NCBI GenBank assembly: GCA_003135555.1
Contig: PLCF01000026.1
Location: 22,328-42,685 of the forward strand
DNA length: 20,358 nucleotides
Direction of reading: 5' to 3'
DNA from: Vulcanimicrobiota bacterium
GTDB lineage: Bacteria > Vulcanimicrobiota > Vulcanimicrobiia > Vulcanimicrobiales > Vulcanimicrobiaceae
Part shown: positions 1-20,358 of the stretch, one piece after another
Numbering within the stretch: position 1 is the first letter of the stretch
Layout of the letters: every line of letters begins with the position of its first letter
Program-made: the position numbers and the translations under genes
The notes under the pieces: generated by a model
Seen by the model: only the letters and a program-made list of their open reading frames with translations
Told to the model about the DNA's origin: nothing
Database searches by the model: none

Positions 1-291
1 ATTGTACGCGAGGTACAGATCTTGTTGAGAACCGGTTTGACCGTCGCGCATGGTCGTCTGCGCCGCGTGCAGCCATTGCGGACCGTACGCGGTCACGACT
101 TGCGTCTCCGACATCGTTGCGGTCTTGGCCGTTCCGGCGACGTTGACCGTACGCGTGCAATGCCACGTGCCGAGCAGAAACTTGAAGCTTGCCGCTCGGT
201 CGGCGGCGGATCCGGGGGCCGGCGCGCCGATCGCGGGGGTTGCGCCGATCAGGGAAAGGGCGAGGATGAAACCGACTGCTTTTGAGTACAC
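1..291 (-). CDS. Secreted hypothetical protein, 5' part only (runs off the left edge); possibly a lipocalin-like/DUF1579-type beta-barrel
   Basis: Manually translated, not in the ORF track. GTG at 291-289 is preceded by AAGGAGA (complement of 301-307). Open for 97 codons to base 1: MYSKAVGFILALSLIGATPAIGAPAPGSAADRAASFKFLLGTWHCTRTV... There is a hydrophobic signal peptide followed by an FxxLxGxWxC motif typical of the first strand of such barrels. The fold is inference. Confidence 0.75.
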   Translation of the reverse strand, partial: MYSKAVGFILALSLIGATPAIGAPAPGSAADRAASFKFLLGTWHCTRTVNVAGTAKTATMSETQVVTAYGPQWLHAAQTTMRDGQTGSQQDLYLAYN

Positions 292-312
292 GATGTCTTC
301 TCTCCTTAGCCG

Positions 313-627
313 TCAGTTACAGACGTAGACGTAGCGATACACATAAACGCAACGACCGCCGCTACAGTAGTACACGTATCGGTAGACATAATAGCAGACC
401 GGGACCCAGGCGACTTGCGTCGGCGAGGTGCCGAGCAGTTGTGCCGCTCGCGCCGATTCCGCAGCGGACACGGGGTGCGAGACGCGGTCCGGCGCGACGC
501 CGACGTGAGCGACGGCGGCAGCGCTCGGGGTCGACACTGAGTCGGCCCGTGCGAGTGCTGGGGCCGTGCCCGCCCCCATGAGGACGCCGCATGCGAGAAG
601 GACGGAGATGACGCGGGGATATGACAA
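313..627 (-). CDS. 104-aa secreted precursor with a C-terminal Cys/Tyr-rich beta-hairpin
   Basis: C-terminal part of track ORF 313..1464. Likely TTG start at 627 after GAGGG (alternative GTG at 654). Signal peptide MSYPRVISVLLACGVLMGAGTAPALA, an Ala/Ser/Pro-rich linker, then WVPVCYYVYRYVYYCSGGRCVYVYRYVYVCN and TGA at 315-313. Confidence 0.75.
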   Translation of the reverse strand: MSYPRVISVLLACGVLMGAGTAPALARADSVSTPSAAAVAHVGVAPDRVSHPVSAAESARAAQLLGTSPTQVAWVPVCYYVYRYVYYCSGGRCVYVYRYVYVCN

Positions 628-660
628 GAATTCCCTCAGTTCATAAGGATTCACCCGCCG

Positions 661-686
661 TACAACCACACGGTACCACCGTTTCG
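661..686 (-). promoter_or_regulatory. Possible ECF-sigma promoter for the hairpin-precursor gene
   Basis: The minus strand reads cGAAAC-N16-tGTA, similar to the SigW/SigM-type TGAAAC-N16-CGTA, ~35 nt upstream of the proposed start. It is a short motif and may be chance. Confidence 0.2.
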
Positions 687-813
687 GGCTCCTGACCATG
701 GGGGCCGAGCGTGGGCCCGCGTCGTAGTGGCGCCCTTCGAGGAAATGTGGGCGGCGGCGGGTGCGCCCGCCTCGATTGTGGCGTAGTATCGGATCGGAGA
801 AGGAGAATCGACG

Positions 814-1818
814 ATGCAAAAGTTGGCAGTTTCGGCACTCGTGCTGGCGCTTGCGGCCTGTAACGGCGGTTCGAGCAGTCCGCCGGGCTTCTCGACGGGG
901 GTGGGACGCCCGCCCAGTGGGACGATCGTCGAGTACGCGATCCCCACCGCCAACGCGGGTCCGTTCGCCCTTACGCTGGGTCCCGACGGCAACATCTGGT
1001 TCACCGAGTCCAATACCGGCACCAACAAGGTCGCCAACATTACGCCGGCCGGGGTCATCACCGAGTTCACGCTGCCGACCGCCAACGCGTTTCCCGGCAA
1101 CATCGTCTCCGGGCCGGACGGCAACCTCTGGTACGTGGACGAGGCGAACCATCTCGGCAAAGTGACGACCGGGGGAACGATCACGCTGTTCCCGGCGGCC
1201 GATCCTTCCGGGCTCGCGGTGGGGCCCGACAACAACTTGTGGGTGAACGAGTTCAACGGGATGAAGGTCGACGTCTACTCGACCGCCGGCGCGCTGCTGC
1301 ACAGCTACGCATCCGGCACCAACCCGGCCAACCTGCAGCTCGAACAGATCACCGCCGGGCCCGACGGCAACATGTGGTTCGACACGTTCAGCAGCGACAA
1401 CGTCGTCAGGATGATCACCGGCACCGGCGCGACGACAGCCTTCGTCTACTCGCCGACGATCCAAAACGTCATGCGCGGCATCACCAAAGGACCCGACGGC
1501 AACGTCTGGGCGAGCGCTTCCGACAGTAACCTCATCGCGCGGATCACACCGGCGGGAGTGCTGACCACGTTCGCGATTCCGAGCGCGAACGCACAGCCCT
1601 ACGGCATCACGACCGGTCCGGACGGAAATCTCTACTTCACCGAACCCGGGGTCAATCGGACGACCAACAAGATCGGCCGCATCACGCCGACCGGCACGAT
1701 AACCGAGTTTGCGATTCCGACCGCGCTGTCCGGCCCCGTTTTCATCGCCGCCGGGCCCAACAGCACGATCTGGTTCACCGAGGGCAGCTCCAACAAGATC
1801 GGCGAGCTCTTCTTGTAA
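814..1818 (+). CDS. Lipoprotein, Vgb (virginiamycin B lyase)-like 7-bladed beta-propeller
   Basis: GAAGGAG RBS; lipobox LAAC (Cys16); seven GPDGNxW(F/Y)xE-type repeats. Confidence 0.9.
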   Translation: MQKLAVSALVLALAACNGGSSSPPGFSTGVGRPPSGTIVEYAIPTANAGPFALTLGPDGNIWFTESNTGTNKVANITPAGVITEFTLPTANAFPGNIVSGPDGNLWYVDEANHLGKVTTGGTITLFPAADPSGLAVGPDNNLWVNEFNGMKVDVYSTAGALLHSYASGTNPANLQLEQITAGPDGNMWFDTFSSDNVVRMITGTGATTAFVYSPTIQNVMRGITKGPDGNVWASASDSNLIARITPAGVLTTFAIPSANAQPYGITTGPDGNLYFTEPGVNRTTNKIGRITPTGTITEFAIPTALSGPVFIAAGPNSTIWFTEGSSNKIGELFL

Positions 1819-1819
1819 C

Positions 1820-1844
1820 GACGACGGCGCCCGGCGCCGTCGTC
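1820..1844. terminator. GC-rich hairpin between convergent genes (possible terminator or 3' stabiliser)
   Basis: GACGACGGCGC-ccg-GCGCCGTCGTC is a perfect 11-bp stem starting just after the TAA at 1818. There is no U-tract on either side. Confidence 0.5.
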
Positions 1845-1877
1845 ATCCTCGCCTCGACCGCAAGCTGAGGCCCGAGA

Positions 1878-2810
1878 CTACGTGACCTCGTGGGAGTACG
1901 GCGTCATCAGCCATGCCTGCATCTCCGAGCCGCCTTGCCATGGGCCCGCGACCACCGTCGTCCCCGGCGGGAAAGGGCCCTGCGGCGACCCCGAGACGGT
2001 GAGGTACGTCTGCGGATCGGGACCGCCGCCCGTTCGCATCGTGCTATAGCCTTCGTCCTGCGCGCCGCCGACGATCCACGTCGACCACTGGCCCGCCTGC
2101 CCGGAGTCGGTACAGGTAACCGGTCCGCCGCCGGGGGCGCTTTGCATGATCATGCTGATCTCTTCGTTGGTGAAGACGACGCCGAGCGCGGTCACCCCGT
2201 CGATGAGGAAGTTGGCGTCCCACAGCTGCGCCGGGCCGGCCCCATTATCGGTGCCGTTGGGCGTCTGAATCGTCAGCTGCCCGGTCGCATTGTCGGGATT
2301 CGCCGCGAGCACCGTCGACGGGTTGCACTCCGGCGCCAGCGAGTAGTTCCAGGGGTAGTCCTGGCTGCCGCTGTCCACGAACGTCCACACCTCGTTGGGC
2401 TGCCCGCCGCCCCAGCCGTTGTAGGCGATCACCTCGCTACCCGGCGGGTAGGGCCCGTTTCCGGCGACGTTGAGGTTGATCGAGGTGCTCATCGTCGGCC
2501 GCACGGCCAGCGCGTTCCCGCCCGCCGCGACGTCCCAGGTCGATGCTGAGGACAGGCCGTCGACGATGGGCTGCAGCGCGAGGACCGACTCGCCTGCGAC
2601 CACGGTCAGGACCGACGTTTGCCCCAGCTCGCTGCTGAGCAGATTGACCATCGCGAAGCCGCCGCTCGCGTTGTCGTAGATGAGTGACCAGAACATCGCC
2701 GACGTCTGCGCCGATGCGTCCTGGACGACGATCTGACCGCTCTCCGTCGCCGCGAGCGCCAGCGTCTCGCCGTTAGGCCCCAGGCAGCCCGGCATGATGA
2801 AATATCCCAC
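1878..2810 (-). CDS. 310-aa protein with two tandem ricin-B/beta-trefoil lectin-like domains
   Basis: GTG at 2810 follows a strong GGGGAGGTG RBS; the upstream part of track ORF 1878..3602 is antisense to the glucosidase. Clear internal duplication (YFIMPGC..LAA..GQIVVQ..FW / YSLAPEC..LAA..GQLTIQ..LW; GPYPPGSEVIA..W.GG.PNEVW / GPFPPGTTVVA..WQGGSEMQAW) with QxW-like subdomain ends. Confidence 0.75.
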   Translation of the reverse strand: MGYFIMPGCLGPNGETLALAATESGQIVVQDASAQTSAMFWSLIYDNASGGFAMVNLLSSELGQTSVLTVVAGESVLALQPIVDGLSSASTWDVAAGGNALAVRPTMSTSINLNVAGNGPYPPGSEVIAYNGWGGGQPNEVWTFVDSGSQDYPWNYSLAPECNPSTVLAANPDNATGQLTIQTPNGTDNGAGPAQLWDANFLIDGVTALGVVFTNEEISMIMQSAPGGGPVTCTDSGQAGQWSTWIVGGAQDEGYSTMRTGGGPDPQTYLTVSGSPQGPFPPGTTVVAGPWQGGSEMQAWLMTPYSHEVT

Positions 2811-2897
2811 AGTACACCTCCCCGGAATGTAAGCGAGGCCTGCCCTTCGCGCGCGCGACAACAGGAAACCTTGCGGCGCCTCCGCGAGATAGCGGGG

Positions 2898-5555
2898 ATG
2901 CATCCCAATCCCGAGCGCGAGCGCATCGAGGCTGCGACGCGGCACGAAGCGCATTGGCGGCGTTGGGGTCCGTACCTGAGCGACCGCCAATGGGGTACGG
3001 TTCGCGAAGACTACAGCGCCGACGGGAACGCCTGGGACTACTTTCCCTTCGAGATGGCGCGGCTGCGCGCATATCGCTGGGGCGAGGACGGCATCCTCGG
3101 CATCTGCGACAACCACCAGCGGCTGTGCTTCGCGCCCGCGTTCTGGAACGAGCGCGACGAGATCATCAAAGAACGCTTCTACGGACTGGGCGGCCATCAG
3201 GGCAACCATGGCGAGGACGTCAAGGAGTATTGGTGGTACGTCGACGCCGTCCCGTCGCACGCATACCTCAAGGCCGTGTACCGCTATCCGCAGGCGGCCT
3301 TTCCCTACCGCGAGCTGCGCGAGCAAAACGCGGCGCGCGGGCGCGGCGAGCGCGAGTACGAGCTGGTCGACACCGGCATCTTCGCGGACGACGCCTACTT
3401 CGACATCACCGTCGAGTACGCCAAGCGCGACGTCGACGACATCCTGGTGCGCATCACTGCGACGAATCGCGGCCGGCAGAGCGCACCGCTGCACGTGCTG
3501 CCGCAGCTGTGGTTTCGCAACGAATGGTCCTGGAAGTGCGGGACACCGCGCGCCCGCATCCACGACGCCGTAGCCGGCGGCCGGGCCCTGATCGCCGAGC
3601 ACGCCACGCTGGGCAAACGCTGGATCGTCAGCGACGGCGGCGCGCAGGAGACGTTGTTCACCGAGAACGACACCGACTTCGAGCGCGCCTTCGGCGTCCC
3701 GTCACCGTCGCGGTTCGTGAAGAGCGGGATCGATCGCGCCGTGCGCGGAGAAGACCGCGACGGCATCAATCCGGCGCGCGCCGGTTCCAAAGCGGCGCTG
3801 CATTACCATTGGACCATCGAACCCGGCGCGACGCGTACCGTGCGTCTGCGCATCAGCGACCTGCCCGATGCCGGCGGCGTCGATGCGGAGTTCGACGCGA
3901 CCTTCGATCGCCGCGCCGAGGAAGCCGATCGCTTCTACGCGGCGCTCGCGCCCGCGCAACTCGACGCTGAGTCGGCGGCGATCCAGCGCAGCGCGTTCGC
4001 CGGGATGATCTGGTCCAAGCAGTTCTACAACTACGTCGTGCGGGATTGGCTGCTCGGCGACGAGCTCACGCCGCCGCCGCCCGCGGTGCGCAAGCACGGC
4101 CGCAACGCGAACTGGCTGCACCTCTACAACGACGGCGTGCTGTCGATGCCCGACACCTGGGAGTACCCGTGGTATGCGGCGTGGGACCTCGCTTTTCACG
4201 TCATCCCGTTCGGCCTGATCGATCCGGACTTCGCCAAACGGCAGCTCACGCTGCTCACGCGCGAATGGTTCATGCATCCCAGCGGACAGCTCCCGGCGTA
4301 CGAGTGGGCCTTCGACGACGTCAACCCGCCGGTACACGCCTGGGCCGCGCTACGGCTGTACAAGATCGAGGCCAAGCGCAACGGCGGCGTGGGCGACTTT
4401 CGCTTTCTCGAGCGCGCGTTCCAGAAGCTGCTGATGAACTTCACCTGGTGGGTGAACCGCAAGGACGTCGCCGGCCGCAACGTGTTCCAGGGCGGGTTCC
4501 TGGGGCTCGACAACGTCGGCCCCTTTGACCGCGGCCAGTCGCTCCCCGACGGTGCGTACCTCGCGCAGAGCGACGGCACGTCGTGGATGGCGGTCTACGC
4601 GCTCAACATGCTGGCGATCGCGATCGAGCTGGCCAAGCACGACGAAGACTACGCCGATGTCGCTTCGAAGTTCTTCGAGCACTTTCTCATCATCGCCGAC
4701 GCCATGAACTCCGAACGCGACGACGAGCCGGGGCTCTGGGACCCTGAGGACGAGTTCTACTACGACCAGGTGTACCTGCGCAACGGTGAGCGCATCCCGG
4801 TCAAGGTGCGCAGCGTCGTCGGCATCGTGCCGATCTTCGCGGTCGAGACGCTCGGCGCGCTGACGCTCGACGCGATGCCGGGCTTCAAGAAGCGCGTCGA
4901 GTGGTTTCTCGACAACCGCCCCGAGCTCGCCGAGAACGTCGCGCGCATCGACGTCGGCGGCCAGCTCGACCGGCGCCTGATGGCGATCTGCAACCCGGAC
5001 CGGTTGCGCAGCATCCTGCGGCGGGTCTTCGACGAGGACGAGTTTCTCTCGCCGCACGGGGTACGGATGCTCTCGCGCTATCACCGCGATCATCCCTACG
5101 TGCTCAAGCTCGGCGGTGAGGAGTTCCGCTGCGACTACGAACCGGCCGAGTCCAGCAGCGGGCTCTTCGGCGGGAACTCCAACTGGCGCGGCCCGGTGTG
5201 GATGCCCTTGAACTTCTTGCTGATCGAGGCGCTGCAGAAGTTCCACCACTACCTGGGCGACGAGTACACGATCGAGTTCCCGACCCGTTCGGGCCGCATG
5301 TTGACGCTGTGGCAGATCTCGCTCGAGCTTGCGGACCGGCTCGTCGGGTTGTTCCGGCGCGGCGCCGACGGTCGCCGCCCGTTCAACGGCGCGGTCGAGC
5401 TGTTCCAGACCGATGCGAATTGGCGCGACCGGCTGCTGTTCCACGAATACTTCAACGGCGATACCGGCGAAGGACTCGGCGCGTCGCATCAAACCGGCTG
5501 GACGGGCCTCGTCGCCAAGCTCATCGACCAACTCGCCGCCTACCGAGACAGGTGA
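2898..5555 (+). CDS. MGH1-like / GH63-related glycoside hydrolase (glucosidase)
   Basis: Family motifs WRRWGPYLSDRQWGTVREDYS, EYPWYAAWDLAFH, NSNWRGPVW and FHEYFNGDTGEGLGASHQTGWT. ATG at 2898 is preferred over TTG at 2871. Confidence 0.9.
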   Translation: MHPNPERERIEAATRHEAHWRRWGPYLSDRQWGTVREDYSADGNAWDYFPFEMARLRAYRWGEDGILGICDNHQRLCFAPAFWNERDEIIKERFYGLGGHQGNHGEDVKEYWWYVDAVPSHAYLKAVYRYPQAAFPYRELREQNAARGRGEREYELVDTGIFADDAYFDITVEYAKRDVDDILVRITATNRGRQSAPLHVLPQLWFRNEWSWKCGTPRARIHDAVAGGRALIAEHATLGKRWIVSDGGAQETLFTENDTDFERAFGVPSPSRFVKSGIDRAVRGEDRDGINPARAGSKAALHYHWTIEPGATRTVRLRISDLPDAGGVDAEFDATFDRRAEEADRFYAALAPAQLDAESAAIQRSAFAGMIWSKQFYNYVVRDWLLGDELTPPPPAVRKHGRNANWLHLYNDGVLSMPDTWEYPWYAAWDLAFHVIPFGLIDPDFAKRQLTLLTREWFMHPSGQLPAYEWAFDDVNPPVHAWAALRLYKIEAKRNGGVGDFRFLERAFQKLLMNFTWWVNRKDVAGRNVFQGGFLGLDNVGPFDRGQSLPDGAYLAQSDGTSWMAVYALNMLAIAIELAKHDEDYADVASKFFEHFLIIADAMNSERDDEPGLWDPEDEFYYDQVYLRNGERIPVKVRSVVGIVPIFAVETLGALTLDAMPGFKKRVEWFLDNRPELAENVARIDVGGQLDRRLMAICNPDRLRSILRRVFDEDEFLSPHGVRMLSRYHRDHPYVLKLGGEEFRCDYEPAESSSGLFGGNSNWRGPVWMPLNFLLIEALQKFHHYLGDEYTIEFPTRSGRMLTLWQISLELADRLVGLFRRGADGRRPFNGAVELFQTDANWRDRLLFHEYFNGDTGEGLGASHQTGWTGLVAKLIDQLAAYRDR

Positions 5556-5627
5556 CGCGATGCTCGCAGATTTTGGCGCCCGGATAGGGGAACGTGGCAG
5601 CGGTGCTGCGACTCGGCCGAAAGGTGC

Positions 5628-5657
5628 TTGACCGTGCGATTCTCCCGTTGGTAGGAT
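5628..5657 (+). promoter_or_regulatory. Sigma70-type promoter with extended -10
   Basis: TTGACC (5628-5633), 18 nt, TAGGAT (5652-5657), preceded by TGn. The -10 ends 7 nt before ATG 5665. Confidence 0.6.
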
Positions 5658-5664
5658 AGCCACG

Positions 5665-5856
5665 ATGGTCCCGAAGAACTCTCAGATTGCGAATGAGGCA
5701 TTCGTCCTCTACGTTCAGGCGACGGGCATCGAAGCGATTGAGAGAGAGATCGAAGCCTCGAATGGGCCGATAACGCGCGCCGAGGAAGCCGAAGCTGATC
5801 GTCGCTTGGAGGATGCACGACGCCGCGCAAAACAGCGTCAAAAGCAGCGGCGCTAG
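5665..5856 (+). CDS. 63-aa hypothetical protein resembling the C-terminal half of CopG/RHH-type antitoxins
   Basis: Fills the intergenic gap and has its own promoter. The helical charged sequence NEAFVLYVQ..IEREIEASNGPITRAEEAEADRRL recalls the E..E...GP.T.EE...A motif; this resemblance is from memory and was not searched. Confidence 0.55.
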   Translation: MVPKNSQIANEAFVLYVQATGIEAIEREIEASNGPITRAEEAEADRRLEDARRRAKQRQKQRR

Positions 5857-5964
5857 AGGCTGTCGTCCTTGACGCGCGCGTGTTCGTCGCGGTCTGACGC
5901 GCCGGCCCGCCGTCGACCTTGATATAGCGCGGAGAACCGCCGTCGCAGGACGAAGGCGCCCGGG

Positions 5965-7311
5965 ATGCGGTACGATCTCGCGGTCATCGGGTCCGGGCAG
6001 GGTGGGGTTCCGCTCGCGCTGGATTTCGCCGAGCGCGGGAAGCGCGTGGTGCTGTTCGAGCGCGGGGATCTGGGCGGCTGCTGCGTCAACGTCGGCTGCA
6101 CGCCGTCCAAAGCGTTTCTGGCGTCCGCGCACGCCGCGGGACGGGCCCGCCGCGCGAGCGACGTGCACGTGCACTGCGAGGTGCGCGTCGACGTCCCCGC
6201 GGTCATGGAACGCGTGCGCCGGCTCGTCGGGGAGTGGCGCGACGGCGTCGAAAAGAAGCTCGCCAAGAGCGCCGTCGAGCTGGTACGCGCCGAGGCGTCG
6301 TTCGATGCGCCGCATCTTCTGCGTGCCGGCGGCGAAACGTATGAGGCCGAAACCGTCGTCCTCGATACCGGCGGACGCGCCAACGTCCCACCGCTGCCGG
6401 GACTGGCCGGCACGCCCTACCTCACCAACGAGAACTTCTTCCTCCAAGAGACGCTGCCGCAGCGTCTGATCGTGCTGGGCTCGGGCTACATTGGTCTCGA
6501 GCTGGGACAAGGCGCCGCGCGCTTGGGGAGCCGGGTTACCATCGTCACGCCCGACGACCGGCTCATCGCACGCGAAGAGTCCGACGTGTGCGGCGTGCTG
6601 AGTGCATCCTTCACGCGCGACGGCATCGAGATTCGGCTCGAGCGCAAGGGCAAAGAGGTCGCCTACGACGGCACGACGTTCACCGTCACCCTCGATGACG
6701 GCACGGCGCTTACCGGCGACGGACTGCTCGTCGCGATCGGCCGCCGTCCCAACGTACCCGACGGCACCGCGGAGCGAGCCGGGATCGCGCTCGACGAGCA
6801 CGGCTTCGTGCGCTGCGACGAGCATTTGCAGACCTCCGTCGCCGGCCACTACGCGCTGGGAGACGTGGCCGGCCAGCCGCAGTTCACGCACGTGTCGTGG
6901 GAAGACTTCCGGCGTTTGAAGACCGTGATCGGCGGCGACGCGTCGCGCACGCGCGACGACCGCGTGCTGGCCTATGCCATGTACACCGAGCCGCAAGTCG
7001 GACGCGTCGGTCTGAGCACCGATCAAGCGCGCCAGCAGGGCCTCGCGCACCGCGTCGTCACGCTGCCGCTCGCGCAGGTCGCGCGCGGGGCCGAATGGGG
7101 GCTCGAAGACGGATTCTTCCGCCTGGTCGTCGATCCGCGCAGCGACGCGATCCTGGGCGCGACGTTCGCCGGATACGAAGCCGGGGAATTGATCCATGTG
7201 ATCCTCGCCCACATGGAAGCCGGCTCGACGTGGCGCGTTCTCGAGCGCTCCGTCCACATCCACCCCACCTTCGCCGAGGGGCTGCCTACGCTCGCACGGC
7301 AGCTGTTATGA
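5965..7311 (+). CDS. Class-I pyridine nucleotide-disulfide oxidoreductase (MerA-like/RclA-like group, not true MerA)
   Basis: FAD-binding GSGQGG, redox disulfide CVNVGCTPSK, NAD(P)H-binding GSGYIGLE, C-terminal HIHPTFAE. No NmerA domain and no C-terminal CC pair. Confidence 0.9.
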   Translation: MRYDLAVIGSGQGGVPLALDFAERGKRVVLFERGDLGGCCVNVGCTPSKAFLASAHAAGRARRASDVHVHCEVRVDVPAVMERVRRLVGEWRDGVEKKLAKSAVELVRAEASFDAPHLLRAGGETYEAETVVLDTGGRANVPPLPGLAGTPYLTNENFFLQETLPQRLIVLGSGYIGLELGQGAARLGSRVTIVTPDDRLIAREESDVCGVLSASFTRDGIEIRLERKGKEVAYDGTTFTVTLDDGTALTGDGLLVAIGRRPNVPDGTAERAGIALDEHGFVRCDEHLQTSVAGHYALGDVAGQPQFTHVSWEDFRRLKTVIGGDASRTRDDRVLAYAMYTEPQVGRVGLSTDQARQQGLAHRVVTLPLAQVARGAEWGLEDGFFRLVVDPRSDAILGATFAGYEAGELIHVILAHMEAGSTWRVLERSVHIHPTFAEGLPTLARQLL

Positions 7312-7331
7312 CGGGGTCACGCTGCGCGTGA
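7308..7331 (+). repeat. Single 20-nt junction unit forming mini-ORF MTGSRCA*
   Basis: ATGACGGGGTCACGCTGCGC (7308-7327) followed by GTGA. Its ATG overlaps the oxidoreductase TGA and its TGA overlaps the glgB GTG. It is 18/20 identical to the unit at 9516. Confidence 0.85.
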
Positions 7332-9499
7332 TCCCGGCCGAACGGCTCGCAGCGATCGAGTCGGCCCGCGAAGGCGACCCGTTCGCCATTTTGGGTCCGC
7401 ACGCGCTGGGGACCGGAACGGTGGTGCGCGCCTTCATCCCCGACGCGCAGCGCGTCGCCGTGGTGGACGCCCGCGGAGGGGTCCTCGCGCAGGGCGAGCG
7501 CGTGGGAACCGCCGGATTCTTCGAAGCGTTCGTCGCCGAGCTCCCGCGACGGTATCGCCTGCGCGTCGAGTCCGCGGGCGGGACGCGCACCATCGACGAT
7601 CCGTACCGCTTCGGCCCACTTCTCGGCGAGCTCGACGTCTGGCTGTTCGCGCAGGGCAATCACCTCGATCTCTACCGCGTGCTCGGCGCGCACGTCGACC
7701 AGATCGACGGTGTGGCCGGTACGCGCTTCGCGGTATGGGCGCCCAACGCGACGCGCGTGAGCGCCGTCGGCGACTGGAACGCGTGGGACGGTCGCGTCCA
7801 CGCCATGCGCCTACGCCGCGAGGTGGGCGTGTGGGAGCTGTTCATCCCCGCGGTCGGCCCCGGTGCGCGCTACAAGTTCGAGCTGCTCGGGCCGCACGGA
7901 AACCTGCTGCCGCTGCGCGCCGATCCGTTTGCGTTCGCGAGCGAGCGGCGGCCGGGCAACGCCTCGGTGGTCACCGCACCGCCGGCGCACGCCTGGAACG
8001 ACGAGGCGTGGATGGCCGTGCGCGCCGCGAAGCAGCGGCGCGACGCGCCGATCCACATCTACGAGGTGCACCTCGGCTCGTGGAAGCGCGTCCCCGAAGA
8101 AAACGATCGTTTTCTGACCTACGGCGAGTTGGCCGCGCAGCTGATCCCCTACGTCGCCGACCTCGGCTTCACGCACATCGAGTTGTTGCCCGTCACCGAG
8201 CATCCGTTCGACTTGAGCTGGGGGTATCAGACGACGGGCTGGTTCGCGCCGACGAGCCGCTTCGGCGGCCCCGACGATTTTCGCGCCTTCGTCGACGCGG
8301 CCCATGCCGCGGGGATCGGCGTCATCCTCGATTGGATCCCCGGGCACTTCCCGACCGACGCGCACTCGCTGGGCAACTTCGACGGCACGCCATTGTACGA
8401 GCATGCCGACGCGCGCGAAGGCTTTCATCGCGAGTGGGGGACGTACGTCTTCAACCTGGGCCGGATCGAAGTGGCGAACTTTCTCGTCGCGTCGGCGCTG
8501 TACTGGCTGCGCGAGTTCCATATCGACGGCTTGCGCGTCGATGCGGTCGCTTCGATCTTGTACCGTGACTACTCGCGCAAAGAAGGCGAGTGGATCCCCA
8601 ACAAGTACGGCGGGCGCGAGAACCTCGAAGCGGTGGCGTTCTTGCAGCGTCTCAACGCGACGGCCTACGGCGAGGTGCCAGGGATCGCGACCTTCGCCGA
8701 AGAGTCGACCGCGTGGCCGGGCGTAACGGCGCCCACCGACGTCGGCGGGCTGGGCTTCGGCTACAAGTGGAACATGGGCTGGATGCACGACACGCTGCGG
8801 TTCCTCGAGCGCGATCCGCTCTTCCGCGGCCACCATCTCAACGAGATCTCGTTCGGGTTGATCTACGCCTTCAGCGAGAACTTCGTGCTGCCGCTCTCGC
8901 ACGACGAAGTCGTGCACGGAAAGCGGTCGCTGCTGGGCCGCATGCCGGGCGCCGAATACCAGCAGTTCGCCAGCCTGCGACTGCTCTACGCGCTAATGTG
9001 GGCGCATCCCGGAAAGAAGCTGCTCTTTGCCGGCGGAGAGTTCGCGCAACGCGGCGAGTGGCGGGCCGAGGCGTCGTTGGACTGGCACCTGCTGCACGGC
9101 CGTCATCGCGGCGTGCAGCAGCTCGTCAAGGATCTCAACCGGCTGGGGCGCGCGCACGGTGCGCTGCACGAGCGCGACTGCGAACCGGCCGGGTTCGAGT
9201 GGATCGCCTACGACGACGCCCGCAACGGCGTGGCTTCGTTCATTCGATGGGACGCGGCGCGCGACGGGCACGTCGTGTGCGTGTGCAACTTCAGCGGCGC
9301 GCGCCACGACGGCTACCTGCTGGGCGTTCCGCGCAGCGGCTCCTACGTCGAGCTGCTCAACACCGACGCCGAAGCGTACGGCGGGTCGAACTTGGGTAAC
9401 CGGGGTTCCGTAACGGCAACCGATCGCGCCGCGCACGGACGCCCGTACTCGGTATCCGTGACGCTGCCGCCTCTTTCGACGCTCTGGCTGACGCCATGA
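7328..9499 (+). CDS. glgB: 1,4-alpha-glucan branching enzyme (GH13_9)
   Basis: FAVWAPNA, IYEVHLGSW, SWGYQ, and catalytic motifs DGLRVDAV, AEEST and LSHDEVVHGK. Confidence 0.97.
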   Translation: MIPAERLAAIESAREGDPFAILGPHALGTGTVVRAFIPDAQRVAVVDARGGVLAQGERVGTAGFFEAFVAELPRRYRLRVESAGGTRTIDDPYRFGPLLGELDVWLFAQGNHLDLYRVLGAHVDQIDGVAGTRFAVWAPNATRVSAVGDWNAWDGRVHAMRLRREVGVWELFIPAVGPGARYKFELLGPHGNLLPLRADPFAFASERRPGNASVVTAPPAHAWNDEAWMAVRAAKQRRDAPIHIYEVHLGSWKRVPEENDRFLTYGELAAQLIPYVADLGFTHIELLPVTEHPFDLSWGYQTTGWFAPTSRFGGPDDFRAFVDAAHAAGIGVILDWIPGHFPTDAHSLGNFDGTPLYEHADAREGFHREWGTYVFNLGRIEVANFLVASALYWLREFHIDGLRVDAVASILYRDYSRKEGEWIPNKYGGRENLEAVAFLQRLNATAYGEVPGIATFAEESTAWPGVTAPTDVGGLGFGYKWNMGWMHDTLRFLERDPLFRGHHLNEISFGLIYAFSENFVLPLSHDEVVHGKRSLLGRMPGAEYQQFASLRLLYALMWAHPGKKLLFAGGEFAQRGEWRAEASLDWHLLHGRHRGVQQLVKDLNRLGRAHGALHERDCEPAGFEWIAYDDARNGVASFIRWDAARDGHVVCVCNFSGARHDGYLLGVPRSGSYVELLNTDAEAYGGSNLGNRGSVTATDRAAHGRPYSVSVTLPPLSTLWLTP

Positions 9500-9559
9500 C
9501 GGAGTCATGCTGCGCATGACGGAGTCACGGTGCGCATGACGGAGTCACGGTGCGCGTGA
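9496..9559 (+). repeat. Three tandem 20-nt units forming chained mini-ORFs MTESCCA*, MTESRCA*, MTESRCA*
   Basis: 9496 ATGACGGAGTCATGCTGCGC; 9516 and 9536 ATGACGGAGTCACGGTGCGC; then GTGA at 9556-9559. Confidence 0.95.
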
Positions 9560-11634
9560 TCGCGGTGCGGCCGCGCGTCGAGGCGGGGCTGCCGTACCCG
9601 CTCGGCGCGACCTGGGATGGAACCGGCGTGAACTTCGCGCTCTTCAGCGCCAACGCGGAGAAGGTCGAGCTGTGCGCGTTCGATCCGCGCGGACGCCGCG
9701 AGATCGCGCGCATCGTGCTGCCCGAGTACACCGACGAGGTGTGGCACGGTTATCTGCCCGAGGCCCGCCCCGGGATGCTGTACGGCTACCGCGTCTACGG
9801 TCCGTACGACCCGGAACGCGGCCACCGCTTCAACCACCACAAGCTGTTGCTCGACCCGTATGCCAAAGCGTTCGCCGGGAAGCTGCGCTGGACCGACGCG
9901 CACTACGGCTATCGCATCGGCGCGCACCGCGAGGACCTCTCGTTCGACCGGCGCGACAATGCCAGCGCGATGCCGAAGTGCGTGGTGCTCGAGAGCGCGT
10001 TCACCTGGGGTGAGGATCATCGCCCGCCGGTGCCCTGGACCGACACGGTGATCTACGAACTGCACGTAAAGGGGTTCACCGTCGGCCACCCCGGCGTCGC
10101 GCCGGCGCTGCGCGGCACCTTCACCGGATTGGCCGCGCCGGCCGTGGTCGGGTATCTCAAGGAACTGGGCGTGACCACGCTCGAGCTGTTGCCGGTGCAG
10201 GCGTTCGTCGACGACCGCCGGCTGATCGAACGCAAGCTGCGCAACTACTGGGGCTACAACTCGATCGGCTACTTCGCCCCTGAGCAGCGCTACCTCCAGA
10301 ACGATCCCAGCGAGTTCAAGACGATGGTCAAGCACCTGCACGAAGCCGGGATCGAGATCGTGCTCGACGTCGTGTACAACCACACCGCGGAAGGGAATCA
10401 ACTCGGTCCGACATTCTCGTTCAAGGGGATCGACAACGCCTCGTACTACCGCCTCGCCGACGACCGCCGCTACTACGACGACGTCACCGGTACCGGAAAC
10501 ACCCTCGATCTGCGCCATCCGCGCGTGTTGCAGCTCGTGATGGACTCGCTGCGCTACTGGGCCGAGGAGATGCACGTCGACGGGTTCCGCTTCGATCTCG
10601 CGCCGGCGCTGGCGCGCGAGGACGGCGGTTACCGGCGCGACGCGGCGCTTTTCAAGGCGATCCAGCAAGACCCGGTGCTGTCGCGTCTCAAGATGATCGC
10701 CGAACCCTGGGACGTCGGGCCGAGCGGCTATCAAGTCGGCAACTTTCCGCCCGGCTGGTCGGAGTGGAACGGCAAGTACCGCGATACGGTGCGGCGTTTC
10801 TGGAAAGGCGATCTGGGCACGCTGCCCGAGCTGGCCTCGCGCCTGGCCGGCTCGTCCGATCTGTTCGCGCACAACGGCCGGCGCCCGCGCGCCAGCGTGA
10901 ACTTCGTTACCGTCCACGACGGCTTCACGCTCAACGACCTCGTCTCGTACAACCACAAGCACAACGAAGCCAACCACGAGGACAATTACGACGGCGCCAA
11001 CGACAACGAAAGTTGGAACTGCGGGGTCGAAGGGCCGACGACCGATTCGGCGATCATCGACTTGCGCGAGCGCCAGAAGCGCAACTTCATCGCTACCCTG
11101 ATGCTGTCGTTGGGGGTTCCGATGATCGCCGCGGGCGACGAGCACGGGCGCTCGCAGCGCGGCAACAACAACGCGTACTGCCAAGACAACGAGATCTCGT
11201 GGCTCGACTGGAGCTCCGCGAACCCGCGCGACCTCGCGCTGGCCGAGTTCGTCAAGCTGATGCTGCGGCTGCGGCGCGAGCACCCCGCGTTCAAGCGCGA
11301 CGCGTTCTACCGCGGCGCGCCGGTCGAGCCCGGCGGCCCCAAGGACATCGCTTGGATGGGTCCCGACGGCTACGAGATGGGCACAGAGGACTGGACGCCC
11401 GACCGCCGCACGATCGGCCTCTACCTGGGCGCTCGGCCGATGCTCTTGGTCGCCATGAACGCCGCGCCCGACGACGTCGGGTTCGCCCTGCCCGACGTCG
11501 AGCGCGTCTCGTGGTCGCTCGTGCTCGACACCGCGATCGAGGGCGGGGCGCCGCGCAACGTCCCGCGCGACGTCGTCGTCATCTATCCGATGGTCTCGCA
11601 CTCGCTCGCGCTTTTCGCAGGGAGCGTCCGGTGA
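9556..11634 (+). CDS. glgX: Glycogen debranching enzyme / isoamylase (GH13_11)
   Basis: PYPLGATWDG, NYWGYN, DVVYNHT, DGFRFDLA, IAEPWD, HDGFTL. GTG at 9556 is chosen because it overlaps the last mini-ORF stop and mirrors the glgB junction; the track start at 9550 lies inside the repeat. Confidence 0.96.
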   Translation: MIAVRPRVEAGLPYPLGATWDGTGVNFALFSANAEKVELCAFDPRGRREIARIVLPEYTDEVWHGYLPEARPGMLYGYRVYGPYDPERGHRFNHHKLLLDPYAKAFAGKLRWTDAHYGYRIGAHREDLSFDRRDNASAMPKCVVLESAFTWGEDHRPPVPWTDTVIYELHVKGFTVGHPGVAPALRGTFTGLAAPAVVGYLKELGVTTLELLPVQAFVDDRRLIERKLRNYWGYNSIGYFAPEQRYLQNDPSEFKTMVKHLHEAGIEIVLDVVYNHTAEGNQLGPTFSFKGIDNASYYRLADDRRYYDDVTGTGNTLDLRHPRVLQLVMDSLRYWAEEMHVDGFRFDLAPALAREDGGYRRDAALFKAIQQDPVLSRLKMIAEPWDVGPSGYQVGNFPPGWSEWNGKYRDTVRRFWKGDLGTLPELASRLAGSSDLFAHNGRRPRASVNFVTVHDGFTLNDLVSYNHKHNEANHEDNYDGANDNESWNCGVEGPTTDSAIIDLRERQKRNFIATLMLSLGVPMIAAGDEHGRSQRGNNNAYCQDNEISWLDWSSANPRDLALAEFVKLMLRLRREHPAFKRDAFYRGAPVEPGGPKDIAWMGPDGYEMGTEDWTPDRRTIGLYLGARPMLLVAMNAAPDDVGFALPDVERVSWSLVLDTAIEGGAPRNVPRDVVVIYPMVSHSLALFAGSVR

Positions 11635-13637
11635 GCGCCAGTGTCGCGCGTTCGTACGTCGACGCACTCGGTACCGAGCGGCTCGCGCCGCCGCAAACCG
11701 TGGCACAGTTCGAGGAGCTCGTCGCGGAAGAGCCGCATCATTTCGTCGCGCCGGCGCTGGTGTTGCGTGCCGGCGAAATGCTGAGCCTGGACGTGACGCT
11801 GCCGGCGATGAGCTGGACCGAGCCCTTGCAATGGGCGCTCGTGCGTGAGGACGGCAGCACCGAGGACGGCGTCGTGGCGTTGCGCGACGCGCCGGTGCTC
11901 GCCGCCGACCACCGGCCGGCGTCGACCTACGACACGCGCCGCATCGCGATCGCCGGACCGCAGCCGCTCGGCACCCACCAGCTTTCGCTCACGGTCGACG
12001 CGTATGCTCGCGCCCTGGTGCGCGTCCTCGTGGTCCCCGAGCGCGCGCACCAACCGCGCGGACGCGTTTGGGGGATCGCGCTGCAGCTCTATGCGCTGCG
12101 CTCCGCTCGCAATCACGGCATCGGCGATTTCGCCGACCTGCGCGCGGTGTGCCGGTTGCTGGGCGAGCGCGGCGCCAGCTACGTCGGGATCAATCCCTTG
12201 CACGCGACCTTCCGCGGCGATCCGGAGTCGGCGAGCCCGTACGCGGCCTCGTCGCGGCGCTGGCTGAACTGGCTCTACATCGCCGTCGACGAGGTGCCCG
12301 AGCACGCCGGCGCCGCCGCTCGCGCCGATGCGTTCGACCCCTTGTGCGCGGCCGATCACGTCGCCTATGCCGGCGTCGCGGCCGCCAAGGACGAGCTGTT
12401 GCGCGGGTGTTTCGCAGCCCTCGCCGGCGACGCTGCGCGGGCCGCGGCATTCGCCGCCTGGTGCGACGAGCAAGGCGAACCGTTGCGGCGCTTCGCGGTT
12501 TTCGAAGCGCTCGTCGCGCGCTTCGGCCGCGAGCTGAGTACCTGGCCGCAGGCATTCGCCGGGCCGGACTCACCCGACGTCGCACTGTTCGGCGCGGCCG
12601 AAGAGTCCGAGGTGCGCTACTCGATGTACCTGCAATGGCTCGCGGCCGAGCAGCTCGCCGCGGTTAGCGCGGACGCGGCGCGCTGCGGCGTACGGCTCTA
12701 TCGCGACCTCGCCGTCGGCGTCGACCCCAACTCCGCCGACGTCTGGGCCGACGCGGGGGCATACCTCCCGCACGTCTCGGTCGGCGCGCCGCCCGACCTG
12801 CTCAACACGCTGGGCCAGGACTGGGGGCTTCCCCCGCTCGATCCGCGCGGGTTGGCGCGGGAAGGCTACGCCGAGCTGCTCGCGATCATGCAGTCCAACT
12901 GCCGCAACGCCGGCGCACTGCGCATCGATCACGCCTTCTCGTTGGCCCGGCTGTACTGGATTCCGCGCGGCGCCGACCCCCGCAGCGGAACCTACGTGAC
13001 GTATCCGCTCGACGACCTGTGCGGCGTTGTCGCGTTGGCCAGCGTGCGCGAAGGCTGCGTCGTGATCGGCGAGGATCTCGGCACGCTGCCGGAGGGGTTC
13101 CGGGAGCGCATGGAAGCGGTCGGGATCCTGTCGTACCGCATCTTGTTCTTCGAGCGCCGCGCCGACGGCGCGTTCGTCCCGCCCGAGGAGTACCCAGCCC
13201 TCGCGCTAGCCGCATCAGGGACGCACGACCTGCCGACGATCTCCGCCTGGCTGCGGGGCGAGGACGTCGAGCTGCGCGACCGCTTGGGCCTGCTCGAGAC
13301 GCCGCTGGATGCCGACAAAGACGCGCGCGCGCGCGACCGCACGGCGCTGCTCGATGTGCTCGTCGCGCACGGCGACCTCGCCCCGGACGAGCTCGACGAC
13401 GACACGGCCGTGGTCGTGGCGGCGAACCGCTACCTCGCCGCGACACCGTGCGCGATCGTGATGGCGCAACTCGACGACATCCTGGTCGAACGAGCCCCCG
13501 TCAACGTCCCGGGAACCTCCACGCAGTACCCGAATTGGCGTCGAAAGCTGAGCACGCCCATCGAGGCCCTCGCCTCCGACGACCGCCTCGCCCGCCTCTG
13601 CGATGCCCTACAGCAGCTACGCCCGCGTGAAAACTAA
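11631..13637 (+). CDS. malQ: 4-alpha-glucanotransferase / amylomaltase (GH77)
   Basis: GIGDFADL, SPY, GAPPD..GQDWGLPP, and catalytic motifs LRIDH, GEDLG and THD. The start GTG overlaps the glgX TGA (GTGA 11631-11634); the track extension to 10764 is an off-frame shadow of glgX. Confidence 0.95.
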   Translation: MSASVARSYVDALGTERLAPPQTVAQFEELVAEEPHHFVAPALVLRAGEMLSLDVTLPAMSWTEPLQWALVREDGSTEDGVVALRDAPVLAADHRPASTYDTRRIAIAGPQPLGTHQLSLTVDAYARALVRVLVVPERAHQPRGRVWGIALQLYALRSARNHGIGDFADLRAVCRLLGERGASYVGINPLHATFRGDPESASPYAASSRRWLNWLYIAVDEVPEHAGAAARADAFDPLCAADHVAYAGVAAAKDELLRGCFAALAGDAARAAAFAAWCDEQGEPLRRFAVFEALVARFGRELSTWPQAFAGPDSPDVALFGAAEESEVRYSMYLQWLAAEQLAAVSADAARCGVRLYRDLAVGVDPNSADVWADAGAYLPHVSVGAPPDLLNTLGQDWGLPPLDPRGLAREGYAELLAIMQSNCRNAGALRIDHAFSLARLYWIPRGADPRSGTYVTYPLDDLCGVVALASVREGCVVIGEDLGTLPEGFRERMEAVGILSYRILFFERRADGAFVPPEEYPALALAASGTHDLPTISAWLRGEDVELRDRLGLLETPLDADKDARARDRTALLDVLVAHGDLAPDELDDDTAVVVAANRYLAATPCAIVMAQLDDILVERAPVNVPGTSTQYPNWRRKLSTPIEALASDDRLARLCDALQQLRPREN

Positions 13638-13638
13638 C

Positions 13639-13776
13639 ATGAAGGCAGAAAGCACCATGATGTTACGCGCGCCCACGGGGAATCTCGACCGTATCGCAAC
13701 CGCGAGCGCGCGCACGTCGGGGGGCCCCACGCGCAGCGTGGGGGGCGCGGAGCGGAGCGCAGCGCCGTCAAAATGA
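13639..13776 (+). other. 134-nt MIRU-like intergenic insert flanked by ATGA, carrying a 45-codon ORF
   Basis: ATG 13639 (1 nt after the malQ TAA) reads MKAESTMMLRAPTGNLDRIATASARTSGGPTRSVGGAERSAAPSK to TGA 13774-13776, which overlaps the next ATG at 13773. Internal hairpin CCCCACGC-gca-GCGTGGGG at 13725-13743. Confidence 0.6.
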
Positions 13777-16283
13777 AAGCTGTATTGATGGCTGGGGGCG
13801 AGGGCTCCCGGCTTCGGCCACTGACCTCGCGACGGCCGAAGCCGCTGGCGCCGGTCGCCGGCAAACCGATCATGGAGTTGATCGTCGAGCTGCTGCACAA
13901 GCATGGGTTGCGCGAGGTCGTGGCGACGCTGCACTACCTCGCCGACGAGATCGAGGCCTATTTCGGCGACGGGAGCGCGCACGGGGTGACGATGCACTAC
14001 GTCGTCGAGGACACCCCGCTGGGAACCGCGGGCGCGGTCAAGATGGCGCACGACCTGCTGATCGGCGAAACGTTCCTGGTCATCAGCGGGGACGCGCTGA
14101 CCAACCTCGATCTGAGCGCGGTGGTGCGGCACCACCGCGAACAGGGGAACGACGTCACCATCGCGCTGCAGCGCGTGACCAACCCGCTGGAATTCGGCGT
14201 CGTCGTAACCGACGAGTCGGGCCGCATCGTGCGGTTTCTCGAGAAACCGTCCTGGGGTGAGGTCTTCTCCGACACGATCAACACCGGGATCTACGTGCTC
14301 GAACCGTCGATCCTTGACCGGATGCAGCGCGGCAAGGTCTACGATTTCTCCAAGGACCTGTTTCCCGACATGCTGCGCGAGGGGGCCAAACTCGGCGGCT
14401 ACGTGATCGACGCCTACTGGACGGACATCGGAAACCTCGAACAGTACCAACAAGCCAACTACGACGCGATCTCGGGCTACGTCGGCATCGAGTTCCCGGG
14501 CACGCAAGTCGCCCCCGGCGTCTATGCCGGCGAGGGCACGCGGATCGATCCGGACGCGCGGATCGAGGGGCCGGTGGTGATCGGACGCGACGTCCGCATC
14601 GCAGCCGGAACGTCGATCGTGGGACCCACCGTCATCGGCGACCGCACGATCGTGGGACGCGCAGCGAACGTCTGCCGCAGCGTGCTGTGGGAGGACGTGT
14701 ACGTCGGCGAGGAGGCGTCGCTGAGCGACTGCACCGTGGCCGACCGCAACATCATCGAGAAGCGCGCCAAGGTCAACGAGAACACCGTGCTCGGTCGCGG
14801 CTGCACGATCGGCGCCGGCGCGACGGTGAACGCGCACCTCAAACTGTGGCCCGACAAGTGGGTCAGCGCGGGCTCGATCGTCTCGATGTCGCTGATCTAC
14901 GGCCAGAAATGGCCCGGCTCGCTGTTCGGGTCGGTAGGGATCAGCGGTCTGGCGAACCTGGAGATTACCCCGGAGTTCGCACTCAAGCTCGGGCAGGCGT
15001 TCGGCACGTGGCTCAAACCCGGCCAGACGGTGATGACCAGTCGCGACACGCACCCGGCGTCGCGCGTGATGAACCGCTGCGTGATCTCCGGCTTGTTGTC
15101 GGTGGGCGTCAACGTACTCGACCTGCGGTCCTATCCGCTGCCGCTGGCACGCTACGCGGTGCGCGTCGGGAGCGACGGCGGGATGCACGTGCGCATCGCT
15201 CCCGACGATCCCAACTCGATCGTCTTCGAGTTCTTCGACGGTACGGGGATCGGGATCGACAAAGGCGCCGAACGCAAGATCGAAAACCTGTTTTTCCGCG
15301 AGGACTTCCGCCGCACGCCGATGGACGAGGTCGGCCGGCTGGATTTCCCCTCGCGCGCGCTCGAGCGGTACACCGCTTCGTTCGCGCAGGCGCTGCACGC
15401 CGAAGCGATCAAGTTCGCGAACTTCCGCGTGGTGATCGACTATGCGTTCGGCAACGCGTCGATCGTGCTGCCGCAGATCCTGGGCGGACTGGGCGTCGAA
15501 CAAATCGCGCTCAACGCCTACTTCGACGCCGCCAAGGTGCGCACGTTCCACGAGGACCGCGAGCGCCATCTGCAACAGCTCACCTCGGTCGTCACCTCGC
15601 TCGAGGCGAATCTGGGCGTGCTCATCGACGCCGACGGCGAGACCGTGACGGTGGTCGACGACGCCGGCCAGATCGTGGGCCGCAACCGCCTCATGGCGCT
15701 GCTCACGCTGCTGGTCGCACGGGCGACCCCCGGTGCGCGCATCGCGATGCCGCTCACGGTGCCGACGGTGGTAGAACGCATCGCGGCCGACAACGGCGCC
15801 ACGATCGTCCGCACGCGCAGCGACCGTCGCTCGCTCATGGCGCTGGCCGAACAGGAAGGCCGCGGACTGGCGTTTGCGGGCGGGATGAACTACGAGCTGA
15901 TCTTCCCGGAGTTCCAGCCGGCGTTCGACGGCATCTACGCGACGGCCAAGATCATGGAGTTGCTCGCTGCCGAGCACCGTCCGCTCTCCGAGCTGGTCGC
16001 GATGATCCCATCCTGGCACGTCGCGGGCCGGGTCGTGCCGTGTCCGTGGGACCGCAAAGGCGCGGTGATGCGTTCGCTCCACGACGAGGCCGCCCACGGC
16101 GGCAACGGCAAAGTCGAGACGCTCGACGGAATTCGCCTCCCGCGCTCCGACGGCTGGGTGCTCGTCCTTCCCGACGCCACCGACGCGTCGGTCAACGTCT
16201 GGGCGGAAGGCAACTCCGACGACGAGGCCGCGCGCTACGCCGACGAGATCGTCGAACGCGTGCGCGCGATCGCGGCCGGTTGA
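13773..16283 (+). CDS. Mannose-1-phosphate guanylyltransferase-like nucleotidyltransferase + left-handed beta-helix + phosphoglucomutase/phosphomannomutase-like fusion
   Basis: MKAVLMAGGEGSRLRPLT..PKPL, PLGTAG, EKP and YWTDIG; hexapeptide repeats; C-terminal alpha-phosphohexomutase-like domains (LFG..GISG, VVIDYAFG, DGIRL..GWVLVLP). Confidence 0.92.
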   Translation: MKAVLMAGGEGSRLRPLTSRRPKPLAPVAGKPIMELIVELLHKHGLREVVATLHYLADEIEAYFGDGSAHGVTMHYVVEDTPLGTAGAVKMAHDLLIGETFLVISGDALTNLDLSAVVRHHREQGNDVTIALQRVTNPLEFGVVVTDESGRIVRFLEKPSWGEVFSDTINTGIYVLEPSILDRMQRGKVYDFSKDLFPDMLREGAKLGGYVIDAYWTDIGNLEQYQQANYDAISGYVGIEFPGTQVAPGVYAGEGTRIDPDARIEGPVVIGRDVRIAAGTSIVGPTVIGDRTIVGRAANVCRSVLWEDVYVGEEASLSDCTVADRNIIEKRAKVNENTVLGRGCTIGAGATVNAHLKLWPDKWVSAGSIVSMSLIYGQKWPGSLFGSVGISGLANLEITPEFALKLGQAFGTWLKPGQTVMTSRDTHPASRVMNRCVISGLLSVGVNVLDLRSYPLPLARYAVRVGSDGGMHVRIAPDDPNSIVFEFFDGTGIGIDKGAERKIENLFFREDFRRTPMDEVGRLDFPSRALERYTASFAQALHAEAIKFANFRVVIDYAFGNASIVLPQILGGLGVEQIALNAYFDAAKVRTFHEDRERHLQQLTSVVTSLEANLGVLIDADGETVTVVDDAGQIVGRNRLMALLTLLVARATPGARIAMPLTVPTVVERIAADNGATIVRTRSDRRSLMALAEQEGRGLAFAGGMNYELIFPEFQPAFDGIYATAKIMELLAAEHRPLSELVAMIPSWHVAGRVVPCPWDRKGAVMRSLHDEAAHGGNGKVETLDGIRLPRSDGWVLVLPDATDASVNVWAEGNSDDEAARYADEIVERVRAIAAG

Positions 16284-16288
16284 ACGCG

Positions 16289-18487
16289 ATGCGACGATCG
16301 CTTCCGGCTCGGCTCGTGTTCGCGGCGGCCGCGTTCGCACTGCCGGCCGCAGCCGCAGCCCCCGCGCCTCCGGCACCGCCGCCGGTTCGGACCGTGACCG
16401 AGACCCACTTCGGCATTAGCGTGAGCGACCCGTACCGCTACTTCGAGAATCCCAAAGACCCCGGACTCGCCGCGTACTTCAAAGCGCAGAACGCGTACAC
16501 GCGCCAGGTGCTCGACGCGTTGCCCGGACGCGCGGCGCTGGCCACCCGCATCGCGCAGCTCGACAACGCGACGGAGTCGCTCACTGACGTCCAACCGGTC
16601 GGCGGCACGTTCTTCTACCAGAAGCGCCCGGCAGCCGCGAACACGACGCGGCTCTATGCGCGCGCGGTCGCCGGCGGACCCGAACGGCTGGTATTCGATC
16701 CGGACCGCTTTGCGCGCTCGTCGAAGCAGCACTACACCTTCGACTACTACTCGCCGTCGCCCGACGGCCGCTACCTTGCGATCGGCACCTCCGAAGGCGG
16801 CTCGGAGAAGACGACCCTGCACGTCGTCGACGCGAACACCGGCCGTCTGTTGCCCGACGCGATCGAGCGCGCGATCGCGATCGCTCCGTCGTGGCGCGAC
16901 GACGGCCGATCGTTCTACTATTTCCGTACGCCCGCGCCGCGCAAAGATCAGCCCGAGCGCGAGAAGGACACCAAGGGTGTGGCGCGGCTGCACGTGCTCG
17001 GGCACGACCCCGAGCGCGATCCGGCGATCTTCGGCTACGGGGTGAGCGCCCGCATCCCGTTCGCGCCCGAAGACTACGCGATCGTGAGCGTCTCGCCGCG
17101 CTCGCGCTGGGCGGTCGCAGCGATCGCTCACGGCGTGCAGAACGAGGTCGCGGTCTACGTCGCGCCCGCGTCGGCGGCCGTCGACGGGCGCACACCGTGG
17201 CGCAAGCTCGCCGGCTACGCGGACCACGTCACCGAGGCCATCGCCGTCGGCGACACGCTCTATCTCAGCTCGCACAAAGGCGCTTCGCGGCATCGCATCT
17301 TGGCGTTGGATCTGGCCCTGAGCCCGTCGAAGGGGGGAACCCTGGCGACGGCGCGCGTCGCGGTTCCGGAATCCACGCGCGTCATCGAGGACATCTCGCT
17401 CGCGGGTGACGGCATCTATCTGCGCGACCTCGAAGGCGGGCTCTCGAAGCTGCGCCGGCTCGCGCTCAGCCGCGACGGCTCGCCCGGCGCGCTCGCCGAG
17501 GTCGCGCTGCCGTTCGCCGGTGCGATCGGCAGCGTCGCAACCGATCCGATGGTCCCCGGCGCGACGTTCGTGCTGCAGTCTTGGACCGAGTCGCCGCGCT
17601 GGTATCGCAGCGGGCTCAACATCGCCCTCAGCGACACCGGGCTGCGCCGCGCGTCAGACGTCGACTTCTCCTCGATCACCTCGCGCGAGGTGCTCGCCAC
17701 GAGCGCCGACGGCACGAGGGTCCCCCTCTCGATCGTGATGCGCAAGGACGCGCCGGTCGACGGGATGCGCCCGACGTGGCTCGACGGTTACGGCGCCTAC
17801 GGCATCGTCATCCGGCCCGGGTTCTCGGCGACGCGGCTGGCTTGGCTCGAGCGCGGCGCGATCTATGCCGAATGCCATCCGCGCGGCGGCGGCGAGTACG
17901 GCGAGGATTGGCACTTCGGCGCGCACATCGCCACCAAACAACGGACCGTCGACGACTTCATCGCTTGCGCGCAGTACCTGATCGACCAGAAATACACCCA
18001 GCCCGCCAAGCTGGCCGGCAGCGGCACCAGCGCCGGGGGCGTCACCATCGGCAACGCGATCGTGCAGCACCCCGAGCTCTGGGCGGCGGCGCTCGACGTC
18101 GTCGGCGACACCAATCCGGTGCGCGACGAGTTCGCCGAAGGCGGCCCGGCCAACATCCCGGAGTTCGGTTCGATCGCGAACAAGGTCGGCTGGGACGCAC
18201 TCTACGCCACCGATCCCTACGTGCACGTCCGCGACGGCGTCGCGTATCCGGCCGTGCTGGCGATCACCGGTGCCAACGATCCGCGCGTCGCGCCCTGGAT
18301 CGTCGCGAAGTTCGCGGCCCGGCTGCAAGCGGCGACGTCCAGCCGGAAGCCGGTATTGCTGCGCGTCGACTACGACGCCGGACACGGCTATCTCGGCAGC
18401 TCGCGCGCGCAGGCACAGGCGCTCACCAGCGACGAGTTCTCGTTCTTGTTGTGGCAGCTCGGCGATCCTGAGTTCGCGGCGCCCTAG
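16289..18487 (+). CDS. Secreted prolyl oligopeptidase (S9A)
   Basis: Signal peptide MRRSLPARLVFAAAAFALPAAAAA; DPYRYFE, GYGAYG, RGGGEYGEDWH; triad motifs GTSAGG, NDPRV and AGHG. An alternative in-frame TTG start at 16280 overlaps the upstream TGA. Confidence 0.93.
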   Translation: MRRSLPARLVFAAAAFALPAAAAAPAPPAPPPVRTVTETHFGISVSDPYRYFENPKDPGLAAYFKAQNAYTRQVLDALPGRAALATRIAQLDNATESLTDVQPVGGTFFYQKRPAAANTTRLYARAVAGGPERLVFDPDRFARSSKQHYTFDYYSPSPDGRYLAIGTSEGGSEKTTLHVVDANTGRLLPDAIERAIAIAPSWRDDGRSFYYFRTPAPRKDQPEREKDTKGVARLHVLGHDPERDPAIFGYGVSARIPFAPEDYAIVSVSPRSRWAVAAIAHGVQNEVAVYVAPASAAVDGRTPWRKLAGYADHVTEAIAVGDTLYLSSHKGASRHRILALDLALSPSKGGTLATARVAVPESTRVIEDISLAGDGIYLRDLEGGLSKLRRLALSRDGSPGALAEVALPFAGAIGSVATDPMVPGATFVLQSWTESPRWYRSGLNIALSDTGLRRASDVDFSSITSREVLATSADGTRVPLSIVMRKDAPVDGMRPTWLDGYGAYGIVIRPGFSATRLAWLERGAIYAECHPRGGGEYGEDWHFGAHIATKQRTVDDFIACAQYLIDQKYTQPAKLAGSGTSAGGVTIGNAIVQHPELWAAALDVVGDTNPVRDEFAEGGPANIPEFGSIANKVGWDALYATDPYVHVRDGVAYPAVLAITGANDPRVAPWIVAKFAARLQAATSSRKPVLLRVDYDAGHGYLGSSRAQAQALTSDEFSFLLWQLGDPEFAAP

Positions 18488-19920
18488 CGACCGGGCGTCT
18501 CGAAACGGATGAAGCCGCGGCGATAGTCGAGGACGAGGTTATAGCGCCGCAGCACGCGCACGCCGACGTTCGCGGCGACGGTGGGGTTCGCTTCGGCGCC
18601 GGCGACCGCGTCGGTGAGCAGCAGCGGGACGTCGGCGATGTGCAGCGTGCCGAGCCGCAGCTCCCCGCCGTGCGCGAAGTAGGCGTGGATCGGCCCGCCG
18701 ACGCCGGCGATCGGATAGTCGGATGTGACCGCGTGATAGCGCGCGCGCAGATCGTGCAACTGCACGAACGGCGCATTGACGTCGACCCCGCTCCCGCTTC
18801 CGGTGTCGATCGTCATGACGCCCGGGATCCCGTCGAGCGCGCCGTCGAGCTGCGGCTGGCGCTCGTCGAAGACGAACGGCACGTCGACGCCGGGTCCGTC
18901 GAACGCGCGCCCGTCGGTCGCGAGCTCGAACCGTTCGTGCTCGAAGTCCAAGCGCACGGCAAAGCGCGCGAGCAGCTCGTAACCGACGATCCCGTCGAAC
19001 GGCGCCGCCTTGCCGAGGTCGAGCACGACGAACGGCTGATCCCGCATGATCGCGGGCCCGATGGCGACGCTGCGCGCAGTCGCGTACTGAACGTTCGCCA
19101 GGCCCGCGCCGGCGCCGCCGACGCTTCCGCGGCCGGCGACTTGTAAGCCGGCGCGGCGTGCCGCGTCCGGCGTGATCACATTTTGCCCGCCGGTGTCGAG
19201 CAGAAACCGCAGCGGCTCGCCCCCGTTGACCGACAGCACGATGACCGGGACCGGAAAGGACGACACCAGGTGGCCGACGTGCACGCCGGCAAGCTCGAAG
19301 TCGCGCGGCGGCGCGGGCGGGGCAAACGTGGTGGCCGGGACAGACGCCGGCGTCTCGACGGCGCTCACGCGCGCTTCCCACGTTCCGTTGTCCGACGTGT
19401 CCGTGATCGCGTAGGGCACGATGAGCTCGCCCGCGACGCGATAATCGGCGAACGTCGTACGCTCCGTCTGCTGGCCGACGTGTTGCACGACCGCGGTCAC
19501 GTTGCCCGTCGCCGAATCGACCGCGACCTCCGGCGCTCGCGAACCGCAGCCGCACGGCTGCGTGTGCGGAGTGAGCAGGTGCGACCACGCGACGATCGCG
19601 CCGCGCTCGTCGACGTTGCCTTGCGCGCGCGGCATCCCGGTCGCGTCGGCGCGCCACGCGTGCGTGCCGTCCCAGCCTTCGCGCTCCGAGACGGAGCCGG
19701 CGTCGAAGCGGCGCACGAACGATCCGCTCGCGCGGTCGACAACGATCTCCCCGCGGCCGCGAATACCGTACGCGGTGACGTCGAGCAGCAAGCGCACGTA
19801 GCGGGGCGCGCGCGCGGCCGGCGCCGCCTGTCGGATCACCCGGATATCTGGGACCGCGCTCGCGTGCAGAGGGGAAGCGGGGAGTGCGAGCGCGGCCGTG
19901 ACGGCCATAAAGAACGTCAC
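18484..19920 (-). CDS. Secreted aspartyl protease with two retropepsin-like domains
   Basis: Signal peptide; FLLDTGG...DGIVG and TIDTGS...ANVG motif pairs. Its stop overlaps the peptidase stop in CTAG (18484-18487). The start is GTG 19920 or ATG 19908. Confidence 0.85.
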   Translation of the reverse strand: MTFFMAVTAALALPASPLHASAVPDIRVIRQAAPAARAPRYVRLLLDVTAYGIRGRGEIVVDRASGSFVRRFDAGSVSEREGWDGTHAWRADATGMPRAQGNVDERGAIVAWSHLLTPHTQPCGCGSRAPEVAVDSATGNVTAVVQHVGQQTERTTFADYRVAGELIVPYAITDTSDNGTWEARVSAVETPASVPATTFAPPAPPRDFELAGVHVGHLVSSFPVPVIVLSVNGGEPLRFLLDTGGQNVITPDAARRAGLQVAGRGSVGGAGAGLANVQYATARSVAIGPAIMRDQPFVVLDLGKAAPFDGIVGYELLARFAVRLDFEHERFELATDGRAFDGPGVDVPFVFDERQPQLDGALDGIPGVMTIDTGSGSGVDVNAPFVQLHDLRARYHAVTSDYPIAGVGGPIHAYFAHGGELRLGTLHIADVPLLLTDAVAGAEANPTVAANVGVRVLRRYNLVLDYRRGFIRFETPGR

Positions 19921-19944
19921 GGCCTCGCGTTTAGGCGAAAGGCC

Positions 19945-20358
19945 TCAGCGTCCCCGCCGGTTGCCGCTGCGCGCGCCGCCGTTGAAGCTGCGCTTCCCGG
20001 TGAAGCCGCCGGTGCTGCGCGGCGGCGCGAACCGCCGCTGCTGCTCCGGCGCCACGGTCGCCGGCGCCCGCTCGGGGAGGATAGGCACCTGCGAGCGGTC
20101 GATGCGGCGGCCGACGGCCTTCTCGATGTCGCGGAAGAGACGCTCCTCTTCGTGCGAGACGAAGGTGATCGCGTCGCCGGTCTGCTCGGCGCGGGCCGTG
20201 CGGCCGACGCGGTGGACGTAGTCTTCGGGGACCATCGGGACGTCATAGTTGACGACGTGACCGAGATCGACGATGTCGATCCCGCGCGCCGCGACGTCGG
20301 TCGCGACGAGCACGCGCACCTTGCCGCGCTTGAAATCGGCCAGCGCGCGGGTGCGCTG
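19945..20358 (-). CDS. DEAD-box RNA helicase (RhlE-like), C-terminal part; begins beyond the right edge
   Basis: The frame is open from base 20358 ([28 protein letters not shown]). Motif V (ARGID), motif VI ([11 protein letters not shown]) and a basic Gly/Arg tail are present. Confidence 0.95.

Follow-up and report, generated by a model that had tools for sequence, protein, structure and literature searches.

The locus raises two questions: whether a 104-codon frame on the minus strand, at positions 313..627 of the window (the whole 20,358-nucleotide stretch of Vulcanimicrobiota DNA that was analysed), is a gene, and what its product does. The original prediction saw here a secreted precursor ending in a tyrosine-rich, two-disulfide beta-hairpin, hidden at the end of a spurious 383-aa ORF with a TTG start. 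The ORF list and its translation bear this out: the frame (TTG start, TGA stop) is the 3' end of a 383-codon ORF (313..1464), whose upstream part is mostly an antisense shadow of a Vgb-like gene on the plus strand (814-1818). The hairpin gene itself is real. A protein search found 20 relatives of the precursor among 62 candidates (the window's own protein counted), and the cysteine spacing that homologues were expected to share, 9-4-9, is kept in 20 out of 20 aligned rows. When the 3.57 Mb genome is read in six frames, the pattern C-x9-C-x4-C-x9-C occurs four times, and only the match in the window's hairpin gene has aromatic strands and a terminal stop.

The upstream regions of 12 hairpin genes could be aligned. 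They share a GAGG-type ribosome-binding site before a TTG or GTG start (632..637 in the window, minus strand; one region has a single change) and conserved columns that resemble an extended -10 promoter element, TG-n-TA-nnn-T (670..678, minus strand; putative function), and these common features support the TTG start. Further upstream is an operator-like element (697..716, minus strand) that in the alignment reads GGG-N4-CCCCC in most relatives; its left half is eroded in the window's genome, and similar elements are also found upstream in loci L072 and L109. A scan of the window's own genome for the operator gave 79 loose matches, none with a -10 element, and a regulon was not found. Of the 20 database records, 9 begin at an internal methionine, Met17, and have lost most of the signal peptide, so the signal peptide is often clipped by annotation; the earlier warning that annotation could miss the gene was apt in this sense.

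Translation and alignment support the proposed order of signal peptide, Ala/Ser/Pro linker and hairpin core in an exported precursor, the signal being read from sequence. Residues 1-26 (550..627; this and the following segments are on the minus strand) form a predicted Sec-type signal peptide cut after Ala24-x-Ala26; in the 20-row alignment Ala26 is invariant and Ala24 nearly so. A lipoprotein was considered and rejected: Cys13 is a weak lipobox look-alike, and this Cys is missing from 3 out of 4 distant members. Two sources describe a diderm phylum in their available text (PMC6664022, PMC9758169) and Omp85 is present in the window's genome, hence Sec should deliver the precursor to the periplasm. 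The pro-region or linker, residues 27-70 (418..549), is rich in Ala, Ser and Pro and contains a genus-specific helix (about 53-66; 55-65 in the AlphaFold model), while distant members have a shorter pro-region and no helix. It is followed by a short, conserved hydrophobic segment with a Gln-Val-Ala type start, residues 71-77 (397..417), a possible processing boundary or third strand; Lys or Arg precedes this segment in some members and is absent there in the window's gene. Residues 78-104 (316..396) are the hairpin core. The alignment shows a variable pro-region and a near-invariant core, and dN/dS, pooled from pairwise comparisons of 14 genes of the genus (pairs that are not independent), is 0.087 in the core, 0.34 in residues 71-77, 0.64 in the linker and 0.47 in both the helix and the signal peptide. 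The 27-residue core is thus under strong purifying selection.

What does this selection preserve? The core translates as CYYVYRYVYYCSGGRCVYVYRYVYVCN, and its four cysteines (Cys78, Cys88, Cys93, Cys103), ten Tyr and three Arg, with no Asp or Glu, are as first noted. An AlphaFold model based on the 20-row alignment has strands at 78-89 and 92-103 around a Gly90-Gly91 turn, with pLDDT 66-70 in the core and 53 overall. The original prediction had paired the cysteines and tyrosines in the register i+j=181; because the modelled strands flank the Gly-Gly turn, the model agrees with these pairs, with moderate confidence. Non-hydrogen-bonded cross-strand positions are the ones that host disulfides and tryptophan-zipper pairs, and a two-residue turn would put the Cys pairs and the four Tyr pairs on the same set of such positions. 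The model therefore supports a single face shared by both putative disulfides and the four Tyr-Tyr pairs. Given the composition, the chance of finding aromatic residues at all 8 positions of the Cys face is 0.001.

This face can be followed through the 17 distinct hairpin genes of the fetched loci, which are the set used for all core and linkage counts. It is Tyr or Trp at 128 out of 128 positions, and the opposite face has Val, Ala, Arg or Glu. The window's genus has strands of 9+9 residues and the other two genera strands of 7+7; the turns, 4 or 5 residues long, contain Arg in 17 out of 17 genes. Measured from the first Cys, the core is at least 27 residues long in the window's gene and 23-25 in distant members. 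Lys is absent from all 17 cores. Cores of the window's genus have a charge of +3, and those of the four distant members have charges of 0, -2, +1 and -2. In these sequences, the invariant feature of the hairpin is its aromatic face and not its charge. With charges from +3 to -2, a cationic lysis of the tachyplesin kind is not to be assumed for the family as a whole: the analogy once drawn with tachyplesin and protegrin fits the window's genus (+3) but not 3 of the 4 distant cores, which are neutral or acidic (0, -2, -2). Together with the 15 residues before it, the core is cationic in 9 out of 9 cases tested (+1.1 to +4.0 at pH 7), acidic cores being preceded by basic residues and basic cores by a neutral to acidic linker. 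This offset is compatible with a pro-region that masks the core, or else with basic sites at which cleavage frees an acidic peptide, and the two predict opposite mature charges. Both 9-residue strands are palindromic in the window, as had been pointed out, which follows from their strict alternation, but perfect palindromes are not kept in relatives. We therefore do not regard palindromy or arm duplication as the key feature: the arms match at 25 out of 33 bases, yet the relatives break the symmetry.

A second gene, overlooked by the original prediction although it is within the same window, lies immediately downstream. It starts 21 bases after the hairpin stop, has the same orientation (291-1, minus strand) and runs left past the window; the 97 codons of its 5' part in the window (1..291) belong to a ten-stranded beta-barrel of 175 aa that is exported and has one Cys pair. 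Its ribosome-binding site (300..307, minus strand) reads GGAGAG in all 6 distinct spacers compared. The spacers between hairpin and barrel are about 5-40 bases long by printed gaps, and in the spacer of L003 a terminator-like site was not found. The window's copy is broken by an assembly gap (N) at G000:C11 about 22313-22328, so that residues about 98-123 are absent from the assembly; it is probably not a pseudogene, because the gene is intact in close relatives. The barrel follows the hairpin gene in all 16 loci with downstream DNA among the 17 distinct genes, and its first-strand motif is found 124-152 bases after the hairpin stop in 16 out of 16. Hairpin and barrel form a module of two genes, the exported barrel being dedicated to it. 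In four of five RNA runs, contigs of a relative match the barrel gene at 34-196 (X1, depth 2) and 1-138 (X2) and none is found at 321-448; these contigs show neither absence nor transcription.

The partner gave no hit in Pfam or NCBIfam (two genus-level copies for DUF1579). Two distant linked copies score 22.3 and 22.9 bits with DUF1579 (PF07617), below the curated cut-off of 25.2, and the ESM Atlas gives a DUF1579 lead as well (21% of one cluster). The barrel model has ten strands (pLDDT 85) and matches the folds of nitrobindins (Z 15, rmsd 3.0 over 142-144 residues), the OlmO/OssO spirocyclases (Z 14.8), bilin lyases (Z 13.6) and the anti-sigma factor RsfG (Z 13.1), with Foldseek E between 2e-6 and 6e-4, Z 13-15 overall and 10-17% identity to the solved relatives. 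The partner thus shares its modelled fold with the DUF1579/nitrobindin-like barrels but differs from them in falling below the Pfam cut-off, in being exported, in having its own Cys pair and in the absence of the heme His from most copies: 18 out of 19 genus-level barrels have no His on the last strand (alignment A2), the nitrobindin heme-ligand position being mapped approximately.

The barrel family is found in 134 out of 301 genomes of the host family (a tally that includes one unpublished genome, G416, which enters no other result), mostly as a stand-alone gene. In a tree of 38 barrels, which omits the window's own gapped copy, a fragment in G166, identical rows and weaker matches, the 13 linked barrels and one truncated duplicate form one branch (98/93) that spans three genera, as against 24 unlinked barrels. 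Glu117 is present in 13 out of 13 linked and 0 out of 24 unlinked barrels, and Trp157 in 13 linked and 2 unlinked ones; Glu62, Asp109, Glu117 and Glu170 are invariant in the linked barrels, and the Cys pair is kept in all 37 barrels compared. Strand alternation places Glu117 on the side of Tyr96 and Trp103, which is probably the lumen. An upstream search of the best 37 of 232 barrel matches exposed a hairpin gene in G110 that the profile had missed, and among these 37 no intact orphan barrel of the linked branch was found in the 301 genomes. The two hairpin-less copies of the branch, the G091 duplicate and the G166 fragment, are both cut at the 5' end. Pairwise distances of hairpins and barrels are correlated (Spearman 0.65, 10 loci, kin that are not independent). 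A complex prediction for barrel residues 22-175 and precursor residues 50-104 gave a median of 0.23 as compared to the mark of 0.32, with controls not folded, and so weighs neither for nor against a complex. We judge it likely, and likelier than any single role of the hairpin, that the barrel acts on it somehow.

A few observations on these barrels may be added. In G091 (L106, G091:C5:214500-221500, 3029-7001) the 5'-truncated second barrel is found beside a DDE transposase gene. After it come an ORF of 149 aa and genes for a ThiF-like protein and YcaO, which look like an azole-type RiPP cluster and have no relation to the hairpin. The barrel in L108/L086 (G166:C1 about 362867-363190) is of the hairpin-linked type, with the C-terminal two thirds left and no hairpin remnant upstream, and is what remains of a decayed module. 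The exported DUF1579-like barrels of the host family, which conserve one Cys pair and have no Pfam model, make up a large group rich in paralogues, with up to six matches per genome, and two of them stand in tandem in G368 (L105).

Named records place the hairpin family in the Eremiobacterota (Vulcanimicrobiota, WPS-2). The hairpin profile found it in 5 out of 41 relatives, all in one genus, and a wider profile in 8 of the 401 genomes from the phylum. Of the same 401, a degenerate DNA pattern picked out 29, and the translated loci leave at least 9 of these with a hairpin gene; these counts rest on the matches listed, at least one in each of the 29 genomes. Among the matches listed, the hairpin-barrel pair is found in one Eremiobacterota family, where three genera have it. 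Three proteins were recovered from 1.84 billion representatives, and two of them are family members; the other one (P0023) is a repeat protein aligned to the helix alone and was rejected. A pattern scan of metagenomes gave 52 matches, with at least 10 family members among the 40 translated, the remaining translated matches being other proteins or short chance frames, and the only match of a viral scan has an internal stop and is not a member. These patterns, which would miss cores with other turns, detected no member in viral contigs or beyond the phylum. Four lower-GC metagenome contigs (L014, L025, L035, L043) encode long Cys/Tyr/Ser-rich repeat proteins with internal Tyr-Cys-Gly-Gly-Arg matches in an unrelated context, and these proteins possibly hold similar hairpin units.

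Within the genus, the pair is flanked by an EamA/thiC block and by a glycogen/glucosidase block, and the passenger upstream of it varies; in the other genera its flanks are unrelated. Near the module no modifying enzyme, protease, exporter or transporter, regulator, kinase or sigma factor is conserved in L002-L006, L072-L074 and L109. This agrees with the earlier remark that no maturase was visible; the neighbouring peptidase, transporter or oxidase that was also suggested is conserved in none of these sets of flanks, and the idea of a dityrosine-crosslinking substrate is weakened, as an oxidase is not linked to the hairpin loci. The upstream slot of the module (814-1818, plus strand, and about 1878-2650, minus strand, in the window) is an insertion hot spot. 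It holds a Vgb-like propeller lipoprotein of the Vgb-lyase family in the window, a Uma2 endonuclease gene in L006, and a ricin-B lectin-like gene of which L004 has a complete copy, L002, L003 and L005 have a part and L006 has none; neither the Vgb-like nor the ricin-like gene is conserved across loci, and we do not count them as parts of the module. An exported prolyl-oligopeptidase gene and an aspartyl-protease-like gene are found at about 16280-19920 of the window (plus strand) and are not next to the module in other loci. In L072 (139-4040) and L073 (8329-12190) the module is followed on the 3' side by a dienelactone-hydrolase gene and a trypsin-like/Sel1-repeat gene. The latter, two genes from the module and present in these two related genomes only, might encode a processing protease, and the L072 and L073 precursors have two basic residues directly before the conserved segment; it is absent from the other loci.

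The machinery for disulfide formation is also patchy. DsbB was not found in any of the 6 genomes tested and VKOR was found in 2 out of 6, both from the two other genera, so that neither was found in the four genomes of the window's genus (G000, G009, G020 and G091, 84-99% complete). A DsbA-like protein occurs in 2 out of 5 genomes tested. Two of the four genomes of the window's genus have a DsbA-like gene, and all four encode exported Cys-pair proteins.

At first sight the hairpin resembles the animal hairpin antimicrobial peptides (tachyplesin/polyphemusin, protegrin, gomesin, arenicin and alvinellacin). Both are single hairpins with two nested Cys pairs and an inner C-x4-C, have an Arg/Gly turn and Arg without Lys, and are the C-terminal part of an exported precursor. 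The window's family differs in being bacterial, in its 7- or 9-residue strands between cysteines and 23-27 aa core, in having far more Tyr, and in its charge of +3 to -2 where theirs is always cationic; it has no sequence or fold match to them and is known here from genes and models. In the available text of PMC13001179, beta-hairpin antimicrobial peptides are defined as single hairpins of 11-25 residues with at least one Cys pair at least three residues apart, a charge of +1 to +8, Arg over Lys, and an experimental structure or disulfide together with activity, and the class is described as uniformly cationic and poor in Glu. Here the single hairpin comes from a model, the Cys spacing is uniform with putative bonds, and Arg exceeds Lys. 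The charge falls in the range in the window's genus and in one of the four distant members, with presumed mature ends, and the window's core, at 27 residues or more, exceeds the length range. The hairpin may work like these peptides, and we do not file it as a member of the class. Comparable in one respect are the BRICHOS-chaperoned precursors of arenicin and alvinellacin (described in the same text), which also combine an aggregation-prone hairpin with a dedicated helper from the same locus; in our case the helper is a separate ten-stranded barrel and not a fused domain, and its chaperone role is putative.

Bacterial systems show other parallels. The class IId defensin-like bacteriocins actifensin and laterosporulin, as far as the accessible part of PMC6989792 describes them, are likewise unmodified disulfide-rich bacterial peptides made from small precursors. 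They have three disulfides and a defensin fold, and actifensin has a 32-residue leader and an operon with ABC transporters, a protease and a LuxR regulator. Here there are two putative disulfides, a Sec signal, a diderm host and one partner gene. Sec-exported bacteriocins need no dedicated exporter or protease. An adjacent gene that could be a cognate, putative immunity gene is present in 16 out of 16 loci, but no dedicated exporter or protease is conserved across L002-L006, L072-L074 and L109 and the core has four Cys and not a three-disulfide pattern, and on these grounds a defensin-like bacteriocin is excluded. A RiPP of known type was rejected as no known modifying enzyme is conserved in the fetched loci. 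A curli-type system was also rejected: the outer-membrane channel is absent from the loci, and CsgG, found in 2 out of 5 hairpin carriers tested, is unlinked to them.

Searches for described relatives were negative. The hairpin precursor had no hit of note in Pfam, no hit in NCBIfam and no usable hit in the ESM Atlas, and a search of the PDB sequences with profile A3 found no solved relative; its sole match, an antibody chain (E 0.68), was rejected. Fold searches with the precursor model gave nothing at E <= 0.001 (best Z 2.9), but with a model of such low confidence they are uninformative on novelty. No paper on the hairpin family was found in the literature covered, to which most subscription papers and supplements are external, so that a supplementary peptide table could mention it. 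We conclude that the hairpin-barrel family is undescribed, and that what sets it apart is its barrel partner together with a tyrosine face that does not depend on charge.

We tentatively favour, with somewhat less than even confidence, an exported antagonistic hairpin that is held in check by its cognate barrel, acting as an immunity protein or an anti-aggregation chaperone. The two genes would form an operon, probably regulated, and both products would pass the inner membrane by Sec, as their signal peptides suggest. The core would then fold into a rigid hairpin with two cross-strand disulfides, one all-aromatic face and one variable charged face, masked by a pro-region of opposing charge until a general protease trims it. 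By analogy, the freed hairpin might attack other bacteria, either with the tyrosine face on the membrane or by adding an edge strand to an envelope protein, while the barrel would retain the sticky hairpin in the producer's periplasm, conferring immunity and averting aggregation. We speculate that the turn arginine docks near the branch-specific Glu117.

We are led to this antagonist by the precursor design (a variable pro-region before a near-invariant core), by the nested two-disulfide hairpin with an Arg/Gly turn, a layout shared with polyphemusin III as far as the source describes it, and by the small cognate gene that follows in all 16 loci with downstream DNA, belongs to one tree branch and has correlated distances. 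The patchy, accessory distribution (at least 9 out of 401 genomes) at unrelated sites in different genera, the cationic character of core plus 15 residues and the coincidence of a universal turn Arg with the Glu117 of linked barrels argue in the same direction. So does the structural neighbour RsfG, which according to the available text of PMC7730460 blocks, by binding to it, the product of a neighbouring gene co-transcribed with its own. The same antagonist is harder to reconcile with the neutral or acidic charge of 3 out of 4 distant cores, when the peptide class is uniformly cationic in the available text of PMC13001179, and with a core that hardly varies within the genus, in contrast to the degenerate actifensins of PMC6989792 (as far as its accessible part goes). 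The lack of a conserved adjoining protease or exporter, a cleavage site that is not conserved, an outer membrane to be crossed, and the scarcity of DsbB and VKOR also count against it. Orphan immunity genes are common, and the absence of an intact orphan of the branch among the best 37 of 232 barrel matches is a further point on this side.

The main rival is a self-assembling structural or adhesive subunit, with hairpins joining edge to edge into sheets that pair through their tyrosine faces into a fibre or film, and with the barrel as chaperone or nucleator. We think it rather unlikely on the whole, but it is the best account of the aromatic face, which is invariant where charge is not, and of strand lengths that shift in matched steps (9+9 or 7+7), so that the register is preserved. 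A near-frozen core would suit a polymer that contacts itself, and the mutual retention of the two genes would suit a chaperone. The functional amyloid systems CsgA/CsgC and FapC/FapA also consist of a Sec-exported beta-prone subunit and a small exported helper. The hairpin differs from CsgA and FapC in having no imperfect repeats and no linked outer-membrane channel (the CsgG of two carriers is in none of their hairpin loci) and in being a disulfide-locked hairpin and not a beta-solenoid, and one would less typically expect a core surface structure to occur so patchily. Quite unlikely, in our view, is a pair for ligand capture or signalling, in which the aromatic face binds a small molecule, metal or polysaccharide, or the hairpin serves as a peptide signal, with the barrel as carrier or receptor. 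Fold neighbours of the barrel do bind small ligands (nitrobindin, bilin lyases, fatty-acid binders), the family is widespread and mostly stand-alone, the operator-like element suggests induction, and some loci have the lectin-like gene upstream; but that gene is whole in L004 only, the neighbourhood has no conserved regulator, kinase, sigma factor or transporter, and signals usually diversify between species, which the hairpin core does not.

Harder still to accept is the barrel as a maturase that cross-links, cyclises or decorates the hairpin, which would make a new RiPP type. Enzymes share the barrel fold (the OlmO/OssO spirocyclases and the bilin lyases), four acidic residues are invariant in the linked barrels, and one dedicated branch is strictly linked. 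Nitrobindin-type lumens, on the other hand, hold small molecules and would not fit a 27-residue hairpin, a cofactor-supplying gene is not linked, and heme-driven Tyr coupling is unlikely because 18 out of 19 genus-level barrels have no His near the (approximately mapped) heme-ligand position. The least probable explanation, and to us a very improbable one, is an ordinary periplasmic mini-protein whose gene travels with the barrel gene by descent, with no mutual action. Kin share the gene order, and the tree requires only one origin of linkage. Against such passive linkage, the pair is intact across three genera while all flanking genes change, the spacers are short, and both hairpin-less copies of the branch are truncated, one of them a duplicate beside a transposase.

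If the antagonist were confirmed, the family could be a natural bacterial beta-hairpin antibiotic family, independent of animals, in which a disulfide-clamped tyrosine zipper and not charge is the working surface and a lipocalin-like barrel is a new type of immunity protein or a BRICHOS-like chaperone; this combined claim is doubtful, though worth stating. The available text of PMC13001179 counts fewer than 30 families of disulfide-closed hairpin antimicrobial peptides, those reviewed being animal, plant or synthetic, and asks whether such families are scarce or have simply been missed. With one scaffold occurring naturally in cationic, neutral and acidic form, charge could be tested directly against the aromatic face as the driver of activity, and a core of 23-27 residues is within reach of synthesis. 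If a beta-prone hairpin is indeed tamed by a separate barrel, the pair would be a new immunity or anti-aggregation module, and should the core polymerise instead, it would be a natural disulfide-locked 'tyrosine zipper' material; the narrowness of the family tempers this interest. As a last observation, L073 has at 2736-2948 (plus strand) a small exported ORF with a Trp/His/Arg-rich end between two Cys, a candidate single-disulfide hairpin of a different type.

Follow-up and report, generated by a model that had tools for sequence, protein, structure and literature searches.

How three tandem copies of a 20-nt sequence came to lie between the glycogen genes glgB and glgX, and whether they take part in the expression of the operon, is the question raised by this locus, which was analysed within a window of 20,358 nt from a Vulcanimicrobiota bacterium. 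At a probability of about 0.5, we read the 20-nt unit as a minimal MIRU-like intercistronic cassette of Eremiobacterota that takes the place of a plain NTGA overlap and leaves the coupling of the adjoining cistrons intact.

Organization of the operon and the repeat array

The chain of co-directional genes and the elements between them are as follows.

5965..7311, + strand, FAD/pyridine-nucleotide-disulfide oxidoreductase gene, first cistron of the chain (Pfam Pyr_redox_2, 6.8e-60; Pyr_redox_dim)
7308..7327, + strand, single 20-nt cassette ATGACGGGGTCACGCTGCGC at the boundary of the oxidoreductase gene and glgB (pattern match, 2 mismatches)
7308..7331, + strand, relay ORF MTGSRCA-stop, 7 codons (translation)
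7312..7336, + strand, predicted RNA hairpin, 11 bp, loop UGC (-24.6 kcal/mol, z -2.42)
7328..9499, + strand, glgB, 1,4-alpha-glucan branching enzyme (Pfam; NCBIfam NF003811, 970 bits)
9496..9555, + strand, cassette array of three 20-nt units (TRF score 109, pattern matches, covariance-model hits of 46-50 bits)
9496..9519, + strand, relay ORF 1, MTESCCA-stop (translation)
9516..9539, + strand, relay ORF 2, MTESRCA-stop (translation)
9536..9559, + strand, relay ORF 3, MTESRCA-stop, its TGA overlapping the glgX GTG at 9556 (translation)
9556..11634, + strand, glgX, glycogen debranching enzyme (TIGR02100, 1012 bits; conserved GTGATC start at 9556)
11631..13637, + strand, malQ, 4-alpha-glucanotransferase (Pfam Glyco_hydro_77, 1.2e-109)

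The best NCBIfam hit of the oxidoreductase gene, 'FAD-containing oxidoreductase', is below cutoff. An NTGA overlap is found at all boundaries of the chain (7308-7311, 7328-7331, 9496-9499, 9516-9519, 9536-9539, 9556-9559 and 11631-11634). The oxidoreductase gene ends with the codon TTA followed by TGA, and glgB, which starts with GTGATC, ends with CCA followed by TGA; in both cases the result is ATGA. At its start malQ overlaps the stop of glgX in a plain GTGA (11631-11634), which represents the zero-copy state, and glgX and malQ are joined by plain NTGA overlaps in three of three genomes (the window, L001 and L080). As the other junctions of the operon are plain NTGA overlaps, coupling is its baseline. 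The -4 nt NTGA overlap is given as the commonest overlap in prokaryotes in passages of a review of translational coupling (PMC12548453).

The boundary of glgB and glgX is occupied by three tandem 20-nt units (9496-9555), which Tandem Repeats Finder reports as a repeat at 9495-9559 with period 20, 3.2 copies, 93% matches and a score of 109. Unit 1 (9496-9515) reads ATGACGGAGTCATGCTGCGC, and it differs at two positions from units 2 and 3 (9516-9535 and 9536-9555), which both read ATGACGGAGTCACGGTGCGC. When 20-mer matches with up to three mismatches were counted, the window contained four against 0.02 expected, a number reached in 0/100 shuffles. The glgB ORF ends at 9499, its TGA lying inside ATGA 9496-9499; at the other end GTG 9556 and TGA 9557-9559 overlap, and the reading frame from GTG 9556 is that of GlgX, whose N-terminus VI(A/S/P)(A/V)R(P/L)RVE is kept in five genomes. 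Between these points three 7-codon ORFs are linked through ATGA and GTGA overlaps. The original prediction had proposed exactly such a chain of mini-ORFs (MTESCCA, MTESRCA and MTESRCA, each with its stop), and the sequence, the repeat finder and the translations bear it out, together with the terminal overlaps at 9496-9499 (glgB TGA with the first ATG) and 9556-9559 (last TGA with the glgX GTG), the GGAG 11 nt upstream of each next start in the array, and the TGAC-GGA-GTCA inverted repeat in three of three array units. The TGCGCA palindrome that it placed at the unit junctions is found at the two internal ones (9511-9516 and 9531-9536), while the last junction reads TGCGCG; single-copy units also have TGCGCG. 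The palindrome is created as a side effect where units meet at an internal ATGA, and its proposed relevance is not supported.

Tandem duplication of any 20-nt (3n+2) unit containing ATGA is enough, by simple arithmetic, to produce linked 24-nt ORFs that overlap. The non-trivial part is that NTGA ends lie 20 nt apart already at single copy, together with the conservation described below.

An upstream GTG at 9550, in frame with GTG 9556 and 5 nt downstream of GGAG 9541-9544, is a candidate alternative start of glgX driven by a Shine-Dalgarno (SD) sequence; it is peculiar to the window, the single-copy relatives having CTG at this place. This GTG and GGAG could start glgX in the ordinary way, so that the relay would be dispensable in the window. 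No promoter or terminator was predicted in the array; the only promoter-like site is at 5628-5657, and the sole terminator-like site on the + strand (7373-7387) lies within glgB, with none at either cassette junction. Readthrough of a TGA before a hairpin, or its decoding as selenocysteine, was also considered and dropped, the cassette following three unrelated genes; readthrough of the glgB TGA would extend the frame by just 20 codons, as far as the next TGA (9557-9559).

Copies in related genomes

A scan of a genome collection for an exact degenerate 19-mer, a pattern that recovers 10 of the 14 known units and returns only exact-pattern loci, gave 104 matches. Six of these lie between a long ORF ending in its own TGA and an NTGA followed by a long ORF, and all six belong to Eremiobacterota/Vulcanimicrobiota, an uncultured phylum from soil; among the other 98, 82 fall within open frames. 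The cassette was found in this way in six assemblies, with one exact-pattern locus per assembly, a count that refers to incomplete MAGs and to exact matches. The census is biased, because such a scan displays only exact-pattern carriers.

Inspection of the loci in these relatives and in the window yielded a comparison set of 14 units at 10 junctions, eight of which are single-copy. Three kinds of junction carry the cassette, from the oxidoreductase gene to glgB, from glgB to glgX, and from tmk to holB (in L005), and at sequence level the copies at all three are homologous. All 14 units have neighbouring genes on the same strand, and all are 20 nt long with NTGA at each end. Copies elsewhere thus preserve the NTGA overlaps throughout, including those at the second junction in the window (7308-7327) and at the tmk-holB junction.

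A search of the window and the relatives' loci for the 19-mer core with up to five mismatches returned only the known units and scattered intragenic matches with five mismatches. A covariance model run with filters off over 49,019 bases gave 12 hits of at least 44 bits, all of them known units, followed by a next hit at 15.7 bits; the middle unit of each of the two arrays overlaps those beside it and hence has no entry of its own. In Burkholderia multivorans, glgB and glgX are separated by 32 nt of unrelated sequence; the cassette is hence no general trait of glg operons.

At orthologous junctions of species-level genomes the copy number is 0, 1 or 3. Zero copies are found in L001 and L080 between the oxidoreductase gene and glgB, where a plain CTGTGATCG overlap is present; one copy occurs between glgB and glgX in three of five genomes, and three copies in the window and in L053. 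These natural states, with NTGA ends in 14/14 units, agree with the earlier proposal that any copy number keeps the chain intact. The GlgB protein of the window is ~80% identical in amino acid sequence to those of L001, L080 and L065. L065 is 94% identical to L053 yet has one copy, so the window and L053 do not form a sister pair, and the three-copy state has either persisted over a long time or been attained twice. Sister relations are taken here from pairwise identities; whether one or three copies came first, at least two changes are needed. The three units of L053 have diverged from each other, and all of them retain 20 nt and ATGA.

The array of L053 also bears on the suspicion that the three copies are an artefact of assembly and absent from the organism. 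The window probably comes from a metagenome assembly; however, the 60-nt array is shorter than one sequencing read, two positions distinguish unit 1 from the other two, and an independent assembly has three units at the same junction, so that this explanation can practically be dismissed.

Nucleotide conservation of the unit

The 16-base spacer between the oxidoreductase gene and glgB is identical at 16/16 positions in four of four genomes (the window, L065, L053 and L088), as compared with 59-78% identity at four-fold sites of glgB and 60-84% in the 5' part of glgX (protein-guided alignments). Over all 14 units, columns T2-G6, G9-A12 and T22-A24 are invariant, and the arms of TGAC-NNN-GTCA are constant, with the centre GGA in 7, GGG in 5 and GCG in 2. 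GGAG, put forward as a feature of the unit, consequently describes the array of the window and is not fixed, as it is replaced by GGGG in 5/14 units and by GCGG in 2/14. The centre varies by locus, being GGG in 4/4 cases between the oxidoreductase gene and glgB, whereas GGA is present in four of five genomes between glgB and glgX. Units therefore group by locus and not by genome, which fits vertical descent under constraint.

A further regularity concerns the base before the upstream stop. At nine of ten junctions the codon preceding the cassette ends in A (six CCA, two CTA and one TTA), the tenth ending in G. In seven genes of the window, A occupies 5.3% of third positions, and Pro is encoded by CCA in 3.1% of cases and Leu by CTA in 1.4% and by TTA in 0.2%; the A before the upstream TGA is supplied through rare codons. 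It could also be conserved merely as a portion of the copied element.

The encoded peptide is variable, M-T-(E/G/R)-S-(R/C)-(C/S)-(A/P). A function of the peptide was rejected because most differences between units alter an amino acid, and the idea that Cys-containing peptides act as sensors finds no support either, three of 14 units having no Cys. The 16 conserved bases of the spacer exceed what the relay ORF needs, and there may be another target of selection, for example a binding site.

These data weigh on an alternative in which an ancestral 16-nt spacer was multiplied by neutral slippage and the three copies are a functionless minisatellite, tolerated only since duplication of 20 nt with ATGA keeps the overlaps, and with a copy number that has no regulatory meaning. 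Head-to-tail copies, with one versus three at the same junction in relatives, are what a minisatellite or slipped-strand repeat displays, and the identity of units 2 and 3 indicates a recent duplication. The relay follows arithmetically from the 20-nt period, one copy is the state at most orthologous glgB-glgX junctions (three of five genomes), and the family is low-copy, as seen in the single exact-pattern locus of each of the six assemblies and in the absence of any extra copy in 49 kb by the covariance model. Neutral slippage nevertheless leaves the nucleotide conservation of the single unit unexplained next to four-fold sites of glgB that are only 59-78% identical, and it does not readily account for the retention of 20 nt and ATGA in all diverged units of L053, or for a three-copy state held over a long time or attained twice in lineages that are not sisters. 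We consider it possible, though on the unlikely side.

A selfish element of the MIRU type, inserting into NTGA(TC) overlaps without host function and persisting as the coupling is undisturbed, would account for a cassette common to three unrelated junction types, for the 29 nt that are identical between the glgB-glgX junction of L080 and the tmk-holB junction of L005, and for the empty site CTGTGATCG of L001 and L080, which is exactly 20 nt shorter than the filled one and has TGA at both ends. MIRUs themselves are described in passages of PMC12548453 as apparently mobile and inserting at start codons. Yet mobility would not lead one to expect a single exact-pattern locus in each of six assemblies (the pattern recovering 10/14 known units) or units that cluster by locus, neither the plasmid nor the phage collection yielded a match to the array, Pfam detected neither a transposase nor a nuclease gene in the 20-kb window, and the empty site is equally explicable by deletion between TGA repeats. 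An origin of this kind is unlikely.

A predicted hairpin at the start codon

The palindrome GTCACGC-TGC-GCGTGA(Y), with 7 bp, is conserved and spans the downstream GTG start. At the first junction of the window, the G-run and the GTG start of glgB lie inside the 11-bp hairpin predicted at 7312-7336, of which positions 7316-7332 form the conserved core. RNAalifold independently predicted a consensus hairpin from the eight single-copy junctions, and over 14 units 94.9% of the cells are paired, with 5/98 unpaired. Changes on both sides of a pair are seen in unit 1 of the window (C-G to U-A) and in unit 2 of L053 (C-G to G-C); this covariation is weak, being equalled by 34/500 column shuffles, and four of seven pairs are invariant. 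The z-scores of the folds are unremarkable for the array (-1.2), L080 (-0.34) and L005 (+0.55), the last of which lacks the hairpin in its minimum-energy fold. An Rfam search of window positions 7100-9800 gave four matches, all with E of at least 2 and far under the gathering scores.

Two further explanations invoke such structures. REP hairpins between cistrons protect upstream mRNA from 3' exonucleases. The cassettes might similarly serve as a decay barrier or processing hairpin that raises GlgB relative to GlgX and MalQ, as suggested by a consensus hairpin predicted at every junction, by the position of the element between cistrons and by the several alternative stems that the array offers. 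The stem is short (7 bp), however, it overlaps the downstream start codon and does not lie in a free spacer, the z-scores are mostly not significant, and the cassette junctions are without a terminator-like site, all of which makes this explanation very unlikely.

Alternatively, a dimeric trans-acting protein could read TGAC-N3-GTCA on RNA or DNA, in the case of GGA units a protein like CsrA, to repress or coordinate translation, with three sites allowing bridging. Invariant arms in 14/14 units around a variable centre, and the preservation of all 16 spacer bases beyond the requirement of the relay ORF, are in line with such a site. Parts of PMC7652899 describe CsrA as binding GGA in the loops of short hairpins (of up to 4 bp) and as bridging sites spaced 10-63 nt apart, and relate that its discovery came via glycogen genes; the cassette correspondingly offers GGA in the loop of a 4-bp hairpin, a spacing of 20 nt and a glycogen operon. 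In contrast, seven of the 14 units are without GGA, the ACA of the SELEX consensus RUACARGGAUGU given in that source occurs in 0/14 units (the arms being present in 14/14), and the loop has 3 nt instead of the usual 6 noted there. The cassette does not classify as a CsrA/RsmA site. It also occurs between tmk and holB, which are unrelated to carbon storage, no regulator gene was identified, and a literature search for Eremiobacterota together with CsrA found nothing. We regard control by such a factor as quite improbable.

Comparison with known systems

MIRU units measure roughly 40-100 bp and are dispersed at dozens of loci per genome. The cassette, with a unit of 20 nt at one to three junctions per genome in the visible sequence, differs from them in both length and dispersal. 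It also differs in its host, Eremiobacterota instead of Mycobacterium, and in its nucleotide-level conservation and start-codon hairpin. In layout the two are alike. According to passages of PMC12548453, which cites Supply et al. 1997, MIRUs are short direct repeats among co-directional operon genes; each includes a small ORF that overlaps the stop before it and the start after it (-4 nt spacing), and tandem copies vary in number, insertion being thought to be tolerated as coupling is preserved. The cassette is likewise found between co-directional genes and in their orientation at 10/10 junctions, and its small ORF overlaps the upstream stop and the downstream start by -4 nt in 14/14 units. 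MIRU copy number varies between strains; for the cassette, the comparison covered species-level genomes, which have 0, 1 or 3 copies. The MIRU analogy of the original prediction accordingly stands for the mode of working and not for membership, given the 20-nt length, the other phylum and the single exact-pattern locus per assembly.

With plain NTGA coupling the cassette shares the NTGA, with its two shared bases, which is present at all junctions of the chain whether or not they hold a cassette. It differs by inserting one to three additional 7-codon cistrons, which means that two to four terminations and reinitiations would be required between the two enzymes. REP/BIME sequences are high-copy extragenic imperfect palindromes that have a conserved 5' head, are frequently arranged as inverted pairs and are associated with a RAYT gene. 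The cassette resembles them as a short palindromic repeat able to sit between cistrons, but it is low-copy, has one orientation only, is placed exactly on stop and start codons, and comes without a conserved 5' tetranucleotide head or a RAYT/transposase domain within the window. It also recalls the leader ORFs of synthetic bicistronic designs, a principle mentioned in the sections of PMC12548453 that likewise describe -4 nt overlaps, RNA unfolding, reinitiation and the MIRU precedent; here, however, the element is natural, has 7 codons, is stackable and is located between cistrons and not behind a promoter. Beyond this review, our literature search found no relevant description of such an element, and nothing on Eremiobacterota in combination with glycogen or repeat.

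Proposed mechanism and implications

From 5' to 3', the MIRU-like cassette is made up of the upstream TGA, which follows A or rarely G and is thereby overlapped by a start codon; of the short inverted repeat TGAC-NNN-GTCA, its centre often SD-like (GGA or GGG); and of the palindrome GTCACGC-TGC-GCGTGA(Y), in whose 3' arm lie the stop TGA of the mini-ORF and the start GTG of the following gene. In the mechanism that we infer from this layout, the hairpin, together with a badly spaced or missing SD, would block independent use of the downstream GTG. A ribosome that stops at the upstream TGA would restart on the overlapping ATG, read seven codons through the hairpin, stop at the TGA that overlaps the next start, and then reinitiate at the start of the next gene. 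The ribosome might also scan the 20 nt from the upstream TGA to the GTG, leaving the mini-ORF untranslated. Slippage or microhomology would add or remove units, and the chain would stay whole because the unit has 3n+2 nt with NTGA at either end; the three units between glgB and glgX in the window would be such an expansion. Most plausibly, they would lower the translation of glgX and malQ relative to glgB, or be near-neutral.

A stronger version of this reading is tentative and, in our view, rather doubtful. It would make the cassette a relay module maintained by selection, copyable and stackable, suited to any NTGA overlap of Eremiobacterota, the smallest element of the MIRU type and nature's equivalent of the engineered bicistronic designs. 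Its copy number would set the protein ratio of the cistrons, and owing to its hairpin the downstream gene would be translated strictly by way of the relay. The ratio set in this operon would be that of glycogen branching versus debranching and disproportionation.

If the cassette is merely a tolerated product of slippage, it deserves a minor annotation note. It also provides a clean natural test case for models of coupling by reinitiation and by RNA unfolding, as some copies have an SD-like run and others lack one, and as the number of successive reinitiations would range from one to three. Should the relay be real, it would be a compact natural part for setting expression ratios within operons, and its 0, 1 or 3 copies would be a simple genomic marker of Eremiobacterota lineages. 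The MIRU principle of a repeat hidden in an operon through preserved overlaps would then not be confined to mycobacteria, and logic of this type would have arisen in an unrelated, uncultured phylum, reduced to 20 nt.

Repeat units in the glycogen operon

The three-unit array and its chain of overlapping mini-ORFs, which the original prediction had placed between glgB and glgX, are present as claimed by direct reading, Tandem Repeats Finder (20-nt period at 9495-9559, 3.2 copies, 93% matches, score 109; GC content of the window 64-72%) and translation of the three 24-nt frames, which yields MTESCCA*, MTESRCA* and MTESRCA*. The glgB stop codon TGA sits inside ATGA 9496-9499, and the TGA of the third mini-ORF (9557-9559) overlaps GTG 9556 of the 3' ORF, identified as GlgX by Pfam and NCBIfam. 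A search with the 20-mer allowing up to three mismatches returned four matches in the window against 0.02 expected; the fourth unit lies exactly between the oxidoreductase gene and glgB.

5965-7311, + strand, pyridine-nucleotide-disulfide oxidoreductase gene (Pfam)
7308-7327, + strand, fourth unit, ATGACGGGGTCACGCTGCGC
7328-9499, + strand, glgB, ORF 5' of the array (Pfam and NCBIfam)
9496-9515, + strand, unit 1 of the array, ATGACGGAGTCATGCTGCGC
9516-9555, + strand, units 2 and 3 of the array, ATGACGGAGTCACGGTGCGC twice, then GTGATC

The oxidoreductase gene ends in TTA TGA, which supplies the ATGA of the fourth unit. Its mini-ORF encodes MTGSRCA*, the TGA overlaps the glgB GTG at 7328, and GTGATC again follows directly. 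Since the glgX-malQ junction is a plain GTGA overlap (11631-11634), oxidoreductase-glgB-glgX-malQ forms a single unbroken chain of NTGA overlaps (start codon NTG over stop codon TGA), with one, three and zero cassettes at its successive junctions.

The chain of overlapping ORFs is an automatic consequence of tandem duplication whenever a unit of 20 nt (3n+2) includes ATGA. If its TGA were read through, the glgB frame would continue for exactly 20 codons and end at TGA 9557-9559, overlapping the glgX start, so that every one of the three frames is closed inside the three-unit array. Each upstream stop of the chain within 9470-9559 is TGA followed by C. GTG 9550, in frame with GTG 9556 and 5 nt past GGAG, offers glgX a possible ordinary start in the window.

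Distribution and copy number

A pattern scan of a species-representative genome collection with TGACGGRGTCAYGSTGCGC gave 104 loci. Outside Eremiobacterota, 82 of 98 lie within long open frames; these are coincidental matches in coding sequence, of the DGVTLR/DGVTVR type. Exactly six loci have the full architecture of a long ORF ending in the cassette TGA, then NTGA, then a second long ORF, and all belong to Eremiobacterota/Vulcanimicrobiota/Candidatus Elarobacter (assemblies L001, L005, L053, L065, L080 and L088), with flanking proteins 76-87% identical to those of the window.

Copies of the cassette at gene junctions of the window and the six related assemblies
Oxidoreductase gene to glgB; window, L065, L053, L088; 1 copy, spacer CGGGGTCACGCTGCGC identical in 4/4
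Oxidoreductase gene to glgB; L001, L080; 0 copies, plain ...CTGTGATCG... overlap, exactly 20 nt from the filled state
glgB to glgX; L001, L080, L065; 1 copy
glgB to glgX; window, L053; 3 copies
glgX to malQ; window, L001, L080 (3/3); 0 copies, NTGA overlap
tmk to holB; L005; 1 copy

Altogether, 14 units occupy 10 junctions of three kinds, every unit being 20 nt long and invariant at positions T2-G6, G9-A12 and T22-A24. The L005 operon differs, joining thymidylate kinase to DNA polymerase III delta' (Pfam), and its unit shares 29 identical bases with the glgB-glgX junction of L080. A purely selfish insertion might be expected to turn up at such unrelated junctions, and this reading is unlikely; the cassette was absent from plasmid and phage collections, and neither a looser fuzzy search nor a covariance model over 49 kb of DNA from the window and its relatives recovered further copies. 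The closest plasmid-borne glgB-glgX pair, from Burkholderia multivorans, is only 72% identical and has a 32-nt spacer unrelated to the cassette.

By pairwise identity L001/L080 (90-95% at the amino acid level) and L065/L053 (94%) are sisters, and the window is about equally far from both pairs. Whichever state came first, three-copy arrays in two non-sister genomes, together with the single copy in L065, the sister of L053, call for two or more changes of copy number. The last duplication in the window is recent, as its units 2 and 3 match each other completely and unit 1 departs from them at two positions. Deletion between the TGA repeats on either side can account for the change from one to zero copies. 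The L053 units are mutually diverged, yet each is 20 nt long with ATGA. That the array is an artefact is scarcely credible. Oxidoreductase and glgB of L053 are broken into several tblastn pieces, which suggests frame errors in that assembly; even so, its array keeps an exact 20-nt period and every ATGA/GTGA overlap is intact.

Sequence constraint

The cassette is nearly invariant, whereas four-fold degenerate sites of the flanking genes have diverged among these genomes (59-78% identical in glgB, 60-84% in the 5' part of glgX). Units are closer to their orthologues elsewhere than to other units of their own genome: the central triplet is GGG in 4/4 at the oxidoreductase-glgB junction, and GGA occurs in four of five genomes at glgB-glgX. 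This grouping indicates vertical descent with purifying selection rather than within-genome homogenisation. At nine of the 10 junctions the cassette is preceded by a codon ending in A (six CCA, two CTA and one TTA), and at the remaining one by a codon ending in G; in seven window genes third-position A amounts to only 5.3%, and CCA, CTA and TTA account for 3.1%, 1.4% and 0.2% of the codons of their amino acids. Compositional bias notwithstanding, a start codon that overlaps the upstream stop has thus been retained. The peptide varies as M-T-(E/G/R)-S-(R/C)-(C/S)-(A/P) and lacks Cys in three of 14 units; across the aligned units, the nucleotide sequence, length and NTGA ends are conserved and the amino acid sequence is not.

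Inverted repeats and predicted hairpin

Two inverted repeats overlap in the cassette. In TGAC-NNN-GTCA the arms are invariant in 14/14 units and the centre is GGA in seven, GGG in five and GCG in two; recognition by a trans-acting factor, including a CsrA-like reading of GGA loops (passages of PMC7652899), is distinctly unlikely. In GTCACGC-TGC-GCGTGA(Y) the 3' arm includes the mini-ORF stop and the GTG of the next gene, and RNAalifold predicted this hairpin unprompted from eight single-copy junctions. Over the 14 units 94.9% of cells are paired, with five unpaired and two pairs changed on both sides. Shuffling did as well in 34 of 500 cases. An 11-bp hairpin at the oxidoreductase-glgB junction of the window (-24.6 kcal/mol, z -2.4) encloses the G-run as well; fold z-scores in other contexts are unremarkable, and the L005 optimum lacks the hairpin. 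The predicted start-codon hairpin is thus plausible and is conserved, though covariation does not prove it. A hairpin acting as a decay barrier is very unlikely. No Rfam family matched, and neither cassette junction of the window carries a promoter-like or terminator-like site.

Genomic neighbourhood

The FAD/pyridine-nucleotide-disulfide oxidoreductase, with a putative translational link through NTGA overlaps to glgB-glgX-malQ, is an uncommon gene to find at the head of a glycogen operon. Its best NCBIfam matches ('FAD-containing oxidoreductase' and MerA/Lpd-like models) are all below cutoff, and it is syntenic in L065, L053, L088, L001 and L080. Upstream lies a large GH63/mannosylglycerate-hydrolase-like glycosidase gene (2871-5555), also found there in L065 and L053, which makes the neighbourhood a conserved carbohydrate-storage region. 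The intervening gap holds a 63-aa ORF (5665-5856, + strand) with a tail rich in Lys/Arg/Glu; its ATG lies 7 nt past the end of a sigma-70-like TTGACC-18-TAGGAT (5628-5657), and this ORF may therefore be a leaderless small gene. Directly 3' of malQ, an 836-aa fusion (13773-16283) of sugar-1-phosphate nucleotidyltransferase, hexapeptide repeats and phosphoglucomutase/phosphomannomutase domains I-III may supply activated sugar to the glucan pathway. An unrelated tandem repeat of 20-nt period occurs at 201-239 (1.9 copies, consensus CGGCGGCCGATCCGGGGGC, score 53).

Proposed function and relation to known elements

Passages of PMC12548453 describe NTGA overlaps as the commonest coupled architecture, attribute coupling to RNA unfolding and/or reinitiation by the same ribosome, and present MIRUs as start-codon-inserting repeats whose internal ORF is coupled at -4 nt. 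On the preferred reading, a ribosome ending at the upstream TGA would restart at the overlapping ATG, translate seven codons through a hairpin that would otherwise mask the next GTG, halt at the overlapping TGA and restart on the next gene. A junction could then lengthen by 20 nt per cassette without losing coupling, and SD-like bases within the cassette would be dispensable (GCGG stands in the last unit of L053). With units stacked, losses at reinitiation would multiply, so that less would be made from glgX-malQ relative to glgB; the other option is that unit expansion is neutral.

We infer that the cassette resembles MIRUs in its mode of working, and that it acts like a natural bicistronic-design leader. 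The MIRU-like character originally proposed thus holds for the way of working and not for membership, since the cassette differs in unit length, host and, as far as visible, copies per genome. Such an element was not found described in open-access papers and preprints. The cassette is real and conserved; it varies in copy number, is low-copy and occurs at several junction types, its function being proposed from sequence, and it would represent a variation on the already known principle of MIRU-like coupling, in a form not found described.
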